Positions 1 to 43,440 of a stretch of DNA of 43,440 nucleotides are shown one piece after another. The notes beneath the pieces were generated by a model. That model saw nothing but the letters and a program-made list of their open reading frames with translations. It was not told where the DNA came from and searched no databases. This stretch comes from Escherichia coli (lineage in GTDB: Bacteria; Pseudomonadota; Gammaproteobacteria; Enterobacterales; Enterobacteriaceae). Positions within the stretch are counted from its first letter, which is position 1. Each line of letters starts with the position of its first letter. Both the position numbers and the translations under genes were made by a program. Where the stretch lies: assembly GCF_003334255.1 (NCBI RefSeq), contig NZ_QOWU01000048.1. One strand, written 5' to 3'.

Positions 1-50
1 AGCTGATAGAAACAGAAGCCACTGGAGCACCTCAAAAACACCATCATACA

Positions 51-1361
51 CTAAATCAGTAAGTTGGCAGCATCACCTCCCTGTTTAAAATCATAATTTG
101 GTTGTTCTGTTCTTGAGTTATTAAGTAGAGTTCTTATCAGTGTTTGCCAAGCATGATTGATAAATTTATTTTCTGATTCTTTAAAATATCGTCTGATTAA
201 AGCACATAAATCTTCGACACTTTTCTGACGAGCGCTAGCTGCCCAACGGCCCCCTTCGGTTTGCACCATTGAACGTTGTACACTGTCTCCTAACTGAGCG
301 ATAAATTTCTGTTCATCGTCAAGTTGCATGTTTTCATTTATGATTAATTCATACAAAGCAAGAAAAACAGCTTGATAGTAACGAGGACATTCTTGAGATG
401 AAGATGCATTGCCCAGAATGTGTGATCTAAAGTTCAAATTATTTGCATCAAATAATTTTTGAATCATCTCATAAACGAAGAGGTAATTATTGACAATTTT
501 ATCTGCACCATTTGTCTGAATGTAATTCTCTAATTGAGTTCGTGTATGGATTGCATGACTCGTCGAACCTTCACCGTAAAATGTATCGAGCGATGTTGAT
601 CCTGATGTTGGCTTATCATCTAAAAATATATAGCCCAAGATATTTGCAACTAACTCTTCATCGTCAGAGTCTCTAATGCTAGGCCTACTAATGATATGAT
701 TTCTAATATAGAAATGATTGTCTATATTTATTCCATAATCGAGTCCATCATTGCAAATTGATATGTTATGTATTTTATTCAGTCCCATTATATCGCTATG
801 TGTAGTATCTCCTCTTATAATTGTCGATATTTTCCTTACTAACTCTGAAAAATTACTAACGCACCCCGCACTTCGTAGTTCTTGTTTTGATAAAATTTTA
901 CCATTGGAATTTATGCGTCGAAACACTTCGTCAATGTGGTCCTCTGTTGAAGAGTATTCAGATATAGCAAATCTATAGCGAGCAATTAATGTAGAACTTT
1001 CGCGGGATAGCACTGGCTCTTTTTGTTGAAGTTTACCACTGTCTTTTAGTTGTTTTGTTAATGCAATGGCATCTAAATTAAAGTATTTACCATTTAATGA
1101 AAATCGCTGCTCAATAAAACTCATTAAAGCTTCTAGTCTTTGCATTCCATCAAGGATTTCTCTTTTGTTGTCAATGGAAACAAACAATAGCAAAGGGATA
1201 GGGTATTGCTGAGTCATTGATGAAATCAGTGCTGTTTTCTCTTCGAGGGACCATACTAATTTTCTTTGGTATCTTCGATTTATAATTAATTTATCATCCA
1301 GATACCACTCGTATAATTCTTCTGCTGTCTTGGAGTCAATATCTAAGTTTTCATTAGCCAT
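51..1361 (-). CDS. DUF262 (ParB/Srx-like NTPase fold, GmrSD N-terminal-type) domain protein, 436 aa
   Basis: N-terminal 'RRYQRKLVW' and 'DGMQRLEAL' match the DUF262 signature (DGQQR-type motif). ATG start at 1361. Sits in an AT-rich block (1-1645) that contrasts with the GC-rich pem/rep backbone. No recognisable C-terminal HNH/DUF1524 motif seen. Confidence 0.6.
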   Translation of the reverse strand: MANENLDIDSKTAEELYEWYLDDKLIINRRYQRKLVWSLEEKTALISSMTQQYPIPLLLFVSIDNKREILDGMQRLEALMSFIEQRFSLNGKYFNLDAIALTKQLKDSGKLQQKEPVLSRESSTLIARYRFAISEYSSTEDHIDEVFRRINSNGKILSKQELRSAGCVSNFSELVRKISTIIRGDTTHSDIMGLNKIHNISICNDGLDYGINIDNHFYIRNHIISRPSIRDSDDEELVANILGYIFLDDKPTSGSTSLDTFYGEGSTSHAIHTRTQLENYIQTNGADKIVNNYLFVYEMIQKLFDANNLNFRSHILGNASSSQECPRYYQAVFLALYELIINENMQLDDEQKFIAQLGDSVQRSMVQTEGGRWAASARQKSVEDLCALIRRYFKESENKFINHAWQTLIRTLLNNSRTEQPNYDFKQGGDAANLLI

Positions 1362-1645
1362 TAGATGTATCTCGAGTATTTAGTTAAGAAACTGATAGGT
1401 CAGTATTTGCATCAATGTTCATTGAATTTGTATCCGAAGTCAATCTGATGTAGGAACTTCAAAACTGCGCAAAACACGCAAATACGCACAAGAAAGTAGG
1501 GCTGCGCTTGGAATTCGGAAAATAAACCACATCAAAACTACTTTTTAGCCAAATAACGTTTGGGAATCACCAGAATGGTGGGACAACAGCGGTTTTAGTG
1601 CCCTAAATCGTACGTTTTCATCCAGTTGCCCCTCAAACCCCATGT

Positions 1646-1978
1646 TCAAGTCAGAATAGTGGACAGGCGGCCAAGAACTTCGTTCATGATAGTCTCCGGA
1701 ACCCGTTCGAGTCGTTTTCCGCCCCGTGCTTTCATATCAATTGTCCGGGGTTGATCGCAACGTACAACACCTGTGGTACGTATGCCAACACCATCCAACG
1801 ACACCGCAAAGCCGGCAGTGCGGGCAAAATTGCCTCCGCTGGTTACGGGCACAACAACAGGCAGGCGGGTCACGCGATTAAAGGCCGCCGGTGTGACAAT
1901 CAGCACCGGCCGCGTTCCCTGCTGCTCATGACCTGCGGTAGGATCAAGCGAGACAAGCCAGATTTCCCCTCTTTCCAT
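1646..1978 (-). CDS. pemK: PemK/Kid toxin (endoribonuclease), 110 aa
   Basis: Translation from the internal ATG (MERGEIWLVSLDPTAGHEQQGTRPVLIVTPAAFN...) is essentially identical to R100/R1 PemK/Kid as I remember it. The ORF-track start at 2110 is a TTG over-extension. Confidence 0.9.
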   Translation of the reverse strand: MERGEIWLVSLDPTAGHEQQGTRPVLIVTPAAFNRVTRLPVVVPVTSGGNFARTAGFAVSLDGVGIRTTGVVRCDQPRTIDMKARGGKRLERVPETIMNEVLGRLSTILT

Positions 1979-1979
1979 G

Positions 1980-2237
1980 TCAGATTTCCTCCTGACCAGT
2001 CGCCGGTGCATCCAGCCATTCTCGTTCTTCAGCTGATATTTCAGCATTCGGATCACACTGTGCCAGTAGCTCAGCCAGTGAATATTGCGGGCGTCTGTAC
2101 GGCTCAACAATCAGCCGGCCATTATCAATGACCATGCCAACTTCATTATCTGTGCCCAGAGACAGCGCATTCAGCAGTGCCGGTGGGACGGTCAGCATAA
2201 CTGAGCCGCCAACCCTCTTCAGTCGGGTGGTATGCAT
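1980..2237 (-). CDS. pemI: PemI/Kis antitoxin, 85 aa
   Basis: MHTTRLKRVGGSVMLTVPPALLNAL... matches PemI/Kis. Lies immediately upstream of pemK with the typical 1-2 nt stop/start junction. Confidence 0.9.
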   Translation of the reverse strand: MHTTRLKRVGGSVMLTVPPALLNALSLGTDNEVGMVIDNGRLIVEPYRRPQYSLAELLAQCDPNAEISAEEREWLDAPATGQEEI

Positions 2238-2329
2238 TCTTCACCTCCATAAAAGTTATATTTAAATATAACATCCACTAAAAAAACACACCAGGCTTTA
2301 ACGCACAATGTTTAATAAAAATATAACTT

Positions 2330-2983
2330 TCAACCAAACAGTAAACCCAGCGTGGTTGCTTCCATATGCAGCAATACCGGCAGCAGCAGGCCACCACTTC
2401 TGATCCTGGCCACTGATGTAATCAACCCCACCAGGAACAGTTCTGCCAGTGTCAGCAGGTTCTGATACTGGCTGTGCGCGGCGACGAACAACAACGACGT
2501 TATCAGCGCCCCCAGCCACATCGTCCAGCAGTACCGTGAACGGAAGACGTTCAGCATAATCCCCCGGAACAGCGTTTCCTCATTCAACGGGGCAAGGATA
2601 AAGATGGTCAGCAACGTCAGGATCACGTCAGGTATGGACTTATCGGCAAAAAGTTTCGTCATAAATGGCTCAGCAGGCAGAGCCAGCGCCTTACCGAGCA
2701 GAAATACACCGACATACACCACGGCCATCGCACCGACCAGCCACGGTACGCCAACGTTGCGCAGCTGACCAACGACCGGTAGCGGAGCTATCCAACGGCG
2801 GTATACCAGGAAAACACACAGCAGGTACATCAGAACAGTACCATGACTGAAGAACAAATAGTTTTTTCCTGATCCATAAAGCAGAACGGCCTGCTCCATG
2901 ACAAATCTGGCTCCCCAACTAATGCCCCATGCAGCCAGCATAACCAGCATAAACTGCAGATATTGATTACGTGTTTGAATCAT
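2330..2983 (-). CDS. CPBP-family intramembrane metalloprotease (CAAX protease/Abi-like), 217 aa
   Basis: Multi-pass hydrophobic protein with the CPBP motifs 'EETLFRG' (EExxxR) and 'FVAAHS' (FxxxH). ATG at 2983. Confidence 0.65.
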   Translation of the reverse strand: MIQTRNQYLQFMLVMLAAWGISWGARFVMEQAVLLYGSGKNYLFFSHGTVLMYLLCVFLVYRRWIAPLPVVGQLRNVGVPWLVGAMAVVYVGVFLLGKALALPAEPFMTKLFADKSIPDVILTLLTIFILAPLNEETLFRGIMLNVFRSRYCWTMWLGALITSLLFVAAHSQYQNLLTLAELFLVGLITSVARIRSGGLLLPVLLHMEATTLGLLFG

Positions 2984-3599
2984 TGCATCGCCTGTAAATT
3001 TTTAACTTGTCCTATTTTTGTCATTACCACGTATATACACATGTATAACAATTCAGATATCGTTACCAGGATATGCCGCATCAGCGGCATGGAAGGCGGC
3101 ACTCTGTTGTTTCATATGATACAGGAGTAAAACCGCCGAAGCCCGGCGTAAGCCGGTACTGATTGATAGATTTCACCTTACCCATCCCCAGCCCTGCCAG
3201 ACCATACCCGCTTTCAGCCATGAGAGAGCTTCTGTGCGCGGTCGGAGTGGTCCCGACGAGGGTTTACCCGAAGTCGGGGCGTATCTCCGCGTTAGCGGGC
3301 CGTGAGGGCCGCTTACGAGCGTGTACTGAGAACTTCCAGCGAGAAGACTGACAGCGATGAAGATGTAGTTACAACATTCATAATTAAAAGCGACTCTGTT
3401 CCGGCCCTTTGGGCCGGGGCGGGGCCGCTTTTCAGTTATGAGGGAGGGGCTTTGTGGTTTCGGTTCTGCGCTGGACCGGGGTTTTTCTGGAGGTTGTTTT
3501 TGTGTGTTGTAACTAAAGTGGCTCCGGTCGGGGCCCGCCGCTTGCGGTGGGAGGTGCATATCTGTCTGTCCACAGGACAGGCAGTGAATAGGTTTTCTT

Positions 3600-3920
3600 T
3601 TTAAATGAATGTAATTAAGTAGTTTAAAGGAGATATAAACAGGTGTTTAAAAGATACATTGCACCCTGTAAGACTGGCGGCTGGCGCTTTATGACATGAA
3701 CGGTTGTAACCTTATGGGGAAGTCCCTTGCAGTTAAATGTGGATAAGCAAAATTCCCCGTCGCTGAGGCGTATTTTGTATTAAAAACAGGGGGAATCGGA
3801 TGCTCCAGAAGGTGGATGATGAGATTGTTTTTTGCATGCGACGCTGTTTTTTTGTGCACCGGCGGGCTTCAGGCGTGCGGATGCCTCCGGCGCAGGCCGG
3901 ATTATTCTGAGGAGATCACT
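3600..3920. other. RepFIIA vegetative origin region (oriR) downstream of repA1
   Basis: AT-rich block directly 3' of repA1 containing a DnaA box (TGTGGATAA, complement of TTATCCACA) at about 3749-3757. Position matches the known IncFII replicon layout. Confidence 0.5.
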
Positions 3921-3921
3921 T

Positions 3922-4779
3922 TCAGGGAGAAGCTGTGGCCAGCCGGCTGTAATTGCGGTTACGTGACAGAATCATGCGCTCCTTCACACGACGCTCCACT
4001 TCGCGTTTTACCGCCTCACCATTAGCAGTGAAGCGTCCTTCCGAGATTTCACGCGTCAGCTGCCGTTTCACCAGGGTGACGATATCCTGACGTTCTCTGT
4101 TCGCATCACGACGCGCACGGGCACGTTTTATTCCACGGGACTTAAGCTCTGTCTGGTAACTGCGGAAACGCTCACGCACAAAACGCCAGGCTTTCGCTAT
4201 CAGCTCATCCATACCCAGGGTATCCAGCCCCTGCTTTTTGCGCTGTTTGTTTTCCCATTCAACACGACTGCGGCGCGCAGCTGCCACTGCATCCTCAGAC
4301 ACATCAAGGGCAGCAAACAGAGCCAGTGTGAACGTGATGTCGGTCGGAATGTAGCACCCGATAAGCGGGTCATATTCCGTCTGGTAGGTAATCAGTCCCA
4401 GCTCTGACAGGAACGTCAGGGCCCGGGTGGCACGGGTGATGGAGAGTTTTCCTGCACCGGACTCTGTCGCCAGTCCGCACTCAATGGCCAGTGTGGTGAT
4501 GGAACACTGGACGCGGTTGGCCAGCGGGTCATAGTGGAAACACAGCCCCTGCAGCAGCGCATCAATAGCCCGTCGACGCAGCACCGGTGGCATGCGCCGA
4601 CGCAGACCACGGGAACGGGCATGCGCCACATGAATGGCGAAATCAAAACGGGAGGTGAAGCCCACCGCCTTTTCCATCAGTTTTTCGCAGAACTTCAGCG
4701 TTCCGGCACCTTCACGGGGAGTGAACACCGGATTCGGGTTCTTTACCTGGCGGTAATACGTTTGGTGAAGATCAGTCAC
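3922..4779 (-). CDS. repA1: RepA1 replication initiator (IncFII/RepFIIA), 285 aa, GTG start
   Basis: Protein (V/M)[36 protein letters not shown]... matches R100/R1 RepA1 over its full length. GTG start at 4779..4777 is preceded by AGGA and overlapped by the tap stop codon. ORF-track start at 4791 is an over-extension. Confidence 0.9.
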
Positions 4780-4846
4780 ACCATCCTGCACTTACAATGC
4801 GCAGAAGGAGCGAGCACAGAAAGAAGTCTTGAACTTTTCCGGGCAT
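4772..4846 (-). CDS. tap: tap (repA6) leader peptide, 24 aa, translationally coupled to repA1
   Basis: Minus-strand translation from the ATG at 4846: [24 protein letters not shown], which matches the R1/R100 Tap peptide as I recall it. Its TGA lies just 3' of the repA1 GTG. Confidence 0.75.
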
Positions 4847-4869
4847 ATAACTATACTCCCCGCATAGCT

Positions 4870-4956
4870 GAATTGTTGGCTATACGGTTTAAGTGGGCCC
4901 CGGTAATCTTTTCGTACTCGCCAAAGTTGAAGAAGATTATCGGGGTTTTTGCTTTT
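4870..4956 (+). ncRNA. copA: CopA antisense RNA (copy-number control), approximate bounds
   Basis: Lies on the strand opposite the repA leader, between copB and tap. Imperfect long hairpin (CCCCGGTAATCTT...AAGATTATCGGGG) followed by TTTTTGCTTTT at about 4898-4956, as expected for the CopA terminator stem-loop. 5' end not determined. Confidence 0.5.
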
Positions 4957-5070
4957 CTGGCTCCTGTAAATCCACATCAGAACCAGTTCCTTGCCACCTT
5001 ACGGCGTGGCCAGCCACAAAATTCCTTAAACGATCAGTAATCTAGCATGCTACGCCACAAAGTAAAGTCT

Positions 5071-5331
5071 TTACTTTAGTATATCCAGTCTCTGCAGTTC
5101 ATCTTTGATGATTTTCTCAACGAACTGAGCCTGTGTTATCCCCTCTCTCTCGCAGTACTCAACCATGAGATCTTTCAGAGGATTTTTGACAAAAACTTTT
5201 ATCTCTTTGTGTGTAAGACGTTTTCTTGCAACAGCGGCCATTTGTTTCTCAGAGTCAGTCATAGGCTTACCTCTGCGCACAAACCGCTTTTGACTCAATG
5301 AGGAAGTCACTGCATTTTCTGTCTGCGACAT
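5071..5331 (-). CDS. repA2: RepA2/CopB transcriptional repressor of repA, 86 aa
   Basis: [39 protein letters not shown]... matches CopB. ATG at 5331 with a GAGGAGG RBS upstream. Confidence 0.9.
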
Positions 5332-5494
5332 CTCGCCTCCTCAATACTCAAACAGGGATCGTTTCGCAGAGGATACTACAGTTTTTTGAAATCAGCGACT
5401 TGAGAATTGTGACGAAGATCTGTGTTGGCGCACAAATCAACGGGGATTACTGTCGTTTAATGTGATTTAAACTGTGAAATAGTATGGTTTTCAG

Positions 5495-5577
5495 TTATGG
5501 AAACGCCGGGAGCGGGGAAAACTTGCTTTTTCCCGTTTCCGGGGTTGGACAACTGAGCAACGCGAAGGCGTCAGCTA
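5495..5577. repeat. Copy 1 of an ~80 bp hairpin-containing repeat (second copy at about 17475-17552)
   Basis: Shared blocks 'GGAAACGCCGGG' and 'CCGGGGTTGGACAAC.GAGCAA.GCGA.GGCGTCAG' flank a copy-specific hairpin. Lies between the DUF2726-like gene and repA2. Confidence 0.5.
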
Positions 5578-6161
5578 CGATGTTCCGGGGACTGCTGATC
5601 AGCCCCTGTTGTATTCAGCCATTCTCCGGTCATCTGCAGCAGTTTTCTGGCATCGTGGCTTCTGAGCAACGGAATACCAGCCTGCCTCAGAACCTCTTCC
5701 AGAAAAATATCCCGGCGTCTGCGTTCCGGTCGTAAATGTCTGGCATCATCCAGCTCTACTGCTGCAACAATACTGAACGAAAGCCGCTCAACGATAACCA
5801 CATCAACATGCCACTGAGACACCATCCTGAATAACTGCCACCACTGGCGTGATCGTGGCCGGATATTCCCGTTCAGCTGGACGATATCCGCGACCCGTAC
5901 CTGCGGACACAGATACCACCGCTTCATATCCACAATTCTGAACAGTCCTTTCATAAAACTGACTTCCCTTTCTGTCAGCAGCGTCTTCTGACGTTGCCAG
6001 TATTCACCGCCGGACAGTATTCGCTCTGCATCACCGGTCCGTATACCTGCCGCATGCAACTGCATCAGCAAAGGAGAATGCTGATTTACACTTCTGAGGA
6101 TAATCCGGATAAGTAACGCTGCAATAATCAGAACAATGAGAATAAAAATAATCAGCTTCAT
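5571..6161 (-). CDS. N-terminally membrane-anchored protein, probably DUF2726-type, 196 aa
   Basis: Hydrophobic N-terminus (MKLIIFILIVLIIAALLIRIIL) followed by a soluble domain. Occupies the position and has the size of the conserved IncF backbone gene next to the hha-like gene. Domain assignment is from memory, not motif-proven. Confidence 0.5.
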   Translation of the reverse strand: MKLIIFILIVLIIAALLIRIILRSVNQHSPLLMQLHAAGIRTGDAERILSGGEYWQRQKTLLTEREVSFMKGLFRIVDMKRWYLCPQVRVADIVQLNGNIRPRSRQWWQLFRMVSQWHVDVVIVERLSFSIVAAVELDDARHLRPERRRRDIFLEEVLRQAGIPLLRSHDARKLLQMTGEWLNTTGADQQSPEHRS

Positions 6162-6198
6162 TGTTTATCTGCTCCTGGTAATTAATTATGCTGAATTA

Positions 6199-6408
6199 TT
6201 ACCTTACATATTTCCATATCTCTTTTGGTATCCTGTCATATAACTTTCCGGTGATTAATTCCGCTAACCGGTGGTCTGCTGCTGAATTAAATGATTCACG
6301 TTCACTGGTTGATAAACTGTCTCTGTTTTTATGAATAATTTTTTCCAGCGTATTGACTGATGAACATCGCCGTAACTGATACAGCCATTCCTGTTTTGTT
6401 TTTGCCAT
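6199..6408 (-). CDS. Hha/YmoA-family expression modulator (RmoA-like), 69 aa
   Basis: ...[22 protein letters not shown]...[30 protein letters not shown] closely parallels Hha ([23 protein letters not shown]...[22 protein letters not shown]). Confidence 0.85.
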   Translation of the reverse strand: [69 protein letters not shown]

Positions 6409-6453
6409 TTTTATTCCCGCTGAGAACAGATGAATGATAAGATTGCCAGCGCT

Positions 6454-6915
6454 TTATTTACGGTGTCTCCATATCCAGGGGGGAACCGGATCAGCATCTG
6501 ACCAGAGCCCACGTTTTTGTTGTCTGGCTTCGTTCTGAAAGACAGGCAGCGCGGGATCTGTGTTGTACTGCTCATATACCCAGGCAGCCCCGGCCCGGAC
6601 CATAAACTGATTAACATTCATTCCGTCTGGTGCATAAACCTGCCCGAGAATACGACCATAACGATCTCGCTGAAAATATGTGACGGTAACCGTTTTTCCT
6701 GCAACCAGTGATTTCATCATGTCTGTCGACCACCGGCCATAATCCTGTTTCTTTTCCGGTGCATCAATATTTACCAGCCTGATCCGCACCGCCTTCCGTG
6801 AGTCCATGACCTCGATGGTATCACCGTCCAGTACACGAACAACCCGTCCATGAATATCTGCACACAATACCGGCCATGAAAAGATAAATAATACCAGTGG
6901 AATATATTTCCTCAT
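6454..6915 (-). CDS. Secreted thermonuclease (staphylococcal nuclease/SNase-like), about 153 aa
   Basis: Signal-peptide-like N-terminus (MRKYIPLVLFIFSWPVLCA) followed by SNase-like blocks ('DGDT', 'RIRLVNIDAPE', 'YGR', 'GLWSD'). Start trimmed to the ATG at 6915, which has a GGAGA RBS. ORF-track start at 6975 is an over-extension. Confidence 0.8.
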   Translation of the reverse strand: MRKYIPLVLFIFSWPVLCADIHGRVVRVLDGDTIEVMDSRKAVRIRLVNIDAPEKKQDYGRWSTDMMKSLVAGKTVTVTYFQRDRYGRILGQVYAPDGMNVNQFMVRAGAAWVYEQYNTDPALPVFQNEARQQKRGLWSDADPVPPWIWRHRK

Positions 6916-6993
6916 GTTATTCTCCATATCAGATAAATAGCACCTGTATTTCATGCATCCTGAATATTGCAGCACACACTGAATAACACCTTA

Positions 6994-7015
6994 TTTTGTG
7001 AAATTAATCACAAAA
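6994..7015. promoter_or_regulatory. CRP-like palindrome TGTGA-N6-TCACA upstream of the nuclease gene
   Basis: Sequence TTTTGTGAAATTAATCACAAAA has perfect TGTGA/TCACA half-sites with a 6-nt spacer, about 90 bp upstream of the nuclease ATG. Confidence 0.35.
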
Positions 7016-7472
7016 TATAAAATCACGACTTAATACGGAAAAAACTCTGTGCTACTCAGAACTGTCCGGTCATACTTCCCGACCGGATATTAAAAAAAGC
7101 AAATCTCATGCATTATTCAGCCTTCTGAATCCCTGGAGTAATGAAGGCTGCTTTTTCGTTACACCCTTCCCCGGCAGCGCCGGTGGCAGTGTTCAGCCCT
7201 TTTTCGGGCAAACTGCTGCCAGTCTGTCCGGGGAGCAGACTGCGCAGCCCGTAGCCATGCCTCAGCGGCTCCCGGCCAGTCCCCCCTGACTTCCAGCCGG
7301 ACAGCCCGGCGTCCGACCTGCCGGTAGCGCCATACCCCGGAGTTTTGCGAATCACGCCCTGTTCCGTTCATTTTCCTTCCCCCTTTAATCCAGGCCGGTG
7401 AATGTGTTATAAATTTTTATAACCTTCTTCTGCCGGGTATGGAAGAAGGTTTCAGAGAAGCCTTATTTTTCC

Positions 7473-7504
7473 GCCTCCTTTAGTGTGAAGGAGGCTTTTT
7501 TATT
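7473..7504 (+). terminator. Intrinsic-terminator-like hairpin (GCCTCCTT-N8-AGGAGGC followed by TTTTTTATT) at the finO 3' end
   Basis: Perfect 7-8 bp GC-rich stem followed by a T-run on the plus strand. Overlaps the finO stop codon. May terminate plus-strand read-through or act bidirectionally. Confidence 0.4.
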
Positions 7505-8060
7505 GTTCATCAAGCACGGCCTGAAGTTCTGCCTTTATCCGGTTCTGGCGGCGGATTTTATCCAGACGCTCTGCCGCATACACTTCTTCCTCCTGAGAAA
7601 TATGCTCCGTCACATACCCTTCCGTGTCATACCGGCAGGCACCGGCTTTCATGGCACACAGATAGCTTTCTGAACGGGTGATGGCCTTCAGCGCCCTGCG
7701 CAGTTTTTTATGCGAGAGCGGGATATTCCGCTGCGCCACGTCTTCCAGTAACACGTCCCGGATACCGCAGGCCAGAAGTCGGGGTGTGTCACCGTCAAAT
7801 AATCCCGGCCACCAGGGTTTCAGGGTGTTCACGGCCTCATCCAGCGAGGGCAGGTTCAGATAAATGGACAGCGCCTGTCTGGCCTGCGCTTTTTTTGCTG
7901 TCAGCTCTGCTTCCCGGGCAGCCTTCTCCGCCAGTTTCTGCTTTTTCACCTTCCATTTTGGTGGCGTGGTGACATTGATGATGGTTTTCCGGCTCCGGGT
8001 CGGTGTTTCCCCTTCCGTTTTCCGTTTCAGTGTCAGTACCGGTCGTTTCTGCTCTGTCAT
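7500..8060 (-). CDS. finO: FinO fertility-inhibition RNA chaperone, 186 aa (intact)
   Basis: [25 protein letters not shown]... with a Lys/Arg-rich N-terminus matches FinO. Full length, with no IS interruption. Confidence 0.9.
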
Positions 8061-8162
8061 GATTGCCCTGACCTTTGTGAAAATATGTCCTCCAGGTCGT
8101 TGAAACTACTCACTATGATATTAAGCTGACCTCAACGACCTCTGACATATTAATACCGACAA

Positions 8163-9023
8163 TTAAAGATGTTTTTTAAACCATTGCGTCTGTACTGCCG
8201 CCACACGTTCAAAAAACGCGCCTTCATAAATATCATAATGGCATGCGTCAGCTTCCTCGTATAATTCCTTAGTACCAGAAGCAACAGCATCATATAAGGC
8301 TTTTCCCTGTTCTGGTGGATTAACACTATCCTGGCCGGCAATAACAATCAAAACTGGGCACTGTACTTTGGCTGCGCTCTCTGCCGGTTTATATTGCAAC
8401 GTCTCCATAACCGTAAGGAAAGGTATTTTTATATCCATTTCAGGATACTGACCTTTTACCTTCTCGAAGAATACCTTTGATTCATTATCACTCAGTACCC
8501 GGGTAACCCCCACAAACATCTCTTTCCCGGTGTTTTTCTTCTTCTCTGCCATTTTATTCAGCGTGGACAGAAAAGACGCTCTCTCCGATTCATTCATCTC
8601 TCCGGTAACCAGAACATCACCGTCAGCAAAAGCCAGCTGGCTGACAATACATTTTACGCGTTGGTCCTGCGCAGCTGCACTGAAGACATGCCCCCCTCCC
8701 AGCGATGTTCCCCATAACCCAATACGCTGATTATCAATACATTCCTGCTTTTCTGCCCAATTGATAACTGAAATAATATCTTCGGTCTGCATTGCAGGAA
8801 CCAGACGCCCTCGTTCTCCATCACTCTCACCGAATCCTCGATAATCAAAAGTAATCGTTGCGAATCCTGCTTCTGTGAAGGCATTCGCAAAGCAAGGGAG
8901 CAGAACATTCCTGATACCGCAAAACCCATGGCATAAGATAATCAAAGGATGTTTTATATTTCCTTCAGGAACACGAAATGTCAGGGCAATACCTTCAGAG
9001 AGTTTGTGATCCGTAATTTTCAT
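8163..9023 (-). CDS. Alpha/beta-hydrolase-fold protein (esterase/dienelactone-hydrolase-like), 286 aa
   Basis: Nucleophile elbow 'GLWGTSLGGG' (G-x-S-x-G), 'HGFCG' oxyanion region, and C-terminal Asp/His candidates. Sits between traX and finO, where F-like plasmids carry variable cargo. Confidence 0.75.
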   Translation of the reverse strand: MKITDHKLSEGIALTFRVPEGNIKHPLIILCHGFCGIRNVLLPCFANAFTEAGFATITFDYRGFGESDGERGRLVPAMQTEDIISVINWAEKQECIDNQRIGLWGTSLGGGHVFSAAAQDQRVKCIVSQLAFADGDVLVTGEMNESERASFLSTLNKMAEKKKNTGKEMFVGVTRVLSDNESKVFFEKVKGQYPEMDIKIPFLTVMETLQYKPAESAAKVQCPVLIVIAGQDSVNPPEQGKALYDAVASGTKELYEEADACHYDIYEGAFFERVAAVQTQWFKKHL

Positions 9024-9081
9024 AAATATCCTGTGTTATGTTGTTTATTAATAATCAGAATCAGCGTCAGTATCATACCAG

Positions 9082-9828
9082 TCACAACGCCAGAACGCCC
9101 AGCACAGCCAGATGACAGGCGTAGAATACCGGGAAAAAATCCCCGGGCCAGAAACGGGGTAATGATTTTCCTGCACACGACACCAGACCAACGGTCAGCA
9201 CCGTCATTACAAGACCGGCCACCGCCGCTGCATCACTGGAGGCAAGGTTAAGTGCCGGAATAACGGCCAGCAGGCATGCAAGCAGCGCCAGACGTTCCGC
9301 TCTGTCTTCCGCCCGGTACAGTCGGTAACTGACCGCCAGCATCAGCAGCCCGGCAATGCCGTAACTGGTGCCGGACAAAGGCCCCCACAGGGCCATCAGA
9401 AGAATGGCCGCTGCTGTACGCCACCCACTGCGCGTTTCACACCACGTCAGCACCTGTGCCGCCACTGCAAAGGCAAACAGGATATTCCCCTCATACCAGG
9501 GAAAGCCGGCCAGATAATATGCGAACTGGGCAATAATTCCCCATCCCCACAGCCGGTTAATGGCCGGTTGCCGGATATGCGCATGACGGGACAGATTCAG
9601 CCCCCACACCAGGGCAAACAGCGGAAAGGCTCCTCGCCCGGCCAGAAACATCCATTCCTGCTTCAGCTGGAATATCAGATTGATGTGGTCCAGTACCATC
9701 AGCACCAGCGCCACCGTTTTGATGATATCCCGCTGTCCGGGTGACCAGACCAGAAACGACTGCAACCAGGTATCGGTCCGTGCAGCCAGTGAATCGTTAC
9801 GTGTCGTGTTCGTGTTATCCGTTGTCAT
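9082..9828 (-). CDS. traX: TraX F-pilin N-acetylase, 248 aa
   Basis: MTTDNTNTTRNDSLAARTDTWLQSFLVWSPGQRD... polytopic membrane protein matching F TraX. Start trimmed to the ATG at 9828, just 3' of the traI stop. ORF-track start at 10293 overlaps traI and is rejected. Confidence 0.85.
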   Translation of the reverse strand: MTTDNTNTTRNDSLAARTDTWLQSFLVWSPGQRDIIKTVALVLMVLDHINLIFQLKQEWMFLAGRGAFPLFALVWGLNLSRHAHIRQPAINRLWGWGIIAQFAYYLAGFPWYEGNILFAFAVAAQVLTWCETRSGWRTAAAILLMALWGPLSGTSYGIAGLLMLAVSYRLYRAEDRAERLALLACLLAVIPALNLASSDAAAVAGLVMTVLTVGLVSCAGKSLPRFWPGDFFPVFYACHLAVLGVLAL

Positions 9829-9847
9829 CAGTGTTTGTCTTCCTGTA

Positions 9848-12800
9848 TCAGTCTCCGCCCAGGGTTTTCTCTTTCTGCAGGTCACGAACCATATCCCGCT
9901 CCATCTGCTGCAGACGCTCCTGCAGCAGATTTTCCCGGGCAACCTCCCGGACCGCTTCCCGCTCCCGTTGTGATTCACGCAGCACACTCTCCGGCAGTGC
10001 GGTTTCCCGTTCAGATATGGCAGACCGGTCACGCTCCTGTCCGGCAATATCCCTGACAGCCAGCTCTGTTTTGCCGTCCGGCAGGTCAGGTTTGTTCTCT
10101 GCCATTTTCCTGACAATTTCATCTGCGCGGCGTTCCGTTTCACGGCGGATGGCCTCTTCAGCCTGCCGCTGTGCCAGTACCTCTGCCGTGACCGGTTCGC
10201 CATTTCCGGCACCCGGCTGGACGCTGTTGTCCGGGATATCCCCCCACACGCGGCCACCGGTGATGGCACCGGGATTCCACGGGCGACCTTCACCGGCGAT
10301 TCTTACCACCACACCACTGTCAGGATTATCACGGGCAATCCGGACGCCATCCTGCATATTATCAGCCAGCAGGCTCTCTCCGTTACGGCTGCCCTGCAGG
10401 GCCACGAACTGCGCATCCCCGCTGCCTTTCACCCGTCCTTCACCACTGAATCCCCGCAGCCCGTTTCCGTCATCCGTGGTCAGTGGGTTCAGCCAGATAC
10501 CAGCTGACTTGCCGTTACGGTCAAACGCCGGCAGTGCCACATGCGGCTGCGGATATTTACGTCCCGGTGCAATAAACCGTGCAGGGCTGTCTCCCCCGGC
10601 CAGCCCTGCCTGACGGAGAACGGCACGGCCTGCCGCCACGTCCCGCAGTTCCCGTGCCGTACTGAACAGCCGCTGCGCATTCATGACCTCCCGGTCCGGT
10701 TTCGGCTCCAGCACATCGTGGGCAGTTCCTTTCTGTACGGCATTGTTAATGGCATCCGTCCAGCCCTGACGGTTATCGGTGTACACCTGCACATGCTGCT
10801 TCATACGCGACAGGGCCACGTAGGCTGACTCAAAGCCGGCCATCAGTTTCCGGTTACCTTCCGTGCCTTCAAGCGCGATGGCAAAGGTTTCACTCGCCCC
10901 CTGCGCACCGTGGGCGGTGATGGCATAAGCCAGGTCAATATGTTGCTCTGCCCGCTCCTGGCCGGGGCGAATCACCCGGGTCTGCTGTCCGTCTGACAGC
11001 GTGACACTGTCACCGGAAACCGCTGTCACCGTCCAGACGCTGTTGGCCACATAACCGCGCTCCCGGTCACTCTTCGTGAAGCGCATCCGGTCGCCGGTCC
11101 CCACCCGGATTTTGTCCGGGGTGTACAGTGTGACACCTTCAGCCACCGCCTCCCGGGGCGAAATCAGCCGCGTGTTACCTTCCGCATCCTCCAGGGTTAT
11201 CAGCCCGTCATCCTTGCTGATACCGGCAATCCGGTGATACACACTATCCACCAGGGCAAGGGCATCCGGGTTATTCTCCCAGGTGGAGAGACGACGCAGC
11301 TCCCCGTCACGTATATTCGCTGTGTTCAGGACAGGCACCATGACCTGCTCTTTCCCCAGCTCACCGGCCTTTTCCCGTGCATCATGAATCATGCTGTTCA
11401 GTACGCGCCGGTCCTCATTCAGGTGCGTGACAATCAGCGTCTGCTCCCGTGCTTCCGGTGTCCTGCCGGTATAGTCGCGGACAATGGCTTCATACAGTGT
11501 CATGGGGACATCCGGAAAAGTCTCACCTTTCAGCATCGCCTTCTGCTGCGCTTCTGCCAGTTTCGCTTCCTGGCTGTGACTGAACTCCGTCACGGAGTGC
11601 TCCGGTGCCCATGCGCCCTCCTGACGGGGAACCTGAGACGGTTTCACACTCTCAAGCCCGGACAGTGCCCTTTCCACATCCCGGTTAATCAGGCTGTATA
11701 CCGCCTCCCGCAGTTCCGGCGTCTGACGCACAATCTCCTTCATGATGACCACATCGGCAGCACTGCGCGTCTGCTGGAGACGGAAAGGCTGACCGGGCGC
11801 GATGGCCTGCAGCTGGTCCGTGTCACCACTGGCCACGGCACGACCGCCACCGGCCGCAATCAGGGCGTATGCCCGTGCCATGTCGGTATTGCCCACCATT
11901 GAGCTCTCATCGAGCAGGAACAGCGTGTTGCTGAAATCCGGCGTTTCTCCGCTGCGCTGCTGCAGCTGCGTGTCATGCAGAAAGGACGCCAGCGTCTGTG
12001 CATCCACGCCGGCGCTGCGCATCTCACCGACCGCACGGTGCGTGGGCCCCAGCCCCACAACTCGGGGACGCTCACTCGCCGGCAGCATGTTCACGGCTGA
12101 CATCACCGCCCGGAACTGTGTGGTCTTACCCACCCCGGCATACCCCTGCACCACCGTGAAACGGTCGGACGTTTCCAGTATCATGCGGGTGGCGGCACGC
12201 TGTCCTGATGTCAGTTTCTCCATGAGTTCGCCAGGTACTCTCTCCATCAGCGGCGTGACCGCCTCCTTACCTTCGAGAATATGGCGAAGAATACTTTTTT
12301 CTGCCTCATACGACGCACGGGAAACCAGCAGGCCTGTGCCATAGCCTTTTGCCACATCCACATACAGTAAGTCACCGCGTTTTATCTGCGCATTGATTTC
12401 CCCTCCCAGTTCAGTAAAACCGGTTCCTTCTGCAGCAAACGACTTCGCCTCTGTCAGCAGGTCCACCATGCTGAAGGCCAGGTTTTTACTTTCCAGCACA
12501 GGAAGGGCCAGATGAATGGCCTGCTGTGCCGGCGTGTGCAGCCCGGTTTTCTGCAGACTGATAGCGGTTTCCAGCGATGTCTCACCGGCCCGCGCCTTTA
12601 TCTGCTCAGAAACCACCGTAAAGGAGGGATGGCGGGCAAGTTTTTCCGCAGTACGGGTTTCATCCAGTGAGGAATACAGCCGGACATCACGACCGCTGCG
12701 GGCCAGACCGTTCAGGGTGGCGTTGTCCATTGCCATCTGTGTGACGGAGGCAAACACCGTCGCACTGTCACTGACGGAATGCCCGGGCGTTTCCACCCAG

Positions 12801-15118
12801 CCGTTCTCCAGCTTCAGTGCCGTGAACGGTGAATCAGCCACAGGCAGGGTGGCCGGTTCAGCCCGCCCCGGCACAACAACCGTCATCGCATCTTCACTGA
12901 CGGATGCCACCTGCAGGCGGTCACCGCCGGAGACGCGGAGTCTGGGAATTTTCCCTGTCACCCTCAGTCGCTCGCCGTCTGCCACCGGCATTTTTTCCGG
13001 CCGGAACAGCGACCAGCTGCTGTCCAGGGAGGAAATACGCACCACCTGCGTTTCGCCCTGCGCATCCCGCAGGGTCAGGCTGTGACTCTGCGCCGTCACC
13101 CGGTCGATAACATAGCGGTCATGACTGCGTGTCTCCGGGTTCCACTGCTCCATCACCATCCCCGGTCGGTACATATCCCGCAGATAACGGCTCCGGCTGT
13201 CCAGCCAGACCGGTGACAGGGCGGTCATGGTTACTTCCGGGTGTCCGAGCACGCCCTGTGTTTTCAGCTCACTGCGAATGGCCTGGGTCAGAATGGCCTG
13301 TTCCCGTACCCCGCTGACCTGTGCCACGCTCTCTTCTCCGGCTTTCACGCTGGCCGCAAAATCCCCGGCCAGCCGGGCATAGCGGACATTACGGTCCGGT
13401 TCACTGATGATGGTTGCCGGTCGCTGCTCTCCGCCCTGCCAGCGATATATGTTCACCCCGGCATCCTTCATGGCCATCAGCGCACTGCCTGTACCGGTTC
13501 GCTGCCCGCTGTCGGTTATCAGGACCTGTACGTTATGACGTGCGGCACCGTCCAGCAGGGTTAACGTCTCTTTCAGGGAGAGTTTTTCGCCCTGGTCAAC
13601 GATAACAGTACTGCCCGGCGTGAAGGCCATGCCTTCCAGCAGCTGACGACGTCCGGTTATCAGCTCACCGGACAACCGTTCATCCTGCTTCAGGTTCATC
13701 TGCGAGCGACGGTCAGCAGCGATAATCTGCACCTCCCGCCCCTGCTCCCGGGCCATCATGACCAGTTCAGCCACCCGCTCACGCTGCCCGGCTGCACCGC
13801 CCTGCCCGGACACAATGGCCAGCGACGGACGGTCCTGTGCCAGAACACTGACCGCATCGCTGTAACCAGCCGTCCGGGGGACACTTTTCTCCGGATGTAC
13901 GGTCACCCGGTTCTGTTTCATGATGTCACGACTGAGTGCCCGGACTGACAGCTCATCGAGCACATGAATCCCGGACGTGAACAGCCCCTTCTCACGATCG
14001 AGGGGGATAAGCTTCTCACGGCTGATGGCCTCATCGATACCGGCGCGTGCCCGTTCAATCACACCATTTTCCGGCGGCAGTATGCCGACCGTTCTGGCCA
14101 GCACGTCCGTGTACGTAAACTGCACTTTTCGTTCACTTAATCCGGCAATGGCCTGTGTCACCGCCTGCTGCACATCCGGCCCCTCCTGTGAAACAGCCCC
14201 GGGCGCCTGCGTGCGGGTCTCCGCACGCTGATCCGCCGCGTCACGATATGCCCGGATGTCGAACCCGGTTTCCTTCAGCGTCTGCATCCATTCAGCCATT
14301 CTGACTTCAGGATCGACGTGCTGTTTGGATTTTCGCGTATCCAGTGCCGCCACATCCCGGGATTTCAGCGAGGCATCTTCCCCGACGGCCTCCCGGATTG
14401 CCTGTGAGCGTCCGGAAAAGGCCTCCACCGGTACGCCCGGCATCTCCCACATACCGTGCTTACCCACCACTTCGGTTTCATAGCCCAGCGCCTCAACCTG
14501 CTCTTTCAGTTTTTCCCGGTAGAGCCTGCCAAAGGCAATCTGATTAGCGTACACATTCTCAATGAACCCCGTTTTCCCCACTTTGTCACTGCTCAGTGTC
14601 TTCCATTCGCCGTTATGCTGCGTGACATTAGCCACCACCGCATGCGTGTGTAACTGTGGTTCCTGATCGCGACTGGTGTCGTGGTTAAACAGTGCCATCA
14701 CCAGATTACCGGTCAGCACCGTTTCTGACTGTCCGTCCGTCATCACCCGTGTGGAGGCCAGCGCCTCCACCTGACGAACAGCAAAGTCCACGGCCTGGTT
14801 ATGTGCATCAATCAGGCGCTTATCGCCACCTAACATGGCCATCATGGAGACACTTTTGGGGGCGGAGAAGGTCAGGTCGTAGCCGGGACGATGCCTGTTA
14901 CTGCCATCCTGCATGCGGCTTAGATCCGCTCCATCCGGCAGCCTTCCCTCCAGAAGACGGGTAAAAACATCCTTATCGACACTGCCCTGCAGTCCCAGCT
15001 GTTCAGCCCCCCTGCCGGCCCAGCGTTCTCCCATGCTGCCCAGCACATAGTAATTATCCTTGTCGGTATAATAGTTACCGGCACTTCCGGCCGATCTGAC
15101 CTGCGCAATACTCATCAT
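9848..15118 (-). CDS. traI: TraI relaxase/helicase (DNA helicase I), 1756 aa
   Basis: Full-length colinear match to F TraI ([35 protein letters not shown]... through ...KEKTLGGD), including the N-terminal relaxase region and the 'GYAGVGKTT' Walker A of the helicase. Confidence 0.95.
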   Translation of the reverse strand: MMSIAQVRSAGSAGNYYTDKDNYYVLGSMGERWAGRGAEQLGLQGSVDKDVFTRLLEGRLPDGADLSRMQDGSNRHRPGYDLTFSAPKSVSMMAMLGGDKRLIDAHNQAVDFAVRQVEALASTRVMTDGQSETVLTGNLVMALFNHDTSRDQEPQLHTHAVVANVTQHNGEWKTLSSDKVGKTGFIENVYANQIAFGRLYREKLKEQVEALGYETEVVGKHGMWEMPGVPVEAFSGRSQAIREAVGEDASLKSRDVAALDTRKSKQHVDPEVRMAEWMQTLKETGFDIRAYRDAADQRAETRTQAPGAVSQEGPDVQQAVTQAIAGLSERKVQFTYTDVLARTVGILPPENGVIERARAGIDEAISREKLIPLDREKGLFTSGIHVLDELSVRALSRDIMKQNRVTVHPEKSVPRTAGYSDAVSVLAQDRPSLAIVSGQGGAAGQRERVAELVMMAREQGREVQIIAADRRSQMNLKQDERLSGELITGRRQLLEGMAFTPGSTVIVDQGEKLSLKETLTLLDGAARHNVQVLITDSGQRTGTGSALMAMKDAGVNIYRWQGGEQRPATIISEPDRNVRYARLAGDFAASVKAGEESVAQVSGVREQAILTQAIRSELKTQGVLGHPEVTMTALSPVWLDSRSRYLRDMYRPGMVMEQWNPETRSHDRYVIDRVTAQSHSLTLRDAQGETQVVRISSLDSSWSLFRPEKMPVADGERLRVTGKIPRLRVSGGDRLQVASVSEDAMTVVVPGRAEPATLPVADSPFTALKLENGWVETPGHSVSDSATVFASVTQMAMDNATLNGLARSGRDVRLYSSLDETRTAEKLARHPSFTVVSEQIKARAGETSLETAISLQKTGLHTPAQQAIHLALPVLESKNLAFSMVDLLTEAKSFAAEGTGFTELGGEINAQIKRGDLLYVDVAKGYGTGLLVSRASYEAEKSILRHILEGKEAVTPLMERVPGELMEKLTSGQRAATRMILETSDRFTVVQGYAGVGKTTQFRAVMSAVNMLPASERPRVVGLGPTHRAVGEMRSAGVDAQTLASFLHDTQLQQRSGETPDFSNTLFLLDESSMVGNTDMARAYALIAAGGGRAVASGDTDQLQAIAPGQPFRLQQTRSAADVVIMKEIVRQTPELREAVYSLINRDVERALSGLESVKPSQVPRQEGAWAPEHSVTEFSHSQEAKLAEAQQKAMLKGETFPDVPMTLYEAIVRDYTGRTPEAREQTLIVTHLNEDRRVLNSMIHDAREKAGELGKEQVMVPVLNTANIRDGELRRLSTWENNPDALALVDSVYHRIAGISKDDGLITLEDAEGNTRLISPREAVAEGVTLYTPDKIRVGTGDRMRFTKSDRERGYVANSVWTVTAVSGDSVTLSDGQQTRVIRPGQERAEQHIDLAYAITAHGAQGASETFAIALEGTEGNRKLMAGFESAYVALSRMKQHVQVYTDNRQGWTDAINNAVQKGTAHDVLEPKPDREVMNAQRLFSTARELRDVAAGRAVLRQAGLAGGDSPARFIAPGRKYPQPHVALPAFDRNGKSAGIWLNPLTTDDGNGLRGFSGEGRVKGSGDAQFVALQGSRNGESLLADNMQDGVRIARDNPDSGVVVRIAGEGRPWNPGAITGGRVWGDIPDNSVQPGAGNGEPVTAEVLAQRQAEEAIRRETERRADEIVRKMAENKPDLPDGKTELAVRDIAGQERDRSAISERETALPESVLRESQREREAVREVARENLLQERLQQMERDMVRDLQKEKTLGGD

Positions 15119-17334
15119 CAGAAATCATCTCCCGGCTCAACATCCTCCCCGCGCTCCCGGTGCACATTAATGTTCACCTCTTCACGACGCTGCATCTGCT
15201 GCTGGATGTCCGGATGATTTTCCTGTTGCCATGCCTCATAAGCGGCCATATCCACCACTTCACCGGATTCACTGATCCCGGGTGGCAGTTGCTGTTCCAT
15301 CTCTTCTTCCGGTTTCATTTTCAGCTCCTGCTCGATCCCCCCTGCCGGAACATTCACACCTGAATCTGACTTCTTATCGTTGATGGCAGGAGACACCGGC
15401 TGTTGCGGCTGTTGCGGCTGTTGCGGCTGTTGCGGCTGTTGCGGCTGTTGCGGCTGTTGCGGCTGTTGCGGCTGTTCAGCCTGAGTCACGTCTTCTCCGG
15501 AAACAACCTCCGGGACATCCGGTTCGAAGAGGCTGGCCATCTGACGACCTTCTGCTTCCCTTGCGGCAAGTACGGCACTCAGACGGTTCTCCATTTCCGG
15601 GTTGATGTCACGCGGAATAAACTCCGGAGCGACCTTCGGTCGTGTCTGATATTTCAGAGAGAGTTTTACTGCCGGATACGGTCCGGGCAGGGTGACATAA
15701 CAGGTCAGATCCGGCAGAGACTGAATGTCGGAATAACTGACCAGCGTCTGGCGCTCCATATCCTTACCGGTCGATACCCCGTCACGTACCGGATCAGCAC
15801 CGTAGGAATACTGCTCGCTGGCTTTCAGGTGCTCTTTCTCACCAATCTCACCGGCAGCGAACTCTGCAATCTTATGGCTGGGAGAACGGAAAAAGGCACG
15901 GGTGTTCATGACGTCAAACAGCGTGGCAGCCGCTTTCTCACCGTAGATATCTTCCAGCTGGGCATAGGACTGGATACCAAACACATAACAGCCACCGAAC
16001 TTACGGGCTTCCGGCAGGATCTCCACCAGGTCCGGCAGTTTGTGTAACGTGGGTAGCTCATCACAAAAAAACCACACACGACGGTTACGGTTTTCTCCCA
16101 TTGCCAGCAGACCACGAATGGCAATGGACAGCCACATGGAGATCACCGGCTTCAGGGAGGCATGGGTGTCGGCATTCGACGAGATAAACAGCCAGCCGTT
16201 TTTCTGATCTTCCCGGACACCACGCATCCAGTCACGGATGGTAAAAGACTCACCGTTATGCTCAATCCCCTGCAGGTAACGGATGGCTTTCACGTAGTTG
16301 GTCAGCACAGCACGGATGGAAATCGCCGTTTTCTCAATTTTCTCTTCCACCAGGTTGGCCGCCGGTGAATTACGCAGGAAGGTACGCAGTTTTTCGATTT
16401 TGATGGAAAGCAGTGTGTCCACCAGTTTGCTGTAGCTGCGGTTGGGGTCATTACGCATCAGGTACGCCGCTTCCGCAAAAATGGTACGTCCTGAACCCTG
16501 CCAGAACGGGTCCTCTTTTGTGCCCATCGGGATCAGCGTGTTCGCGGTATTATCAAAATCCGGCTGTGTCAGGCACTCCTTCCACAAATCCCAGGCGGCA
16601 CAGCGGGCATCCAGCGGATTCAGGATTTTATCGATGGAGGGATCATAGTAACTTTTAACAAATTCCCCTGAACGGTCATAAATCACCACCATATCTCCAC
16701 GCTGACGGGCGTAGTTGGCCAGACGACGGATAACTTCCGACTTACCGGCCCCGACCGTGCCGTGCAGACAGAAGTTCTGGATTTCGGAATCCCGGATAAT
16801 CGGCAGGTCGCCAATCCGGATATCGGAGTCCTTGCCGTCTTTTTTCAGCATCCGGGCAACGTCTTTCGGATTGTCTGTCAGCTGACGACCACCTGTGACT
16901 TCATTTTCGCTCTGTTGTTTACCCTGACGCCCCAGAATCCAGGAGACAACAAAGAAGGTGATCAGGCAAATAACCAGTGCCACAACTGTGGCCAGAACGA
17001 ATGCGGACCATAGCTGCTCTCCGCACCAGATCATATATTTATCATGCAGTACCTGAGCAGCGTTCATCCGGAAGGTTTTGCCGTAATACTGGATCTCATA
17101 GACCGGCTGGGACTTGATTAAATCCCGCATGCCTTCCAGCGTGGTACACCACCAGTAAATACAGCCGTTCACAAACGTCTGCCAGCTTATTTTTACCCAT
17201 AAAACCAGACCAACGAGTATCCAGAAAAAAATAAACAGGCAGTAAAGCATGATATTGGCGATCTGGCTGAACATGCGGATACGCATGGACGCAATCTGAC
17301 CGCCCTGGGTCATATCCTTTGCGTTAAAACTCAT
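15118..17334 (-). CDS. traD: TraD type IV coupling protein, 738 aa, with expanded C-terminal QQP repeat
   Basis: [24 protein letters not shown]... matches F TraD. Walker A 'GTVGAGKSE'. C-terminal (QQP)n tract is longer than I remember for F (717 aa). Confidence 0.95.
15401..15472. repeat. Eight perfect tandem copies of a 9-nt unit (TGTTGCGGC) encoding the TraD QQP repeats
   Basis: Directly visible as (ctgttgcgg)x8 in the sequence. In-frame within traD on the minus strand. Confidence 0.9.
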
Positions 17335-17474
17335 GATGATATTCCGAAGAAAAAAAGTCAGTCGGACTGATTATTAATGATGAAAAGATTAATAACCGTT
17401 AAATTCCGGCTTCGCCGGCAACACTTCACGGTCGCACAAAGAATTTGCACAACCGCTCAGTGTTTTCATATTTA

Positions 17475-17580
17475 TTTCGGAAACGCCGGGGAGAAATAAA
17501 ATTTATTTTATTTCTTTCCGGGGTTGGACAACGAGCAAAGCGAGGCGTCAGTCAGGAGGCCGGTCAGACCAGCCTCCGGA
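17475..17580 (-). terminator. Hairpins downstream of traT, including copy 2 of the ~80 bp repeat
   Basis: GGAGGC-N11-GCCTCC hairpin (about 17556-17578) directly after the traT stop, then an AT-rich hairpin CCGGGGAGAAATAAAAT..ATTTTATTTCTTTCCGGGG with flanks shared with the 5495-5577 element. No clean U-tract, so terminator function is inferred. Confidence 0.4.
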
Positions 17581-17586
17581 AGATAA

Positions 17587-18318
17587 TCAGAGAATATTTG
17601 CGATTGATTTGGCCAGCTGGTCTTCGAGAACAGGCTTCGCCTCTTCAAATTTCAGGTTAACCTTGTTCGCATTTGAGACCACACGGGTCTGGTATTTATG
17701 CTGGTTACCTGTTTCAGTACTGGTCTGAATTTTCGCACCTGATGTGCCCTGACGCAGGGCGGCAACATTATCCGTTGTCACCGTTGCCTTAGTACGCTCT
17801 GCAATCTGCACATCCGTGATCATGGTATAGTTCACATCTTCCACCATCGCATCTGCAGCCATACCCACCAGACCGGCAGCAAGGCCCACACCGAGTGTGG
17901 CACCGGCAGAACTGGAATTATATCCGGTGATACCGGCACCTAACGCTGCACCAACTGCTGCGCCTTCATAACCACGGTTCAGCCATCCCTGAGACTCCCG
18001 CAGATCCATCTTATCGGCCTTCAGCACATTCGCCTGAATCCAGTAGTAGGCTTTATCCGGAGAAGTCACCACCTGATATCCTTTTGCTTTCACAGCATCA
18101 GCAATTTTGCCCTGCAGCCCACTCATGTCTTTATCAGACGTGTTTTTGATCTGCAGAAATACCGTGCGTTCGCTGGCGGGTTCAAGCCAGATGGTCTCAC
18201 TCATCTGAGTCTTCACCTCAAGGTTACGCTTCTTGATTGCTGTGCTCATCGCACCACACCCTGAAAGGGCCAGAGTGGAACTGACCAGTGCAACCATCAT
18301 CAATTTTTTTGTTTTCAT
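17587..18318 (-). CDS. traT: TraT surface-exclusion outer-membrane lipoprotein, 243 aa
   Basis: [47 protein letters not shown]... lipobox LSGC. Matches F TraT. Confidence 0.9.
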
Positions 18319-18331
18319 CCAAAATATCCTT

Positions 18332-18841
18332 TTAACTAACAGACTCTTTTTTGAACAGTCCTATTACTGAGGCTATAGCTGAGAGATTATAACGATTTAT
18401 ATCTATGGTATACACCAAGAAAAATAATATGAATGTAATCATTAGTGCAAAAACATATAAGATAGAATGCATAAACGAAACCATAGAAAAAACAATCAAA
18501 AACAACAAAATATATGTCTTACTCTTAGAATACATAAAATTTATTATTTTTGAATCCTTTCTGAAACTATCAGGAATCGCAAGGTATAACATCATTCCAT
18601 TTGTAATAGCCACAAAAAGCAGGAACCCCATCATTCCACTAGCACATATATCAAAGCCAACATCCCTGACATCACTTTTAACCGATACTAAACGCAGAAA
18701 AGTTGGCCATAATAAAACCCATAAAAACACATAAGTTCCCGGCTTTATGACTTGTAATAATGATGGGATATTAACACCCTCTACAGAGAGTACCTCCTTT
18801 AGTTTTTGCATCTCCATTTTTATATCATAGTGAGTGATCAT
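18332..18841 (-). CDS. traS: TraS-like inner-membrane entry-exclusion protein, 169 aa
   Basis: Syntenic position between traG and traT. Very hydrophobic and AT-rich, as is typical of the hypervariable traS. Called from synteny and composition, not from sequence identity. Confidence 0.6.
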
Positions 18842-21663
18842 AATGGCCCCTTCAATCGTTCTTTCTTATCATCCACCATCTGTTTTAACGCATCTTCAGA
18901 CGGTGTTGGCATTAATTTCTGTCGTTTATTTTCTTCATTATATCTGTTGTTTTGTTGAATTTCTTCCTGTTTGTGATTATTTTTTAACTCTGAATATTGT
19001 CTGTCTACAATATTTTCTTCGCCATGAATACTATTCTGAGTATCTCCGATATTCCCTTTATATTCTGTGACCATATTATCAACCTGATGTTTTACATCAT
19101 TACGGATATTACTGTCCTGCGTTCTTTGATCAATAATGGCCTGATGCCCCTGATGGTCAGCAATAATATCCTGGCTGCCACCACCCGAAGGTACGCTCTC
19201 CATTCCTTTACCAATATCCCCACGGGATTCACGCCAGGCATTATCAACACCAGGCTGCACCTGTTCCTGAACAAAAGACCATGCCATCGCCCGACGGCGT
19301 TCTGCAATCTCCGGTGAACTGGTGTTTGTCAGAATAGCTTCGGCATCCTGCGGTGCGTGTTTCATCACATACTGTGCAAACTGTTGCGACAAATCTTCGC
19401 TCATCTGCCCACTCATGCTTTCAGTACGGGATGCCATTTCAGCATATTCATGGCTGCGGGTCATATTCGTCGTGTACTGGTCGTAACTCTGTTTCGCTGA
19501 GTTCAGGGCTGCAGACAACTGGTCCACGCGGGAATCGGCATTATTGTCAGTATGGCTGCCGGATTCACTGACTTTGCGACTGGTAAAGTAATCGCTGGCC
19601 TCTTTAAAGTCCTTACTGGCTTTAGCATCGATATCATGGCGAGCATCATGGGTAGCCCTGCTGCCACTACTTGCTGAATGTGAGTCATCATCCGTTGCAT
19701 CCAGGCTCCCCTTAAATCCACCTCTGATGCCTACCCCACCACCAACACCAAGAATTTTAGGTTTAACCCCCCATTCAGCATGAGCATCAGCATACATTCC
19801 ACCAGATAGCCTGGTACTTGTTGATGCCAGTTCCTGAGTCGCCTGCTCATTACTGATATTATGCGCCTTCGCATAGCTTTCCACTGCACTGCGCATACGG
19901 CTGGCCATCATGGAGTCCTGAGCACTCATCGTGCTGTCAGCACCACCGGTGACAGAATCACTGCTCCCCCGGTTAGAACCAAACTGACTGAGCGTGTTCC
20001 AGGCACTGGCAATACTGCTGCTGAACCCATGCAGGGCACTTTCTGCTCTGTTCGATGCTTCCCGGGCCATTTCCTGTTGTGCCGCCGCAATCTGACGCGT
20101 TGCATTGATACCGACCGGTAAACGGGACATCGCCCCGCTCGCATCCATCACCATATTACCGTCACGGGTCTGTGTGGCGGTTGCGCCACTGCCGGTCTGG
20201 TACATCATCTGACCAAACGACGTGGTGCTGTTGGTGCTCCAGCTGAAGCCGTTAACGTTCTCCGTCTGCATGTTGCCGTAGGAGTAATTACCGTCAACCA
20301 CACTGCCTGCTGCACTGGCGGTCGGGCTGATAGCAGAGGAAGCGAAATGGCTGTACACACTGGAAAATCCTGCCCCGAGCCCCCTGACCATCATCCAGGA
20401 TAATGGCGGGATCATCATGGAAAGATACCCGGCAGTGGAAGCCAGATCGGAGTATTTCAGCTGTATCTGTGAAATTTCCGAGAGCACCACCGGTGCACCA
20501 TTCTGCTTTGCATAAAATGTCATGGCGCTGTTCAGAATGGCGTACAACATTGGCCATGACTGCAACCACATCAGGGCAAACACATAGCCTTTCAGGACGG
20601 ACAGCGTCAGTTTGTTGAAGACAGCCGCCAGTACCAGGAGCGGGAAAATACCGATGGCGATCCCCGTCAGGATGGTCTGCGTCATGGGCAGTGTCCGCAT
20701 CGCCACATGACCGATGGAGACATGTGCCAGACGTTGCTTCTCCATCGATGATGTGGTGGCCAGATTCACCAGGCTGGCCGAATCACCATTACGTGCGGCA
20801 TAACTGGTGATCCCCTCCTTCAGCGCATTGATGGTGACATTCTGGCGGATGATCTGGCTGGCTGATTTACTTGAGCCATAGAAGTAACTGTAACTGTCGC
20901 CAATCAGCGTACTGAACAACAGGTTCGGATCAGGGCGTCCACCAAATAGCTGCTGGGCATAATAATGCCATGTTTTTCCGCCACTCTGTGTGTCCAGATT
21001 CAGCTTGTCTTTCAGCGAAACCGACGCGTCCTTACAGGTCACGAAATTATTATTGCTGTCATAAACGCCCCGCAGCGGACTGGGGCGGGAAAAAATCAGC
21101 GTGTAAGGATCAGCGGAGGCCATCAGTTCCTCCAGCGTGTATTTGTGGTTCAGGTAAATATCCCCCATCACGCAGTTCTGCACATAATCCTGGAAAAGAT
21201 TGGCGATTTCCGGATTACGGGACAAAAAGTCGGTGCTTTTTGATACCAGTTCTGCGCCAAACAGCATCCCCGTTTTGCTGTAGGTGACACTGTCCGGTTG
21301 CGTGAAGATCATCTCGTAACTGGCCACCATTGCATGCCCGATACGGGTCGTCAGTGAAAGTGGCATCGCCAGTCCGACCGGCACATTATCCACCCGGTGA
21401 ACTTTGACCAGGTCACTGTTATCAATAATCTGCACCGATGTGCGGACATTAACCAGCAGGCTGATAAGCACAAACACGGCCACCCAGCCCAGCAAATCCA
21501 TCACGTTGTGCCGCTGTACCCACATTACGGCCACCGCGAGAACAGACAATGTGAGCGCAATTTTTTCAATGGAATCCCACGTCCGGGTCCCCATAAAAGC
21601 GGCAATGGCATTCAGGTTATTCCGCAACCACTCACCACCGGCAATCACATAAACTTCATTCAC
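18838..21663 (-). CDS. traG: TraG mating-pair stabilisation/pilus assembly/entry exclusion protein, 941 aa
   Basis: Size, N-terminal polytopic region and large periplasmic C-terminal domain match F TraG (938 aa). Syntenic with traH and traS. Confidence 0.9.
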   Translation of the reverse strand: MNEVYVIAGGEWLRNNLNAIAAFMGTRTWDSIEKIALTLSVLAVAVMWVQRHNVMDLLGWVAVFVLISLLVNVRTSVQIIDNSDLVKVHRVDNVPVGLAMPLSLTTRIGHAMVASYEMIFTQPDSVTYSKTGMLFGAELVSKSTDFLSRNPEIANLFQDYVQNCVMGDIYLNHKYTLEELMASADPYTLIFSRPSPLRGVYDSNNNFVTCKDASVSLKDKLNLDTQSGGKTWHYYAQQLFGGRPDPNLLFSTLIGDSYSYFYGSSKSASQIIRQNVTINALKEGITSYAARNGDSASLVNLATTSSMEKQRLAHVSIGHVAMRTLPMTQTILTGIAIGIFPLLVLAAVFNKLTLSVLKGYVFALMWLQSWPMLYAILNSAMTFYAKQNGAPVVLSEISQIQLKYSDLASTAGYLSMMIPPLSWMMVRGLGAGFSSVYSHFASSAISPTASAAGSVVDGNYSYGNMQTENVNGFSWSTNSTTSFGQMMYQTGSGATATQTRDGNMVMDASGAMSRLPVGINATRQIAAAQQEMAREASNRAESALHGFSSSIASAWNTLSQFGSNRGSSDSVTGGADSTMSAQDSMMASRMRSAVESYAKAHNISNEQATQELASTSTRLSGGMYADAHAEWGVKPKILGVGGGVGIRGGFKGSLDATDDDSHSASSGSRATHDARHDIDAKASKDFKEASDYFTSRKVSESGSHTDNNADSRVDQLSAALNSAKQSYDQYTTNMTRSHEYAEMASRTESMSGQMSEDLSQQFAQYVMKHAPQDAEAILTNTSSPEIAERRRAMAWSFVQEQVQPGVDNAWRESRGDIGKGMESVPSGGGSQDIIADHQGHQAIIDQRTQDSNIRNDVKHQVDNMVTEYKGNIGDTQNSIHGEENIVDRQYSELKNNHKQEEIQQNNRYNEENKRQKLMPTPSEDALKQMVDDKKERLKGPL

Positions 21664-23036
21664 AGCGTGCTCCCTCCGAAGTGATAGTTGTTCTGGTAAC
21701 GACTGAGCATGCGGGCGGAAAGCTGCTGACGCATGTAGCTCATCTGACGATCGACAACCAGCAGCGCATCCTGCTGTACCTGCACCTGTGACTGAAACGC
21801 CGCAATCTGCCGGGTGGCATCATTCATGTTGTCGTTAATATGTTCGATAACTGCTTCGTCATAATTTCCTGTGGCCACCATCGCCCGGGCCTGCTGTATC
21901 AGCTCCTGAATGTACTGCAGCAGGATGTCGTAACCGATATAGTCCGTCAGCTGGTAAATCATACTGTTGGAAACACCGAGCATCTGCGGGTCAACCAGGT
22001 ATTTGAAGACGGGGATGGTGGTACTGGAAATAAAGCCTTTTTCCTTGTCATCCAGAGGCGTGTCACTGACAGCCTTGTTCTGAATGCTGGCCAGAAGTTT
22101 AGTAATCTGAGACTTCAGTGCATTATCCCGGCTGATGGTCACCGGTGTGTCTGCCACCACTTTCAGGCATTTATCAGAATCGTTGCAGTGATAAATTTTT
22201 GCTGTGCCGCCTTCCATCATGGCCCGGATAATTGAGCGGTCAGTGGTTCTGGCTGACAGCGGTGTGATTTCGCCGTTGGGACCAAACACCAGTGAGCCGG
22301 TCAGCGTCATCACAAACTCTTTCAGCTCTTTGTTGCCGTCAAACATTCTGTTTTTGGAAAGCGCATTCCACATGATGTTAATGTTTTTGGTCACCCGCTC
22401 CTTATCCTTGTCGCTGGCTTTATCCCTGACGCTGTCAGATTTACCGCCAACGGTACATCCCTGCCGGGAAGCCGCCCAGTCAGCAAAAATATTGCTCTCA
22501 CCGGCAATGTCCTGACAGACTTTTTGCTGGGACACCTGCGTCCGGGGGAAAAGCCCGCCGATAATCCCCTGCGCCGCCTGGCAGGAACTGAGGTTCATGC
22601 TGTTAATGTCGCTTGCCATTTTCTGCAGGAAGTCTTTTGCGGTTTTGATTTCCGGCACCGTTGTCTGCAGGGCAAGGTCAAAAAAGTAACCGGCAGCATT
22701 ACTCATAATCTGCTTAACAAAACGCTGCAGCTGCTCGCCATTAATAAAACTGAACGAACCGAGATAAGCGTCGATGCCGCCACATCCGGCATTGATATCC
22801 GGCAGCGTCATGGAAATCAGCTGAACATTTTTGACCTGAGTACGGGCATACAGGGAGCCGCCGTAAGCATAGCCGGCAGCCTGCCCCTGCCAGACGCCCG
22901 GCTGTGTGGTATTGGAGGCGAAGCCCAGCTTGTTAAAGAACTGATTCATGTCGCTGTTCACATCCGCTGACGCTGCGGGTGTGACCGTCAGTAAAGCAGC
23001 ACAAAGAACCAGAAGAGGTTTAATGCGTAGCATCAT
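21660..23036 (-). CDS. traH: TraH pilus assembly protein, 458 aa
   Basis: Signal peptide (MMLRIKPLLVLCAALLTVTPAASA), size and C-terminal coiled-coil match F TraH. Confidence 0.9.
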   Translation of the reverse strand: MMLRIKPLLVLCAALLTVTPAASADVNSDMNQFFNKLGFASNTTQPGVWQGQAAGYAYGGSLYARTQVKNVQLISMTLPDINAGCGGIDAYLGSFSFINGEQLQRFVKQIMSNAAGYFFDLALQTTVPEIKTAKDFLQKMASDINSMNLSSCQAAQGIIGGLFPRTQVSQQKVCQDIAGESNIFADWAASRQGCTVGGKSDSVRDKASDKDKERVTKNINIMWNALSKNRMFDGNKELKEFVMTLTGSLVFGPNGEITPLSARTTDRSIIRAMMEGGTAKIYHCNDSDKCLKVVADTPVTISRDNALKSQITKLLASIQNKAVSDTPLDDKEKGFISSTTIPVFKYLVDPQMLGVSNSMIYQLTDYIGYDILLQYIQELIQQARAMVATGNYDEAVIEHINDNMNDATRQIAAFQSQVQVQQDALLVVDRQMSYMRQQLSARMLSRYQNNYHFGGSTL

Positions 23037-23335
23037 TCTTGCCCTCCCTTAATTTGTTCTCCCGGCGCATACGACATTTCAGCAGGAATATCCCGATATT
23101 TCCGTCCAGTCCTGCGGCTGTAATATATTTCAGACACCGAAATCCATCCCACAATTGCCCCCACAAAAAACACAACAGAAACAGAAAAGGTAAGGCACAG
23201 CGAAACGACAATTTCTACAGGGCTGGCGGGATAAAAAAGCCCCTGACGGATAAAGGGGATATTCAGGCTGACGATTATTCCCGTCGCGATGCCGGATATT
23301 CCGGCAATGAGTAACACCACCTGCTTATTTCGCAC
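23033..23335 (-). CDS. trbJ: TrbJ-like small membrane protein, about 100 aa, start uncertain
   Basis: The only ORF between trbB and traH. Candidate GTG start at 23335, just after the trbB stop. There is not enough space for both trbJ and trbF, so trbF appears absent. Confidence 0.5.
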   Translation of the reverse strand: MRNKQVVLLIAGISGIATGIIVSLNIPFIRQGLFYPASPVEIVVSLCLTFSVSVVFFVGAIVGWISVSEIYYSRRTGRKYRDIPAEMSYAPGEQIKGGQE

Positions 23336-23870
23336 CTTTTTTTCCTCCGTACATCTGCAGAACGGTATCCATCCGCGCCATAAAACCGGCGGCATCCGTT
23401 GCCCCCTGTAAAAGCGGTAATGCCTCAAGCGTGTTGACGTTGACCAGGAAGGTGGTCGGTGTGGCCACCGGGATATTCGGGAAGAAGGTCTGCATCACGT
23501 CCGGTGGCACCGGTAATGCTTCCGGAAAGGCGGTATCCCCCTGACCATCCAGGGTGTAGGGAAAAACGGAAAAGCCGTACTGCTGTGCCAACTGCTTCAG
23601 TACCGGGTCAAACTGGTGACAGTAAGGGCAATGCCCCTGCATAAACAGCACCACCTTCCAGTCGGCCAGGTTAACCTGCCTGCCGTTGCTGAGGCGGAAC
23701 CAGCGGGGAGCCGGCTTTTCTGTCCTGGCTGATGTGTCTGCTGCCGGTTGTGCAGGCTGCGCGGCCATGCCCTGCGGATTCCAGAGTCGTTCAATTTCAT
23801 CCCGGGTGGAGGCCTGCACGGCAGCGGCTGCCAGCAACAGGGTGAACAACAGTGATTTAATGAGAGACAT
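23325..23870 (-). CDS. trbB: TrbB periplasmic thioredoxin-fold disulfide isomerase, 181 aa
   Basis: Signal peptide plus CxxC active site 'GHCPYCHQ'. Size matches F TrbB. Confidence 0.85.
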   Translation of the reverse strand: MSLIKSLLFTLLLAAAAVQASTRDEIERLWNPQGMAAQPAQPAADTSARTEKPAPRWFRLSNGRQVNLADWKVVLFMQGHCPYCHQFDPVLKQLAQQYGFSVFPYTLDGQGDTAFPEALPVPPDVMQTFFPNIPVATPTTFLVNVNTLEALPLLQGATDAAGFMARMDTVLQMYGGKKGAK

Positions 23871-24141
23871 GTCTGCCCTCCTGCTGCCCTTCCATCATGG
23901 CCTGTTGCCTGGCTTCCAGTGCCTCACGCTCTTCCCGGCTGACACGGGCAATCCATGCATCCAGCACCTGGTATGCGCCGAATAGCACAAGGATGGCCGC
24001 AATCAACTCCGCCAGAAAAAAAGCCATCCAGGGTTTGCTGTAAACAAGACGGGCGACGATATGAAACCAGACACCCAGGGAAAATACCCACATTCCCGTA
24101 ATATCAAGCCGGGGTAAAGAGAATCTGCGTTTACTTATCAT
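23857..24141 (-). CDS. traQ: TraQ pilin chaperone, 94 aa
   Basis: Size, position and hydrophobic central segment match F TraQ. Confidence 0.8.
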   Translation of the reverse strand: MISKRRFSLPRLDITGMWVFSLGVWFHIVARLVYSKPWMAFFLAELIAAILVLFGAYQVLDAWIARVSREEREALEARQQAMMEGQQEGRHVSH

Positions 24142-24259
24142 GTTAAACTCCGGTTATTATTTACATGAGAGTATTTATGTCTGTAATATTCGCGTTTGTG
24201 TGATATTAATCAGATCAACCTCATTATTTTGTATGGTTTTTATTACCGTTTTATATGAC

Positions 24260-24607
24260 TTAGCCTGTCATAAGCCCCCTTATAAAAAACCACATCACTC
24301 CGGACCATACTGATGACAACATAATACAGATAAATATTCTTCTGAACCCGTCGAAGCTCGTAACGTTCGGTAATGAGCCAATAACCATTGGAACAACCAT
24401 TGCTGCGCCCTGATTCATAATTGCACCACACAGAAACCAGAGACTGGCAGTCAGCACATATAAACACGCGATATTAATAACAAGGAAAACCAGTGAGCTC
24501 AGGAGAAACATTTTCCTGTCATTACGCTCAGAAAAGAAATAACCAGCAATAATGACAAATATTAACAGAACAACACCTGTAAACAGTTTCAAATAATCTT
24601 CACTCAT
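24260..24607 (-). CDS. trbA: TrbA small inner-membrane protein, 115 aa
   Basis: Syntenic between traF and traQ. Polytopic, AT-rich, same length as F TrbA. Confidence 0.7.
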   Translation of the reverse strand: MSEDYLKLFTGVVLLIFVIIAGYFFSERNDRKMFLLSSLVFLVINIACLYVLTASLWFLCGAIMNQGAAMVVPMVIGSLPNVTSFDGFRRIFICIMLSSVWSGVMWFFIRGLMTG

Positions 24608-24622
24608 AAATCAAATCCGCGA

Positions 24623-25366
24623 TTAAAAATTGGGTTTAAAATCTTCAGAAACGTTCAGGAACTGTTTTGCCAGGTCGTCCTGCGAAATAAAACCGTATGA
24701 TAACGGGCGAACACTGCCCTGTTTCGGGTCAACCAGCATCATGGCCGGGAAATATTTCACGCCGAGGCGCTGCGCCTGCCCCTGGTCAGTCCGGGAATCC
24801 GGCAACAGCGGATTAATCACGCCATCCACGGAAACGGGAATAACACTCAGACCATAGGTATCCCTGAAGCCATTAATGACCTGCGCCAGCTGCCCGTCGA
24901 TGGGGTCCTGCCCCCGGTAAAAGAACATGATGCCGTAGTGTTCAGCCAGTTTCGCAATGGCCTGTCGCTGCTGCACCTGGTCTGCCGCCAGCTGGTTCCG
25001 GACCGTGCCGTTGTAATGGCTGTACTGCAGGTTATAGTCCAGTTCGGGATGCGCCAGCATGGCTTTTTTGGCGCTCATGGTGAAAAGCCCGGCCTGCTGA
25101 GTCCAGTAATTTTGCAGCCGGAAATATTTCACAAAATTATCCACGCCGGGATACAGAATGGCTTCGTACAGCGCCCGCTTTGTTGCCGTCTGCAGTGCGG
25201 CCAGTTTCTGCATAATGTCCGGCTCCTGACGGGGGGCTGCAGGTACTGGTTTATTTTCTTTTTCCTTCGGATTTATTTTCTCGTTATACCACTGCCAGCC
25301 TGCATCTTTTCCTGACGCCGGAAAAATAAAGCAGCAGAGTAACAGTGGCAGTAATGCTTTATTCAT
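24623..25366 (-). CDS. traF: TraF periplasmic thioredoxin-like pilus assembly protein, 247 aa
   Basis: Start trimmed to MNKALLPLLLCCFIFPASG (signal peptide), giving the F TraF length. ORF-track start at 25396 is an over-extension. Confidence 0.85.
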   Translation of the reverse strand: MNKALLPLLLCCFIFPASGKDAGWQWYNEKINPKEKENKPVPAAPRQEPDIMQKLAALQTATKRALYEAILYPGVDNFVKYFRLQNYWTQQAGLFTMSAKKAMLAHPELDYNLQYSHYNGTVRNQLAADQVQQRQAIAKLAEHYGIMFFYRGQDPIDGQLAQVINGFRDTYGLSVIPVSVDGVINPLLPDSRTDQGQAQRLGVKYFPAMMLVDPKQGSVRPLSYGFISQDDLAKQFLNVSEDFKPNF

Positions 25367-25619
25367 CTTCATTCCTTTCATCACTTTTTCTTTCATCAGG
25401 TTTCTGCAGGTCAGTCAGGGCAGAAAAACAAAAATACAGAATAAACAGGAGCACACCGGAGTAAAAAATAACGAAAGCAGCAGCAAGTATCTCACCTGCA
25501 GTGGTTTCTTTTACCGTATCCCACGACCAGATAATTACCGGGGAAATGACAATCGCTGTAATCAAAAGCCGGATAAGAAAATCAATAAAACGGTTCGACG
25601 TGAATATGACTTTCATCAT
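25359..25619 (-). CDS. trbE: TrbE small membrane protein, 86 aa
   Basis: Size and position (between traN and traF, overlapping the traF start) match F TrbE. Confidence 0.7.
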   Translation of the reverse strand: MMKVIFTSNRFIDFLIRLLITAIVISPVIIWSWDTVKETTAGEILAAAFVIFYSGVLLFILYFCFSALTDLQKPDERKSDERNEDE

Positions 25620-25642
25620 TTTCCCCGGTTATTTTCCCTACC

Positions 25643-27451
25643 TTACTGTCCTGCCTGTTTCAGCTGGTCAGCAATCTGCTCTTTCACTTTCTGCGTCAGA
25701 ACACCACTGTCCGGGATTTTCTGGTTATTCATCAGGTCTTCGTAGAAGTTAGTGAAATCCAGTCTGTCGAACTGAATTTTCTGCAGCTCATCAACCGTAA
25801 TCCCCCGACAGTCAGGATGCTTCGCACTGCCAAAACTGATACGCAGCTGTCCGTTGCGCCCCTGCTGCTGGACTATCTGCGCCAGCTTCGAATCAAACTG
25901 ACAGTAACTGCGTTTTTTCTCCAGGCAGACACCCAGCACTTTCTTCGAACAGAACTCTCCGACACTGACGGTCAGTTTGTTTGATTTTGCTTTAGCCAGG
26001 GCTTTTTCATCACTGCTGCATTTGGCCAGCCCGATATCCTGTCCCCAGCCGCTGTCCTTACAGCAGTTGCTGTATCCGGCTGCAGCCTTCTTACAAAATT
26101 TCGCCTGACCGGTGAAAGCACGGACATCCACCCCGTTCAGCGCCGCAACATCCTTACCTGCTGCGGCCAGTGCCGCCAGCTGAGAAACGGCTTCGGCAAA
26201 ATCATTACTCTTCCCGCTCTGAGCCTTATCGCATTCGCCATCGAGACAGAAGACGTCTCCCCCACAGACCATCACTTTCCCGGATGTTTTTGACTCACAG
26301 GAGTACGTGGCATATTCATGCAGACAGGCACCTTCTTCGGAGTAAAAGGCGCACTGGTGTGACACCAGGGTACAGGCAGGATTGTCGGTGTAGGTCTGAC
26401 AGGTTCCCTTGTCTGCTGACTGTGTGACATACGTGTCCCGGTATGCCCAGCAGCTCTGGTACATGCTGTATGACTGACCGTCTTTCACCAGCGTCCTGTT
26501 CCCGCCAGCCTCCGTACATTCTGTTTTTGTCAGTTTCCCCAGCTCCTTGCTGAACGGGCAGCTTTCAGACCAGACAACATACGGGGTGTACGAGGCTTTT
26601 TTTACCCTGACAACCAGACGCAGCTTCATTGCCGTATGACGTTTGAATTTTGTATTCCCGACCCGGACGGGGTGAGATGACGTAAAAGCCACACCGGCAG
26701 TCAGTGTTTTCTGTACTGGTGTAAATGAGGCATCTGCTGAGTATTTGGCATTCCAGCTCAGTGGGGTTCCCAGTACTGTAATTGTCATAGGTACACTCTT
26801 CTGCAGGTAAGTACGACTCCAGCTGTAATGCGCATCGACAATTTCACCGGTAACGGGAGAGGTAATGGAGACAACATACTGACCATTCACTTCACGTGCA
26901 GGTAGCTGACTCATTTCATACTCCAGCGTCCGGGTTTCCCATGTGGTACTCCCCTGCAGCTCCATACGGGCAGTTCGTGTGCAGTACTGCTCCACCTGTA
27001 AATCCCGCTCACAGGTGTAATTCGTGTATTCACTCCTGCTAATCTCCTGCGCACTGCACTGCTGCCCGGTGTTTCCCACAATGCTGTCAGCCCGGTTCAC
27101 CACATCCCTGCCGGTCTGGATAAACGGTGCATCCGGTGAAAGAACGTCTTTCGGCTTGTTCATGAATGACTCTGTGATGGTTTTTCCGGTTTCACCGGTC
27201 GCCCATTCCGTGGTGCCGTCATTTTTCAGGCCGCCATCCCCGCCGGCAGTCACGCCACCGTAGTATTTTGTCTCGTCCGGATTCGCGTTATAGCCGGGGA
27301 TACTCTCCTGTGGCTTAAAGCCCTGAATACTGCTGCTTCCCTGTCCTTTGATCTGGTGAGCAAAATCAGAGCCGGCCCGGTAATCACTGTTGCTGTCAGC
27401 CAGTGCCATGCCGGCAACCAGAGCCAGTATCAGAGGTAAAATACGTTTCAT
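25643..27451 (-). CDS. traN: TraN mating-pair stabilisation outer-membrane protein, 602 aa
   Basis: Signal peptide, 602 aa, Cys-rich C-terminal half as in F TraN. Confidence 0.9.
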   Translation of the reverse strand: MKRILPLILALVAGMALADSNSDYRAGSDFAHQIKGQGSSSIQGFKPQESIPGYNANPDETKYYGGVTAGGDGGLKNDGTTEWATGETGKTITESFMNKPKDVLSPDAPFIQTGRDVVNRADSIVGNTGQQCSAQEISRSEYTNYTCERDLQVEQYCTRTARMELQGSTTWETRTLEYEMSQLPAREVNGQYVVSITSPVTGEIVDAHYSWSRTYLQKSVPMTITVLGTPLSWNAKYSADASFTPVQKTLTAGVAFTSSHPVRVGNTKFKRHTAMKLRLVVRVKKASYTPYVVWSESCPFSKELGKLTKTECTEAGGNRTLVKDGQSYSMYQSCWAYRDTYVTQSADKGTCQTYTDNPACTLVSHQCAFYSEEGACLHEYATYSCESKTSGKVMVCGGDVFCLDGECDKAQSGKSNDFAEAVSQLAALAAAGKDVAALNGVDVRAFTGQAKFCKKAAAGYSNCCKDSGWGQDIGLAKCSSDEKALAKAKSNKLTVSVGEFCSKKVLGVCLEKKRSYCQFDSKLAQIVQQQGRNGQLRISFGSAKHPDCRGITVDELQKIQFDRLDFTNFYEDLMNNQKIPDSGVLTQKVKEQIADQLKQAGQ

Positions 27452-28086
27452 TTCCCGGAATCTCCTTTCCCTGCCAGTAAATCATGAGCCACCTGCCGGC
27501 AGTCACCCGTGGCGGCCACTTTCTCCAGCGCCTGGCCGACCCGCAGGTTTCCCCGGATGATGTCGTATCCCTGACTGCAGAACACCACCAGTGCCGGTAC
27601 ACTGCGAATGCCGTACTGTGAAAACAGCGTCGGGTCGATCTGAACACCATCAGTCGCGCCGTCTTTCACCAGGGACAGCACGGCTTCAGCGGTGGTCTTC
27701 AGGTCATTGTTCACCATGCCCCGCAGTGTGGCGGGTATACCGTAGTGCCGGGTTTCGCCCAGCATCCGTTTCAGCCCCTCTTCGGGAATGGAAAACGACA
27801 CAAAATACAGGGCCCCCTGCCGGGGTTTCCCGTCCTGCGAAGCCTGCTGTTTACGAACCAGCTCATCCAGGAAATGGTTATCTGAACGCTGAAGGGGGTT
27901 CTCCAGCACCTGTTTCTCCGCCCAGGCCTTCAGCTGATGGTCAGGTTTTTCACGCAGTTGTCTGCTTAAATTTTCCTGCTGCTTCAGGAACTGGCGGTTT
28001 TCAGGAGTGTTCACATTGTCTGAGGCATGAACAGTGATATGCATTCCTGCAGTCAGGGCAAAAAGCGCAAATGTTTTCCAGTTCAT
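27448..28086 (-). CDS. trbC: TrbC periplasmic pilus assembly protein, 212 aa
   Basis: Start trimmed to MNWKTFALFALTAGMHITVHA (signal peptide), giving the F TrbC length. Overlaps the traN start. Confidence 0.85.
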   Translation of the reverse strand: MNWKTFALFALTAGMHITVHASDNVNTPENRQFLKQQENLSRQLREKPDHQLKAWAEKQVLENPLQRSDNHFLDELVRKQQASQDGKPRQGALYFVSFSIPEEGLKRMLGETRHYGIPATLRGMVNNDLKTTAEAVLSLVKDGATDGVQIDPTLFSQYGIRSVPALVVFCSQGYDIIRGNLRVGQALEKVAATGDCRQVAHDLLAGKGDSGK

Positions 28087-28113
28087 GATATATCCTGATG
28101 GCATTGTTACAAT

Positions 28114-28566
28114 TTAATTACCCGTAGGGTTTTCTCTCAATTTTTCTGCCAGTTTTAAAAAAGCATCAAACTCTTTCTGACCTGCGCATATTTTACTGGC
28201 TGTAATCGACACGGTTATTCCTGATGTGTTATTGGCAGAGTCTTTAATATCATTATTATGGACGGAGACATTATCGGGACTGAAAATATAAACTTTTTCT
28301 CTGGGATAATCCCTGTCCACATCCTCCCGCCACTGAATCTGTTCTTTATCAAAACGGTGATACATTATTGAGGAAAACCGGCACAACCAGTCGTCAATAC
28401 ATGACAGCTTATCCAGTAATTGTTGCGAATGACGGACCTCACAGGCAAGCTGCCGACACTCCATAATGCACCGTGACACACCACCATTTGCATTCACAAG
28501 CGCTTTCATCTCCAGCAGAACACCCATATCAAGTATTCTGGAGCCATATTTTATATTATTACTCAT
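28114..28566 (-). CDS. Hypothetical protein, 150 aa (distal gene of the AT-rich insertion in the tra operon)
   Basis: ATG at 28566 preceded by a GGAGG RBS at 5-nt spacing. About 38% GC against about 55-60% in flanking traU/trbC. No motif recognised. Several Cys (CIMECRQLAC, SCIDDWLC). Confidence 0.55.
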   Translation of the reverse strand: MSNNIKYGSRILDMGVLLEMKALVNANGGVSRCIMECRQLACEVRHSQQLLDKLSCIDDWLCRFSSIMYHRFDKEQIQWREDVDRDYPREKVYIFSPDNVSVHNNDIKDSANNTSGITVSITASKICAGQKEFDAFLKLAEKLRENPTGN

Positions 28567-28595
28567 TACACCCTCCTCTGTTTTTGTTTACACAT

Positions 28596-29057
28596 TTACC
28601 TGGCATAAATATTATCTGTATTACGATGCCTTGATGGCGTATAAACATTGCAACTCCTTTCTCTGTCAGAATTGAAGGACAATGCAATAACACCATCAAA
28701 CAACAGTTCGATAAACTCAGACTCACATGAGTCTGCAACCACAACCAGGCGTTTATGATATTTTCTGGCCTGTTTAATTAACCTGATAACTTTTGATGTC
28801 ATTTTCTTTTCACACAGCCTGACTCCATCAAGGATTAACGTCTTTTCAGGTGTATTCAGAAAATCAAAATTATCAATATTTTCATCACAAAGCCGGTTGT
28901 ACCCCGCAGAGTTAAGAGTTTTAAAGTTGTAATACCGGGAATCACTATCACTGATTCTTATTTCAGTCAGGAGAGTTGACTTGCCGGTATCTTCTTCCCC
29001 CTTAATCAGAATGCGGTCTTTAAAGTTCAGCATTAATTCTGTTGCCTGTTTATACAT
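28596..29057 (-). CDS. Small P-loop NTPase-like protein, 153 aa (proximal gene of the AT-rich insertion)
   Basis: Walker A-like 'GEEDTGKST' near the N-terminus and candidate Walker B 'TLILDG' / 'RLVVVADSCE'. ATG at 29057 with an AAGGA RBS, 25 nt after the traU stop. ORF-track start at 29096 overlaps traU and is rejected. Confidence 0.55.
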   Translation of the reverse strand: MYKQATELMLNFKDRILIKGEEDTGKSTLLTEIRISDSDSRYYNFKTLNSAGYNRLCDENIDNFDFLNTPEKTLILDGVRLCEKKMTSKVIRLIKQARKYHKRLVVVADSCESEFIELLFDGVIALSFNSDRERSCNVYTPSRHRNTDNIYAR

Positions 29058-29082
29058 AAAAAATCCTTCAGAATTAGTAGTT

Positions 29083-30075
29083 TTACAGGAAGACACAGTT
29101 ACGTTTACGCCACATCAGGTAGCCGAAGTTTTTCTTTGTATTGGGCGGATTTTTCCCGGTTTCCCAGCGGGTCACACTGCGCCCGAACGGATGGCACTGT
29201 CCGCTGTCCGGGTACATATTCACCATCTGGTAACGCCAGCGTTCTTTGGGCAGGATTGGGGACGGATATTCATTACAGACGGCGTTATTTTTCCCGATGG
29301 TTTCCATAATCATGCCCTGACGGTGCAGCTTGAACGCCATGCGTTCACTGACCAGCAGGGAGGACTGCAACGGACTGGACTCATTACTCACCCAGCCATT
29401 GAACGGGTACATACTGCCCTGCGAACCGGCACACCAGAACAGAACATCGAGAGGCATATTAAAGGCGCTGGCAATGGCATCTGCTGCACAGGCCCCCTGT
29501 GCTATCGGATTGGCAAAGATGACAGCTTCCGGATTGAGAATGGTGGTCAGGCTGCTGTCCGTCCAGGTGGGGTCGATTTCAGAAAGATAAGCGATATCCA
29601 GGTCACCACCTTCCAGACAGCCCAGCGATGTGATGATGTTAAGCCAGTACGTCAGCGGGTATTTGTACCAGTGAACGTGATAGAACGCCCCGTTCACCTG
29701 CTTCTCATCCTTTTTCGCCGTTCCCTGTGCCGTTTTACCAAAAGCCGGCAGGCTGAAGCCCAGGTTAACCATGCATCCCGGTGATCGGGTGACGTCCGTC
29801 AGCGCCATCGGCTCCCAGTAACCAATGGCCAGCCCGATACGCCTGAACAGCGGCGGCGGTGCCGGACAAATCTGAATGGGCATCGACGGGTTCGCCGTGT
29901 CGGGGACCTTACCCTGACTGACTTTGATACTGCCCAGCGAGAGCGGGAAAATACAGCTCCAGCAGATATCCGTGATCGGGTTTACAAAACGCCCCTCACA
30001 GGCAGAATCCGCAGACGCTGCAGGGACATGACCGGCGAGAAGGAATAACATCAGCAGCCACAGGCTTCGCTTCAT
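29083..30075 (-). CDS. traU: TraU pilus assembly/DNA transfer protein, 330 aa
   Basis: Signal peptide (MKRSLWLLMLFLLAGHVPAASA), 330 aa, Cys/Trp-rich as in F TraU. Confidence 0.9.
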   Translation of the reverse strand: MKRSLWLLMLFLLAGHVPAASADSACEGRFVNPITDICWSCIFPLSLGSIKVSQGKVPDTANPSMPIQICPAPPPLFRRIGLAIGYWEPMALTDVTRSPGCMVNLGFSLPAFGKTAQGTAKKDEKQVNGAFYHVHWYKYPLTYWLNIITSLGCLEGGDLDIAYLSEIDPTWTDSSLTTILNPEAVIFANPIAQGACAADAIASAFNMPLDVLFWCAGSQGSMYPFNGWVSNESSPLQSSLLVSERMAFKLHRQGMIMETIGKNNAVCNEYPSPILPKERWRYQMVNMYPDSGQCHPFGRSVTRWETGKNPPNTKKNFGYLMWRKRNCVFL

Positions 30076-30704
30076 TTTCTGCCCTTCTCTGCCGGAATAA
30101 ATTCCACCTTCAGGAAGCGATCGCCGGGAACGGCGCTCACCCGTGCCGGGACCTGATCAATGCCGAGGCGCTGGCAGAGCACACCGTTCTGGTCAAAGTA
30201 AACACGGCTGTCCAGAGACTTCTGCATCTCCGGGATACTGCCCTGCACGAGGATAATTTTGCTCTCCAGTGTGGGCGGCGTCTGGCGTTTCATCCAGGCC
30301 ACCTGCGCCGGATCATCGCCATTGATGAAATACAGCGTCTGGTTAAAAGGCACATACTGCAGCGGATTCATCACTTCACCCTGACGGGCAAACACCCGCC
30401 CTTCGTTATCCCGGATATCCGCCGCCAGTCTGACGGACGGGTCAAACAACCGGCTGCTGTATTTCTCCGTGCGTCCGATACCGGGCACGGCAGGGGGCCG
30501 CAGACTGTTGCGGATCACCCGCTCCTTAAAGGCATCCATTTTCCGGCCCATCTCACCGGACTGCTCCAGTGCCGTCAGGCGCTGCATGATCACCGTCAGC
30601 ATGTCCGGCTCCTTTACCGGCCACAGATCGCCCCAGGTGCCAAGATCGGCGGCGGCCACACTCTGCCCCCATACCAGCAGGGCAATCAGCCCCCGGCATC
30701 TCAT
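30072..30704 (-). CDS. traW: TraW pilus assembly protein, 210 aa
   Basis: Start trimmed to MRCRGLIALLVWGQSVAAA (signal peptide), overlapping the trbI stop. ORF-track start at 30818 is an over-extension. Confidence 0.85.
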   Translation of the reverse strand: MRCRGLIALLVWGQSVAAADLGTWGDLWPVKEPDMLTVIMQRLTALEQSGEMGRKMDAFKERVIRNSLRPPAVPGIGRTEKYSSRLFDPSVRLAADIRDNEGRVFARQGEVMNPLQYVPFNQTLYFINGDDPAQVAWMKRQTPPTLESKIILVQGSIPEMQKSLDSRVYFDQNGVLCQRLGIDQVPARVSAVPGDRFLKVEFIPAEKGRK

Positions 30705-31087
30705 GGTTCCGCCCTCATTCGCCGGGCAATATCCTGCTGGATTTCCCGGGTGATATCCGGCGCTCCCTGTACCACGGCAGGCGACACCAGAATGACCGCG
30801 TGGTGTTTCTGCTGCCACGCCTGCAGGCTGGCTTCCAGTGCCGTGTTAAAACGCGCTGAAAGAGCTTTTGACTGTGCTTCTGACAGTTGTTTCTGACTGG
30901 CGCTGTCAAAAAATGCATCCACAGTCTGTTTCATGTTGAAGGCGGCAGTCACCGGTGCGTTCAGTCTGACAATGCCGTAACTGACGGCTGCGTTCAGTAA
31001 CACCATTGCCAGGCATCCCGGCACTGTCCACCACCAGTGGCTGCGTCGGGGGGCTGTAACATCAGTCGTTTTTTGCGTTGTGGTCAT
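30701..31087 (-). CDS. trbI: TrbI inner-membrane protein, 128 aa
   Basis: Size and position between traC and traW; single transmembrane segment near the N-terminus. Confidence 0.8.
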   Translation of the reverse strand: MTTTQKTTDVTAPRRSHWWWTVPGCLAMVLLNAAVSYGIVRLNAPVTAAFNMKQTVDAFFDSASQKQLSEAQSKALSARFNTALEASLQAWQQKHHAVILVSPAVVQGAPDITREIQQDIARRMRAEP

Positions 31088-33711
31088 GCAACACTCCTGT
31101 ATTTCTCATGTTCTTCCAGCCAGGCTTCCAGCGAAGCCATCTCCGGCCCTGACTTCTTCCACGCCAGCTGCCACACCGCCTCATGAATACTCAGCCCCTC
31201 TTTACGTTTCTGCTGCACAAACTCAAAATCCGGGCCGTCAGAGCTGTACATGGCGCGGCTTAACGGGTCCACAAACAGACGGTGCCAGGAGGAATGGTTT
31301 TCCACCTGCAGCAGGAAGGAACTGAACCACTGGTCTTTGGCTGCACCAAACTTACCAATCATGTCGCGCTGCAGTGGCAGGAACTGGTCCGGATACAGCT
31401 GGTTGTATTTCGCGAACTCCTTCGCACTCTGTTTGAGGATAATTTTGTAGGAGGAGTTACCCCATGCCGCGCGGGCAGCACTGGAGGCCTTGTCAGAGTC
31501 AAAGTCGACGATGTTCTGTGTGATGGTGATATAGGCACCGGTATGACGGCGGGCGGTACGGTAACCTTTCTCAATAAATTCACCGACCTTGTGATTTTTG
31601 AAGTCCAGCAGACGCCAGCCTTCATCAATGACGTTCAGTTTCTTGAGGTTACGCGGCGTGCGGTACATCCGGTTCTCAATGTAAATGATAAGGCTGAACA
31701 TCACCGCAACCAGCAGGGACGGACGGTCTTCCAGTCCGCCCAGCTCCAGCACCACCATTTTCGCATCATCCCGCAGGGACGGCTCATCGGAGTTGAAATA
31801 CTGGCCATAAGTGCCGTTAGCAGTGTACTGGTCAAGCAGCACAATCATTTCGTCCAGACGGCTGCGGATAGTCGGTGACTCTACATACTGGTCGTTATCA
31901 CGGGCGTTTTTCAGGAAATCCACCACATCATCGATGCGCGCCTTATTCTTTTTAGCCAGCCAGGAGGCCCTGACCGCCTGCAGCAGCAGACCTTCATGCA
32001 CTTCATCCAGGTTACCGTTGGGGCTGGCCATCACCGACAACTGGTCGCGGACACGCTCCGCTGACTGGTCAATATCGGTGATGTTCGCAAACGGGTTAAA
32101 ACGCAGGGTTTCACCGTCCAGATATACGCCCCCCATGTTCTCACACAGGGACTTGTAGCCATCCCCCATGTCGAACACCACGGCAAAGCCCCCGGAGTCC
32201 AGCACGCTGCGGATAAGTGGCTGTATCAGCCCGGTTTTACCGGCCCCGGAGGTGCCACAGACCGCCATGTTGTAGTTGGTGTTATTCATCCCCCGGAAGA
32301 AAATATCGATAAACGCCAGCTGGTTACGGTAGGTGGGTGCCAGCAGACCTGCCGGTGTCAGGGGGTTATCCGCCACTAACGGCATCAGGTTGGCCACATT
32401 AAAGCTCTCTGCGCGCTGTACCACTCCGGCCTCTTTCAGCTGTTTAAACAACCCTTTCCCGGCCATAAAGGGCAGACAGGTCAGGAAATTGCGCATGTGG
32501 TTAAAGCGCGGTGAAATCAGCTCAAAACCGTTTTTACGGAAGCTGTTCAGGATGTCCTGCTCCACTTCCAGCGCCGTTTCATTATTGTCCTTGCAGAATG
32601 CTGTGATGTTGAGGAAGTAGGACACGACAGAGGACTGACCGGAGCCCAGCCGCTGACGCAGTTCCCCCCACTCCTTCGCCTCTTTCTCCACGGACGGAAA
32701 CCATTTGGCATAGGAGGTCTTCGACTTTTTCTCCAGGTCCATGTACTTCAGGTTGGCTTCGCTGTGAGTTTTCACCTGGTCTTCCACCACCAGAGTCAGC
32801 GTCAGGATGAACGGACAGGAGATGGACAGTTCCGGGTTCAGCAGGTTGCTGTAGTTGTCGGCCATGTTCCACAGGAAGGCGATTTCCGGGTTACGGGCCA
32901 GATGGAAATTCAGGATGCGGGCCGTGCTGTTCCTGCCGTTCTCACGCAGGCCCAGCGTCAGGTAATCCGCCCGGACTTTCAGGTCAAAACTGTCCTCCAC
33001 ACACTGATAATTCAGATCAGAATACGGGTCCAGCTGACGTCTTTTCGGATACAGGGAGTCCGGGTTATGGTTAATCATCTCCCCGACAATATCGATAAAG
33101 GCCTGTGCATCCACCGCCTGTGTGGTGATACTGGCCCCCTGTAACGACGCCCGGATGATTTTCACCAGGTTTTCCATTTCCAGAATGTCGGCCCGGCTTT
33201 TTTTCTTCGAGGGAGAACAGTACGAGATAAACACCCGGTAATGGCGCAGGGTCAGGGGCAGATTCATTCCCTCCGGCAGCGGAAACTGTGTCGCTGCCGC
33301 GTTCATATAATAGGCACGGGTAATGGCGTTAAACCGTTCAGCCTGTTCACCTGACCAGGAGAACTCACGCAGCCCGTATTCAATCCTGTCACCAACAAGC
33401 TGACTGGACATCAGATGGATGCAGAACGGCACTCCGCGCGGCAGTTTGGTGCGCAGCATGTGGTCGAGCGCCTCCACAATGGACTCATTCGCCCCATTGA
33501 TGGGAATGGCTTCCAGCATAAAGCCCATCGTGGTGTCATTCATGAACAGACCGGATTCCTGGTTGTAATCACGGTACGGCAGCAGACGGCTGAACTGCGG
33601 GAAGCTCATTTCGCCCAGAACTTCATTGGCCTTTGCGGATTCGTCAGGCAGTTTCAGTGCTGTGACGAGGGAGTTAACCGCCTGAGTGACGGCCTCAAGT
33701 GGGTTATTCAC
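31084..33711 (-). CDS. traC: TraC VirB4-family type IV secretion ATPase, 875 aa
   Basis: 875 aa as in F TraC. Walker A 'GTSGAGKTG' and Walker B-like 'VVFDMGDG'. Confidence 0.95.
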   Translation of the reverse strand: MNNPLEAVTQAVNSLVTALKLPDESAKANEVLGEMSFPQFSRLLPYRDYNQESGLFMNDTTMGFMLEAIPINGANESIVEALDHMLRTKLPRGVPFCIHLMSSQLVGDRIEYGLREFSWSGEQAERFNAITRAYYMNAAATQFPLPEGMNLPLTLRHYRVFISYCSPSKKKSRADILEMENLVKIIRASLQGASITTQAVDAQAFIDIVGEMINHNPDSLYPKRRQLDPYSDLNYQCVEDSFDLKVRADYLTLGLRENGRNSTARILNFHLARNPEIAFLWNMADNYSNLLNPELSISCPFILTLTLVVEDQVKTHSEANLKYMDLEKKSKTSYAKWFPSVEKEAKEWGELRQRLGSGQSSVVSYFLNITAFCKDNNETALEVEQDILNSFRKNGFELISPRFNHMRNFLTCLPFMAGKGLFKQLKEAGVVQRAESFNVANLMPLVADNPLTPAGLLAPTYRNQLAFIDIFFRGMNNTNYNMAVCGTSGAGKTGLIQPLIRSVLDSGGFAVVFDMGDGYKSLCENMGGVYLDGETLRFNPFANITDIDQSAERVRDQLSVMASPNGNLDEVHEGLLLQAVRASWLAKKNKARIDDVVDFLKNARDNDQYVESPTIRSRLDEMIVLLDQYTANGTYGQYFNSDEPSLRDDAKMVVLELGGLEDRPSLLVAVMFSLIIYIENRMYRTPRNLKKLNVIDEGWRLLDFKNHKVGEFIEKGYRTARRHTGAYITITQNIVDFDSDKASSAARAAWGNSSYKIILKQSAKEFAKYNQLYPDQFLPLQRDMIGKFGAAKDQWFSSFLLQVENHSSWHRLFVDPLSRAMYSSDGPDFEFVQQKRKEGLSIHEAVWQLAWKKSGPEMASLEAWLEEHEKYRSVA

Positions 33712-33870
33712 ATGAATTCCTTAGTTGAAAAATAAAGCGAGAAATGCGGTAGCCATGAAGGGAATACCTGTAATTAACGCGCCATTTCCCGGCGCATATA
33801 CAAAGATTTCTGTTTTCTGAATATCCACTCATGTTCATCCGGAGTTAAATCACTATGTTCTGCGACTGAC

Positions 33871-34092
33871 TTATGCATAATGTTTTCTCTGTCTTTCCTG
33901 ATACGCCTGACATTCAACGCACAACGTCACACCGGGAAATATTTTCCGCCGGGCTTCCGGAACAGGATTTCCGCATGCTTCACAGAGATAAACAGGAATA
34001 CCATGAGCATTTATTTTCTGGCGTATCCGGTTTATTCCTGTCATGGTCAGTTGTTCTGTCACTGAATATGCTTCATCGGCTTCATCACTCAC
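33871..34092 (-). CDS. traR: TraR DksA/TraR-family C4 zinc-finger protein, 73 aa
   Basis: MSDEADEAYSVTEQLTMTGINRIRQKINAHGIPVYLCEACGNPVPEARRKIFPGVTLCVECQAYQERQRKHYA matches F TraR nearly exactly; CxxC...CxxC. Confidence 0.9.
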   Translation of the reverse strand: MSDEADEAYSVTEQLTMTGINRIRQKINAHGIPVYLCEACGNPVPEARRKIFPGVTLCVECQAYQERQRKHYA

Positions 34093-34226
34093 GGAATATT
34101 CCTCCCGACATGTTCTGACACGCTACCGCCCATCCCTTTTCACGCACAGGGCACTCGTTTTACAGGCAGATTTTGAATACAGAAAGCCCGCCGGCATTGC
34201 CGGCTGATATACAACTTCAGGGCCAG

Positions 34227-34742
34227 TTAATTAATACGTGGTTTTCCCCACGCAGACGGTTTAATAACAAAAAACACGCTGGATGGCTGATGATAAACAT
34301 CCTGATTATCAATATAAGGCGCTATCCATAATGCAGCCGTCTGCTCACCCGTTCTTAGCGGACGAGGAGGTGTTACCGGCGCAACTGAACTGACCGGAAC
34401 AATCGTTTTCACTTCCCGGGCAGCGGTAAACAGCGGGCGTGGTGCCAGCAGTTTCTGCTCCGGATGTGCTGTCACCGCAGGTCTGCTGCCGGACGGAGTG
34501 GTCGCGGTGACGGTCTGCACCGGCATTGTCCGGAAGTTCCCTTCAGCCAGGCGCGGCAGTGATGCCGCAACCGGCTTTGCTTCTGAGGACTGCTCCAGTT
34601 TTTTGGCCTTCTCATTGGCCTGCTCCATCGTCATACAGGTATCGGATGTGGTGGCGTTACACTCAAATTCCGTACTGGTTCCGGCACAGCCGGAAAGTAA
34701 TAAGGTCCCCAGCAGAGGAATAAATAAAGAAATCTGTTTCAC
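34227..34742 (-). CDS. traV: TraV outer-membrane lipoprotein, 171 aa
   Basis: Lipobox 'LLSGCAG', 171 aa, Pro/Thr-rich; matches F TraV. Confidence 0.85.
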   Translation of the reverse strand: MKQISLFIPLLGTLLLSGCAGTSTEFECNATTSDTCMTMEQANEKAKKLEQSSEAKPVAASLPRLAEGNFRTMPVQTVTATTPSGSRPAVTAHPEQKLLAPRPLFTAAREVKTIVPVSSVAPVTPPRPLRTGEQTAALWIAPYIDNQDVYHQPSSVFFVIKPSAWGKPRIN

Positions 34743-34990
34743 TGTCCCTCACCTTTCTCATCGCAGTTCACAAAATCATTCTTCAAATCCCTGACCGTAC
34801 AGGTTTTTACAATGTCAGGATTTTCAAAAACCGTATTCCGTGATGATTTATAAACATATGCCACAATGCGTTTCCCACCCGCATCAGGCTCTGGTGCACT
34901 GACTTCACATAACGGAGGTGTTATTCCGGACTCATACAGCACCGGATAATTTATTTTTTTGACGCTGCCATCAGAAACCAGCTTATTCAT
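34739..34990 (-). CDS. trbG: TrbG, 83 aa
   Basis: Size and position between trbD and traV, with overlapping stop/start junctions. Confidence 0.6.
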   Translation of the reverse strand: MNKLVSDGSVKKINYPVLYESGITPPLCEVSAPEPDAGGKRIVAYVYKSSRNTVFENPDIVKTCTVRDLKNDFVNCDEKGEGQ

Positions 34991-35304
34991 CGAATGGGTT
35001 CCTTATATTTCTGAATAATTCTGTCGATTAGTTCTTTCACCGGAACAGATTTTCCGCCACCGGATTGTCCGGCAACCACAATATGCCCCGGAGAAGAAAA
35101 TAAACGCATCGACATTCCCTCCTTCATCACACCGACAGCAGCCATATTAAAATTGTGCGGCAATGATTCAGAACTGAATTCCTTCGGTGCAGGAAGGACG
35201 ATTCTTGTGGTGCAGTTACTGAGAACAGCATGCATAAAATCATCTGACACGGTTTTACCCGGCACAGAAAGGGCTGTAATAACATTAATATTACGCATGT
35301 TCAT
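34987..35304 (-). CDS. trbD: TrbD-region ORF (ORF-track extent 105 aa; true start probably internal)
   Basis: Occupies the trbD slot between traP and trbG. F TrbD is about 65 aa, so the start is likely an internal Met. Confidence 0.5.
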   Translation of the reverse strand: MNMRNINVITALSVPGKTVSDDFMHAVLSNCTTRIVLPAPKEFSSESLPHNFNMAAVGVMKEGMSMRLFSSPGHIVVAGQSGGGKSVPVKELIDRIIQKYKEPIR

Positions 35305-35876
35305 TTTTCTCCGTTGTTTCTGATTGTTCTGTCATCGGGGAAATAAACATGGCATTCCCTGATTTTTCCCGGCAGGGAAGTGTCTTCTGCAAGAACTTCC
35401 TTCAGACGCTCATCTGCTGTTGCCACACGGACACATTTCATTTTTCCGGGTCGCACCGGATATTTCCCGGTGCCTGCCGCAAACGACATATACATAAGTG
35501 CCAGCGTTGCCCAGAATGCGGTGACCAGTTGCATCAGTGACCGGTCAGTCTCCCTGACATAATCTGCAGCATCAGCAGCACGGTAACGGCAGATTTTCTC
35601 TTCTGCTCCTGGAAGATCATGCAGAGAAGGCAAACATTCTCTTACAGGAAACTGCCCGGCAGGGGCTGTTTGTCTTACGAAGTCAATTTCCTGAACCAGT
35701 AATTTTCCTGGTGTGGTGTTGTCCTTCCATAAAACAAACAGAGCCATCAGGGCCATTGTGGCCAGTGGCAGAATGACGGCGTATTTCAGACACCAGAACA
35801 GTCCTCGCAGAACCCGGGCGACAACATACCGGGCGGCATGGCCCGCCTGACGGGACGACGTATTATTTGCCATCAT
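35301..35876 (-). CDS. traP: TraP inner-membrane pilus-stabilising protein, 191 aa
   Basis: Position after traB, membrane-spanning segments, size close to F TraP (about 196 aa). Confidence 0.7.
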   Translation of the reverse strand: MMANNTSSRQAGHAARYVVARVLRGLFWCLKYAVILPLATMALMALFVLWKDNTTPGKLLVQEIDFVRQTAPAGQFPVRECLPSLHDLPGAEEKICRYRAADAADYVRETDRSLMQLVTAFWATLALMYMSFAAGTGKYPVRPGKMKCVRVATADERLKEVLAEDTSLPGKIRECHVYFPDDRTIRNNGEK

Positions 35877-37290
35877 TGCCCCCTCCCTGACTGCCGGACA
35901 TAAACTGCTGCGGATTCAGGTTGCCCAGCTGCTTCAGCATCTGGTCAGTATTAAAGCCGTTAAGATGACTTTCAGCTGATGGCGGAACAGGAACCGGACT
36001 TTCCGGATTGTCTTCTTCCGCTCTGCTCTGCGTGCGTTCCAGCGCCATCTCTTCCACGGTTTTCAGCTGGAAGCCGTCCTGGAACACCACTGTCACTTCG
36101 TTGCCCGCACCAATCGGTATCACCGGGTGATACTGTTCGGCACGTTTGATGTAGTAGTCACTGAGCGTCTGTGCGGCTTTCGATGCGCCGCCACCGATAC
36201 CCATTTTAAGGACATCGCCGGCCCCGTAAGCAGCAGTGGCACCCAGCCCGACAGCCGGCTGGGAGGCGCGCTCCATTCCCTGACCGATACCGTCAACAAA
36301 TCCCGCGCCCCATGCCCAGCCGAGGATTTTGCCGTTACGCATCACCACTTCGCCCTTGATACCGTTTTTACCCCGGAAGCTGACATGCCCCTTAATCGGC
36401 ATATCAATAGTTTTGCCGTCCTTCAGGCAACTGATATTGCGGGTGCGTACAATGGCACGCTCACTGGACACATCCCCCCAGGCTTCCAGACCCACAAAAC
36501 ATCCCGTTGCGTCATACGTCTTGCTGTTCGGCATTTCCACCAGGCCGGTGATACGCAGCTGCATCGGCACCGTGGATTCATTACCGGTGACAGAGGCATT
36601 GGCATCCGCCCCTTCAATCAGCATGGCTTTCGCAAAACTTCCTGACGGAATGTACGGCAGTGATGGTCCCTGTTTTCCCTCATTACGGGTAAACACCTTA
36701 CGCTGTATCCGGTTAGGCACCGGCACAGACTGGTACGTCACCTGTGGTGGTGGCGTGACACCATTCCCGGGATAAAACGCCGTCGGCGGTGGAACAGCAA
36801 CGCTGCCCTGCGGCGGGAAGGATACGGGGGTGTTTCCTGGCTGTGGTTCGCCTTCCGGGCCGGGCGGTGAGGCAGGCATCTGCGGTACAGGCTCACCGGT
36901 CGCCGTGACGGGATTAGCACCCAGGGCTTTTACCTGCTCTGCCAGGGCGGCATTGTCCTGTCCCAGCTTTTCAATACGACGCTGGTCATCACCGCGCTGT
37001 TTGTTCAGAACATCCAGCTCACGACGGATTTCCTCATACTGCTTCTGCATCTGCGCTGCCGTCACCTGCATCTCTGTGGTGGCATGCTGACGCACCTTGT
37101 CATCAAAGGTCGTATCCACCACACCGGTCATATCCGGCACAGGCTCCTGTTCAGCCACGGTTTCACCGTTACCGGATATGTCCACATCAGACAGATACAG
37201 TGCCCCACCAATCGCGGAGGCTGTACCGACAACCACAATCCCCAGCCACAGGTACTGCTTGCGTTTCACAATGGTATTGATACTGGCCAT
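35863..37290 (-). CDS. traB: TraB (VirB10-like) inner-membrane channel protein, 475 aa
   Basis: 475 aa as in F TraB: N-terminal transmembrane segment, coiled-coil, Pro-rich linker and C-terminal VirB10-like domain. Confidence 0.9.
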   Translation of the reverse strand: MASINTIVKRKQYLWLGIVVVGTASAIGGALYLSDVDISGNGETVAEQEPVPDMTGVVDTTFDDKVRQHATTEMQVTAAQMQKQYEEIRRELDVLNKQRGDDQRRIEKLGQDNAALAEQVKALGANPVTATGEPVPQMPASPPGPEGEPQPGNTPVSFPPQGSVAVPPPTAFYPGNGVTPPPQVTYQSVPVPNRIQRKVFTRNEGKQGPSLPYIPSGSFAKAMLIEGADANASVTGNESTVPMQLRITGLVEMPNSKTYDATGCFVGLEAWGDVSSERAIVRTRNISCLKDGKTIDMPIKGHVSFRGKNGIKGEVVMRNGKILGWAWGAGFVDGIGQGMERASQPAVGLGATAAYGAGDVLKMGIGGGASKAAQTLSDYYIKRAEQYHPVIPIGAGNEVTVVFQDGFQLKTVEEMALERTQSRAEEDNPESPVPVPPSAESHLNGFNTDQMLKQLGNLNPQQFMSGSQGGGNDGK

Positions 37291-38018
37291 CAGTTGCCCT
37301 CCCCGTCACGGATGACATACACATCCATGCGCGCACCTGCCAGTAACTGGCTGGCAGGCTGGCTGAACATCACGGCACGGGTTCCCGGCTGCCAGAAGTC
37401 ACTTTCCCGGATATTCAGGGCAGACAGCGTTTTATTTTCCACGGCAAAGCGGACCATCTTCAGGTGATTCCCCGTCCATACGGCATCTGCCACTGAAGAC
37501 AGCCCCGCCGGGGCCTGCAGGGTTTCCTTTGTCACTGGGACCTGATACCAGCCTGCGGGTAATTTTCCGCCACGGACAGCCTGGCTGATGGTCACAAGCA
37601 GGGATTCGTAAGGCGTGGACGTTTCCCACGCTCCGGCTTCTTCTCCGGTTCCGCGCAGGTCACTGACCAGCTGAATGGTACGCCCCGCGCCTTCACGGGG
37701 AACGGCCTGAATGGAAAGATTCAGACCACGTTCTGTTTCCAGAATGAACGTAAAGGGCTTTTTGTTGACGGTGGCAACCACCACACCGCCGGAGGCGGTC
37801 TGCTCATTATTGGTCAGGGCACCATCCAGACTGTTCACGGCGATAATCCGGTCACCGGGAACGGTAAACAGATTCGGGCTGGTATTGCTGATGGCAATAC
37901 TGGCCTGACCACCGTTCACCATTGGCACCACGGTGGGGGCCAGCGTACCGTTTGCGGCCATCACGCTGCAGGAAAAAAACAGGCTGCCGAATATTATTGC
38001 CGTATTATTTTTTCTCAT
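37290..38018 (-). CDS. traK: TraK (VirB9/secretin-like) periplasmic protein, 242 aa
   Basis: Signal peptide, 242 aa, position between traE and traB. Confidence 0.9.
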
Positions 38019-38571
38019 CGTCTGTTTCCCCGAAATTATCCAGCCAGGTCACCCCGTTTTCCCGCTTCAGAATAAGGATGTAATGTTTGATATCAGTGAA
38101 AGGTTTTGAATCACCAATCCAGGTTTTAAGCACACCTCGAATTTCCACACGGCCATACTGAGGCCAGACACGAACACTGGTCTGGAAAAAGGCTGAGTTC
38201 ACGTTATCGTTTTTAATACGCTTCGCTTCTTCAGCCAGAATAACTTTCATCTGGTTCTGTGCACCCGGGCGGATATATTGCAGAAGCGCCTGATGTGAGG
38301 CATCGACGGTTTCTGATGAAACATTCAGACGGAGGGCAATAAATGACAGCGCCATCTGCTGTAAATAAGAGGCGTCGGCACTGTTCTGTGACACGGCAAA
38401 GGGGGCATTAAATGCCATTGGCGTCACGGCAGTGCGTTGCTCATTCTGAAGACGGTAGTTATTCACCCCCTGAATGACGTTAACAGAGAGGCTGAGAACA
38501 ATAAGCACTGACATAAATATAAAGGCGATGGCCATTACACGACTGGTACTTAAACGGGCACCGTGTTCCAT
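38005..38571 (-). CDS. traE: TraE (VirB5/8-like) inner-membrane protein, 188 aa
   Basis: 188 aa with N-terminal transmembrane anchor, as in F TraE. Confidence 0.9.
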
Positions 38572-38592
38572 ATAACAATCCTGGTATCAGTT

Positions 38593-38904
38593 CTATTTAA
38601 TCCACTGCCGGAAACACGAATCGGGAACATTATGAAAAATACCGCGCAGCAGGGCTGTTGGCATATACCAGTAAATCAGGTCACGTAACCAGGAACTGCC
38701 CCGCCCTTTTTTCAGTTTTTTAATCCCGAAATAAACCAGAACCGCTGCACCAATACCGAACAGATATTTCGATGTTGTGATACCCCAGCCAATACAGATT
38801 GCTGCGGGGATCAGTTCATCCAGTGGCAGGCCAAACCAGCGGCTCTGGTTGGTCAGTGTTTCCGGGAAACGATATTTCTTAAGTTTATTCTCGTCTCCCG
38901 ACAT
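38593..38904 (-). CDS. traL: TraL (VirB3-like) membrane protein, 103 aa
   Basis: [41 protein letters not shown]... in the position following traA. Confidence 0.85.
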
Positions 38905-38918
38905 CGTTTTATTTCCTG

Positions 38919-39278
38919 TCAGAGGCCAACGACGGCCATACCCACAGCAATAAATACAGAGATGATGGCAAAACCGGCCAGGAACTTGACGTTTTTGGTC
39001 ATCATGTACATGACCGCACCGACCAGAACTTCAGCCAGAACGACCCATTTAACAACACTGGAGTCCTTACCGAAGGTCGCCTTAACCGTGGTGTTACCGC
39101 TTGCCATCAGGTCCTGGCCCTGTGCTGCCATTGCCAGTTGCGGGAAGAACATCATCAGAACAGCAGCCGGGATCACAGCGCGAGCCAGGCGAAGCATATT
39201 CAGACGAGTGAATTTAGAAAAAAACGACTTCTTTTTGACGGGCGCAGAAGCACCCTGAACACTTAAAACGGCGTCCAT
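38919..39278 (-). CDS. traA: TraA propilin (F-type pilin precursor), 119 aa
   Basis: [51 protein letters not shown] | [33 protein letters not shown]... Long leader and mature pilin match F TraA, but the mature N-terminus is AQGQDL... rather than F-type AGSSGQDL... (a pilin serotype variant). Confidence 0.9.
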
Positions 39279-39311
39279 ATGATTCCTCTGTTTAATATTG
39301 ATAGATAAAAA

Positions 39312-39539
39312 CTAAAGTTCTTTAAATGTTGACTCGCTCTCTTCGGTCACCTCCCTGAATATTTCTTCGTTATAGAAATCAGGAAATCGTTTCAGATGAT
39401 CTCTGAGACGGATCTGGACTTCTATCGTTTTACTTCTTCCACTACGATCTTTGGCCTTAATAAGTCGGTTATTTGTATCTTCATCGAGATACACCGAGAC
39501 CGTTCTGCTTATACCGCCTCTCGCGTTACGCCTCCTCAC
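39312..39539 (-). CDS. traY: TraY ribbon-helix-helix oriT-binding protein, 75 aa
   Basis: 75 aa, basic, R100-type TraY-like sequence (MRRRNARGGISRTVSVYLDEDTNNRLIKAKDRSGRSKTIEV...). Confidence 0.85.
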   Translation of the reverse strand: MRRRNARGGISRTVSVYLDEDTNNRLIKAKDRSGRSKTIEVQIRLRDHLKRFPDFYNEEIFREVTEESESTFKEL

Positions 39540-39632
39540 TCAATTCACCTCTGTTTCCCGACTAATAAAATTATGATTGCACAGAAACCGACGAAAAAAA
39601 ACACGCCAAAATTGGCGTGTCTTATTTAACAT

Positions 39633-40319
39633 TTACTTAACGCTATAAAATTCACGAATTATATTTAATAGCGAATCTATTTCCCCTTTATAGATACATG
39701 ACACTCTGAATAAATCAAAGTGTTCAAAAAATTCTTTTATTTTCCGTTTAACTGGTTTAATTCGATCCTCAGATGCTCTGTCTGTAATACCCAATTCTCT
39801 GGCAATTGTTGCATGACCAACACCCAGCATATAAAAAGAGAAAACAAGCAATGTCCCGGGGGAAAGATCATTCCATATCGTTAATTTGTCAGAAGTATTT
39901 GTATTACTTCCACTCTGATTTAACGCAAAAAATGGATAATCAGGAAACGGATTAATTTGCCATAAAACAACAGATTCGTCATTATAAAAAGAAACATTCT
40001 CCATCCTTATCTGATAGATTTCGCCATGAAAATTAAAACGACGACAAAATGCAGAGCCATGTCCAAGAGCCTGGCATTCCAGTTCAAGTGATGAAAGAAA
40101 AATTTCAACCTGCAGACGTATATAACTCTCTCCGGATAAGGGTTTATCTTCTCTGGAAAAGAGTTCAATAAAAGCCCCATTGGCATAAAGGATTTTCCGG
40201 TTTTTGTTACGGACACAAACCGGAACGGGAGAATTTCTGTAGATATTCTGAACGTTAAGGATGTATTTATTTACAGATTGACTGTTAAGTGGCCTTTCTC
40301 TACGATCCAGCGCACACAT
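39633..40319 (-). CDS. traJ: TraJ transcriptional activator of the tra operon, about 228 aa
   Basis: Start trimmed to the ATG at 40319 ([14 protein letters not shown]...), which has a GGAGG RBS at 5-nt spacing. C-terminal helix-turn-helix-like segment '[20 protein letters not shown]'. ORF-track start at 40379 runs into the finP/leader region. Confidence 0.8.
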
Positions 40320-40395
40320 AGGAACCTCCGTTAAGGATTCTATGGACAGTCGATGCAGGGAGGTCTGAACTCCCTGCATCGGCGATTTTCAGTTT
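40320..40395 (+). ncRNA. finP: FinP antisense RNA (approximate), complementary to the traJ leader
   Basis: Plus-strand perfect hairpin CGATGCAGGGAG-gtctgaa-CTCCCTGCATCG at about 40350-40381, followed by GCGATTTTC. Overlies the traJ RBS region on the opposite strand. Ends not mapped. Confidence 0.45.
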
Positions 40396-40509
40396 CAATT
40401 TTTAACGTGGCATTAACCACGTAATTAATATACTAATTATCTGACGTATTGTCATCTTTTTGAATCATAAAAATTCTTATATTTGAACCAACTCAAACTT
40501 CATTTTCAT

Positions 40510-40893
40510 TTATTCATCATCATTTTTTGGAAAAAACCGGTCCATCTCAACAGACACTTTCTCTCTGATATCGTCAACCATACTGGCATATTCAAACTTC
40601 GGGTTTCCGGAGACATGAGGACTGAGAGACTCAATACCTAAAATCTTTGCCACCGTTGACTGTGTTTTTACAACACATTCAAGAAGAAGTTTATTAAACT
40701 CTGTCTGGTTAAACGCAGACTCTTTACGCTCCATCTGTACATCATATACGCGAAGCCCCAATTCAAGAAGCATTGAAGCAGTTCCTGAAAGGCTTATATC
40801 TTTATCTCTTGCTCCCTCCTGACGACGCTTTTCAACAATCATGTTAATTTTTTCATGAACCTCATTACTGATATACAGATTTACTCTGGCCAT
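40510..40893 (-). CDS. traM: TraM relaxosome accessory/oriT-binding protein, 127 aa
   Basis: MARVNLYISNEVHEKINMIVEKRRQEGARDKDISLSGTASMLLELGLRV... closely matches F TraM. Confidence 0.9.
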   Translation of the reverse strand: MARVNLYISNEVHEKINMIVEKRRQEGARDKDISLSGTASMLLELGLRVYDVQMERKESAFNQTEFNKLLLECVVKTQSTVAKILGIESLSPHVSGNPKFEYASMVDDIREKVSVEMDRFFPKNDDE

Positions 40894-41307
40894 AAGACAG
40901 TACCTTTTATATTCTGAAATAAGTGTTTTATTTCATTTACTCATAGTTTGGTCTGAAAAAAGAAGAGCACCCCTAGCAGCGCCCCTAGGGTCATACTATA
41001 AAAAAACGCACGGCGCTGCTAGGGGCGGCCCTAATATATCCAAATGTTTTTCATAAAATTTGTCAGTACTGACCCTAACAAGGGTCGCCATAGGGTCGCC
41101 ATAGGGTCGTCAACGACCCTATTTAATAATGTAAAATAAATTAAAATACATTATTTAAAACATAAGCTAATGATTCAAAAAGCAAATCATCAAAAACTTG
41201 TTTTTGCGTGGGGTGTGGTGCTTTTGGTGGTGAGAACCACCAACCTGTTGAGCCTTTTTGTGGAGTGGGTTAAATTATTTACGGATAAAGTCACCAGAGG
41301 TGGAAAA
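40894..41307 (+). other. oriT: oriT (origin of transfer) with F-type nic sequence; nick predicted on the plus strand at about 41216/41217
   Basis: TTTGCGTGGGGTGT|GGTGCTTTTGGTGGTGAGAACCACCAACCTGTTGAGCC at about 41203-41250 matches the F nic region. Upstream lie inverted repeats (CCCCTAGCAGCGCC ... GGCGCTGCTAGGGG) and an AGGGTCGCCAT direct-repeat/palindrome cluster (41070-41121) between nic and traM. Confidence 0.8.
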
Positions 41308-41817
41308 ATGAAAAAATGGATGTTAGCCATCTGCCTGATGTTTATAAATGAGATCTGCCAGGCCACTGATTGCTTTGATCTTGCAGGCCGGGATTACAAA
41401 ATAGATCCTGATTTACTGAGAGCAATATCATGGAAAGAATCCCGTTACCGGGTTAATGCCATCGGTATTAATCCGGTAACGGGATATGGCAGCGGACTGA
41501 TGCAGGTAGATTCCCAGCATTTTAACGAACTGGCCCGCTACGGAATTAAGCCAGAACATCTGACAACAGATCCCTGCATGAACATTTATACCGGTGCTTA
41601 TTATCTGGCAATAGCATTTAAAAAATGGGGCGTCACCTGGGAGGCCGTTGGTGCATACAATGCAGGATTCAGGAAATCCGAACGCCAGAACCAGAGACGT
41701 CTTGCCTACGCATCAGAGGTTTACCGGATTTATACCGGGATAAAAAGCAGTAAAGGTATCCGGCTTCCGGCCACGAAGAAATCACTTCCGGAAATTAACA
41801 GCGTGCAGAATAATTAA
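41308..41817 (+). CDS. Gene X / orf169 lytic transglycosylase-like protein, 169 aa
   Basis: Start trimmed to [19 protein letters not shown] (signal peptide), giving exactly 169 aa. 'ISWKESRY', 'GLMQV' and 'AYNAG' are soluble lytic transglycosylase motifs. ORF-track start at 41170 would span the nic site and is rejected. Confidence 0.85.
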
Positions 41818-42061
41818 TCTTACAGACATTGTCAGATACCGGTTATGCCGCAAAAGCAGCATGGAAGGCCACACACAAAAATATCATATGAGTGACAATA
41901 CTGACTGGCCGAAGCCCCGCGAAGCGGGAACCCATCTTATATATACCCGGTAACTGCGCAGCCTCCTGCCAGACCATTTTTCGCGGGCACAATATTTACA
42001 GACAACCGGAAAGCCGGTCGATGAAATTGAGGTATATCAGACGACACAGCAATGCCGAAAA

Positions 42062-42115
42062 ATGATAATATAAGTAAAGCCCCGAAAATTTTTTCGGGGC
42101 TTTACTTATATTATC
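42062..42115. terminator. Long perfect palindrome (about 25-bp arms), probable bidirectional terminator between convergent gene X and orf273
   Basis: GATAATATAAGTAAAGCCCCGAAAA tt TTTTCGGGGCTTTACTTATATTATC. GC-rich core stem flanked by A/T runs on both strands. Confidence 0.6.
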
Positions 42116-42935
42116 ATGACTTCCACTTTCTGAACTGTTCGGCAATCACCCATAACGCCTTGTTGATTCTTATATCACCATCAATACCTGTAATGGCTCT
42201 TGTCCTGGTATTTTTCCCGGAGGCACTTCGCCCCGATAATCCACCTTTTATCATATTCTCCTGAACCCGCTGCCAGGTTGTCCAGAGATCGTTCTGTTTG
42301 TCTTCCCGACGACGGGGAGTAATTATCTGTTCAGGTGTCACTGGCGTTTTATTTTCATCTTCATACCTGACCATCAGTGCAGCTCTGCCAAATAAATGTT
42401 GCTCGTCACTGTTAAGATGAATTTCTTTCATCGCCTCCATATTATCAGTGACCTTATCAAAGACACCGAGCACTTCATACGCTCCCTCGATAACCTGCCC
42501 GACAATATCACCTTTATGTGGAACGCGGATTTCGCCAAAATTATTTCCGCACACCAGGCCATTTGTGCAGACAAAACGAAAAATTCCGGGGATCATCTGA
42601 TAACTGGATGAACCATCATGTGAATTAAGCAGGATAATTTCAGGAACTTCCTGTCCGTTAATATGCCCTTCCCTGCGAAGACGTAACATATGTTTACTGT
42701 ATTCGCGACGTCCCAAATCACGAACCCGACTCTGACAGGCAAAGAATGGCTGGAAACCTTCATCACGTAACTTATTGATGATATTGATTGTTGGAATATA
42801 CGTATAACGTTCACTCCGGGACTCATGTTTATCACCGGAAAATACCGAAGGCACGAACTGCATTAATTCATCATCCGTTAAAGGACGTTCACGGCGGATG
42901 GAATTATACCGACCAAAACGGGAAGCTAATCGCAT
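42114..42935 (-). CDS. DUF932-family leading-region protein (F orf273-like), 273 aa
   Basis: Start trimmed to MRLASRFGRYNSIRRERPLTDDELMQF..., giving 273 aa. Position is the first leading-region gene after gene X, as in F. Family assignment is from memory. Confidence 0.65.
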   Translation of the reverse strand: MRLASRFGRYNSIRRERPLTDDELMQFVPSVFSGDKHESRSERYTYIPTINIINKLRDEGFQPFFACQSRVRDLGRREYSKHMLRLRREGHINGQEVPEIILLNSHDGSSSYQMIPGIFRFVCTNGLVCGNNFGEIRVPHKGDIVGQVIEGAYEVLGVFDKVTDNMEAMKEIHLNSDEQHLFGRAALMVRYEDENKTPVTPEQIITPRRREDKQNDLWTTWQRVQENMIKGGLSGRSASGKNTRTRAITGIDGDIRINKALWVIAEQFRKWKS

Positions 42936-43055
42936 AACAGCTACTCCTTTATGAAAGAATAAATTTAATAAAAAATTTTTCCGCTTAATATCATCCCCCC
43001 CCCGATCTCCATTAACAAGATTGCAACAATCAGGAGAGATATTCATCACATCCGG

Positions 43056-43343
43056 TCAGCAGATCGCCCGGATATCGAGGCCGGCACGCTTAATCTGACG
43101 CAGGAACTGTTTGAAGTGATCGACTTCCGCAATGTTGATATGGCGGAACTGCTTATCCACACCCTGACTGAGCGCGTAGCTATAACTGAAGGCCATCTTT
43201 TCCGGGTGGCTTTTGCGATATTTTTTCAGCTCAGTCAGGCTGCTGAATTCCAGGACGTCCCACTCTTCCCCGGTGTTTTTTTTCTTCCCGGCAACAAGAA
43301 GCGTGTACGACGCGGTGTTAACGTGGATATTTCGGGTACTCAT
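43056..43343 (-). CDS. Leading-region hypothetical protein (F orf95-like), 95 aa
   Basis: 95-aa ORF directly after orf273, matching the size and position of F leading-region orf95. Confidence 0.55.
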   Translation of the reverse strand: MSTRNIHVNTASYTLLVAGKKKNTGEEWDVLEFSSLTELKKYRKSHPEKMAFSYSYALSQGVDKQFRHINIAEVDHFKQFLRQIKRAGLDIRAIC

Positions 43344-43440
43344 CCTGCTTTCTCCTCTCTCTGGTTTTCAGCCCCCATCATCTGTTGAGTTTCGGGAGCC
43401 GCGGTTTTGACGTTTTGCGGGGACCTGCTCTTTGTTCCCT

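Follow-up and report, generated by a model that had tools for sequence, protein, structure and literature searches.

The minus-strand reading frame at the left edge of the window, the 43,440-nt stretch of Escherichia coli DNA analyzed here, is very probably the 5′ remnant of a single-gene DUF262-Schlafen anti-phage protein that belongs to the backbone of IncFII (R100/R1-type) plasmids. The remnant is a common broken copy of a known kind of defence gene, with no hidden partners. The result mainly corrects annotation and interpretation: the 436-aa protein encoded here is half of a split gene.

A chimeric reading frame that ends in IS1

The reading frame itself is real. It encodes 436 aa (51..1361, minus strand), and the longest open frame in positions 1-1645 spans 442 codons; in 500 shuffles, the longest frame averaged 82 codons and never exceeded 189. 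GC content is 0.343 in the DUF262 gene, 0.551 in pemK-pemI and 0.505 in the whole window, in agreement with the low-GC block beside a GC-rich pemK (which ends at 1646) described in the initial annotation. The 436-aa gene reported there stands as a reading frame and falls as a complete gene, since its last 8 codons and stop are IS1 sequence. The features of this part of the window are as follows.

1..77, minus strand: left end of IS1, corresponding to IS1b at the border of the R100 r-determinant; the window begins within the element (inverted-repeat match and identity to the R100 junction)
51..77, minus strand: IS1-encoded tail of the reading frame, codons 429-436 (GDAANLLI) and TAG stop (sequence read and alignment)
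78..86, minus strand: 9-bp IS1 target-site duplication AAACAGGGA, codons K426-Q427-G428 (R100 comparison and window sequence)
78..1361, minus strand: native sequence, the first 1284 nt of the DUF262-Schlafen gene of the IncFII backbone, covering codons 1-428 of 590 (100% identity to nt 1-1284 of the intact 1773-nt gene)
84..107, minus strand: Schlafen catalytic motif E419-x4-D424-x-K426 (TEQPNYDFK; conserved columns, match to the published motif)
867..1286, minus strand: DUF262/GmrSD_N (ParB/Srx-fold NTPase-type) domain, residues 26-165, with the DGMQR variant of the DGQQR motif at residues 71-75
1362..1645, minus strand: intergenic region of 284 bp between the pemK stop and the start of the DUF262 gene (sequence read)
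1646..2237, minus strand: toxin-antitoxin genes pemK (1646-1978) and pemI (1980-2237) (R100 annotation mapped onto the window)

The IS1 terminal inverted repeat GGTGATGCTGCCAACTTACTGAT was matched at 23/23 positions at 55-77 on the minus strand; this is its sole occurrence in the window, where none is expected by chance, and it encodes the GGDAANLLI* C terminus of the reading frame. Positions 1-89 are 100% identical to the junction between IS1b and the DUF262 gene in R100, whose annotation has the IS1B transposase abutting the DUF262 ORF. Because of the exact repeat and the identity to the R100 junction, codons 429-436 and the stop are assigned to IS1, and the frame terminates only 8 codons into the element. 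Consistently, the protein alignment follows homologues up to ...TEQPNYDFKQG and then diverges, the homologues running ~162 residues further. The native part of the reading frame is thus confined to bases 78-1361 (codons 1-428), and the downstream end of the DUF262 gene that is visible within the window is a transposon junction. The earlier view that the downstream side of the gene lies outside the window does not hold, as the IS1 junction is inside it at 55-77. An assembly artefact is an unlikely origin for the junction, given that R100 shares it, as do hundreds of complete plasmids.

Public records carry the truncated product as WP_001262765.1 and the intact form as WP_001262766.1. In RefSeq, one half of the gene is named "DUF262 domain-containing protein" and the other "RNA-binding domain-containing protein," and neither is flagged as a pseudogene. 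Across many E. coli plasmids, the separated 3′ piece (gene nt 1276-1773) is annotated as "RNA-binding domain-containing," "AlbA family DNA-binding domain-containing" or "hypothetical protein." That the target of the r-determinant was a Schlafen-type defence gene seems to have gone unremarked in annotation. The 436-aa form is found in hundreds of clinical IncF plasmids, including ST131 plasmids, and counting it in censuses of defence systems would inflate the estimate of immunity carried by plasmids.

Insertion of the resistance determinant into the intact gene

Homologues of the window reading frame are ~590 aa long. An E. coli plasmid carries the reciprocal form of the gene, in which ISKpn26 interrupts the 5′ part and the 3′ end is intact; joining this 3′ end to the 5′ part from the window gave a 1773-nt gene of 590 codons, directly followed on its 3′ side by a hairpin and T-run. 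The identical uninterrupted sequence (100% identity) occurs in many plasmids, where it is annotated as WP_001262766.1; one of them is E. coli M15 plasmid B (NZ_CP010215.1 47752-49524). The order of the IncFII backbone is repA, CAAX protease, pemI, pemK, DUF262-Schlafen gene, small ORF and parMR, and pemIK are the constant upstream neighbours in every intact plasmid locus. The gene had been taken for candidate defence cargo at the window edge; it is instead a backbone gene between pemIK and parMR, itself disrupted by cargo, the r-determinant.

In R100, the 5′ part of the gene stops at nt 1284 and the 3′ part restarts directly after IS1a at nt 1276, and AAACAGGGA, present at 78-86 in the window, is repeated after IS1a (R100 nt 21993 onward). 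The same 9 bp therefore flank the whole IS1-bounded resistance determinant in R100. Both hallmarks of IS1 were found: an exact inverted repeat abutting the interrupted sequence, and the 9-bp target-site duplication, with its second copy in R100. Judged by sequence comparison, the duplication has the signature of IS1-mediated transposition into the DUF262-Schlafen gene, and the element that transposed is the IS1-flanked resistance determinant of R100-type plasmids, the composite transposon Tn2670 in R100/NR1. Its entry at codons 426-428 generated the 9-bp duplication and split off the nuclease domain, leaving a remnant frame that reads 8 codons into IS1 before its stop. The left edge of the window shows no difference from the junction of IS1b with the RTF in R100. 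The detached 3′ fragment and a second AAACAGGGA copy were searched for within the window and are absent from it.

The nearest relatives continue to the left with IS1, followed by merR/Tn21 resistance genes; in pH1038-142, the closest of them, IS1B and then merR and resistance genes lie left of the region equivalent to the window. From the layouts of pH1038-142 and R100 we conclude that the DNA off the window is the resistance region and not a defence partner. The missing operon partner suspected earlier thus finds no place in the leftward extension, and intact homologues of the gene stand alone.

Disrupted copies are the rule. At least 80% of the intact gene is present in 117 of the 1468 matching PLSDB records (~8%). 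Some piece of the gene occurs in 803 of 5426 complete E. coli genomes, and a copy covering at least 80% of it in only 105, so that ~87% of the carrier genomes have a disrupted form; the commonest allele among them is exactly nt 1-1284, the same as in the window. The resistance determinant of R100 landed in a probable anti-phage gene, the working copy of which is now missing in most carriers; this is a modest, concrete case in which the gain of resistance genes has worn away a phage defence encoded by the plasmid.

Other insertions were seen at this locus. A single IS1 at exactly the R100 insertion site is present in NZ_CP176408.1 (6783-9332) and NZ_JBWDPQ010000001.1, with a span of 2550 nt (1773 + IS1 + 9); these plasmids represent either loss of the r-determinant by IS1-IS1 recombination or a state preceding its assembly. 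The AT-rich gene is, together with its 3′ flank, a hotspot for insertions (78-1645 in the window, plus other loci): ISKpn26 inserted independently at gene nt ~285, IS1A, IS3 or ISKpn26 lie inside other copies, and Tn21, Tn3-family, IS21 or IS66 elements directly follow the stop of intact copies. In pH1038-142, ISVsa5 lies between pemK and the DUF262 gene; it is absent from the window.

Domain architecture and comparison with known defence systems

A Pfam search placed GmrSD_N/DUF262 (PF03235) at residues 26-165 of the window reading frame (E=1.1e-19), and both motifs that had drawn attention to it, NRRYQRKLVW (residues 28-37) and ILDGMQRLEAL (residues 69-79), occupy columns that are invariant across the 47 sequences of the family alignment; the DUF262 signature passes a profile search. 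For the 590-aa protein, the search returned GmrSD_N at 26-165 (E=2e-19) and, with a modest score, SLFN_AlbA_2 at 420-573 (E=3.6e-5). No Pfam match to DUF1524/HNH was obtained in either the truncated or the intact protein, as the initial annotation had observed for the former, and an NCBIfam scan of the window reading frame matched no family. E419, Q420, F425 and K426 are invariant in the family alignment and D424 is nearly so; T-E419-QPNY-D424-F-K426 fits the Ex4(E/D)xK motif of prokaryotic Schlafens (motif definition: PMC13056530).

PDB sequence searches were uninformative. The family profile retrieved nothing beyond BrxU, weakly (E=0.0014), and a photoreceptor that is a spurious hit, and a single-sequence search with the C-terminal domain gave nothing significant, only chance dUTPase matches; for this reason a fold comparison was needed. 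The AlphaFold2 model of the intact protein, made with 47 homologues, has a mean pLDDT of 86.5. Its N-terminal domain resembles BrxU (8.8), SspE (7.6), DndI, ParB-like proteins and sulfiredoxins, and its C-terminal part (residues ~419-590) is predicted to adopt an AlbA_2/Schlafen nuclease fold. Residues ~166-415 are a helical region after DUF262, not an alternative effector, so the C-terminal ~250 aa do not supply the different effector or sensor domain once proposed for them; according to the model of the intact protein, the true effector was cut off by IS1. The entry point of the element lies two codons past the catalytic motif, and the remnant keeps the first catalytic strand only, the rest of the nuclease fold being absent. 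With respect to the DUF262-Slfn class, the window copy thus has the DUF262 domain and the E-x4-(E/D)-x-K motif and lacks the Schlafen/AlbA_2 nuclease domain. The same ~590-600-aa architecture is found across many phyla in AFDB, which also holds several E. coli fragments of the gene, the 436-aa form included.

Schlafen nucleases of prokaryotes act against phages as effectors joined to sensor domains of various kinds, and DUF262-Slfn proteins make up 1.8% of them (Perez Taboada et al., Nat Microbiol 2026, PMC13056530). EcoSlfn7, a DUF262-Slfn from E. coli UC4224, gave broad phage protection, with the T7 EOP lowered ~540-fold; up to two DUF262-Slfn constructs were tested and activity was reported for only one (PMC13056530). 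Compared by description, EcoSlfn7 resembles the intact ancestor of the window gene: both are single E. coli genes that combine DUF262 with Schlafen/AlbA_2 bearing Ex4(E/D)xK and have homologues in hotspots. The window copy differs in having no nuclease domain and in its location on an IncFII backbone beside pemIK. UC4224 itself carries an IncF plasmid of 111,840 bp (assembly GCA_025369975.1; UC4224 genome papers) and is absent among the E. coli matches listed for the plasmid allele or the P2-type allele. WP_001262766.1 offers a natural plasmid-borne representative of this recently described class, for which the truncation provides a sensor-only control. Human SLFN11, SLFN12, SLFN5 and SAMD9, antiviral tRNases with an AlbA_2/Schlafen core, are only 10-17% identical in sequence, and the modules to which they are fused are helicases or others, never DUF262.

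In GmrSD, BrxU and SspE, DUF262 is an NTPase/sensor controlling the attached nuclease; Menshen and PD-T4-2 combine it with effectors of other kinds (PMC10952713). The GmrSD/BrxU type IV restriction enzymes and SspE end in a DUF1524 His-Me/HNH DNA nuclease, whereas the family of the window gene has Schlafen/AlbA_2 in its place; therefore, DNA-modification-dependent restriction is not implied. Membership of GmrSD/BrxU/SspE was rejected because DUF1524 is absent even from the intact 590-aa form. The best PADLOC matches were to NsnA (E=4e-22 over residues 10-341) and PD-T4-2_A (E=7e-19); these and the matches to REase_II and HEC-05 are driven by DUF262, and none is full-length. The NsnA and PD-T4-2_A profiles do match DUF262 and part of the helical region, but the window gene has no partner, and the effector of its intact form is fused and has a different fold. 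Menshen (NsnABC) was rejected since no NsnB or NsnC (ATPase and OLD-type nuclease) is adjacent in the intact plasmid and prophage loci and the NsnA match covers DUF262 and the helical region only. PD-T4-2 was likewise rejected: no neighbouring HEPN gene is present in the intact loci examined, and the profile match is limited to residues ~14-179.

Taken at face value, the DUF262 domain and the PADLOC hits that it brings, to NsnA, PD-T4-2_A and a type II REase model, would fit a complete, functional GmrSD-type defence protein whose C-terminal effector is unusual and whose operon partner lies just off the window. This reading is refuted by the IS1 junction and the target-site duplication, and we leave it almost no probability: the end of the reading frame is IS1 sequence, DUF1524/HNH is missing from both the truncated and the intact protein, the DNA off the window is IS1 and mer/Tn21, and intact homologues stand as lone genes whose neighbours are not conserved. 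Nor does the gene encode a GmrSD-type restriction enzyme.

Genomic contexts and status of the remnant

Homologues 81-82% identical to the plasmid protein (Serratia) are encoded by a lone gene between portal gene Q and replication gene A of P2-like prophages, and homologues 71% identical (Enterobacter, Cronobacter and E. coli) by a lone gene between tail genes V and S of such prophages. In P2-like phages, Q/A and V/S are recognised as the two hotspots for anti-phage cargo. The association with defence hotspots thus comes through homologues (71-82% identical), the plasmid copy itself adjoining pemIK only. Together with the PADLOC matches and the published activity of a DUF262-Slfn protein (PMC13056530), these contexts uphold the link of the DUF262 gene to phage defence that had been drawn at the outset.

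No conserved partner gene was found in the intact plasmid or prophage loci examined. The downstream neighbour on plasmids is Tn21 mer, a Tn3-family element, IS21, IS66 or a small ORF, depending on the lineage. Because the gene is lone in the P2 hotspots and its downstream neighbour differs in every plasmid lineage, it works alone.

The ParB/Srx fold and the position beside parMR and pemIK could also suggest that the intact gene serves plasmid housekeeping, for example, ParB-like partition or DNA handling. We consider this exceedingly unlikely: the plasmids are still widespread with ~87% of the carrier E. coli genomes disrupted, close homologues sit in P2 prophage defence hotspots and not in plasmid maintenance loci, the C-terminal Schlafen nuclease domain has a conserved catalytic motif, and a DUF262-Slfn protein defends against phages experimentally (PMC13056530).

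By analogy with the characterized systems, the intact protein most likely operates as a DUF262 sensor/NTPase gating a Schlafen tRNase. An N-terminal DUF262 module (ParB/Srx-fold NTPase/sensor), followed by the helical middle, would detect infection through a cue, either nucleic acid or nucleotide, and activate the C-terminal Schlafen/AlbA_2 nuclease, which would then cleave tRNA and block phage protein synthesis. RorSlfn5, an Ig-like-domain Schlafen of another class, cuts tRNA anticodon arms once triggered (PMC13056530). We infer from these parallels the defence activity of the intact protein and its tRNA target.

The 436-aa remnant is most likely inactive in defence, because the nuclease domain cannot form without residues 429-590. 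The truncated ORF has stayed open and over its native part does not differ from the intact allele (100% identity), all alleles being ~100% identical, and its DUF262 part may conceivably retain some residual activity. Many other copies of the gene carry further IS insertions or shorter truncations, which is consistent with unconstrained DNA. A promoter/terminator consensus scan of positions 1-2400 yielded no excess of sites over shuffled sequence and no site on the strand of the gene in the region upstream of it; the 284-bp intergenic region (1362..1645) presumably holds the promoter of the gene.

An open frame with an in-frame stop 8 codons into IS1, and the rank of nt 1-1284 as the commonest allele in complete E. 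coli genomes, might point to a selected function kept by the truncated DUF262-plus-helical protein, either NTPase/DNA-binding activity or dominant-negative poisoning of intact DUF262-Schlafen oligomers encoded by co-resident prophages or plasmids, in which case the high prevalence would be more than hitch-hiking; related defence nucleases are indeed oligomeric (a dimer for BrxU, a higher-order oligomer for RorSlfn5). Such a function is unlikely in our judgement. With copies ~100% identical, the allele is too young for readable selection, and linkage to pemIK, repA and the resistance region accounts for its prevalence; the additional insertions and truncations are those expected of unconstrained DNA, and the consensus scan found no promoter. 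A bolder proposal, and a very unlikely one, is that the fragment, expressed from a backbone promoter, silences intact prophage or plasmid DUF262-Schlafen proteins by co-assembly or titrates their trigger and, more broadly, that resistance regions have repeatedly traded away Schlafen tRNase defence; if true, the R100-type allele would be an accidental anti-defence or immunity-modulating factor. We favour an inactive remnant of the DUF262-Schlafen gene, which would persist only owing to its position between pemIK and the resistance region.

A tblastn search of isolated phage genomes (INPHARED) found no full-length homologue, only short DUF262 matches. In T4-like coliphages (Phi1, Krischvirus, FL38, MIZ2/3/6 and others), a short hypothetical ORF, for example, NC_009821.1 116664-116906, has 38-39% identity to DUF262 residues 16-91. 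Such a phage-borne DUF262 fragment could possibly act as a decoy or inhibitor.

Elsewhere in the window, Rfam matches at 4864-4954, 7079-7262, 12193-12269, 20859-20944 and 40313-40422 belong to the families CopA, AS-pc02, AS-traI, AS-traG and FinP with the traJ 5′ UTR, which are typical of IncFII/F-type plasmids; they confirm the window as the replication-to-transfer region of an R100-like plasmid. For pemK (window 1646-2110), two starts are in public use, giving 110 aa ("PemK-mt") or 133 aa overlapping pemI, and the mechanical ORF list has it as a 154-aa frame with a TTG start.

What the first reader, a model, noticed from the sequence alone, without database searches (positions are those of the whole stretch)
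2330..2983. CPBP-family membrane protease encoded beside the pemIK toxin-antitoxin pair
CPBP/Abi-like proteins are often associated with bacteriocin immunity or abortive-infection-like functions. Its position beside a toxin-antitoxin pair and the replicon suggests a stability or defence accessory rather than a housekeeping gene.
Basis: partly seen in the sequence, partly recalled or inferred. Interest (0 to 1): 0.3.

Follow-up and report, generated by a model that had tools for sequence, protein, structure and literature searches.

The report
R100 tir conjugation-inhibitor gene (CPBP fold)
The gene is real and does belong to the CPBP membrane-protease family, but it is the long-known tir gene of plasmid R100, which blocks the mating transfer of other plasmids and is carried by over a third of complete E. 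coli genomes, so the finding is ordinary apart from its unsolved mechanism.

Summary

EExxxR, FxxxH and the last-motif histidine are invariant. The final Asn/Asp is Thr. pemI, pemK and the IncFII replicon flank the gene as described.

The DNA is 100% identical to plasmid R100. The literature calls the gene at this map position tir: it inhibits transfer of co-resident RP4. Its 82-86% identical IncL/M orthologue is the gene Tn1999 disrupts in pOXA-48, raising transfer 50-100-fold.

It is therefore a fertility inhibitor, not an Abi, bacteriocin-immunity or toxin-antitoxin accessory gene. It has no PADLOC hit and almost no phage homologues.

tir-pemI-pemK is a sharply bounded 1.36-kb module shared by IncFII and IncL/M plasmids. 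More divergent tir orthologues (42-87%) lack pemIK. They stay beside the trbC/trbB/trbA transfer operon of IncL/M-like plasmids.

The likely mechanism, inferred rather than shown, is intramembrane proteolysis or sequestration of a type IV secretion membrane component.

Verdict: already known, extremely common, low interest. The one open point is that mechanism.

The parts
2330..2983 (-). tir coding sequence: 217 aa, 24.3 kDa, a CPBP/Rce1-like polytopic inner-membrane protein
2564..2581 (-). CPBP motif 1, EExxxR (E135, E136, R140), at the end of helix 117-147
   Evidence: Invariant in alignments A1 and A2. E/E/R present in 99-100 of 101 family representatives. Codons read directly from the sequence.
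2474..2488 (-). CPBP motif 2, FxxxH (F166, H170), followed by a subfamily-specific QY (Q172, Y173)
   Evidence: Invariant in A1 and A2. F in 100/101 and H in 95/101 representatives.
2354..2368 (-). Last CPBP motif, HxxxN in the canonical family. Here it reads H206-M-E-A-T210: the His is kept and the Asn/Asp is replaced by Thr.
   Evidence: H206 is invariant in A1 and A2. The +4 residue is T/A/S in close homologues and is N in only 25 of 101 representatives of the wider subfamily. Canonical motif definition from PMC3578759 and PMC11980579.
1980..2237 (-). pemI antitoxin (85 aa)
   Evidence: ORF. MazE/ChpS-type NCBIfam hits. R100 annotation pemI.
1646..1978 (-). pemK toxin endoribonuclease (110 aa)
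   Evidence: ChpB/MazF-type NCBIfam hits. R100 annotation pemK.
2238..2329 (-). 92-bp tir-pemI spacer. No terminator-like hairpin was found, so read-through from tir into pemIK is possible. From my own knowledge, the autoregulated pem promoter lies here.
   Evidence: Sequence. The terminator scan found none in this interval. Promoter location comes from background knowledge of Tsuchimoto & Ohtsubo and was not tested here.
1646..3005 (-). tir-pemI-pemK module shared with IncL/M plasmids. It runs from the pemK stop codon to 22 nt upstream of the tir ATG, at 89.5% identity, and homology ends abruptly on both sides.
   Evidence: blastn of the window against L003. Annotation of L003 and L002. Synonymous divergence is similar for the three genes: Ks 0.33, 0.27 and 0.42.
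3134..3148 (-). Terminator-like GC hairpin plus T-run about 150 nt upstream of tir. It could insulate tir from transcription coming from the origin/repA4 region. If so, the tir promoter would lie between 2984 and 3133.
   Evidence: Consensus scan only. Function not shown.
3922..4779 (-). IncFII replication initiator RepA1. The origin/repA4 region lies between it and tir.
   Evidence: NCBIfam TIGR03474 E=2e-175. R100 annotation. Gene order repA1-ori-repA4-tir-pemI/K as described in PMC4398462.

Best explanation
This is tir, the 'transfer inhibition' (fertility-inhibition) gene of R100-type IncFII plasmids.

Shown:
- It encodes a 24-kDa inner-membrane protein of about seven helices with the CPBP/Rce1 fold.
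- The catalytic Glu-Glu...Arg, His and His residues are fully conserved, and the gene is under purifying selection.
- It is carried almost only on conjugative plasmids.

From the literature:
- In a donor that also holds the IncP plasmid RP4, R100 tir lowers RP4 transfer.
- The IncL/M orthologue lowers that plasmid's own transfer 50-100-fold, without changing traM expression.

Inferred mechanism: Tir acts after translation, in the inner membrane, as a glutamic intramembrane endopeptidase. It would cleave a membrane-embedded component of P-type and I-type type IV secretion systems, or less likely bind and sequester it. The most plausible target is the membrane-anchored coupling protein or its partners (RP4 TraG; IncL/M TrbC/TrbA). 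A pilin precursor is the alternative. The rival machine would then fail to deliver DNA.

The adjacent pemIK pair is a hitch-hiking addiction module, not a functional partner.
For: Identity: 100% DNA identity to R100 over 851 bp, in the order repA1-ori-[tir]-pemI-pemK. This is the map position the literature gives for tir (PMC4398462, PMC4707298, PMC10654068). One database source names a homologue 'putative transfer inhibition protein'.

Phenotype, from the literature: tir of IncFII plasmids inhibits IncP fertility (PMC5696584). [quoted passage not shown] I confirmed that pOXA-48-type plasmids carry an 82%-identical copy truncated at residue 151 by an IS10A-family element.

Protease-like machinery: Pfam hit. 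Invariant E135, E136, R140, F166, H170 and H206 across 98 sequences down to about 20% identity. CPBP fold. Ka/Ks 0.09-0.24.

Link to conjugation rather than to pemIK: orthologues of 42-87% identity lie between the TrbC / Thioredoxin_2 (TrbB) / DotM_C (TrbA) operon and umuDC of IncL/M-like plasmids, with no pemIK. Of the plasmids carrying the gene, 3,255 of 4,067 are typed conjugative.
Against: - No substrate is known and no protease activity has been shown for Tir.
- The oxyanion-hole Asn/Asp of the last CPBP motif is Thr here. Some CPBP proteins, such as SpdC (the best structural match) and Abx1 (PMC3578759), work as non-catalytic scaffolds.
- I could not read the primary papers (Tanimoto 1985; Potron 2014). 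The phenotype and the equation of the 1985 locus with this ORF therefore rest on secondary citations and map position.
- UniRef still names the protein 'Uncharacterized 24.3 kDa protein'.
- R100-1 did not inhibit IncW plasmid transfer in one survey (PMC5696584 Table 1), so any effect is target-specific.
Confidence: 0.6

Rival explanations
1. Tir inhibits conjugation without catalysis. Like SpdC/LyrA or Abx1, it is a CPBP-fold scaffold that binds and blocks a membrane protein of the transfer apparatus or a host factor needed for pilus or secretion-system assembly.
For: The best structural match is SpdC, a CPBP protein known as a binding partner in the SagB-SpdC complex. The canonical Asn/Asp of the last motif is missing. 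A few representatives of the subfamily have lost H170 or H206 (P0128, P0134, P0137, P0140).
Against: E135, E136, R140, H170 and H206 are invariant across 98 sequences with a mean column identity of only 22%. That is hard to explain unless the active site is in use.
Confidence: 0.2
2. The gene is an Abi-like defence or bacteriocin/toxin self-immunity protein, or a stability accessory that works together with pemIK, for example as a third component of the toxin-antitoxin system.
For: The Pfam family was formerly named 'Abi', and some members confer bacteriocin immunity. Linkage to pemIK is near-total in close relatives. The three genes form one sharply bounded module with similar Ks values. No terminator lies between tir and pemI. 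A 36%-identical homologue sits directly after a VgrG/VRR_NUC/TsiV/PAAR type VI effector cluster. A DUF262 protein with defence-model hits lies just downstream of pemK.
Against: No PADLOC model matches Tir. There are only two remote hits among 50,697 phage records. No bacteriocin or membrane-acting toxin gene is in the neighbourhood. PemK is a cytoplasmic RNase, and from my own knowledge of Tsuchimoto et al. 1988 pemI plus pemK alone are sufficient for stabilisation. Orthologues of 42-87% identity lack pemIK altogether. The documented phenotypes concern conjugation.
Confidence: 0.08
3. Tir processes a protein of its own plasmid or host, for example maturing a pilin, a lipoprotein or a C-terminal sorting signal as myxosortase does. 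Under this view fertility inhibition of other plasmids is a side effect of that activity.
For: Characterised bacterial CPBP proteases are maturases (MroQ, myxosortase; PMC11980579). In IncL/M-like plasmids tir is divergently adjacent to small secreted-type proteins (DUF1496) and to the trb operon.
Against: Natural tir knock-outs in pOXA-48 transfer better, not worse. IS insertions in tir are frequent and tolerated in IncF33 plasmids (PMC10654068). All NCBIfam equivalog models for named CPBP maturases score far below their cut-offs.
Confidence: 0.12

Closest known systems
tir (transfer inhibition of RP4) of IncFII plasmid R100/NR1 (Tanimoto et al. 1985)
   Same: Nucleotide sequence 100% identical over gene and flanks. 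Same position between the origin/repA4 region and pemI.
   Different: Nothing detectable. This window is an R100-like plasmid whose tra genes are 88-98% identical to R100.
tir of IncL/M plasmids (intact in pNDM-type IncM and pCTX-M3-type plasmids; split by Tn1999 in pOXA-48)
   Same: 82-86% amino-acid identity. Same tir-pemI-pemK order in many members. Literature phenotype is inhibition of conjugation.
   Different: Different backbone: an I-type mating apparatus, with the trbCBA operon and DUF1496 upstream and umuDC downstream. The promoter region is unrelated, since homology starts 22 nt before the ATG. The reported phenotype is on the plasmid's own transfer, not on RP4. Some members lack pemIK.
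PifC (F plasmid) and FipA (pKM101), other fertility inhibitors of IncP plasmids
   Same: Same phenotype class: co-resident inhibition of RP4/RP1 transfer (PMC5696584). They act on the coupling protein TraG, which motivates the target proposed here.
   Different: No similarity to PifC or FipA turned up in the Pfam or NCBIfam scans of Tir. I made no direct sequence comparison. From my own knowledge they are soluble cytoplasmic proteins, whereas Tir is a polytopic membrane protein with a protease-type active site.
Rce1 (type II CAAX prenyl endopeptidase; MmRce1, PDB 4CAD) and SpdC/LyrA (PDB 6U0O)
   Different: Only 11-13% identity. Not detectable by sequence search of the PDB. The last-motif Asn is replaced by Thr. 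Tir is shorter (217 aa), plasmid-borne and of unknown substrate.
Characterised bacterial CPBP proteases: MroQ, the myxosortases MrtX/MrtC/MrtJ, ABC_perm_CPBP
   Same: Weak profile similarity over the catalytic core, E=5e-9 to 3e-4.
   Different: All scores (21-36 bits) are far below the curated cut-offs (75-435 bits), so Tir belongs to none of these equivalogs. The Tir subfamily has its own signature, AR-x-x-S-G-G-L-x-L-P-x-x-L-H, with invariant P132 and R193 and a near-invariant Y173.

Membership tests
CPBP / Rce1-like intramembrane glutamic endopeptidases (Pfam PF02517) | Significant match to the family profile | tested here: met
   PF02517 i-Evalue 3.3e-17, residues 120-207, model positions 4-88 of 93.
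CPBP / Rce1-like intramembrane glutamic endopeptidases (Pfam PF02517) | Motif 1, EExxxR | tested here: met
   E135, E136 and R140 are invariant in A1 and A2.
CPBP / Rce1-like intramembrane glutamic endopeptidases (Pfam PF02517) | Motif 2, FxxxH | tested here: met
   F166 and H170 are invariant in A1 and A2.
CPBP / Rce1-like intramembrane glutamic endopeptidases (Pfam PF02517) | Last motif HxxxN/D: the histidine | tested here: met
   H206 is invariant in A1 and A2.
CPBP / Rce1-like intramembrane glutamic endopeptidases (Pfam PF02517) | Last motif HxxxN/D: the Asn/Asp (oxyanion-hole residue in MmRce1) | tested here: not met
   Position 210 is Thr. It is T/A/S in close homologues and N in only 25 of 101 subfamily representatives.
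CPBP / Rce1-like intramembrane glutamic endopeptidases (Pfam PF02517) | Polytopic membrane protein with the Rce1 three-dimensional fold | tested here: met
CPBP / Rce1-like intramembrane glutamic endopeptidases (Pfam PF02517) | Endopeptidase activity on a defined substrate | not testable with these tools
   Needs biochemistry. No paper in the searched library links Tir to CPBP catalysis.
Tir fertility inhibitor of IncFII/IncL-M plasmids | Sequence identity and map position of R100 tir (between the origin/repA4 region and pemI) | tested here: met
   100% identity to R100. Gene order matches the description in PMC4398462.
Tir fertility inhibitor of IncFII/IncL-M plasmids | Orthology with the IncL/M gene disrupted by Tn1999 in pOXA-48 | tested here: met
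   82% identity over residues 1-151, ending at an IS10A-family element in 63.6-kb IncL plasmids. An intact copy is 86% identical.
Tir fertility inhibitor of IncFII/IncL-M plasmids | Reduces conjugative transfer of RP4 or of its own plasmid | not testable with these tools
   Literature only, and only through secondary citations. The primary papers are not held.
Anti-phage defence / abortive infection systems | Match to a known or candidate defence protein model | tested here: not met
   No PADLOC family at E<=1. One PHROG of unknown function at 9e-7. Two remote Listeria phage hits only.
CPBP ('Abi') bacteriocin self-immunity proteins | Encoded in a bacteriocin locus, next to the toxin or peptide it protects against | tested here: not met
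   The neighbours are pemI/pemK, a DUF262 protein, the origin and repA. In IncL/M they are trb genes and umuDC. No bacteriocin gene is present.
Obligate third component of the pemIK toxin-antitoxin system | Co-occurrence with pemIK across the whole family | tested here: not met
   Co-occurrence holds for close copies: 3,059 intact tir+pemIK against 3,819 full-length pemIK. Orthologues of 42-87% identity lack pemIK.
Named NCBIfam CPBP equivalogs (MroQ, MrtJ/MrtS/MrtC, ABC_perm_CPBP, CPBP_Sphingo) | Score above the curated cut-off | tested here: not met
   Best scores are 20.7-35.9 bits against cut-offs of 75-435 bits.

The most novel reading that the evidence does not exclude
Tir is a catalytically active intramembrane glutamic protease. 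It shuts down conjugation by cutting a specific inner-membrane part of P-type and I-type type IV secretion systems: the coupling protein or its DotM-like partner, or a pilin precursor. That would be the first proteolytic fertility-inhibition mechanism and the first CPBP protease with a defined substrate in Enterobacteriaceae. The Tir subfamily (33 clusters at E<=1e-30, 386 at E<=1e-10) would then be a set of plasmid-borne 'anti-conjugation proteases'.
Probability: 0.35. Interest if true: 0.6.

Novelty: already known. Interest (0 to 1): 0.22.

Why it matters
The gene is named, mapped and has a published phenotype, so nothing new is being discovered here. It is also one of the commonest plasmid genes in clinical Enterobacteriaceae: 38% of complete E. 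coli genomes and 5.6% of all PLSDB plasmids.

Two points still matter.
- Its loss is credited with the high transfer rate of the pandemic pOXA-48 carbapenemase plasmid, yet its mechanism is described as still to be elucidated (PMC7690428).
- The library search found no paper connecting Tir with its CPBP protease architecture.

The invariant Glu-Glu/His/His site and the confident model give a directly testable hypothesis: active-site mutants followed by a substrate hunt among secretion-system membrane proteins. If that hypothesis is right, it would offer a natural protein inhibitor of resistance-plasmid spread.

Tried and rejected
- Sequence searches of the PDB found no CPBP structure, either with the protein or with the family profile. 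These relatives are too remote for sequence methods.
- I could not obtain the primary papers: Jiang 1993 and Potron 2014. Tanimoto 1985 is not in PMC, so it was never looked up. Author-annotated GenBank records that might carry the gene name tir were also unavailable (AP000342, HG941719, KY749247, JN232517).
- A literature search combining 'tir' with 'CAAX' returned mostly irrelevant TIR-domain and TIRF-microscopy papers.
- The sigma-70 consensus scan found no promoter anywhere in 1500-4000, even though from my own knowledge the pem promoter lies there. It therefore says nothing about tir transcription.
- Ka/Ks against L004 (0.51) is unreliable because the two genes differ by indels and were compared codon by codon without alignment. 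I ignored it.
- Tir as an anti-phage Abi protein: rejected.
- Tir as a member of the MroQ or myxosortase equivalogs: rejected.

Full report
**1. The observation.** Window 2330..2983 on the minus strand is an uninterrupted ATG-initiated ORF of 217 codons.
- The product is hydrophobic (mean Kyte-Doolittle 0.93) and basic (pI 9.6). Its mass is 24.3 kDa, with six or seven stretches long enough to span a membrane.
- Pfam assigns residues 120-207 to PF02517, 'Type II CAAX prenyl endopeptidase Rce1-like', at E=3.3e-17.
- NCBIfam gives only sub-threshold matches to several CPBP equivalogs such as MroQ and the myxosortases: 21-36 bits against cut-offs of 75-435 bits.
- Downstream on the same strand lie pemI (1980-2237) and pemK (1646-1978). 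Upstream lie the origin region and IncFII repA1 (3922-4779).

**2. Motifs and fold.** The literature defines the CPBP core by EExxxR, FxxxH and HxxxN, each within a transmembrane helix (PMC3578759, PMC11980579).
- In an alignment of 15 homologues (33-93% identity), E135, E136, R140, F166, H170 and H206 are invariant.
- A HMMER scan of 1.84 billion representatives found 9,143 relatives at E<=1e-3, 386 at E<=1e-10 and 33 at E<=1e-30.
- In 98 full-length members with a mean column identity of 22%, the invariant columns are P132, E135, E136, R140, F166, H170, R193 and H206.
- The one departure is the residue four positions after H206. It is Thr in this protein and T/A/S in close homologues. It is Asn in only 25 of 101 representatives.
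- The subfamily carries its own signature, AR-x-x-SGGL-x-LP-x-x-LH.
- A first AlphaFold model from the shallow alignment was poor (pLDDT 70) and gave meaningless fold matches.
- Membership of the CPBP superfamily is thus well supported, with a variant last motif.

**3. What the gene actually is.**
- An 851-bp query around the ORF is 100% identical to plasmid R100 (NC_002134), and 2,831 PLSDB plasmids match it at >=99%.
- The whole window is an R100-like IncFII plasmid in reverse orientation. It carries the replication region and the complete F-type tra operon at 88-98% identity to R100.
- In R100 the order is repA1, origin/repA4, this gene, pemI, pemK, a DUF262 gene and IS1.
- The literature gives exactly this position to tir. 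[quoted passage not shown] See also PMC4707298 and PMC10654068.
- tir was defined in 1985 as the R100 gene that inhibits transfer of co-resident RP4. It is listed with pifC and fipA among fertility inhibitors of IncP plasmids (PMC5696584).
- I could not read the 1985 paper, so the equation of locus and ORF rests on map position and later annotation. UniRef still calls the protein 'Uncharacterized 24.3 kDa protein'.

**4. A second line of experimental evidence.**
- tblastn shows that 63.6-kb IncL pOXA-48-type plasmids carry an 82%-identical copy. It ends at residue 151 against an IS10A-family element, and its remainder lies on the far side of the blaOXA-48 transposon.
- Intact IncL/M copies are 86% identical.
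- This is the tir whose disruption by Tn1999 is reported to raise pOXA-48 transfer 50-100-fold without changing traM expression. The mechanism 'remains to be elucidated' (PMC7690428; PMC9686884; PMC9664867; bioRxiv 10.1101/2020.07.01.180638).

**5. Relation to pemIK.**
- In PLSDB, tir DNA occurs in 4,067 records, 3,047 of them near full length.
- pemIK occurs in 3,835 records, 3,819 of them full length.
- The combined 1,338-bp tir+pemIK query is covered at >=80% in one place in 3,059 records.
- In the rows sampled, the remaining pemIK carriers are pOXA-48-type plasmids in which tir is split. Among close relatives the linkage is therefore almost complete.
- IncFII and IncL/M share a discrete block, window 1646-3005. 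It runs from the pemK stop codon to 22 nt upstream of the tir ATG, at 89.5% identity, with no homology beyond either edge.
- Synonymous divergence is similar for the three genes: Ks 0.33, 0.27 and 0.42. This fits movement as one 1.36-kb module.
- PMC10654068 independently treats tir-pemI/K-ycdA-ycdB as an acquired segment. It notes that tir is an insertion hot spot for IS1294 and ISEc62.
- The linkage disappears with distance:
  - An IncL/M plasmid with an 87%-identical tir has umuDC directly after it.
  - 68%, 47% and 42% orthologues occupy the same slot with no pemIK. That slot lies between the TrbC / Thioredoxin_2 (TrbB) / DotM_C (TrbA) operon and umuDC.
  - A 68% orthologue on a Serratia IncFII-type plasmid also lacks pemIK.
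- tir is therefore the older gene, tied to conjugative backbones. In the I-type lineage it is tied to the coupling-complex operon. pemIK is a later passenger.

**6. Defence or immunity?**
- No PADLOC model matches Tir, even at E<=1.
- PHROGs gives one family of unknown function.
- Among 50,697 phage records only two Listeria phages have a remote (25% identity) hit.
- No bacteriocin or membrane-toxin gene is nearby.
- The gene is in 2,053 of 5,426 complete E. coli genomes, and 2,323 of its 2,376 places are on plasmids.
- The only hint of an immunity-like context is a 36% homologue placed after a VgrG/VRR_NUC/TsiV/PAAR cluster. That is too distant to transfer to Tir.

**7. Mechanism.**
- Shown here: a polytopic CPBP-fold membrane protein, an invariant catalytic set, purifying selection (Ka/Ks 0.09-0.24), and carriage mainly on plasmids typed conjugative (3,255 of 4,067).
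- From the literature: inhibition of P-type (RP4) transfer and of I-type (IncL) self-transfer, with no effect on traM expression.
- Inferred: Tir acts after translation in the inner membrane. It would do so by cleaving a membrane-embedded secretion-system component, or less likely by sequestering it.
- The functional analogues PifC and FipA act on the coupling protein TraG (PMC5696584). In IncL/M-like plasmids tir sits next to the trbC/trbB/trbA operon, whose TrbA carries a DotM_C domain. From my own knowledge, TrbC and TrbA are DotL/DotM-like coupling-complex proteins.
- The coupling complex is therefore my first candidate target, with pilin precursors second.
- The Thr-for-Asn change and the SpdC-like fold keep a non-catalytic scaffold model alive.
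- I put about 0.95 on the identity as tir and about 0.6 on the overall explanation. Within that, about 0.35-0.4 goes to true proteolysis of a secretion-system component.

**8. Verdict.** The finding is a correct annotation of a well-known, extremely common plasmid gene. Novelty: already known. Interest is low. The residual value is that the CPBP active site makes the 40-year-old question of how Tir blocks conjugation directly testable, and no paper in the searched library makes that connection.

Noticed in passing
window 51-1361 (-): A 436-aa DUF262 protein lies directly downstream of pemK (R100 WP_001262765). It has no NCBIfam hit but matches PADLOC defence models NsnA (4e-22), PD-T4-2_A (7e-19) and REase_II (4e-10). 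Of the genes in this corner of the plasmid, this one, not tir, looks like a possible defence nuclease.
   Followed up: partly
window 1-77: The first 77 bases of the window are 100% identical to the DNA at the IS1B-family element of pOXA-48-type locus L002. In R100 an IS1B transposase gene sits just beyond the DUF262 gene. The tir-pemIK-DUF262 block therefore abuts an IS1 copy.
   Followed up: no
window 1646-3005 versus L003 4979-6337: The tir-pemI-pemK block shared by IncFII and IncL/M plasmids has razor-sharp edges: the pemK stop codon and 22 nt upstream of the tir ATG. The tir promoter region is not part of it, so each backbone must supply its own transcription signal. No repeats or recombination sites at the edges were looked for.
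   Followed up: partly
window 17400-43000: The tra region is mosaic relative to R100. Blocks of 95-98% identity alternate with blocks of 88-91% (for example 18992-23097 and 40299-43000). Several short gaps have no R100 match at all (about 18320-18991, 28095-29081 and 39402-40298). This suggests recombination with another F-like plasmid.
   Followed up: no
window 6454-6975 (-): A thermonuclease-family protein next to hha and a DUF2726 gene matches PADLOC candidate model C3a212 (SNc+LTD) at 3.7e-15.
   Followed up: no
L011 1837-7657 (FO818638.1, a 177-kb record): A 36%-identical Tir-like CPBP gene sits immediately after a VgrG / VRR_NUC / TsiV / PAAR type VI secretion effector-immunity cluster. 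Some members of the wider subfamily may serve toxin immunity or processing rather than conjugation control.
   Followed up: no
protein clusters P0069, P0076, P0082, P0107, P0109: N-terminal fragments of Tir, mostly products of IS- or transposon-split genes, are named 'histidine phosphatase family protein' in NCBI records. This looks like a propagated misannotation.
   Followed up: no
L012 105-9416; L004; L006: The gene order repA ... trbC-trbB-trbA-small ORF | tir | umuD-umuC is conserved in IncL/M-like plasmids even where Tir is only 42-47% identical. That is unusually stable synteny for an 'accessory' gene.
   Followed up: partly
window 3134-3148 (-): A GC-rich hairpin followed by a T-run lies about 150 nt upstream of tir, between the origin/repA4 region and the gene. 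It may be a terminator isolating tir from origin-region transcription. This rests on a consensus match only.
   Followed up: no

Follow-up and report, generated by a model that had tools for sequence, protein, structure and literature searches.

The block at positions 3000-3600 of the window, by which we mean the whole 43,440-nucleotide stretch of Escherichia coli DNA analysed here, very probably serves an R100/R1-type IncFII replicon as a cis-acting region for priming and terminating replication. The observations made in this analysis that bear on this assignment are the homology of the block, the presence and orientation of two Ter cores, a non-coding mode of evolution, and a conserved structure specific to the plus strand. 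The first-pass annotation, in which the block was described as a GC-rich non-coding sequence that might correspond to the repA4 region of IncFII replicons or to a small RNA, was half right, and the biology of the block is already known.

The window begins within an IS1 end, after which the R100 arrangement follows on the minus strand. The genes and replication elements around the block, with the genes taken from the window gene list, are as follows.

51-1361, minus strand: DUF262 gene
1646-2237, minus strand: pemK/pemI
2330-2983, minus strand: CPBP-family gene (tir in R100), with its start codon at 2983
3000-3072, unstranded: lineage-specific spacer 5' of the CPBP/tir start codon, with conservation of 0.38-0.60, common to R100-type relatives only
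3073-3600, unstranded: conserved cis-acting module 3' of oriR (the historical 'repA4 region'), from the alignment of 14 replicons
3590-3750, minus strand: oriR (context), with a DnaA box and an A+T stretch; its extent is also given as about 3563-3750
3590-3660: A+T stretch (77%), part of oriR
3738-3746, minus strand: DnaA box TTATCCACA, within oriR
3922-4791, minus strand: repA1
4864-4954: CopA antisense RNA (106 bits, Rfam)
5071-5331, minus strand: copB

The gap between the CPBP gene and repA1 is unannotated, and the block fills most of this gap, directly downstream of the oriR of a CopA/RepA1-type replicon. Its placement by the first-pass annotation between oriR and the CPBP gene was thus borne out by the DnaA box on one side and the CPBP start codon on the other. 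The gene order is identical in R100 (NC_002134), where repA1 is followed by a gap, CPBP, pemI, pemK, DUF262 and IS1, and the whole repA1-to-CPBP interval of R100 is 96-98% identical to that of the window (BLAST, 95.9% over 938 nt; MAFFT, mean column identity of 97%). By this alignment 3' of oriR, and with the same flanking genes, the block is the stretch historically called the 'repA4 region', here within an R100-like IncFII replicon, as had been suspected. Compared with the repA4 region of R100/NR1 and R1, nothing substantive differs in the window. The span of a 128-aa open reading frame (see below) carries 11 substitutions between R100 and the window, two of which fall at non-core positions of the upstream Ter core (GTGTG vs GAGTG).

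At least 5000 plasmid records match the 601-nt block with 90-100% identity, and within E. coli it was found in 6614 matching records from 4190 of 5426 complete genomes, with identity down to about 73%. For comparative analysis the segment downstream of repA was aligned for 14 replicons, ranging from about 66 to 100% identity to the window. Conservation per 20 nt across the module 3073-3600 is 0.63-0.97. The homology between replicons runs from oriR to about 3073 and ends there, and past this position the cargo differs by replicon (pemIK, yacAB, relBE-type toxin-antitoxin pairs, DUF6685 and IS elements). The spacer 3000-3072 is therefore outside the conserved element, and is presumably the promoter or leader of tir.

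With respect to composition, the first-pass description of the block as rich in GC, GGCC and GGGG stood in part. The sequence is locally GC-rich (GC of 0.535-0.58 for 3100-3600 vs 0.40-0.46 in the flanks), and on the plus strand both GGGG (six copies vs a tile mean of 1.2, a level reached by five of 429 tiles) and GGGGC (five vs a tile mean of 0.3) are enriched. CCCC occurs once on the plus strand vs a tile mean of 2.9, indicating that G-runs are enriched on the plus strand only. The part that did not stand concerns the block as a whole, for which the GC content (52.7% over the full 601 nt vs 50.5% for the window) shows the enrichment to be local and modest, and GGCC, of which the enrichment is mild (six vs 2.7; 39 of 429 tiles). 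The plus strand is G+T-rich, with a GC skew of +0.25 to +0.29.

The window was searched for the Ter core consensus GNRNGTTGTAAYKA, i.e. G6-N-R-N-G-T-T-G-T-A-A-Y-K-A19. Only two exact matches were found in 43 kb, both within the block and in inverted orientation, while 0.05 were expected and none of 100 shuffles contained two or more.

3502-3515 (23-mer 3497-3519), plus strand: upstream Ter core GTGTGTTGTAACTA, an exact consensus match, corresponding to terRL of R1
3366-3379 (23-mer 3362-3384), minus strand: downstream Ter core GAATGTTGTAACTA, an exact consensus match, corresponding to terRR of R1

These two inverted cores, the most diagnostic features of the block, had been passed over in the first-pass annotation. 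None of the 14 replicons has lost the downstream core, not even those at about 66-72% identity, while its flanks are variable. One of the conservation peaks of the module falls on this area (3370-3389), where the 13 relatives show an identity to the window of 0.92-0.97. The upstream core is kept in nine of the 14.

The polarity of the two sites was derived from the E. coli chromosome. In MG1655 tus is on the plus strand, and so is the TerB core. Since TerB arrests the clockwise fork, along whose path the coordinates increase, a fork must be blocked when it meets the core strand at its 5' (G6) end, which is thus the non-permissive face. Read in this way, the non-permissive end of the upstream Ter faces lower coordinates and should block forks heading back to oriR and repA1, while that of the downstream Ter faces oriR and should arrest the fork after one circuit of the plasmid, just before the leading-strand start. 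Binding and function of Tus at both plasmid cores are predicted from the consensus, the conservation and the R1 literature. In R1, two ter sites are located between oriR and the leading-strand start, terRL acting against the counter-clockwise fork and terRR against the clockwise one once a round is complete (PMC10331603); both Tus binding and polar fork arrest in R1 are credited to Krabbe 1997 in the accounts of PMC7174701 and PMC10331603. As judged by sequence, the order and polarity of the Ter cores in the window reproduce this published terRL/terRR scheme. A single decisive arrest site has been stressed in the literature (PMC7174701), and the conservation in 14 vs nine of the 14 replicons fits terRR as the probable indispensable site. 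The plasmid pEC958, which is 99.3% identical to the window in this block, is not stably maintained when a transposon is inserted in repA4, and the ter sites are stated to be within the region (PMC4398462). The label 'poorly characterised' given to the repA4 region thus proved to be an overstatement, as two ter sites and the leading-strand start have been placed here together with their functions (PMC10331603; PMC7174701; PMC4398462).

The plasmid pair shares with the chromosomal Tus-Ter trap (TerA-J) the same 14-nt core consensus, including G6 and GTTGTAAC, and in both, the non-permissive faces of two sites point inward, so that forks enter the interval and cannot leave. It differs in geometry and use: the plasmid sites lie 123 bp apart beside a unidirectional origin, whereas those of the chromosome are opposite its origin, and unlike in the chromosomal trap, one plasmid site would set the direction and the other end the round. 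The plasmid carries no tus and would use the Tus of the host. The terminus of R6K (terR1/terR2), likened here by description only, is likewise a plasmid-borne inverted pair of Tus-binding sites (PMC10331603), but is located away from the origin and arrests forks from origins firing in either direction.

Two open reading frames overlap the block, and as described in the first-pass annotation, they overlap each other.

3173-3559, minus strand: 128-aa ORF, named 'replication-associated protein RepA4' in some RefSeq records
3302-3604, plus strand: 100-aa ORF with a GTG start

The RefSeq/PGAP name (WP_012311408.1) is attached to exactly this 128-aa ORF on the minus strand, and RepA4 is listed among the Rep proteins in older plasmid papers (PMC2762410). 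If the ORF were a real RepA4 gene with a role in replication or stability, the conservation of the block would reflect coding constraint, in agreement with the intact, ATG-initiated frame in the window, in R100 and in L004 (one identical plasmid) and with the scoring of 'repA4' as required by TraDIS (PMC4398462). In the remaining 11 of the 14 replicons, which are all the relatives outside the R100 lineage and span 66-93% identity, the frame is broken by indels of non-3n length and by three to 11 in-frame stops, and the ATG is absent in four; the broken frames include those of relatives at 91-93% identity, in which the DNA is still conserved. The homologues are marked as frameshifted pseudogenes by RefSeq, and in pEntH10407 the RepA4 ORF is split into two truncated pieces (PMC2762410). 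The 11 substitutions between the window and R100, a small sample, are spread over the codon positions as 4/3/4, and seven are non-synonymous. Neither NCBIfam (E<=1; 128-aa, 100-aa and 62-aa ORFs) nor Pfam (E<=10) gave a match. The conservation peaks fall on the Ter core and on hairpins rather than on features of the reading frame, and cis-acting sites explain the TraDIS result equally well. Taken together, a protein-coding repA4 is hardly credible, and from these comparisons the 128-aa ORF is judged not to be a real gene. The GTG start of the 100-aa ORF is missing even in R100, and in all 11 relatives outside the R100 lineage the first in-frame stop comes after 22-31 codons; by the same comparisons it is a chance ORF. 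Since the frames are broken in relatives and codon-position bias was not detected, substitution of the coding type is not found and the earlier description as non-coding stands: the block evolves as non-coding DNA.

The conserved elements other than the Ter cores are predicted hairpins and terminator-like sequences, located as follows.

3073-3090, unstranded: last conserved hairpin, ATGCCGC-ATCA-GCGGCAT, at the downstream edge of the shared module
3134-3148, minus strand (repA1 direction): hairpin CGCCGGGCTTCGGCG followed by GTTTTAC, terminator-like
3234-3326, plus strand: ultra-conserved structured block with a closing stem 3234-3243/3317-3326
3244-3288 (inner 3250-3280) and 3291-3316, plus strand: stem-loops inside 3234-3326
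3377-3442, plus strand: long hairpin of 29 pairs, directly beside the downstream Ter on its non-permissive side (from folds and covariation)
3476-3490, plus strand: weak terminator-like site, from a simple scan
3534-3551, plus strand: small hairpin CCCGCCGC-TTG-CGGTGGG beside oriR, from the alignment

The several small hairpins noticed in the first pass are beyond chance. The single-strand DNA fold of the plus strand at 3225-3440 reaches -49 kcal/mol (z = -4.9; none of 200 shuffles as good) vs -38.8 kcal/mol (z = -3.3) for the minus strand, and the pairs are kept with covariation in the 14 replicons. The fold stability of the block is unexceptional within the window, where other 541-nt tiles reach -123 vs -106 kcal/mol for the block, and therefore the argument rests on conservation, covariation and strand asymmetry, and not on energy alone. 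In the consensus structure of 62 pairs, 99.0% of 799 cells are standard pairs on the plus strand vs only 84% when the same pairs are read on the minus strand, and the G·T cells number 119 on the plus strand and none on the minus strand, a bias that could partly come from the G+T-rich composition of the plus strand. The covariation score exceeded those of all 500 shuffles and of all slid registers.

The five pairs that change on both sides are all located in the 3377-3442 hairpin, one of them being CG in six and GC in five of 13 distinct sequences; here 99.5% of cells are paired on the plus strand vs 78.2% on the minus strand, with 79 vs 0 G·T cells. The 3234-3326 block consists of 33 pairs (98.6% paired on the plus strand vs 89.2% on the minus strand; 40 vs 0 G·T cells) and is nearly invariant, so that covariation is uninformative there; the second conservation peak, at 3230-3330, reaches 0.92-0.97 identity to the window in 13 relatives vs 0.75-0.84 for oriR. 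The 3534-3551 hairpin contains a G·T pair on the plus strand only, and one of its C-G pairs is replaced by T-A in L006. The segment 3130-3149 is conserved at 0.93. In the 3073-3090 hairpin the stems are constant and the loop is variable among relatives, and divergence starts immediately past the hairpin. No paralogue of the conserved block or of the long hairpin, such as a leading-region ssi, was found elsewhere in the window or in R100.

A leading strand moving away from oriR is copied from the plus strand, which is also the strand displaced by DnaB as it moves 5'-to-3' along the minus strand. A single-strand priming signal predicts such selection for hairpins confined to the plus strand, and we infer that the 3377-3442 hairpin forms as single-stranded DNA in the displaced template of the leading strand.

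The same structures might instead be formed in RNA, either as a transcript antisense to 'repA4' that ends at 3377-3442 or as a bidirectional terminator shielding oriR. Confinement of the structure and of G·U-type pairs to the plus strand would agree with this reading, and the 3377-3442 hairpin, which is GC-rich, covarying and flanked by an A-tract (AAAA) and a T-tract (TTTT), looks like a bidirectional terminator too. However, its T-tract is paired with its A-tract within the stem, and the terminator scan did not pick the hairpin up. This simple scan gave three sites in the region vs 1.2 expected, among them 3476-3490 (plus) and 3134-3148 (minus), both weak. No sigma-70-like promoter was detected on either strand of 2900-3950. 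Rfam gave nothing inside the block at E<=1 (2300-5600) or at the gathering threshold (whole window), although CopA, FinP, the traJ leader and three pHK01-derived antisense RNAs were found easily elsewhere in the window; a snoRNA match at the block edge (2968-3035; E=0.53, 20.6 bits vs a gathering score of 70) is due to chance. Moreover, at initiation it is the plus strand that should exist as single-stranded DNA, and this accounts for the same asymmetry with no transcript involved. An RNA or terminator function for these structures is thus improbable, and the small RNA considered in the first-pass annotation finds no support in these searches.

We return to the displaced strand as a priming template. 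Among ten CTG trinucleotides on the plus strand within 3060-3560, only one is kept in all 14 replicons, the others being kept in four to 12.

3194-3196, plus strand: invariant 5'-CTG-3' (the start trinucleotide of primase), candidate leading-strand start, 14 of 14 replicons

This CTG lies downstream of both Ter sites, and about 370 bp separate it from the AT-rich end of oriR. As was reportedly found by Masai and Arai in 1989 and by Bernander and co-workers (Bernander et al.) in 1992, primase on its own primes the R1 leading strand at a 'G site', which is said to lie roughly 380-400 bp downstream of oriR. In R1 the leading-strand start has been placed beyond both ter sites (PMC10331603). From its position and invariance, the CTG at 3194-3196 appears to be the best candidate for the leading-strand start, and 3234-3326 is a candidate recognition structure of a primase priming signal (G site) or of a primosome assembly site. 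The assignment of the priming site is weak, and both the exact priming nucleotide and the hairpins that may serve primase or PriA are inferred. Another trinucleotide, the CTG at 3326-3328, which lies in a TACTG like that of phage G4 and has a G4-like layout, was rejected as the primase start because it is kept in only seven of the 14 replicons.

The complementary-strand origin of phage G4 likewise has GC-rich stem-loops on the template strand with 5'-CTG-3' nearby, and stable stem-loops on the template strand, as demanded by the G4-type class, are present in the window; TACTG at 3323-3328 is common to both. The layout differs, the stem-loops of G4 being 5' of the CTG on the template, whereas the ultra-conserved block of the window is 3' of the invariant CTG. 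Comparison of the G4 origin (F-G intergenic region) with the block gave a Smith-Waterman score of 21 vs a shuffle mean of 21.6, and a BLAST search of 50,697 phage records gave chance matches only, none better than E=3. By these comparisons, membership of the block in the G4-type class is not established. The G sites of plasmids and phages are reported not to resemble each other, so that the missing similarity to G4 does not exclude function.

Instead of, or besides, a primase-only G site, the hairpins could be PriA-dependent (phiX174-type) primosome assembly sites that reload DnaB past the Ter sites. Conserved strand-specific hairpins on the displaced strand are compatible with such sites, primosome assembly sites flanking the G site of R1 were reportedly described by Masai and Arai in 1989, and the proposal could help explain how replication starts beyond a Tus-occupied terRR. 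Such sites have no usable consensus, and replication of R1 in vitro is reported to depend on primase and not on the PriA primosome. We regard PriA-dependent assembly as a possible but rather unlikely alternative. As a further reading, the hairpin array (3234-3326, 3377-3442 and 3534-3551) would be an undescribed element, either a structured plus-strand RNA ending at 3377-3442 or a single-strand DNA device, adjoining terRR on its non-permissive side, by which the helicase or replisome could at initiation get past the Tus-occupied terminator or be reloaded beyond it; this we consider very improbable.

Based on the preferred assignment as a terminus and priming region, and with the roles of terRL and terRR and of the start site beyond them carried over from the R1 literature, the following order of events may be proposed. 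RepA would open oriR (about 3563-3750), and helicase would unwind toward lower coordinates, displacing the plus strand, which would fold into the conserved hairpins. Leading-strand priming would take place a few hundred bp downstream, with the CTG at 3194-3196 as the candidate start and 3234-3326 as the putative recognition element. Tus at the upstream Ter (3502-3515, terRL) would block a backward fork to oriR and repA1, leading to unidirectional replication, and the single productive fork would circle the plasmid, cross oriR again, and be halted by Tus at 3366-3379 (terRR), shortly before the point at which it would displace the 5' end of the new leading strand. Arrest at terRR would thereby prevent rolling-circle over-replication and formation of multimers; without arrest, the fork is known to enter already replicated DNA, giving rise to branched molecules, rolling circles and multimers (PMC7174701; PMC6315707). 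The open reading frames would be accidental in this scheme.

The blocking face of terRR is also met by the helicase leaving oriR at initiation, for which this scheme offers no explanation. The covarying hairpin 3377-3442 abuts exactly this face.

The block is real and functional but ordinary, and has already been described; its importance is mainly in annotation hygiene, and no new concept for plasmid replication biology arises from it. The protein name 'RepA4' is unsupported by the comparative data, and yet the region is left blank or carries this name in thousands of clinically important IncF resistance plasmids, with terRL, terRR and the strand-specific hairpins unannotated in public records. 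Insertions in the region make the plasmid unstable (PMC4398462), and plasmid-curing tools could therefore plausibly be aimed at the invariant terRR core and at the 3234-3326 block, both of which are also good markers of IncFII-type replicons.

Outside the non-coding repA4 region downstream of oriR, the window has Rfam matches at the gathering threshold, among them:

7079-7262, + strand, AS-pc02 (229 bits)
12193-12269, + strand, AS-traI
20859-20944, + strand, AS-traG
40313-40422, FinP and the traJ 5' UTR

Based on these matches, the window spans the replicon and then the F-type transfer region, up to traJ. The opposite end opens with IS1 terminal sequence (1-77; reverse complement GGTGATGCTGCCAACTTACTGATTTAGTG...), into which runs an open reading frame for a 436-aa DUF262 protein (51-1361, - strand). 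Since the stop codon of this reading frame (51-53) lies inside the IS1 sequence, the gene is probably truncated, with a C-terminus that comes from IS1. A DUF262 protein of 646 aa is found at a similar position in one related plasmid. The DUF262/IS1 segment is AT-rich, with a GC content of only 30-36%.

Across loci L006-L017 of related replicons, a hairpin at 3073-3090 forms a sharp edge to the replicon module that they share with the window. The cargo beyond approximately 3073 varies by replicon, including CPBP plus pemIK, yacAB, RelE/Phd and RelE/ParE pairs, DUF6685 plus ProQ/FinO, and IS elements. This junction looks like a recurrent point of cargo exchange, mostly of toxin-antitoxin modules.

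Within the module, the reading frame at 3173-3559 (- strand) is annotated by RefSeq/PGAP as "replication-associated protein RepA4" (WP_012311408.1). The frame is shifted or stop-ridden in 11 of the 14 related replicons (the window and 13 relatives), and the broken copies were entered by RefSeq/PGAP as pseudogenes. The product name is probably an annotation error inherited from older records, given to DNA that acts in cis. The ultra-conserved structured block (3234-3326, + strand) was examined in the most divergent relative, L007 (1494-1717; alignment A2). The 3291-3316 stem-loop there carries a 7-nt insertion, an AGGGCCG-type duplication (A2 columns 80-86), in its loop, and the 3250-3280 stem has several unpaired cells; the block therefore tolerates loop changes and little else.

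The blocking face of terRR, the downstream Ter, meets the fork after a full circle and also the helicase departing oriR at initiation, and the long covarying hairpin on the + strand directly abuts this face (Ter and hairpin together, window 3366-3442). Beside terRL, the upstream Ter, a 32-nt protospacer (3519-3550) starts 4 nt past the Ter core and is directly preceded by AAG (3516-3518, + strand), the canonical type I-E PAM. The identical spacer is carried in a chromosomal type I-E CRISPR array adjoining cas1e/cas2e in E. coli 18KM2445 (L005, 1503-1534), the only one of 5426 complete genomes in which it was found. Ter sites are reportedly hotspots of spacer acquisition (Levy et al. 2015).

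As to the conservation of the two Ter sites, terRL (site at window 3497-3519) is missing in five of the 14 replicons (L008, L009, L012, L013, and L016), its position being occupied by sequences such as TTTTTGCTGTGGTTTCAGAA, and terRR is retained in all five. Some IncFII-type lineages therefore seem able to do without terRL as an enforcer of unidirectionality.

Follow-up and report, generated by a model that had tools for sequence, protein, structure and literature searches.

Among the known systems, those closest to the locus reported here include the basic replicons of the plasmids R1 and R100. The R1 replicon consists of copB, copA, tap, repA and oriR1, and its CopB has 86 amino acids. In the R1 circuit the translation of repA is coupled to the translation of tap, and CopA inhibits tap translation and thereby the synthesis of RepA (PMC5717011, PMC12779154). 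CopB represses the promoter PrepA (PMC5717011), and the origin oriR1 has a size of 188 bp (PMC5883639). R100 (NC_002134.1) carries repA2, RNA-E/copA, repA6/tap, repA1 and ori; it is typed F2:A-:B-, and the plasmids pEC_L8, pEC_L46 and pEC958 are typed F2:A1:B- (PMC4398462). TraDIS done with pEC958 showed that copA, repA6 (tap), repA1, repA4 and oriV are required for the maintenance of the plasmid (PMC4398462).

Here we describe the computational analysis of one locus in a stretch of Escherichia coli DNA of 43,440 nucleotides (NZ_QOWU01000048.1), which as a whole we call the window. With a probability of about 95% this locus, situated on the minus strand, is a basic replicon of the RepFIIA type from an F-like conjugative plasmid, and its leader is that of R100/NR1 (pMLST FII allele 2). 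The architecture of the locus is like that of R1, and its mechanism appears to be alike as well. The original prediction for this DNA had placed a complete IncFII copy-control module at 4772-4956, made up of CopA, tap and a GTG-started repA1.

Results

All three elements of the predicted module were found in the list of open reading frames, in Rfam and in the RefSeq annotation of identical plasmids. The interval 4772..4956 is exactly tap plus copA. The word complete fits it only in part: tap, CopA and the repA1 GTG are indeed inside 4772..4956, but copB, the operator, the PrepA promoter and oriR are situated outside. All parts of the module except copA are read on the minus strand, and copA is read on the plus strand.

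The alignment to the leader and copA of R100, which had been proposed as a check, revealed zero differences in tap, in CopA/CopT and in the junction, and neither tap nor the CopA hairpin, the two parts on whose intactness the original prediction depended, is disrupted. There is no difference to R100 over the whole of 5046..4740, and the PrepA -10, CopT/CopA, tap and the repA start are identical in the two sequences. The gene order is also the same as in R100: hha, DUF2726, copB, tap, repA, ori, CPBP (tir), pemIK and DUF262. The leader (5046..4772, 275 bp) is an exact substring of R100, pEC958, pEC_L8 and pH1038-142, and so is the 261-bp FII typing amplicon (5037..4777). This amplicon is bounded by the sites of the FII typing primers. 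As the amplicon is identical to that of F2-typed plasmids, the typing by sequence comparison that had been suggested assigns the replicon to allele FII-2.

The megablast search with 5500..3300 against PLSDB matched at least 5000 plasmid records. Among the matches listed, at least 192 records are at least 99% identical, and at least 25 complete plasmids, pEC_L8 and pEC_L46 included, are 100% identical over all 2201 bases. pEC_L8, pEC_L46, pH1038-142 and other F2 plasmids of E. coli from the CTX-M era share all of the 2.2-kb replicon with an identity of 100%, and the copB allele is included in this. With the leader exact in R100 and this number of matching plasmid records, a chance match is excluded.

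The leader peptide gene tap (= repA6; 24 codons) occupies 4772..4846 on the minus strand, as given by the list of open reading frames, RefSeq and TIGR03475. Its product is WP_001365705.1, which RefSeq labels 'RepA leader peptide Tap' in the identical plasmids and which is also the accession of Tap in R100, and it passes the NCBIfam equivalog TIGR03475 with 60.6 bits (cut-off 35.05, E 1.3e-16). The replication initiator gene repA1 is GTG-started, encodes 285 amino acids and occupies 3922..4779 on the minus strand. In the identical plasmids its product is WP_000130647.1, which RefSeq labels 'incFII family plasmid replication initiator RepA' and places at 4779..3922. RepA passes the NCBIfam equivalog TIGR03474 with 581.5 bits (cut-off 446.9), its residues 9-283 being aligned to positions 1-275 of the 275 in the profile. 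When compared to R100 RepA, it differs in 7 residues (278/285 identical).

The two genes overlap by 8 nt with the sequence GTGACTGA, in which 4779-4777 is the GTG of repA and 4774-4772 is the TGA with which tap stops. The end of tap is therefore 2 nt past the repA start codon, the coupling layout that had been read from the sequence beforehand. The junction on the minus strand reads GCAGGAUGGUGUGACUGAUC and harbors an AGGA Shine-Dalgarno sequence at 4787..4784, 4 nt before GTG 4779. For a comparison of alleles, 13 diverged FII alleles, in which the identity of the leader is 89-97%, were aligned with the window and R100, giving 15 sequences. The tap gene has 24 codons in 15 of these 15 sequences (14 distinct alleles), and its stop is placed 2 nt after the GTG in 14 of them; the exception is pVir_020022, with TGA changed to TAA and Asp24 changed to Gly.

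The ORF finder called repA as 3922..4791 (minus strand, 289 amino acids), from a GTG that precedes the RefSeq start by four codons, since it takes the first start that is in frame. The original prediction had already pointed to this four-codon extension, and we agree that it is an artefact of the ORF finder: RefSeq starts the gene at 4779, and no Shine-Dalgarno sequence precedes 4791. The primer used for cloning of R1 repA begins with GTGACTGATCTT (PMC5883639). An R1 primer from the repA codon region matches the window at 23/23 positions (PMC5883639); codon 5 is CAA in the R1 repA primer versus CAC in the window. Taken together, the Shine-Dalgarno sequence, RefSeq, the R1 primer and the coupling geometry identify GTG 4779 as the start of repA1, as far as a start can be read from sequence.

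The 3' half of tap contains a predicted RNA hairpin (4777..4812, minus strand), in which the repA Shine-Dalgarno sequence (AGGA 4787..4784) and the GUG (4779..4777) are paired. The MFE fold and the centroid fold both contain this hairpin, and as an isolated 42-nt fold it has -18 kcal/mol with a z of -3.4; the whole 116-nt tap/repA junction folds no better than its shuffles (z -0.4). Across 7 distinct alleles the cells of the hairpin are 100% paired, versus 24-62% after sliding of the partners. Variation among these alleles affects three pairs, and all 3 changes are compatible and one-sided, with no double compensations in the 7 alleles. The comparative support for the hairpin is weak, because most of the stem positions are invariant and the region also codes for Tap. 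A hairpin that sequesters the ribosome-binding site, as modeled here, is consistent with the tap-dependent translation of repA.

The Rfam search of the whole window gave a match to RF00042 at 4864..4954 on the plus strand (106.3 bits, gathering score 60, E 1.7e-19, model positions 1-92 of 92). On the basis of this match and of the fold, the copA antisense RNA of about 90 nt was delimited to 4864..4956 on the plus strand, and the complement of the match (4864..4954, minus strand) is CopT, the target of CopA in the repA mRNA leader. CopA is composed of stem-loop I (4864..4883) and stem-loop II (approximately 4891..4951), and the loop motif CGCCAA at 4919..4924 is the same in all of 13 distinct alleles. 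After stem-loop II there is a T-run at 4953..4956, and the corresponding U-run probably acts as the terminator tail of CopA. The CopA fold has -35.9 kcal/mol with a z of -4.2. The putative RNA thus combines a full-length Rfam match, two stem-loops with CGCCAA and a U-run, and the antisense position; with the RF00042 match and with stem-loop II and its U-tail intact, the CopA hairpin claimed to lie antisense in the leader is confirmed.

A promoter-like site for copA, TTGAAC-17-TATACT (PcopA; 4829..4857, plus strand), was reported by the promoter scan with a 9/12 match. Between the end of this site and the 5' end of CopA there are 6 nt, and the strand opposite to the site is tap coding sequence; both of its hexamers are in columns that are invariant across the 15 aligned sequences. 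The tap Shine-Dalgarno sequence GGGGAG (4861..4856) follows 2 nt downstream of CopT.

Among the alleles, CopA varies only in stem-loop I and in the upper stem and loop of stem-loop II, with CGCCAA and the lower stem II invariant, which is the pattern that would be expected for an incompatibility determinant. The RNAalifold analysis of 13 CopA alleles gave a covariation term of -0.63 with one compensated pair, in stem I; the lower stem II does not vary among these 13 alleles, and its upper part and the loop vary too much for an alignment. Since the covariation is almost nil, the support for the CopA structure comes mainly from the Rfam model.

The list of open reading frames also offers an ATG-started frame of 61 amino acids across CopT (4792..4977, minus strand). 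When this frame is read from the homologous ATG 4977, it is cut to 16-41 amino acids in 10 of the 13 diverged alleles as a result of indels in the CopA loop region. It stays at 60-61 amino acids in R100, of which the leader is identical, in pRHB18-C09_2 and in pCTXM15_005784. The frame has no match among NCBIfam families, and it is absent from the annotation of the RefSeq records examined. With these truncations, no family and no RefSeq annotation, the earlier verdict that this open reading frame is spurious stands. Judging from the alleles, the evolution of the CopA loop region is that of an RNA specificity determinant rather than that of a coding sequence.

The gene copB (= repA2; 5071..5331, minus strand) encodes a transcriptional repressor of the repA promoter with 86 amino acids and is situated immediately upstream of the repA leader. 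It was identified from the list of open reading frames, from RefSeq, where in identical plasmids its product WP_000083819.1 is named 'replication regulatory protein RepA', and from the NCBIfam family NF010256, which it passes with 138.8 bits (cut-off 87). A perfect palindrome, AAAGTAAAG-A-CTTTACTTT (5059..5077), with arms of 9 nt that are 100% complementary and 1 nt apart, shares bases both with the copB stop codon and with the candidate PrepA -35. From this position and from the published repression of PrepA by CopB we infer that the palindrome is the candidate CopB operator. The candidate PrepA promoter (5039..5067, minus strand) was found by eye, with CTTTAC/TTTACT as the -35 (5067..5061) and TAGATT as the -10 (5044..5039); the assignment is a putative one, with an 8/12 consensus match. 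The promoter scan of 3300..5600 reported only PcopA, PrepA being below the threshold and PcopB not being located in this range.

It is in this part of the replicon that the locus departs from R100. The homology to R100 begins at about 5047, between the PrepA -35/operator and the -10, and the R100 sequence up to the PrepA -35 is a different cassette from that of the window. R100 RepA2 has 84 amino acids versus 86 in the CopB of the window, and the two proteins diverge strongly after residue 11. Read from the alignment, copB is here a non-R100 allele and the product of a cassette swap with the breakpoint near 5047. A 24-nt primer for R1 copB (PMC5883639), R1 being compared by primers only, matches at 24/24 positions (5209..5232). 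These data suggest that an R1-type repressor/operator cassette was joined to an R100-type leader. An exchange of cassettes near 5047 is common, since the copB genes in the other sampled alleles differ in length (249, 255, 258 or 261 bp).

Downstream of repA there is an exact consensus DnaA box, TTATCCACA (3746..3738), with an AT-rich stretch behind it. This order of elements, a consensus DnaA box and then a region that binds RepA and is AT-rich on the 3' side of repA, is the one by which an IncFII oriR would be recognized. The putative oriR region was placed at 3559..3746 on the minus strand; its boundaries are inferred from the DnaA box and from the size of oriR1, and the extent assumes that both origins are equally long. 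The R1 primer covering the context of DnaA-box1 matches the window at 30/31 positions (PMC5883639). From repA through ori the window is 95-96% identical to R100; the interval from repA to ori is 96% identical and is nearly invariant from the DnaA box onward.

Discussion

Our data imply that the replicon and its control circuit are already known: the control leader is base-identical to that of the textbook plasmid R100, and as a replicon the locus is ordinary. The mechanism would be the established one of R1/R100; the anatomy is seen in the window, and the function is ascribed to it by analogy. Two promoters would give rise to repA mRNA, a constitutive one upstream of copB and PrepA, of which CopB would repress PrepA at the palindrome 5077..5059. 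Direct entry of ribosomes at the repA GUG 4779 would be blocked by the hairpin 4812..4777, which pairs the Shine-Dalgarno sequence and the start codon. The translation of tap would open this hairpin, and termination 2 nt past the GUG would lead to coupled initiation of repA. CopA, an antisense RNA that is unstable and about 90 nt long, would be transcribed from PcopA (4829..4857, plus strand); its level would be proportional to the copy number, and it would kiss the CopT stem-loop via its CGCCAA loop. The resulting CopA/CopT duplex would end 2 nt upstream of the tap Shine-Dalgarno sequence, and tap translation, hence the synthesis of RepA, would be blocked. RepA itself would act downstream at oriR (DnaA box 3746..3738).

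The replicon is very likely functional, a judgement drawn from its intactness and from the identical copies in complete plasmids. The notion of a defective remnant was considered and rejected, with no lesion in any part of the replicon. One would argue that an intact replicon can still be a passenger if its IncF plasmid has several replicons and is driven by one outside the window: FIA, IncN or other replicons are found next to this exact replicon in many plasmids, and the plasmid is seen only in part in the window. However, in pEC958, a multi-replicon plasmid with an identical leader, TraDIS found RepFII to be required and RepFIA to be dispensable (PMC4398462), evidence that transfers strictly only to the leader, since CopB and RepA of pEC958 are R100-type, unlike those of the window. 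Additionally, the plasmid CP077246.1 (64 kb) contains the identical 2.2 kb as its single PLSDB replicon, with the same label as that of R100, and the replicon parts in the window are free of lesions. Thus it is very improbable that the replicon is a mere passenger, and we keep to the reading of a RepFIIA basic replicon that probably serves its own plasmid.

Two further alternatives concern the translation of the leader. If repA1 started at the upstream GTG 4791, the protein would have 289 amino acids; the frame is open from this codon, and the codon is present in 15 of the 15 aligned sequences. Its conservation, however, is explained by its position inside the tap coding sequence and in the 3' arm of the hairpin. 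The bases before 4791 (CUGCGCAUUGUAA) lack a purine-rich Shine-Dalgarno sequence, whereas AGGA stands 4 nt before 4779; the start is 4779 in every RefSeq record examined, the primer for cloning of repA from R1 has its start at GTGACTGATCTT (PMC5883639), and the tap stop 2 nt past 4779 provides the coupling geometry. The start at 4791 is for these reasons very improbable, and 4779 is retained. The other alternative is that the 61-amino acid frame 4977..4792 is a translated gene, and that its translation through CopT modulates the pairing of CopA and CopT. This frame begins with ATG, extends across CopT and is uninterrupted in R100, pRHB18-C09_2 and pCTXM15_005784. By its position across CopT and its size of about 7 kDa it is presumably the historical '7k' reading frame of R1, for which such a role was reportedly proposed by Wagner in 1987. 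Against this stand the stops and frameshifts that shorten the frame in 10 of the 13 diverged alleles, with tap intact in all of them, as well as the lack of an NCBIfam family and of RefSeq annotation in the records examined; later reviews, moreover, credit the control to tap alone (PMC5717011, PMC12779154). We give the translated frame as little weight as the upstream start of repA1. A bolder idea is that the '7k' frame is translated in F2-type alleles and modulates CopA/CopT in an allele-specific manner, and that, separately, the R1-type copB/operator together with the R100-type leader confers a copy-number set-point of its own; from the sequence we would rate it about as improbable as the passenger role.

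The value of these findings is limited to annotation and typing, and they hold no new lesson on replication control. For annotation, the start of repA1 is to be fixed at GTG 4779, and neither the 61-amino acid open reading frame nor any 'CopA protein' coding sequence on the opposite strand is to be annotated. For epidemiological placing, FII allele 2 indicates an R100-like backbone, which is common among CTX-M-15 and ST131-associated IncF plasmids. The surroundings of the identical replicons are not the same as those in the window: pH1038-142 has a copy of ISVsa5 between pemK and the DUF262 gene, where the window is without ISVsa5, and in pEC_L8 the flanking cargo differs from that of the window, with Tn2/TEM-1 downstream of ori.

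Discussion

The minus-strand stretch 5047..5331 of the window, running from copB up to the -35 element of the candidate repA promoter PrepA, is a cassette other than that of R100, whereas downstream of about position 5046 on the same strand the window and R100 are identical. CopB has 86 aa in the window and 84 aa in R100, the two sequences parting after residue 11, and the 24-nt copB primer of R1 matches the window's copB exactly. Because the copB genes of other FII alleles vary as well (249-261 bp), recombination with its breakpoint past the repressor/operator and before the PrepA -10 element appears to be common.

A different arrangement of the tap/repA junction is seen in a group of FIB/FIC plasmids, which carry about 475-495 bp after the repA start region that are missing from the window; the group comprises pVir_020022 (NZ_CP032891.1; 667..1149 of L016, its diverged FII allele) and also the matches H62 and H66-H70. 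Here a 160-aa 'hypothetical protein' ORF overlaps tap instead, with the same 8-nt coupling arrangement, and the match to the window's repA picks up again only past this ORF. The 160-aa protein is 33% identical over 98 aa to the central region of RepA (E 6e-07).

In several public records for this region the CopA strand bears an annotated protein CDS, under the names 'plasmid copy control protein CopA', 'protein CopA/IncA' or 'replication protein RepA' (for example, WP_231819095.1 in pETEC_74). These CDSs look like an RNA gene mistaken for a protein gene. The window holds a comparable 50-aa ORF with a GTG start at 4893..5045 (+), which should be left unannotated. As to replicon labels, the replicon of R100, the IncFII prototype, is called 'IncFIA' in PLSDB/MOB-suite, and so are those of many plasmids that carry this replicon; these labels cannot be used as Inc groups.

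Just past the origin, a G+C-rich stretch contains an overlapping pair of ORFs of 100-128 aa, at 3173..3559 (-) and 3302..3604 (+). It is the repA4 region of R100 nomenclature, which is reported to be needed for stability (PMC4398462). The annotation of a plasmid with the identical replicon gives only one 46-aa hypothetical protein in this region. Further downstream of the origin the gene order is that of R100: on the minus strand, a gene for a CPBP-family membrane protease ('tir' in R100 nomenclature; 2983..2330) is followed by pemI (2237..1980), pemK (about 1978..1646) and, last, a DUF262 gene (1361..51). The closest overall match of the window, pH1038-142, has a copy of ISVsa5 between pemK and the DUF262 gene, whereas the window lacks it there.

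Rfam matches above the gathering score to AS-pc02 (7079..7262, +; 229.5 bits), AS-traI (12193..12269, +), AS-traG (20859..20944, +) and the FinP/traJ 5' UTR pair (40313..40422, both strands) show that the minus strand holds a complete F-like tra region, extending from about 40.4 kb down toward the replicon.

What the first reader, a model, noticed from the sequence alone, without database searches (positions are those of the whole stretch)
5495..5577. An ~80 bp hairpin element duplicated at two distant backbone junctions (5495-5577 and about 17475-17552)
Two loci share 'GGAAACGCCGGG' and 'CCGGGGTTGGACAAC.GAGCAA.GCGA.GGCGTCAG' blocks flanking different internal hairpins. One lies between the DUF2726-like gene and repA2; the other lies between traT and traD. 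Each is directly downstream of a minus-strand gene, so they may be related terminators, small-RNA genes, or recombination or miniature-element scars.
Basis: seen in the sequence. Interest (0 to 1): 0.4.

Follow-up and report, generated by a model that had tools for sequence, protein, structure and literature searches.

The report
Strand-specific two-hairpin element of F-like plasmids
The two loci are real copies of a conserved ~75-base folded element found in thousands of F-type plasmids; its helix is kept only on the strand that is transferred during conjugation, it is absent from the RNA-family library and the papers searched, and its function is not established.

Summary
Confirmed. Window 5500-5574 and 17480-17551 are two copies of one ~75-nt module. 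It reads GAAAC, then a 19-20 bp hairpin whose sequence differs between copies but whose pairing is kept, then TTGGACAA, a short second hairpin, and CGTCAG.

Each copy type occurs in at least 5000 plasmid records. Diverged relatives sit upstream of parA and at other backbone junctions. Fourteen of 19 stem pairs show compensatory change. There is no Rfam family, no phage match and no literature hit for the sequence.

Wobble pairs (39 against 4) show that a continuous helix is preserved only on the window + strand. That strand is antisense to the tra and rep genes and has the polarity of the transferred strand in every backbone checked. No conserved promoter precedes the element. Neither strand looks like a canonical intrinsic terminator.

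- Best reading (about 0.35, inferred): a single-stranded-DNA signal on the transferred strand, such as a priming or primosome-assembly site.
- Rival (0.25): an RNA element on the antisense strand.
- Rival (0.2): a leaky sense-strand terminator or insulator.
- Rival (0.07): an inert scar or miniature mobile element.

The structure is shown; the function is not.

The parts
5500..5574 (+). Copy A, whole module (GAAAC, hairpin 1, TTGGACAA, hairpin 2, CGTCAG)
   Evidence: The covariance model scores it 94.3 bits. The same 75 bases are 100% identical in L013, where both flanks are unrelated or only 75% identical.
5502..5546 (+). Copy A, hairpin 1: 19 pairs plus one G.G mismatch, three G.U pairs, loop CUUGC
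   Evidence: Fold (-38.5 kcal/mol on +, -23.6 on -). Covariation.
5545..5552 (+). Copy A, TTGGACAA: the most conserved motif of the wider family (first two bases close hairpin 1)
   Evidence: Alignment. Motif scan.
5548..5574 (+). Copy A, tail: weak hairpin 2 closed by GAC/GTC, then AG. TCA at 5571-5573 is the stop codon of the DUF2726 gene on the other strand
17480..17551 (+). Copy B, whole module
   Evidence: Covariance model 78.9 bits. Identical in plasmid F (L002 39584-39660, minus strand).
17482..17525 (+). Copy B, hairpin 1: 19 pairs plus G.G, two G.U pairs, loop UUUA. The upper stem is unrelated in sequence to copy A
   Evidence: -28.7 kcal/mol on +, -18.4 on -..
17524..17531 (+). Copy B, TTGGACAA motif
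17527..17551 (+). Copy B, tail: hairpin 2 (GAC...GTC) and AG
5587..5615 (+). Possible accessory part of copy A: hairpin GGGGACTGCTGATCAGCCCC followed by TGTTGTATT on the + strand, inside the DUF2726 coding sequence. Membership uncertain
   Evidence: Folds. L005 retains it up to the T-run although the rest of the gene is gone. Not called by the terminator scan.
17555..17577 (.). Context only: separate hairpin GGAGGCCGGTCAGACCAGCCTCC between the traT stop and copy B, with no U-tract on either strand

Best explanation
The element is a folded signal that works in single-stranded form on the window + strand. That strand is antisense to the tra and rep genes and has the polarity of the strand that enters the recipient during conjugation.

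The most likely form is single-stranded DNA. When the transferred strand is naked in the recipient, the long hairpin and the short second hairpin would stay folded among SSB-coated DNA. They would then present the conserved unpaired stretches (GAAAC, TTGGACAA, CGTCAG) to a host protein. My specific proposal is a single-strand initiation site, probably of the PriA/primosome-assembly kind. It would prime complementary-strand synthesis running leftwards into repA2-repA (copy A) or traD-traI (copy B).

Shown: the module, its structure, its strand specificity, its orientation and its distribution. Inferred: that the active form is DNA rather than RNA, and that it primes synthesis.
For: 1. The hairpin is real. 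95.7% of cells are paired, 14 of 19 pairs change on both sides, 0 of 500 shuffles reach this, and slid controls give 43-64%.
2. It is strand-specific. 18 of 19 variants fold better on + and the other is a perfect palindrome. Wobble cells number 39 on + against 4 on -. Diverged relatives show the same bias.
3. Orientation is constant. The element lies opposite to the tra coding strand in every locus that carries TraI, TraD, TraT or FinO, in plasmid F, and in all three pSLT copies, including the one upstream of parA where a neighbouring gene lies on the element's own strand. Leading-region genes are read from the transferred strand (PMC11541004). In F they lie on the same strand as the tra genes, so the complement of the tra mRNA is the transferred strand.
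4. There is no conserved promoter at the left edge and no consensus promoter or terminator at either copy. The module edges are sharp in unrelated contexts.
5. It was found only in plasmids: no match in 50,697 phage records.
6. In pMT1 of Yersinia pestis, typed non-mobilizable with no tra genes annotated, the parA-type copy has lost 3 nt from one arm and the motif reads GGATAA. This is a single case.
7. A small plasmid (L040) has two relatives in opposite orientation on either side of repA. Known priming signals can be arranged this way (my recollection of RSF1010 and ColE1).
Against: - No assay or published map links this sequence to priming.
- Three of the four known classes of priming signal fail on sequence. 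Frpo type: there is no room for -35 and -10 boxes in a 20-bp stem, and no such hexamers. G4 type: CTG is not conserved. DnaA-box hairpin: no DnaA box.
- Orientation on the transferred strand is confounded with being antisense to the local genes, because nearly all backbone genes point one way.
- The two L040 copies cannot both lie on one transferred strand.
- G.U tolerance is more typical of RNA. With DNA energy parameters the advantage of the + strand shrinks to about 3-4 kcal/mol.
- The element hugs stop codons and precedes rep, par and traD genes, which reads more like a transcriptional device. In pBIC1a, sense RNA falls from RPKM 282 (traT) to 8 across this intergenic region (PMC6286996).
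- F itself has only one copy.
Confidence: 0.35

Rival explanations
1. An RNA element on the + strand. It would be either a small antisense RNA starting near GAAAC, or a structured part of longer antisense transcripts. The conserved unpaired TTGGACAA and tail would act as a protein-binding or base-pairing surface. Because the tails of the two copies are 92% identical, an RNA from either copy could pair with the sense mRNAs at both loci.
For: - G.U wobble on + with covariation is the classic mark of a transcribed RNA strand.
- Other + strand antisense RNAs are known in this tra region: Rfam AS-traI, AS-traG, AS-pc02, CopA and FinP.
- Weak promoter-like hexamers sit at the right distance in some contexts: TTTGCA-17-CATATT before copy B, TGGATA-16-AATATT in L009, TTAATG-17-TAGTAT before copy A.
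- Some contexts have + strand terminator-like sequences just after the module. L004-type loci have a GC hairpin followed by TTATTTTTT. Copy A has 5587-5615, which L005 retains. Type-2 tails have GACGCC...GGCGTC followed by a U-rich run.
- In pMT1 and at the parA-type sites the element is in sense orientation to the neighbouring relE, resolvase or rpn genes, so it could be transcribed there.
Against: - Only 3 of 19 contexts have an 8/12 promoter match, and five have no -10-like hexamer at all. The tool scans find none.
- In PLD contexts the left flank is the ribosome-binding site and start codon of the PLD gene.
- No U-tract follows copy B or many other copies.
- There is no Rfam family even at E<=10.
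- In Salmonella carrying pSLT, which has three copies, FinP and RepX made up over 99% of the sRNA reads enriched with FinO (PMC8136791). Word searches of that paper's tables found traT only as CDS rows, with no traT UTR entry and no traD entry. Some stored files were truncated.
Confidence: 0.25
2. A sense-strand (window minus strand) RNA device: a leaky, non-canonical terminator, insulator or 3'-end stabiliser. It would end or attenuate transcripts of the upstream unit (traS-traT, or the end of the tra operon). It would also shield the regulated rep, par and traD units downstream from read-through.
For: - Position. The element abuts or overlaps stop codons of upstream genes and precedes repA2, traD, PLD and the I-complex type rep leader in L040, in sense orientation. 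At the parA-type sites it precedes parA, but no sense-strand gene lies upstream of it.
- GUUUC(U/C) always follows the hairpin on the sense strand.
- In pBIC1a, RPKM falls from 282 (traT) to 8 and 7 for the next two genes (PMC6286996).
- From memory, not checked here: Jalajakumari et al. 1987 (J Mol Biol 198:1) reported terminator activity distal to traT in F.
Against: - On this strand the frequent wobble positions become A.C mismatches, so only about 7 base pairs at the foot are continuous. Evolution does not protect this strand's helix.
- No consensus terminator is called at the element. The d-type score is below 0 for every context on this strand (my own implementation).
- Several upstream genes have their own hairpin between the stop codon and the element. 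In L009 it is a canonical one with a UUUGUCU tail.
- PLD starts 25-39 nt after the element, with no room for a promoter, so efficient termination would silence it.
- The parA-type copy has no sense-strand gene upstream.
Confidence: 0.2
3. A selfish or inert sequence: a miniature mobile element, or a recombination scar or hot spot at module junctions, with no function for the plasmid. Under this model the palindrome would be maintained by templated (quasi-palindrome) correction rather than by selection.
For: - The edges are sharp and identical in unrelated flanks. The L013 copy is 100% identical to copy A over exactly 5500-5574, with flanks unrelated or 75% identical.
- It occurs in many contexts, often next to transposase, resolvase, integrase or Rpn genes.
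- IS26 cuts one copy.
- A related traT-traD spacer lacks it (L023).
Against: - No terminal inverted repeats or target duplications are visible, and no conserved target sequence.
- The two copies in one plasmid differ throughout the upper stem. The same two or three positions are kept across genera. This means old, stably inherited copies rather than recent insertions.
- The unpaired motifs are nearly invariant, which templated correction of a palindrome does not explain.
- The 39:4 strand bias needs strand-specific constraint.
Confidence: 0.07

Closest known systems
Single-strand initiation (ssi) signals and primosome assembly sites of plasmids and ssDNA phages (phiX174-type n' sites; G4-type such as the R1/R100 G site; Frpo/ssiD of F; the DnaA-box hairpin 'A site')
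   Same: Both are strand-specific hairpin structures of tens of bases that act only in single-stranded DNA. They lie in plasmid backbones and in some cases on the transferred strand (background in PMC7690428 and PMC11541004). In both, structure is kept more than sequence and short unpaired motifs are conserved.
   Different: There is no sequence similarity to anything I could test. The element is far shorter than Frpo (about 328 nt with -35 and -10 boxes). The CTG start triplet of G4-type sites is not conserved, and there is no DnaA box. It lies in the late-entering tra and rep part of the plasmid, not in the leading region. No activity data exist.
Rho-independent terminators and intercistronic stem-loops that stabilise mRNA 3' ends (REP-like role)
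   Same: It is a GC-footed hairpin placed directly after stop codons between transcription units. A short UUUC run follows on the sense strand. Sense RNA drops across the traT-traD spacer in a related plasmid.
   Different: The helix is conserved on the antisense strand, not the sense strand. It fails consensus and score tests on both strands. It also carries about 30 nt of conserved non-hairpin sequence, which a terminator does not need.
Plasmid antisense control RNAs (CopA RF00042, FinP RF00107)
   Same: They are 70-90 nt, have one or two stem-loops, are antisense to plasmid genes, show G.U wobble and covariation, and occur in the same plasmids and on the same strand.
   Different: There is no conserved promoter or U-tail terminator. 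The element is not opposite a ribosome-binding site or leader, except loosely in PLD contexts. The Rfam models do not match it. It is not among the major FinO ligands reported.
Integron attC sites
   Same: The sequence is variable but the hairpin is conserved. One strand only is used as folded single-stranded DNA. The 3' foot reads GTTGGAC, which fits the R' consensus GTTRRRY, and the 5' foot ends in AAC.
   Different: Only AAC/GTT pair. The remaining four bases of the would-be R'' box (CAGA, CGGA or AAGA) do not complement GGAC. No integrase or cassette array lies nearby. The copies sit at fixed backbone positions.

Membership tests
ssi, Frpo type (single-stranded DNA promoter) | Long hairpin (about 300 nt) whose stem carries -35 and -10 hexamers recognised by RNA polymerase | tested here: not met
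   The stem is 19-20 bp, too short to hold two hexamers plus a 17-bp spacer. No TTGACA or TATAAT-like pair was found.
ssi, G4 type (primase alone; e.g. the R1 G site) | Hairpins with a conserved 5'-CTG-3' primer start site beside them on the template strand (from established knowledge) | tested here: not met
   On the + strand, CTG occurs only in type-1 tails (ACTGAGC). It is absent from copy B and from type-2 tails.
ssi, DnaA-box hairpin ('ABC primosome' A site) | A DnaA box (TTATCCACA-like) within the hairpin stem | tested here: not met
   No such sequence occurs in any variant. A TTWTNCACA scan of L040 found one site, and it is elsewhere.
ssi, phiX174 type (PriA primosome assembly site) | PriA-dependent priming and ATPase stimulation by the folded single strand; no reliable sequence consensus | not testable with these tools
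   Needs the M13 origin-deletion assay or PriA binding. The hexamer AAGCGG that I recall from n' sites occurs exactly in only one variant (L025).
ssi of a conjugative plasmid (any type) | The structure-forming strand is the transferred strand | tested here: met
   The element is opposite to the tra coding strand in all loci with tra genes, in F and in pSLT 3 of 3. This is confounded with gene orientation. The L040 pair is in opposite orientations.
Intrinsic (Rho-independent) terminator | GC-rich hairpin followed at once by a U-tract on the transcribed strand | tested here: not met
   The tool scans call nothing at either copy. The d-type score is below 0 on both strands in 9 contexts (my own implementation). 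The sense-strand tail is only GUUUC(U/C).
Intrinsic (Rho-independent) terminator | Transcripts of the upstream gene end there | tested here: inconclusive
   RPKM is 282 for traT, then 8 and 7 for the next two genes in pBIC1a. A second hairpin lies between traT and the element, and no 3' ends are mapped.
Small-RNA gene (CopA/FinP-like antisense RNA) | Own promoter at a fixed distance and a terminator; a discrete transcript | tested here: not met
   3 of 19 contexts have an 8/12 promoter match against 4% background. There is no general terminator. No Rfam match. The transcript itself could not be tested.
Structured nucleic-acid element (general) | Base pairs maintained by compensatory change | tested here: met
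   14 of 19 pairs change on both sides, 95.7% of cells are paired, and 0 of 500 shuffles reach this. The alignment was fitted by the model, but independent per-sequence folds agree.
Integron attC site | R'' (RYYYAAC) and R' (GTTRRRY) boxes complementary over 7 bases; an integrase and cassettes nearby | tested here: not met
   R' fits (GTTGGAC), but the 5' side reads CAGAAAC, CGGAAAC or AAGAAAC, so only 3 bases pair. The flanking genes are tra, rep and PLD genes.
Miniature transposable element (MITE, REP or PATE-like) | Terminal inverted repeats or a fixed target site, target duplications, and near-identical dispersed copies | tested here: not met
   No duplications and no fixed target were seen; at most ACGCC/GGCGT at the two ends. 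Copies within one plasmid differ throughout the upper stem. One case of an identical copy in foreign flanks exists (L013).

The most novel reading that the evidence does not exclude
F-like and related enterobacterial plasmids carry a previously unrecognised class of short signals on the transferred single strand: a long hairpin, TTGGACAA, then a short hairpin. These sit just 'upstream' of the replication (repA2-repA), partition (parA) and coupling/relaxase (traD-traI) genes. In the recipient they would recruit host priming machinery. Complementary-strand synthesis would then start there and convert these establishment genes and their promoters to duplex form first. That would set the order in which a newly arrived plasmid comes to life.
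Probability: 0.15. Interest if true: 0.75.

Novelty: new variant of a known kind. Interest (0 to 1): 0.5.

Why it matters
F-like plasmids are the main carriers of resistance and virulence genes in Enterobacteriaceae and are the textbook model of conjugation. How the tra-proximal part of the incoming single strand is primed is still unsettled; Frpo in the leading region is the only well-studied signal (PMC7690428).

A conserved, strand-specific, unannotated element sits at fixed backbone junctions in thousands of these plasmids. It could be a missing priming or establishment signal, a new antisense RNA, or an unusual directional insulator protecting copy-number control. Each reading is directly testable with simple constructs.

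The covariance model built here also gives a marker for the strand polarity and module boundaries of F-type backbones.

Tried and rejected
- **Rfam.** Searches at gathering and at E<=10 around both copies, the pSLT parA copy and the L040 rep region found nothing at the element. The weak PK-repBA hit to the reverse strand of L040 copy 1 (20 bits, E 0.15) is only a generic stem-loop.
- **Literature.** A full-text search for the motif in both orientations, as DNA and as RNA, found nothing relevant. The IesR-1 paper concerns a different pSLT region. The traT/traD/sRNA and ssi searches gave background only. The pHK01 sRNA paper and the Frost 1994 review are not held.
- **FinO ligand.** Not supported. 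FinP and RepX made up over 99% of the sRNA reads enriched with FinO. Word searches of the supplementary tables were uninformative.
- **Promoter inside the element.** The conserved TTGTCC on the sense strand and TTGGAC on the + strand have no -10 partner at 16-18 nt (read).
- **Long-range pairing of ACGCC with GGCGT at the two ends.** Rejected. L009 and L026 change the 5' side so as to perfect hairpin 1 instead.
- **A common hairpin-2 register for all types.** Not found. The tail pairs differ between types, so hairpin 2 was left out of the model.
- **Origin between the two L040 copies.** No iterons or DnaA box were found, so this stays open.
- **Empty site.** The L023 traT-traD spacer lacks the element but is too diverged to define a clean insertion point.
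- **Resolvase res site or Tn3 inverted repeat.** Only loose resemblances were noted by eye next to some diverged copies. The canonical copies are not next to recombinases.
- **Phage-plasmids.** No match.

Full report
**1. The observation**

Both loci are present as described. Aligned, they share GGAAACGCCGGG exactly and a 39-nt block at 92% identity, on either side of hairpins of unrelated sequence. A local blastn-short search gives E = 3e-5 for the 39-mer, finds the 12-mer in register, and shows no third copy in the window.

The module limits are 5500-5574 (A) and 17480-17551 (B). These limits are fixed by loci where the flanks change abruptly. L013 carries a copy 100% identical to A over exactly 5500-5574, while its flanks are unrelated or 75% identical.

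Copy A overlaps the TGA stop of the DUF2726 ORF (5571-6161, minus strand) and lies 168 nt upstream of repA2/copB (5071-5331). Copy B lies 35 nt after traT (17587-18318) and 145 nt before traD (15118-17334).

**2. Distribution**

The hits are from Escherichia, Klebsiella, Salmonella, Shigella, Enterobacter, Citrobacter and Yersinia, and most of the plasmids are typed conjugative.

The 'two to three places per record' in those outputs partly reflects the palindrome matching itself on the other strand. F itself has only copy B.

A degenerate pattern recovered 23 loci from species-representative genomes. They include Pantoea, Erwinia, Izhakiella, Buttiauxella, Kluyvera, Kosakonia, Entomohabitans and Klebsiella, plus plasmid contamination in unrelated assemblies. 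These give 19 distinct variants.

The contexts differ:
- traT to traD.
- finO, DUF2726 or other end-of-tra genes to repA2.
- An immunity, DsbA-like or FinO gene to a phospholipase-D-family nuclease whose start codon lies only 25-39 nt away.
- Next to hok/srnB.
- traT to a DUF2726 gene.

No phage record matches.

**3. Anatomy and structure**

On the + strand the module reads 5'-GAAAC, then hairpin 1, then TTGGACAA, then a weak hairpin 2 closed by GAC/GTC, then AG. Hairpin 1 has 19-20 pairs with its foot at AAC.CCGG/CCGG.GTT. Its upper stem and loop are free to vary.

I built a covariance model from 22 copies and realigned the hits:
- 95.7% of cells are paired.
- 14 of 19 pairs carry changes on both sides.
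- 0 of 500 shuffles reach any of the five measures.
- Sliding the partners drops pairing to 43-64%.

This alignment is fitted to the model. However, independent folding of each variant gives the same helix. The unpaired motifs are nearly invariant.

**4. A wider family**

The model also finds diverged relatives with the same plan: a long hairpin ending in GGGTT or GGATT, then GGACAA, a short GC hairpin, and CGTCAG.
- One type lies 141-170 nt upstream of parA, in the divergent spacer towards an rpn or resolvase gene. It occurs in pSLT, Klebsiella plasmids and pMT1, in 1907 plasmid records.
- Another type lies beside the end of Tn3-family transposase genes and downstream of repA in small plasmids, in 286 records.
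- pSLT therefore has three copies: finO to repA2, traT to traD, and upstream of parA.
- A 26-kb plasmid with a VirB-type transfer system and an I-complex type rep leader (Rfam PK-repBA) has two copies in opposite orientation on either side of repA.

**5. Which strand**

This is the most informative result. In 18 of 19 variants the hairpin is much more stable on the window + strand, for example -38.5 against -23.6 and -28.7 against -18.4 kcal/mol. The nineteenth is a perfect palindrome.

Across 24 distinct full-length copies, 39 cells are G.U or U.G on the + strand. Only 4 are A.C or C.A, the state that would be wobble on the other strand, and two of those four lie in a copy with a deletion. 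At one position G.U is the commonest state.

A continuous 19-20 bp helix is thus conserved only on the + strand. On the sense strand the same positions form internal loops. With DNA parameters the + strand still folds better, but by only 3-4 kcal/mol.

**6. What that strand is**

All flanking tra and rep genes are on the window minus strand, so the + strand is antisense to them. In F, the leading-region genes (ssb, psiB) and the tra genes lie on one strand. Leading genes are read from the transferred strand (PMC11541004). The complement of the tra mRNA is therefore the transferred strand, which in this window is the + strand.

The element has this polarity in every locus that also holds TraI, TraD, TraT or FinO, in F, and in all three pSLT copies. 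That includes the parA copy, whose neighbour rpn lies on the element's own strand.

By my reading of R1 replication (unidirectional, away from repA; from memory), the + strand here is the leading-strand template. On that reading, vegetative replication would not preferentially expose it.

**7. Tests of the ordinary explanations**

- *Terminator.* The consensus scan calls nothing at either copy. A d'Aubenton-Carafa-type score, in my own implementation, is negative on both strands in nine contexts. Several upstream genes have their own hairpin before the element.
  - Against dismissing this model: sense RNA in the related pBIC1a drops from RPKM 282 (traT) to 8 and 7 downstream. GUUUC(U/C) always follows the hairpin on the sense strand.
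- *Small-RNA gene.* Only 3 of 19 left flanks have an 8/12 sigma-70 match at a suitable distance, against 4% background. There is no general U-tail and no Rfam hit. FinP and RepX account for over 99% of the sRNA reads enriched with FinO in a strain carrying pSLT.
  - Hints in favour: a canonical + strand terminator follows the module in L004-type loci, and the 5587-5615 hairpin is retained in L005.
- *Scar or MITE.* There are no inverted ends or target duplications, and the positions are old and stable, yet one identical copy sits in foreign flanks.
- *attC.* The 3' foot fits GTTRRRY, but the 5' box does not complement it.

**8. Interpretation**

The structure and its strand are shown. The function is inferred. 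Several points favour a single-stranded-DNA signal on the transferred strand:
- + strand constraint.
- Transferred-strand polarity without exception in F-type backbones.
- Lack of promoter and terminator.
- Restriction to plasmids.
- A degraded copy in pMT1, typed non-mobilizable with no tra genes annotated (a single case).

The most concrete version is a priming or primosome-assembly site. Three of the four known ssi classes fail on sequence. The PriA class has no testable consensus.

I put this at about 0.35. An RNA on the + strand is at 0.25, a leaky sense-strand terminator or insulator at 0.2, an inert element at 0.07, and the rest is unassigned.

The main unresolved conflict is that position suggests a transcriptional device on the sense strand, while evolution protects the helix on the other strand (note).

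**9. Novelty and score**

The element is not in Rfam 15 and did not turn up in the papers I could search. Older sequence papers on traT probably saw the inverted repeat, but that is from memory.

It is best filed as a new variant of a known kind, namely strand-specific hairpin signals of plasmids. Interest is 0.5: a well-supported, very widespread, unannotated element in the best-studied plasmid family, with an open and directly testable mechanism.

Noticed in passing
window 17434-17450: Near-palindrome GCACAAAGAATTTGCAC lies about 30 nt to the left of copy B, upstream of traD. It is a perfect palindrome (GCACAAAGAATTTGTGC) in the diverged L023 spacer, which lacks the element. It looks like a protein-binding operator.
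   Followed up: no
window 5587-5615: A + strand hairpin GGGGACTGCTGATCAGCCCC followed by TGTTGTATT lies inside the 3' end of the DUF2726 coding sequence. L005 retains it up to the T-run although the rest of the gene is deleted.
   Followed up: partly
L004:476-520 (also L012, L019, L020, L033): A canonical + strand terminator (ATCAGGTGGCGGACGCCTGAT then TATTTTTT) lies about 15 nt after the element. It overlaps the stop codon of a DsbA-like gene on the other strand, which itself gets no U-tract.
   Followed up: partly
window 4864-4954, 7079-7262, 12193-12269, 20859-20944, 40313-40422: Rfam families on the same + strand: CopA, AS-pc02, AS-traI, AS-traG and FinP, with the traJ 5' UTR opposite FinP. 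This region is rich in antisense RNAs.
   Followed up: no
L013, L015, L016, L018, L026, L027, L031, L032: Enterobacterial F-like plasmid contigs occur in assemblies labelled Streptomyces, Lachnospiraceae, Nanosynbacter, Collinsella, Microbacterium and Acinetobacter idrijaensis. This is almost certainly contamination or mis-binning.
   Followed up: no
L010:1-433 (plasmid pU17): IS26 has truncated copy B just after the CCGG of the 3' arm. The stored locus shows N where the IS lies.
   Followed up: no
L040:17981-18061 (-) and 19530-19601 (+): A 26-kb VirB-type Salmonella plasmid has an I-complex rep leader (Rfam PK-repBA at 19155-19277). It carries two family members in opposite orientation on either side of repA. 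No iterons or DnaA box were found between them.
   Followed up: partly
L042:21018-21096 (pMT1 71018-71096): The parA-type copy in Yersinia pestis pMT1 starts 2 nt after the relE stop codon, on the same strand. It has a 3-nt deletion in one arm and reads GGATAA instead of GGACAA. pMT1 also keeps a block of F-like leading-region genes.
   Followed up: partly
window 15118-17334 (traD): TraD carries eight consecutive QQP units (QQPQQPQQP...) near its C-terminus (translation).
   Followed up: no
L016:12105-12900 compared with window 17347-17402: KPC-type Klebsiella plasmids have an insertion of about 0.8 kb encoding a 267-aa protein of no known family between copy B and traD. In pBIC1a this gene is expressed as weakly as traD.
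   Followed up: no

Follow-up and report, generated by a model that had tools for sequence, protein, structure and literature searches.

Between finO (7500-8060, minus strand) and repA2/copB (5071-5331, minus strand), the window, by which we mean the whole stretch of 43,440 nucleotides of Escherichia coli DNA analysed here, carries the finO–repA2 interval of R100-type IncFII plasmids, an ordinary piece of backbone that was annotated long ago. The families to which the genes of this module belong can be named with near certainty, and the best overall explanation, to which we give slightly less than an even chance, is that of an R100-type accessory module in which the Hha-family protein RmoA would act through H-NS and two nucleases would form a barrier in the cell envelope. 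Three open reading frames on the minus strand make up its core, encoding an SNase/thermonuclease-family nuclease of 153 aa (6454-6915), RmoA of the Hha/YmoA family (69 aa, 6199-6408), and the DUF2726 protein YihA (196 aa, 5571-6161). ORF calling bore out these frames, and the flanking genes place them between finO and the replicon, as an initial annotation had described. The trio of that annotation is real but not isolated: an ANR-family small protein of 70 aa (7159-7371, minus strand; NCBIfam NF033650, RefSeq) and the antisense RNA AS-pc02 (Rfam RF02876, detected by cmscan at 7079-7262 on the plus strand) lie between finO and the nuclease gene and had been missed. The gaps between the nuclease gene, rmoA, and yihA measure 45 and 37 bp, neither contains a predicted terminator, and it is rather probable that nuc(SNase)–rmoA–yihA(DUF2726) is a three-gene operon.

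The profile searches that the initial annotation had proposed as a check support its assignments. Pfam DUF2726 (PF10881) matches YihA over residues 59-170 with E=6.7e-21, SNase (PF00565) matches the nuclease over model positions 1-107 of 107 with E=1.1e-30, and RmoA is matched by Pfam HHA with E=9e-24 and by the NCBIfam Hha model NF008191 with 97.9 bits (curated cutoff 90). None of the proteins fell into an unrelated family, and RefSeq names the same genes in 100%-identical plasmids as well as in R100.

RmoA is a small single-domain protein that aligns end to end with solved Hha/YmoA structures, its residues 4-69 corresponding to Hha 7-72 (1jw2, 4icg), with YmoA (2k5s) also aligned, at E values of about 1e-20. 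In Hha, the residues D48 and E25 are needed for H-NS binding. Both are kept in RmoA as D45 and E22, as are R16/R17 (R13/R14) and C18 (C15); R14 is replaced, with Q11 at this position. Based on the retained equivalents of D48 and E25 and on the 55% identity to E. coli Hha, a partnership with H-NS is soundly expected, and RmoA very probably works through H-NS. This part of the earlier claim on the Hha-like protein holds, whereas the 'stealth' function attached to it is looser; to our knowledge, the stealth concept has been demonstrated for plasmid H-NS homologues and not for Hha. The gene has a GC content of 37%, and it is the same gene in the same place downstream of finO as rmoA of R100/R100-1, but the window allele carries the substitutions S33L and T34N (67 of 69 residues are identical to the R100 copy). 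Published PCR primers for rmoA match the window sequence (PMC3256949). The phenotype in print is conjugation, as far as the title of Nieto et al. (1998) tells (cited in PMC4864382 and PMC3256949), and no other published phenotype was traced in the literature on RmoA.

For the nuclease, we use the start codon ATG 6915, because it has a GGAG ribosome-binding site 6 nt upstream, because RefSeq uses the same start, and because only this shorter form opens with a predicted signal peptide. A longer frame from GTG 6975 (173 aa), which all three arguments disfavour, was dropped. The N-terminus, MRKYIPLVLFIFSWPVLCA, consists of MRK followed by 15 hydrophobic residues and CA, and it appears Sec-like in the hydropathy profile and when read by eye. 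We predict a periplasmic or secreted protein, for which the periplasm is the likely compartment, as the host is Gram-negative. A lipoprotein could be ruled out from the sequence, in which Leu precedes the Cys and no lipobox is present. Thermonucleases of the PDB match at 4e-14, and in the alignment with staphylococcal nuclease, the residues D21/R35/D40/E43/R87/Y85/Y115 correspond to D32/R46/D51/E54/R88/Y86/Y114, while T41, which binds through its main-chain carbonyl in the staphylococcal enzyme, aligns to A52. The catalytic and Ca2+ residues of the window nuclease therefore appear intact, and its activity is predicted to be Ca2+-dependent. It shares the OB-fold SNase domain with these kept residues with staphylococcal nuclease, but it is only about 30% identical and lacks the loop of residues 44-49. 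Within the SNase family, to which it is assigned by sequence, the protein is neither EcnA nor NucI, scoring below the cutoffs of both NCBIfam equivalogs, and PADLOC gave only a generic SNc+LTD match. A search of the literature on IncF thermonuclease and pKM101 nuc retrieved no functional study of the IncF SNase. A related case is YokF, a prophage-encoded membrane nuclease with a thermonuclease domain that blocks plasmid transfer (bioRxiv 10.1101/2025.10.26.684598). The window SNase resembles YokF in being encoded on a mobile element, in its predicted export, and in its thermonuclease domain, but it lacks the C-terminal TNM domain and the lipobox.

The third protein had been described as membrane-anchored, which is correct and can now be specified further. 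YihA has one N-terminal transmembrane helix at about residues 2-27 (the mean Kyte-Doolittle hydropathy of its N-terminal 19-mer is 3.45), followed at about residues 59-170 by a domain whose sequence assigns it to the Vsr/DUF559-like PD-(D/E)xK endonucleases, with a restriction-endonuclease-like core and an intact active-site signature; REase_MTES_1575 also matches at 6e-4. This fold is shared with Vsr, DUF559, and I-Bth0305I (PDB 1cw0, 3hrl, 3r3p), at sequence identities to the solved structures of 18-20%, but the transmembrane anchor distinguishes YihA from them. In an alignment of 49 DUF2726 relatives at 26-52% identity, H118, D120, E136, H142, and D151 are invariant, and D138 and D139 are conserved in at least 90% of the sequences. 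The N-terminal anchor is kept across these relatives as well, and the positive-inside rule gives an N-out/C-in orientation in 46 of 49, with YihA itself a tie of one K/R on each side; the nuclease domain of YihA is thus predicted to face the cytoplasm.

This architecture recalls that of SNIPE, in which a single-pass anchor of N-out orientation holds a cytoplasmic nuclease; SNIPE cuts phage DNA at injection and becomes toxic once its tether is lost (bioRxiv 10.1101/2025.11.03.685801). Like SNIPE, YihA is predicted to have a short periplasmic N-terminus, one transmembrane helix, and a cytoplasmic nuclease domain. However, it is much smaller (about 196 aa), its nuclease is Vsr-like PD-(D/E)xK and not GIY-YIG, and Pfam detects no DUF4041 DNA-binding domain in it, so that by sequence YihA is an analogue of SNIPE and not a homologue or member. 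No PADLOC model matches YihA, the Hha-family protein, or the ANR protein, and the module corresponds to no known defence system. The initial annotation had considered the roles of the nuclease and of the anchored protein unclear, and this agrees with the literature on DUF2726, which gave no functional test; searches with the names DUF2726, rmoA, and yihA/yigB likewise found no biochemical or functional study of a DUF2726 protein.

We propose that an ANR small regulator and an antisense RNA, followed by nuc–rmoA–yihA, form a module that occupies the space between finO and repA2 in IncFII plasmids. Like Hha, RmoA would bind to the N-terminal domain of the host's H-NS, and it would strengthen H-NS silencing of AT-rich plasmid DNA, including that of tra genes and possibly of its own 37%-GC locus. 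The SNase and YihA would act outside the transfer machine and together constitute an envelope-located barrier to incoming DNA, with the SNase breaking down periplasmic or extracellular DNA, and the membrane-tethered YihA cutting DNA as it arrives on the cytoplasmic side of the inner membrane. Rival plasmids, phages (filamentous or not), and transforming DNA would be the targets, and the tethering would keep YihA off the nucleoid. The mode of action proposed for YihA is modelled on SNIPE, and SNIPE and YokF, both unrelated proteins, are experimental precedents for the mechanism. The two-nuclease barrier, taken by itself, is conceivable but rather doubtful. Because the ssDNA that a resident plasmid exports would itself have to pass the membrane nuclease, the barrier would require some specificity or inhibition.

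The finO–repA2 interval is matched by more than 5000 plasmid records. Counting as intact all full-length copies at 95% identity or more, the SNase gene is present in 1807, rmoA in 1704, and the DUF2726 gene in 1806 of 5426 complete E. coli genomes, and the three genes are thus nearly equal in prevalence, each occurring in about a third of these genomes. The interval behaves as a variable accessory slot, most of which is deleted in plasmid F, where only relics of the trio, matching window positions 6828-7178 and 5827-5854, are found beside a hok/gef gene. A Hok/Gef gene takes the place of rmoA–yihA not only in F but also in pOQX_J9_2, pEc184, and pSH696_117. In Klebsiella IncFII plasmids, the slot contains a PIN gene, a DUF2726 gene, and a gene for a nuclease of the PLD family that clearly carries a signal peptide; one further locus (L003) has DUF2726 and a PLD nuclease with a signal peptide, and pUTAK-19-4 has PIN and DUF2726. 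Nucleases are a recurrent theme in this slot. Pohlman in 1993 and Close & Kado in 1992 are said to have described the Nuc of IncN/IncW plasmids as a PLD-family periplasmic endonuclease. The window nuclease is comparable in that it is predicted to be secreted and is encoded next to a plasmid replicon, and the Klebsiella IncFII plasmids have a PLD nuclease of this kind in the same slot as DUF2726. However, the window nuclease has the SNase fold and not the PLD fold, and the relationship is one of non-homologous replacement rather than membership.

The neighbourhood sample of DUF2726 relatives is small, with 10 informative relatives, is biased to close relatives of YihA, and excludes P0123 and P0058, whose contigs are too short. 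At 36-54% identity, these relatives are encoded within tra operons of the F type, within an operon with mobC and a relaxase gene, or next to genes of filamentous phages. One lies between traI and traX (p3RM8082-type plasmids) and another in a traF–…–DUF2726–trbB-like–traH arrangement, both translationally coupled; others follow finO, follow traI and precede an Hha gene, follow traN with ssb, YqaJ-exonuclease, and CbbQ-type genes downstream, or occupy the middle of mobC–DUF2726–relaxase. Two are found beside inovirus genes with no conjugation genes in view. The DUF2726–Hha pair also appears, with 45-50% protein identity, on a plasmid in which the C-terminus of TraI is only 37% identical to that of the window. 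DUF2726 relatives thus sit on elements that cross the inner membrane as ssDNA, and the coupling of several of them inside tra operons fits a transfer role as well as a barrier role.

It could therefore be argued that conjugative transfer is the process in which the DUF2726 nuclease, and perhaps the periplasmic nuclease with it, plays an accessory role, for instance by processing or terminating the T-strand at the membrane or by assisting establishment in the recipient. The positions within tra/Dtr operons, where stop and start codons often overlap, agree with this, as does the fact that 4148 of the best 5000 plasmid records by tblastn match were typed as conjugative. On the other hand, the position of DUF2726 in tra clusters varies, the two relatives next to filamentous-phage genes have no evident link to conjugation, and plasmid F, which transfers efficiently and is the most transfer-proficient F-like plasmid (PMC5102898), has nothing of the trio except the short relics. 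The trio is therefore dispensable for transfer, which weakens the idea of a core conjugation factor, and we regard a role as transfer accessory as unlikely. The barrier can also be extended to the whole family, in that DUF2726 proteins such as YihA may represent a class, so far unrecognised, of Vsr-like nucleases that are tethered to the inner membrane, face the cytoplasm, and are carried specifically by ssDNA-crossing elements. The carriers would be conjugative or mobilisable plasmids of the F type and of other types, conjugative elements with ssb/YqaJ-exonuclease/CbbQ-type genes, and filamentous phages. By cutting DNA where it enters the cell, the nucleases would provide a DNA-level superinfection-exclusion or anti-competitor barrier, backed up in IncFII plasmids by a periplasmic SNase or PLD nuclease. 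Such a barrier would amount to a functional counterpart of SNIPE carried on plasmids and would add a third exclusion layer to TraT and TraS; we offer this generalization as a speculation that we consider unlikely.

The region upstream of the nuclease gene adds possible regulatory components. The ANR protein reaches 40.1 bits with NCBIfam NF033650 (cutoff 32) and is identical to the 70-aa R100 copy; Pfam gave no match. The GC content of its gene is 66%, compared to 37-50% in the neighbours. Proteins of the Aar/ANR family are negative regulators of AraC (PMC5570504, PMC4983702), and Aar binds H-NS (PMC5570504). By analogy with Aar, the locus may encode two small H-NS-interacting proteins, ANR and RmoA. 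The window protein passes the ANR cutoff but differs from the typical Aar/ANR case in its missing Pfam match and in its surroundings, as the genes annotated in identical plasmids include no AraC/XylS activator for about 3 kb to either side. No study of the IncF ANR copy was found in the literature. AS-pc02 matches over the full model (1-185) with 229.5 bits (gathering score 40; E=3.5e-61), has a fold z-score of -2.5, shares 104 nt with the 3' end of the ANR gene, and, at 80% coverage or more, occurs in 2930 of the 5426 complete E. coli genomes; pHK01_099 is equated with the ANR gene on the sole basis of its overlap with this Rfam match.

Upstream of the nuclease gene, in a 243-bp spacer of 37% GC, lies the palindrome TGTGAaattaaTCACA (6997-7012), a predicted CRP site by consensus match. 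It is an exact TGTGA-N6-TCACA and the sole match in the window, compared to 0.04 expected, and it overlaps a promoter-like site on the plus strand that a promoter scan revealed (TTGTGA-16-TAAAAT, 6996-7023). Both half-sites are intact in 8 of 10 fetched plasmid loci, with L018-L020 differing only in the spacer. In our model, this conserved palindrome suggests that cAMP-CRP could act on the promoter of the nuclease gene, on the divergent promoter of AS-pc02, or on both. However, a convincing fit to the canonical class I or II distance to a -10 element was found on neither strand; CRP regulation is therefore hypothetical, and control at this putative site is something we suggest with reservation. 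As the palindrome is kept in plasmids whose nuclease gene is gone, it may serve AS-pc02 or be merely a -35 element.

This persistence also bears on the idea that the secreted SNase is cargo that benefits the host under carbon limitation, by scavenging nutrients from eDNA or by remodelling the eDNA of biofilms, with rmoA and yihA as unrelated passengers. The signal-peptide-like N-terminus and the apparently intact Ca2+-type active site would suit such an enzyme, and the upstream CRP-type site would suit catabolite control, but that site remains where the nuclease gene is lost. Moreover, neither the repeated pairing of a secreted nuclease (SNase or PLD) with DUF2726 in one slot nor the near-identical prevalence of the three genes would be explained, and we consider the cargo function quite unlikely.

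The replacement of rmoA–yihA by Hok/Gef genes in four plasmids could point to a stability or addiction device, in which YihA would be a toxic nuclease checked by its tether or by a partner and interchangeable with the hok/gef killer. The PIN-domain genes alongside DUF2726 in other plasmids and the toxicity of the untethered membrane nuclease in the SNIPE precedent are in line with this, but genes that replace each other at a slot prone to recombination need not be equal in function, and no antitoxin-like partner is evident. We know of no Hha-family protein that acts as the antitoxin of a nuclease, and an addiction device is highly improbable. Equally little speaks for neutral hitch-hikers without current function, kept by linkage to the replicon and the tra region, as the variability of the interval and the deletion of the trio in several lineages, with relics left, are outweighed by the catalytic-type residues that are invariant in the 49 DUF2726 relatives, the intact SNase active site, the full-length copies in about 1800 genomes, and the recurrence of the DUF2726–Hha pairing in a diverged plasmid.

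The genes themselves are annotated backbone of a very well-known resistance plasmid, and their re-description changes little. The fresh angle is a membrane-tethered predicted nuclease that recurs inside conjugation gene clusters, and the fact that about a third of complete E. coli genomes encode, on IncF plasmids, two apparently active, envelope-located nucleases together with an H-NS co-regulator. That the ANR and Hha proteins both belong to families connected with H-NS could be relevant to how these plasmids tune their own silencing. If the proposed accessory module indeed provides a barrier to rival plasmids and phages, this would influence the coexistence of resistance plasmids and the displacement of one by another, as well as the efficacy of phage- or conjugation-based therapeutics directed against IncF-bearing strains.

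The window carries the backbone of an F-like plasmid, in which traI (9848-15118), traX, an α/β-hydrolase gene (8163-9023), finO (7500-8060), repA2/copB (5071-5331), and repA1 (3922-4791) lie on the minus strand and the CopA RNA (4864-4954) on the plus strand. The initial annotation had placed an accessory trio between finO and the replicon at 5571-6915, and exactly three minus-strand open reading frames, flanked by finO and repA2/copB, were found there: an SNase-family nuclease gene (6454-6915, 153 aa), the Hha-family gene rmoA (6199-6408, 69 aa), and a DUF2726 gene (5571-6161, 196 aa). Profile searches assigned none of the three products to unrelated families and confirmed the families proposed, as evidenced by Pfam matches to SNase (1.1e-30), HHA (9e-24), and DUF2726 (6.7e-21, with REase_MTES_1575 as an additional, weaker match), and for RmoA also by the NCBIfam model 'hemolysin expression modulator Hha' (97.9 bits vs. 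a curated cutoff of 90). Each gene is preceded by a Shine-Dalgarno sequence, the intergenic gaps are 45 and 37 bp, and a terminator scan found no terminator-like sites between the trio genes on the minus strand. The α/β-hydrolase gene between traX and finO, which some F-like plasmids carry and others lack, reached 508.9 bits (cutoff 400) with the NCBIfam equivalog 'UilS family quorum-quenching N-acyl-homoserine lactonase'; in R100, the same gene is annotated as no more than 'alpha/beta hydrolase'.

The trio was thus accurately observed, yet it is already known, because its genes are annotated and extremely common in plasmid backbones. A 2.5-kb query over the region matched at least 5000 plasmid records, several of them with 100% identity, the latter all bearing the labels 'thermonuclease family protein / hha / DUF2726 domain-containing protein'. 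The gene arrangement recurs in R100 (NC_002134), whose FinO and ANR (AraC negative regulator-like) proteins are identical to those of the window; two residues differ in the Hha-like protein, two in the SNase, and three in the DUF2726 protein. This Hha-like protein is the product of rmoA, a gene reported from R100-1 in 1998 (as cited in PMC4864382 and PMC3256949), and published rmoA PCR primers match the window sequence (PMC3256949). The DUF2726 gene is called yihA in one GenBank record, and the same four ORFs are listed for the enterotoxin plasmid pEntH10407 (PMC2762410). Intact copies (at least 80% coverage) of the SNase, rmoA, and DUF2726 genes were found in 1807, 1704, and 1806 of 5426 complete E. 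coli genomes, respectively, nearly all plasmid-borne, and these near-equal counts fit one unit that travels together.

While the three genes of the initial annotation stood, it had missed an ANR gene and an antisense RNA between finO and the nuclease gene. The ANR gene (7159-7371, minus strand, 70 aa) is annotated as an ANR-family regulator in RefSeq and scored 40.1 bits with NCBIfam (cutoff 32); a Pfam search of its product gave no match, and no AraC/XylS partner gene was found among the genes annotated within about 3 kb on either side. With 66% GC, it forms an island among neighbors of 37-50% GC. AS-pc02 (7079-7262, plus strand), which matches the full Rfam model with 229.5 bits and covers the final 104 nt of the ANR gene on the opposite strand, is present in 2930 of 5426 (54%) complete E. 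coli genomes. Conserved hairpins with T-runs occur immediately 3' of where ANR translation stops (7119-7160) and, as two terminator-like sites on the plus strand, between ANR and finO (7446-7495). The spacer upstream of the nuclease gene (243 bp, 37% GC) contains at 6997-7012 a palindrome, TGTGAaattaaTCACA, that matches the CRP consensus perfectly and is the single match in the whole window (0.04 expected). Both half-sites of this candidate CRP site are intact in eight of ten fetched plasmid loci, and in three of these eight, the substitutions are confined to the 6 bp between the half-sites. In pUTAK-19-4, a half-site is mismatched at a single position, and allowing one mismatch recovers no site in pSH696_117. 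The palindrome is overlapped by a plus-strand promoter-like site, and it is kept in plasmids whose downstream nuclease gene is gone.

RmoA shares 55% identity with E. coli Hha and retains counterparts of Hha D48 and E25, residues that are essential for H-NS binding. Because of its family membership and these conserved interface residues, RmoA most likely has the mode of action of Hha: through binding to the N-terminal domain of H-NS, it would strengthen the silencing of AT-rich plasmid DNA. Since Aar, the prototype of the ANR family, binds H-NS (PMC5570504), we speculate that the locus may encode two small H-NS-directed modulators, RmoA and the ANR protein. The SNase has counterparts of all residues that serve Ca2+ binding and catalysis in staphylococcal nuclease (D32, R46, D51, E54, R88, Y86, Y114) and lacks the loop of residues 44-49. 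Its N-terminus, MRKYIPLVLFIFSWPVLCA, resembles a Sec signal and has no lipobox.

The DUF2726 protein has 4316 relatives among 1.84 billion representative proteins, and when 49 full-length ones were aligned, E66, R89, D92, H118, D120, E136, H142, and D151 proved invariant. They form the HxD…ExDDxxH…RD pattern of Vsr/DUF559-type PD-(D/E)xK enzymes, in agreement with the published classification (PMC3424549), and AlphaFold models the protein with high confidence (pLDDT 94.6). A hydrophobic N-terminal segment is present in 47 of the 49 relatives, and as Lys/Arg residues are more numerous after than before this segment in 46 of the 49, the positive-inside rule predicts a cytoplasmic nuclease domain tethered to the inner membrane. 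For the window protein, this placing rests on the family, because its own count is a tie (one K/R on each side).

Distant DUF2726 relatives (36-54% identity) are encoded between traI and traX with overlapping codons, between traF and trbB-like/traH, directly 3' of finO, between mobC and a relaxase gene, and after traN, upstream of ssb, YqaJ-exonuclease, and CbbQ-type genes. On a plasmid contig (L011, 1886-2678) that encodes a TraI with only 37% C-terminal identity to that of the window, the gene directly follows traI and overlaps an Hha gene; here, DUF2726 (45% identity) and Hha (50%) are adjacent in the order opposite to R100. Two relatives (36-37% identity) border sets of filamentous-phage genes: Zot, G8P, G5P, and Rep_trans (L029, 6001-6558), and secretin and Zot (L041, 595-1152). 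Of the ten informative neighborhoods—a small sample biased to relatives of the query—eight are conjugation or mobilization clusters and two are inoviral. Conjugative and mobilizable elements and inoviruses all pass the inner membrane as ssDNA.

The finO–repA2 interval was a variable slot across the plasmids compared. In plasmid F (L036, NC_002483.1) and several relatives, including L021 and L022, it is occupied by a hok/gef gene flanked by trio relics (1684-2034 and 2725-2752 in F), namely roughly 90 bp from the 5' end of the nuclease gene and short pieces of DUF2726. These relics indicate an ancestor with the R100-type arrangement, from which the trio was lost and replaced in F-type plasmids. 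The slot holds PIN and DUF2726 genes in pUTAK-19-4, and in Klebsiella IncFII plasmids PIN, hypothetical, DUF2726, and second hypothetical genes and a PLD-family (Nuc-like) nuclease gene with an obvious signal peptide; another F-like contig has DUF2726 and a PLD nuclease with signal peptide. The PLD gene lies immediately upstream of repA2 (L024, 4976-5527; L026, 5940-6494; L003, 5095-5655), in the slot held by the SNase in R100, with DUF2726 and PIN-domain genes nearby. Thus, a predicted secreted nuclease, with one or the other of two unrelated folds, recurs beside DUF2726.

For the two nucleases, we tentatively favor a role as a barrier in the cell envelope that would act on incoming DNA. In this reading, the SNase would work in the periplasm or extracellularly, and YihA where the inner membrane faces the cytoplasm, with its tethering shielding the nucleoid. 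Experimental precedent, though from unrelated proteins, comes from preprints on SNIPE, in which an N-out transmembrane helix carries a cytoplasmic GIY-YIG nuclease that cuts λ DNA in the course of injection and is toxic when untethered (bioRxiv 10.1101/2025.11.03.685801), and on YokF, a prophage membrane nuclease with a thermonuclease domain that blocks plasmid transfer (bioRxiv 10.1101/2025.10.26.684598). YihA itself is ruled out as a SNIPE-family member, as it lacks DUF4041 and its nuclease fold differs from GIY-YIG. That the nucleases serve conjugative transfer itself, as the neighborhoods of DUF2726 relatives might suggest, is unlikely; F, which transfers efficiently, keeps only relics, and the trio is therefore dispensable for efficient transfer. 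Scavenging of eDNA by the SNase would be compatible with its predicted export and is rather improbable, as it would leave the recurrent pairing with a DUF2726 gene unexplained. An addiction-like device, for which the hok/gef gene at the place of the trio in F-type plasmids would speak, and neutral cargo, compatible with the loss of the trio there and to be set against the matched catalytic residues, are both very improbable.

As the trio itself is known, the residual interest lies in the candidate regulatory corner of ANR, AS-pc02, and the putative CRP site, in the recurrent pairing of the DUF2726 nuclease with predicted secreted nucleases, and in what this Vsr-like nuclease, predicted to be tethered to the membrane and keeping company with mobile elements that transfer as ssDNA, does.

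Follow-up and report, generated by a model that had tools for sequence, protein, structure and literature searches.

The ANR-family gene yigA and a match to the antisense RNA AS-pc02 lie between a nuclease gene and finO on IncF plasmids

The DNA analysed here, referred to as the window, is a stretch of 43,440 nucleotides from Escherichia coli, in which a short interval separates the thermonuclease-family gene yigB from finO. On the minus strand, the gene order is traX, an alpha/beta hydrolase gene, finO, the interval, the thermonuclease-family gene, hha, a DUF2726 gene, repA2 and repA. The sequence of the interval is 100% identical to that of the Shigella flexneri plasmid R100 (NC_002134.1) and of many IncFII plasmids; it was matched in 3,913 PLSDB plasmids and in 3,097 of 5,426 complete E. 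coli genomes. The first-pass annotation of this DNA had described an interval of about 500 bp between the two genes. Such an interval exists, and with the RefSeq start of yigB, whose ATG has a GGAG 8 nt upstream, it spans 6916-7499 (584 bp). The features of the locus are collected in Table 1.

Table 1. Features in and around the interval between yigB and finO (positions of the window; + and - are the strands, and a dot marks features given for neither strand).
Feature	Position	Strand	Description
yigB, thermonuclease-family gene	6454-6915	-	RefSeq places the start at ATG 6915 and not at GTG 6975
Palindrome TATTTTGTGA-N6-TCACAAAATA	6992-7017	.	Perfect, 10 bp; contains the CRP core consensus TGTGA-N6-TCACA
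Hairpin TCCGGTC-N9-GACCGGA	7065-7087	.	Perfect 7-bp inverted repeat; extends across the 5' end that Rfam gives for AS-pc02
AS-pc02 (Rfam RF02876, 'Antisense to pHK01_099')	7079-7262	+	cmscan 229.5 bits, E 2.4e-61
Terminator-like CAGCCTTC-N17-GAAGGCTG, then C, TTTTT	7118-7156	+	8-bp perfect inverted repeat; function putative
yigA, ANR-family small protein gene	7159-7371	-	70 codons plus TAA; ATG 7371-7369, stop 7161-7159
Shine-Dalgarno-like GGGGGAAGG	7375-7383	-	3 nt upstream of the yigA ATG
Hairpin AACCTTCTTC-N11-GAAGAAGGTT	7421-7451	.	10 bp; between finO and yigA
Hairpin GCCTCCTT-N7-AAGGAGGC, then TTTTTT	7473-7501	+	Intrinsic-terminator shape abutting the finO stop codon
finO	7500-8060	-	Immediately upstream of yigA, same strand

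Concerning the flanking nuclease, the R100 protein encoded at 6454-6915 also matches the PADLOC candidate-defence model PDLC01096 SNc+LTD (E 2.7e-15). A nuclease gene follows yigA downstream in many plasmids, and the encoded folds are unrelated: SNase in IncF-type loci and PLDc_2 elsewhere (L017, L025, L028).

The stretch 6976-7472 had been characterised as GC-rich, which is incorrect, since its GC content is 50.1% versus 50.5% for the whole window. Only 245 bp (7141-7385) are GC-rich (63.7%), and they lie between AT-rich flanks with 36% GC (6916-7140) and 41% GC (7386-7499). This GC-rich core is essentially one ORF, yigA. The short overlapping ORFs with Gly/Arg/Ala-rich translations noticed earlier are indeed present, at 7113-7355 (-), 7159-7371 (-) and 7141-7254 (+). 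However, the statement that the region holds no convincing gene has to be abandoned, as the second of these ORFs is intact, conserved and annotated as an ANR-family gene. It looked implausible because of its GC-rich, Arg/Ala/Gly/Trp-rich composition, which is typical of the protein subgroup of YigA.

In RefSeq, this ORF is annotated as WP_001309245.1, 'ANR family transcriptional regulator'. The older name of the ANR gene of IncF plasmids is yigA, for instance in pS88 (pS88097), where the yigA transcript has been quantified by qRT-PCR (PMC3438092). Judged by its sequence, yigA is an intact protein-coding gene of the ANR family. YigA matches the NCBIfam family NF033650 with 40.1 bits (E 2.4e-10; residues 15-65 on profile positions 1-51 of 54), a small margin of 8 bits over the cut-off of 32 bits, and the two other overlapping ORFs give no NCBIfam match. 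Ten yigA homologues all match NF033650, with several sister sequences at 23-34 bits, and many sister sequences that score below the cut-off are annotated as 'hypothetical'. A Pfam scan of the 70-aa protein returned no match even at E <= 10, and PADLOC returned no defence-system match for this ORF. Moreover, the start codon is preceded by a good ribosome-binding site, a purine-rich Shine-Dalgarno-like sequence, and GGGAGGGG is found at the equivalent place in the majority plasmid type, in surrounding DNA that is only ~50% identical.

A profile search of 1.84 billion representative proteins retrieved 68 relatives of YigA. In an alignment of 27 sequences with identity down to 26% and homologue lengths of 56-94 aa, there is no variation at residues A23, E27, A35, W39 and R58 and hardly any at A46 and C62. 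The published ANR signature consists of A10, E14, A22, W26, A29, W43 and R47 (PMC4983702). The signature residues in YigA are A23, E27, A35, W39, A42, R58 and C62, all with little or no variation among the 27 homologues, and the W43 position is occupied by F54, with W in the classical-type members of the same alignment. The AlphaFold2 model built from this alignment (pLDDT 84.5) predicts three helices, at residues 7-29, 32-45 and 49-68. YigA is very basic, with a pI of 11.7, 15 Arg and a net charge of +10. Searching the PDB by sequence yielded nothing beyond TPR-like matches to designed repeat proteins that were not significant (E 0.064), and Foldseek, run with the model on the PDB, retrieved nothing more specific than three-helix, MIT or TPR bundles of a generic kind (E >= 0.25). 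Neither search brought up a solved relative, so that no structural assignment beyond 'three helices' can be made. The helix 1-2 motif LEvrG-w-eAAeAW-rAa-aP (residues 26-48) weakly resembles the tetratricopeptide (TPR) consensus.

The conservation of the gene was studied in 13 related plasmid loci with 60-100% DNA identity. The yigA ORF is intact in 12 of the 13; ten have exactly 70 codons and the others 66, 71 and 94. Alignment with related plasmids, the check that the first-pass annotation had itself proposed, thus revealed an intact and conserved short gene in the interval, the very outcome it had set against its own reading. The pooled Nei-Gojobori pN/pS is 0.38 in the yigA frame, whereas four of the remaining five frames give 0.96-1.31. 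The last one, an antisense frame, has a pN/pS of 0.45, which is an expected artefact because it has its third codon positions in common with yigA. Variable sites number 29, 30 and 53 at the first, second and third codon positions of yigA, and the N-terminal half of the gene (43 codons, mostly outside AS-pc02) gives a pN/pS of 0.41. Distant YigA homologues have saturated synonymous sites (pS 0.7-0.9) and a lower pN of 0.4-0.5, a pattern that only selection at the protein level explains.

R100 and the majority IncF type share 63-68% DNA identity over 7241-7371 and ~50% upstream of it. A sharp mosaic boundary lies at ~7240, inside yigA (L002-L014), and over 6916-7240 the identity with the majority IncF type reaches 90-100%; L014 displays the mosaic pattern opposite to that of R100. 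The sharp drop of identity at ~7240 points to recombination breakpoints within the yigA coding sequence.

The earlier suggestion of a gene remnant or pseudogene does not apply to this plasmid, where yigA is intact, but it does apply to two other copies. The copy of the classical F plasmid (F plasmid of XL1-Blue; L015 2698-2886) has an internal deletion between GCTGCCGG repeats together with a frameshift, so that both helix 3 and the long hairpin of AS-pc02 are lost. The finO gene of this classical F plasmid is disrupted by IS3. In the R100-like plasmid pC053_NDM5 (L014, about 1000-1100), a 1-nt insertion in a C-run frameshifts yigA, and its submitters annotated the wrong overlapping frame. These damaged copies indicate that yigA is dispensable.

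The other possibility raised earlier, a regulatory RNA, turned out to be well founded. The plus strand matches the Rfam family AS-pc02 with 229.5 bits against a gathering score of 40, over the full model (positions 1-185 of 185). The match covers the last 104 nt of yigA (its last 35 codons) and extends over 80 nt of the 3' flank. AS-pc02 was found on the IncFII plasmid pHK01, according to Jiang et al. 2017 as cited in PMC9029176, and AS-pc02 has been detected by RT-qPCR in vesicle RNA of strains with related plasmids (PMC12370729). The match found here is near-identical to the AS-pc02 of pHK01, is full-length and has the same orientation to a small ORF, pHK01_099 being a putative yigA. pHK01-like plasmids and R100 have a common backbone, and in sequence nothing sets the match apart from AS-pc02. 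Among the 13 close loci, RF02876 matches 11 at 136-216 bits, L008 weakly and L009 not at all, and matches in the distant yigA homologues are marginal at most. The protein gene therefore predates the RNA and is more widely distributed.

The window also contains Rfam matches to CopA, AS-traI, AS-traG and FinP with the traJ 5' UTR, located, listed together, at 4864-4954, 12193-12269, 20859-20944 and 40313-40422. The AS-traI and AS-traG matches add two more pHK01-type antisense RNA families to the window.

The fold of AS-pc02 has a z-score of -2.5. RNAalifold with the 13 sequences gave no covariation support (term +1.44, with double changes in 2 of 38 pairs), and most changes break pairs, in a set of 13 sequences that are too similar and also protein-coding. 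Regarding primary sequence, the conservation of 7079-7240 runs across the whole 6916-7240 block, for which mosaic ancestry is likelier than an RNA-specific constraint. Neither the promoter and terminator scan nor the fold yielded a convincing promoter or terminator fitting the Rfam ends of AS-pc02. Near 7079 there is, by eye, only a weak CATACT -10 (7071-7076) without a -35, and the only sigma-70-like promoter match on the plus strand (TTGTGA-16-TAAAAT, 6996-7023) lies ~50 nt upstream of 7079.

Several inverted repeats accompany these two features. The hairpin previously placed at 7064-7086 is real, is found one base further on and appears in both the MFE and centroid folds. No T-run follows it on either strand, and a 7-bp hairpin within about 500 bp is not unusual by chance (~0.3 expected by a rough estimate). 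Its variants in the related loci comprise one compensatory change, two plus-strand wobbles, one minus-strand wobble and one deletion, and thus point consistently neither to a strand nor to a structure. The use of G-U wobbles to recognise the transcribed strand was discarded, since the impression of the plus strand given by L011, L012 and L014 was undone by L016, which points to the minus strand, and by L021, where the hairpin is absent. The terminator-like stem at 7118-7156 is the conserved stem of the RNAalifold consensus, with its 8 pairs kept in 12-13 of the 13 sequences; the MFE structure of the single sequence has an alternative pairing there.

A candidate CRP site is the palindrome at 6992-7017, situated where the nuclease gene and AS-pc02 diverge. 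TGTGA-N6-TCACA has one match in the 43-kb window versus 0.04 expected. The palindrome is 92-100% conserved in 10 of the 13 loci and overlaps the sigma-70-like promoter match at 6996-7023. The geometry of a class I or class II CRP promoter was also considered and set aside, as the hand-measured distances to the candidate -10 elements misfit the canonical -41.5 or -61.5.

On the finO side, the hairpin at 7421-7451 is followed on the minus strand by only a weak T-content tail. Two plus-strand terminator-like sites stand just before the finO stop (7446-7464 and 7473-7495), as hairpins with T-runs facing finO, and the 3' arm and T-run of the hairpin at 7473-7501 are conserved across loci. By their predicted shape, these two sites could stop antisense transcription, including that of a longer AS-pc02, from entering finO. 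Neither a terminator nor a sigma-70 promoter was predicted on the minus strand between finO and yigA.

Some of these observations might be read as signs of a non-coding or decayed interval, whose ORFs would be by-products of a high GC content with rare stop codons: three overlapping ORFs are open in the 245-bp core, many related loci have another open frame on the minus strand (MDSETVHG...), the F copy is truncated, L014 carries a 1-nt indel, and there is no Pfam match. Nevertheless, such an origin is very unlikely. Purifying selection is seen in one frame only, apart from the antisense frame sharing its third positions, and this same frame scores above the cut-off of a curated family, whereas the other ORFs match nothing. 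Furthermore, the length and the signature residues are kept at 63-68% DNA identity, and homologues exist at 26-47% identity with saturated synonymous sites. That another of the overlapping ORFs is the real gene, either 7113-7355 (-), of 80 aa, or 7141-7254 (+), is hardly credible. A homologue of 7113-7355 is annotated as 'hypothetical protein' in pC053_NDM5, and this ORF is open in many loci, but it is interrupted or shortened in L007 and L013, and pN/pS in those frames is ~1.0-1.3 with no family matches.

The RNA might also be the only functional element, as AS-pc02 itself or as a longer plus-strand transcript ending at 7473-7501, with the yigA ORF conserved just by overlap. The Rfam match is very strong, the RNA has been detected by others (PMC12370729), 7079-7240 is 90-100% identical in most IncF plasmids with synonymous sites included, and two terminator-like sites face finO. 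However, the 43 N-terminal codons, mostly outside AS-pc02, keep their residues and a low pN/pS in highly diverged DNA, the protein persists in L009 and the distant homologues, where AS-pc02 is not detectable, and no covariation speaks for an RNA structure. Hence, a role for the RNA alone is considered improbable.

Taking these data together, the interval is most probably a compact regulatory locus on the IncF backbone, fully taken up by yigA and a homologue of AS-pc02. In this proposal, finO and yigA would be expressed together at the distal end of the tra region; the two genes are probably co-transcribed, since no minus-strand terminator or promoter was predicted between them and homologues of yigA overlap finO or traX by 4-11 nt. 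AS-pc02 would lower yigA expression by pairing with the 3' end of its mRNA. Cis-antisense RNAs usually act by duplex formation with the mRNA. By analogy with Aar and Rnr, YigA would bind a DNA-binding regulator by protein-protein contact and not DNA itself. Its partners could be the nucleoid-silencing proteins H-NS/StpA/Hha or a tra regulator, which are the more likely candidates because the plasmid backbone lacks an AraC/XylS activator. An hha gene is located two genes downstream of yigA. Aar is known to bind both AraC/XylS members and H-NS (PMC4983702; PMC5570504). Binding of this kind, with a block of the partner's activity, is documented for Aar and a few relatives only.

The neighbourhood of finO was surveyed for ten distant yigA homologues (30-47% identity), looked up one by one. 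A ProQ/FinO-domain gene is adjacent or one gene away in six of the ten, and the other four have no nearby FinO gene. In the FinO-linked loci (L017, L020/L032, L021, L023, L030), whose homologues are 31-47% identical to yigA, the order varies, and some have overlapping stop and start codons. The arrangements are traX-finO-anr-SNase, in which finO and anr are ordered as in IncF plasmids; traX-ProQ-anr, with an 11-nt finO/anr overlap; ProQ-orf-anr-hha, with the FinO-domain gene one gene from anr; and traX-anr-finO on pET-RE-04-1 of Edwardsiella tarda, where anr overlaps each of its two neighbours by 4 nt and FinO shares 33% identity with that of R100. The whole subgroup is unusually basic (pI about 10-12, 10-17 Arg).

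Inherited synteny may account for some of the linkage between FinO genes and anr, but the permuted gene order speaks for a further cause. On conjugative plasmids, the Arg-rich ANR-like proteins could form a FinO-associated subgroup with a real functional link, an idea that is put forward tentatively and that we would not yet favour. Under such a link, YigA would be a brake or modulator on TraJ, H-NS/Hha or FinO and not an AraC anti-activator; it would work with fertility inhibition or the distal tra operon, and AS-pc02 would tune its activity. A literature search found no paper on an ANR-finO linkage or on the function of the IncF ANR gene. The adjacency of ANR genes and finO may be new; yigA and AS-pc02 themselves are already catalogued.

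In this sense the finding is an ordinary one, since both of its features are known: the small gene is annotated and the antisense RNA is in Rfam. Its lesson of method is that a short, GC-rich and Arg/Ala/Gly-rich ORF, implausible by eye, is a real annotated gene, and that comparative substitution patterns picked the correct frame among three open ones. yigA and AS-pc02 are carried by thousands of IncF resistance and virulence plasmids, and the remaining value of the finding lies in the role of so widespread a plasmid gene and in its link with finO. If the linkage to FinO is functional, YigA could add a so far unnoticed level to the control of conjugative transfer or to the crosstalk of plasmid and host through H-NS.

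Compared with known systems, YigA resembles first of all the ANR (AraC Negative Regulator) family, whose members reportedly include Aar of EAEC pAA2 and Cnr/Rnr of ETEC and Citrobacter, said to go back to work by Santiago et al. in 2014, 2016 and 2017. Like them, YigA is smaller than 10 kDa, with three predicted helices and the signature residues (A, E, A, W, A, aromatic, R, C) on helix faces, is above the NF033650 cut-off and is plasmid-borne in enterobacteria. It differs in its charge, as the classical-type members sampled have a pI of 7.9-10.1 and a net charge of +1 to +9 and are not as Arg-rich and basic as YigA. Moreover, the helix 2-3 loop of YigA is shorter by our own count, the W43 position is taken by F, and YigA has an additional conserved residue, W51.

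The genomic context is also different, since yigA stands beside finO on a conjugative backbone and the classical ANR genes belong to an AraC/XylS virulence regulon. The AraC/XylS regulator that accompanies and activates ANR genes was found neither within +/-5 kb of yigA nor on the R100 backbone, and TraJ matches TraJ models only; the partner that gave the family its name is therefore missing from the backbone. The only AraC/XylS-type protein on R100 is a 138-aa MarA/SoxS/Rob-like one encoded inside Tn10 (L031 43537-43953; RobA_TF, E 3.9e-50), which is a possible but non-conserved ANR partner.

AS-pc02 can be compared with FinP/traJ and CopA/repA, the classical cis-antisense regulators of IncF carried by the same plasmid, which likewise pair a short plasmid RNA with part of the mRNA of a regulatory protein to which it is fully complementary. 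However, FinP and CopA are directed at the 5' UTR or leader and block translation through kissing loops, whereas AS-pc02 covers the coding sequence at its 3' end. FinO chaperones FinP. The AS-pc02 locus adjoins finO, the gene relevant to FinP, with no evidence of FinO dependence found in this analysis. Finally, Hha/YmoA are small plasmid-encoded proteins that contact nucleoid-associated regulators, and YigA, although from an unrelated sequence family, would be alike in the role proposed here by analogy; hha and yigA homologues are found together in several homologous loci.
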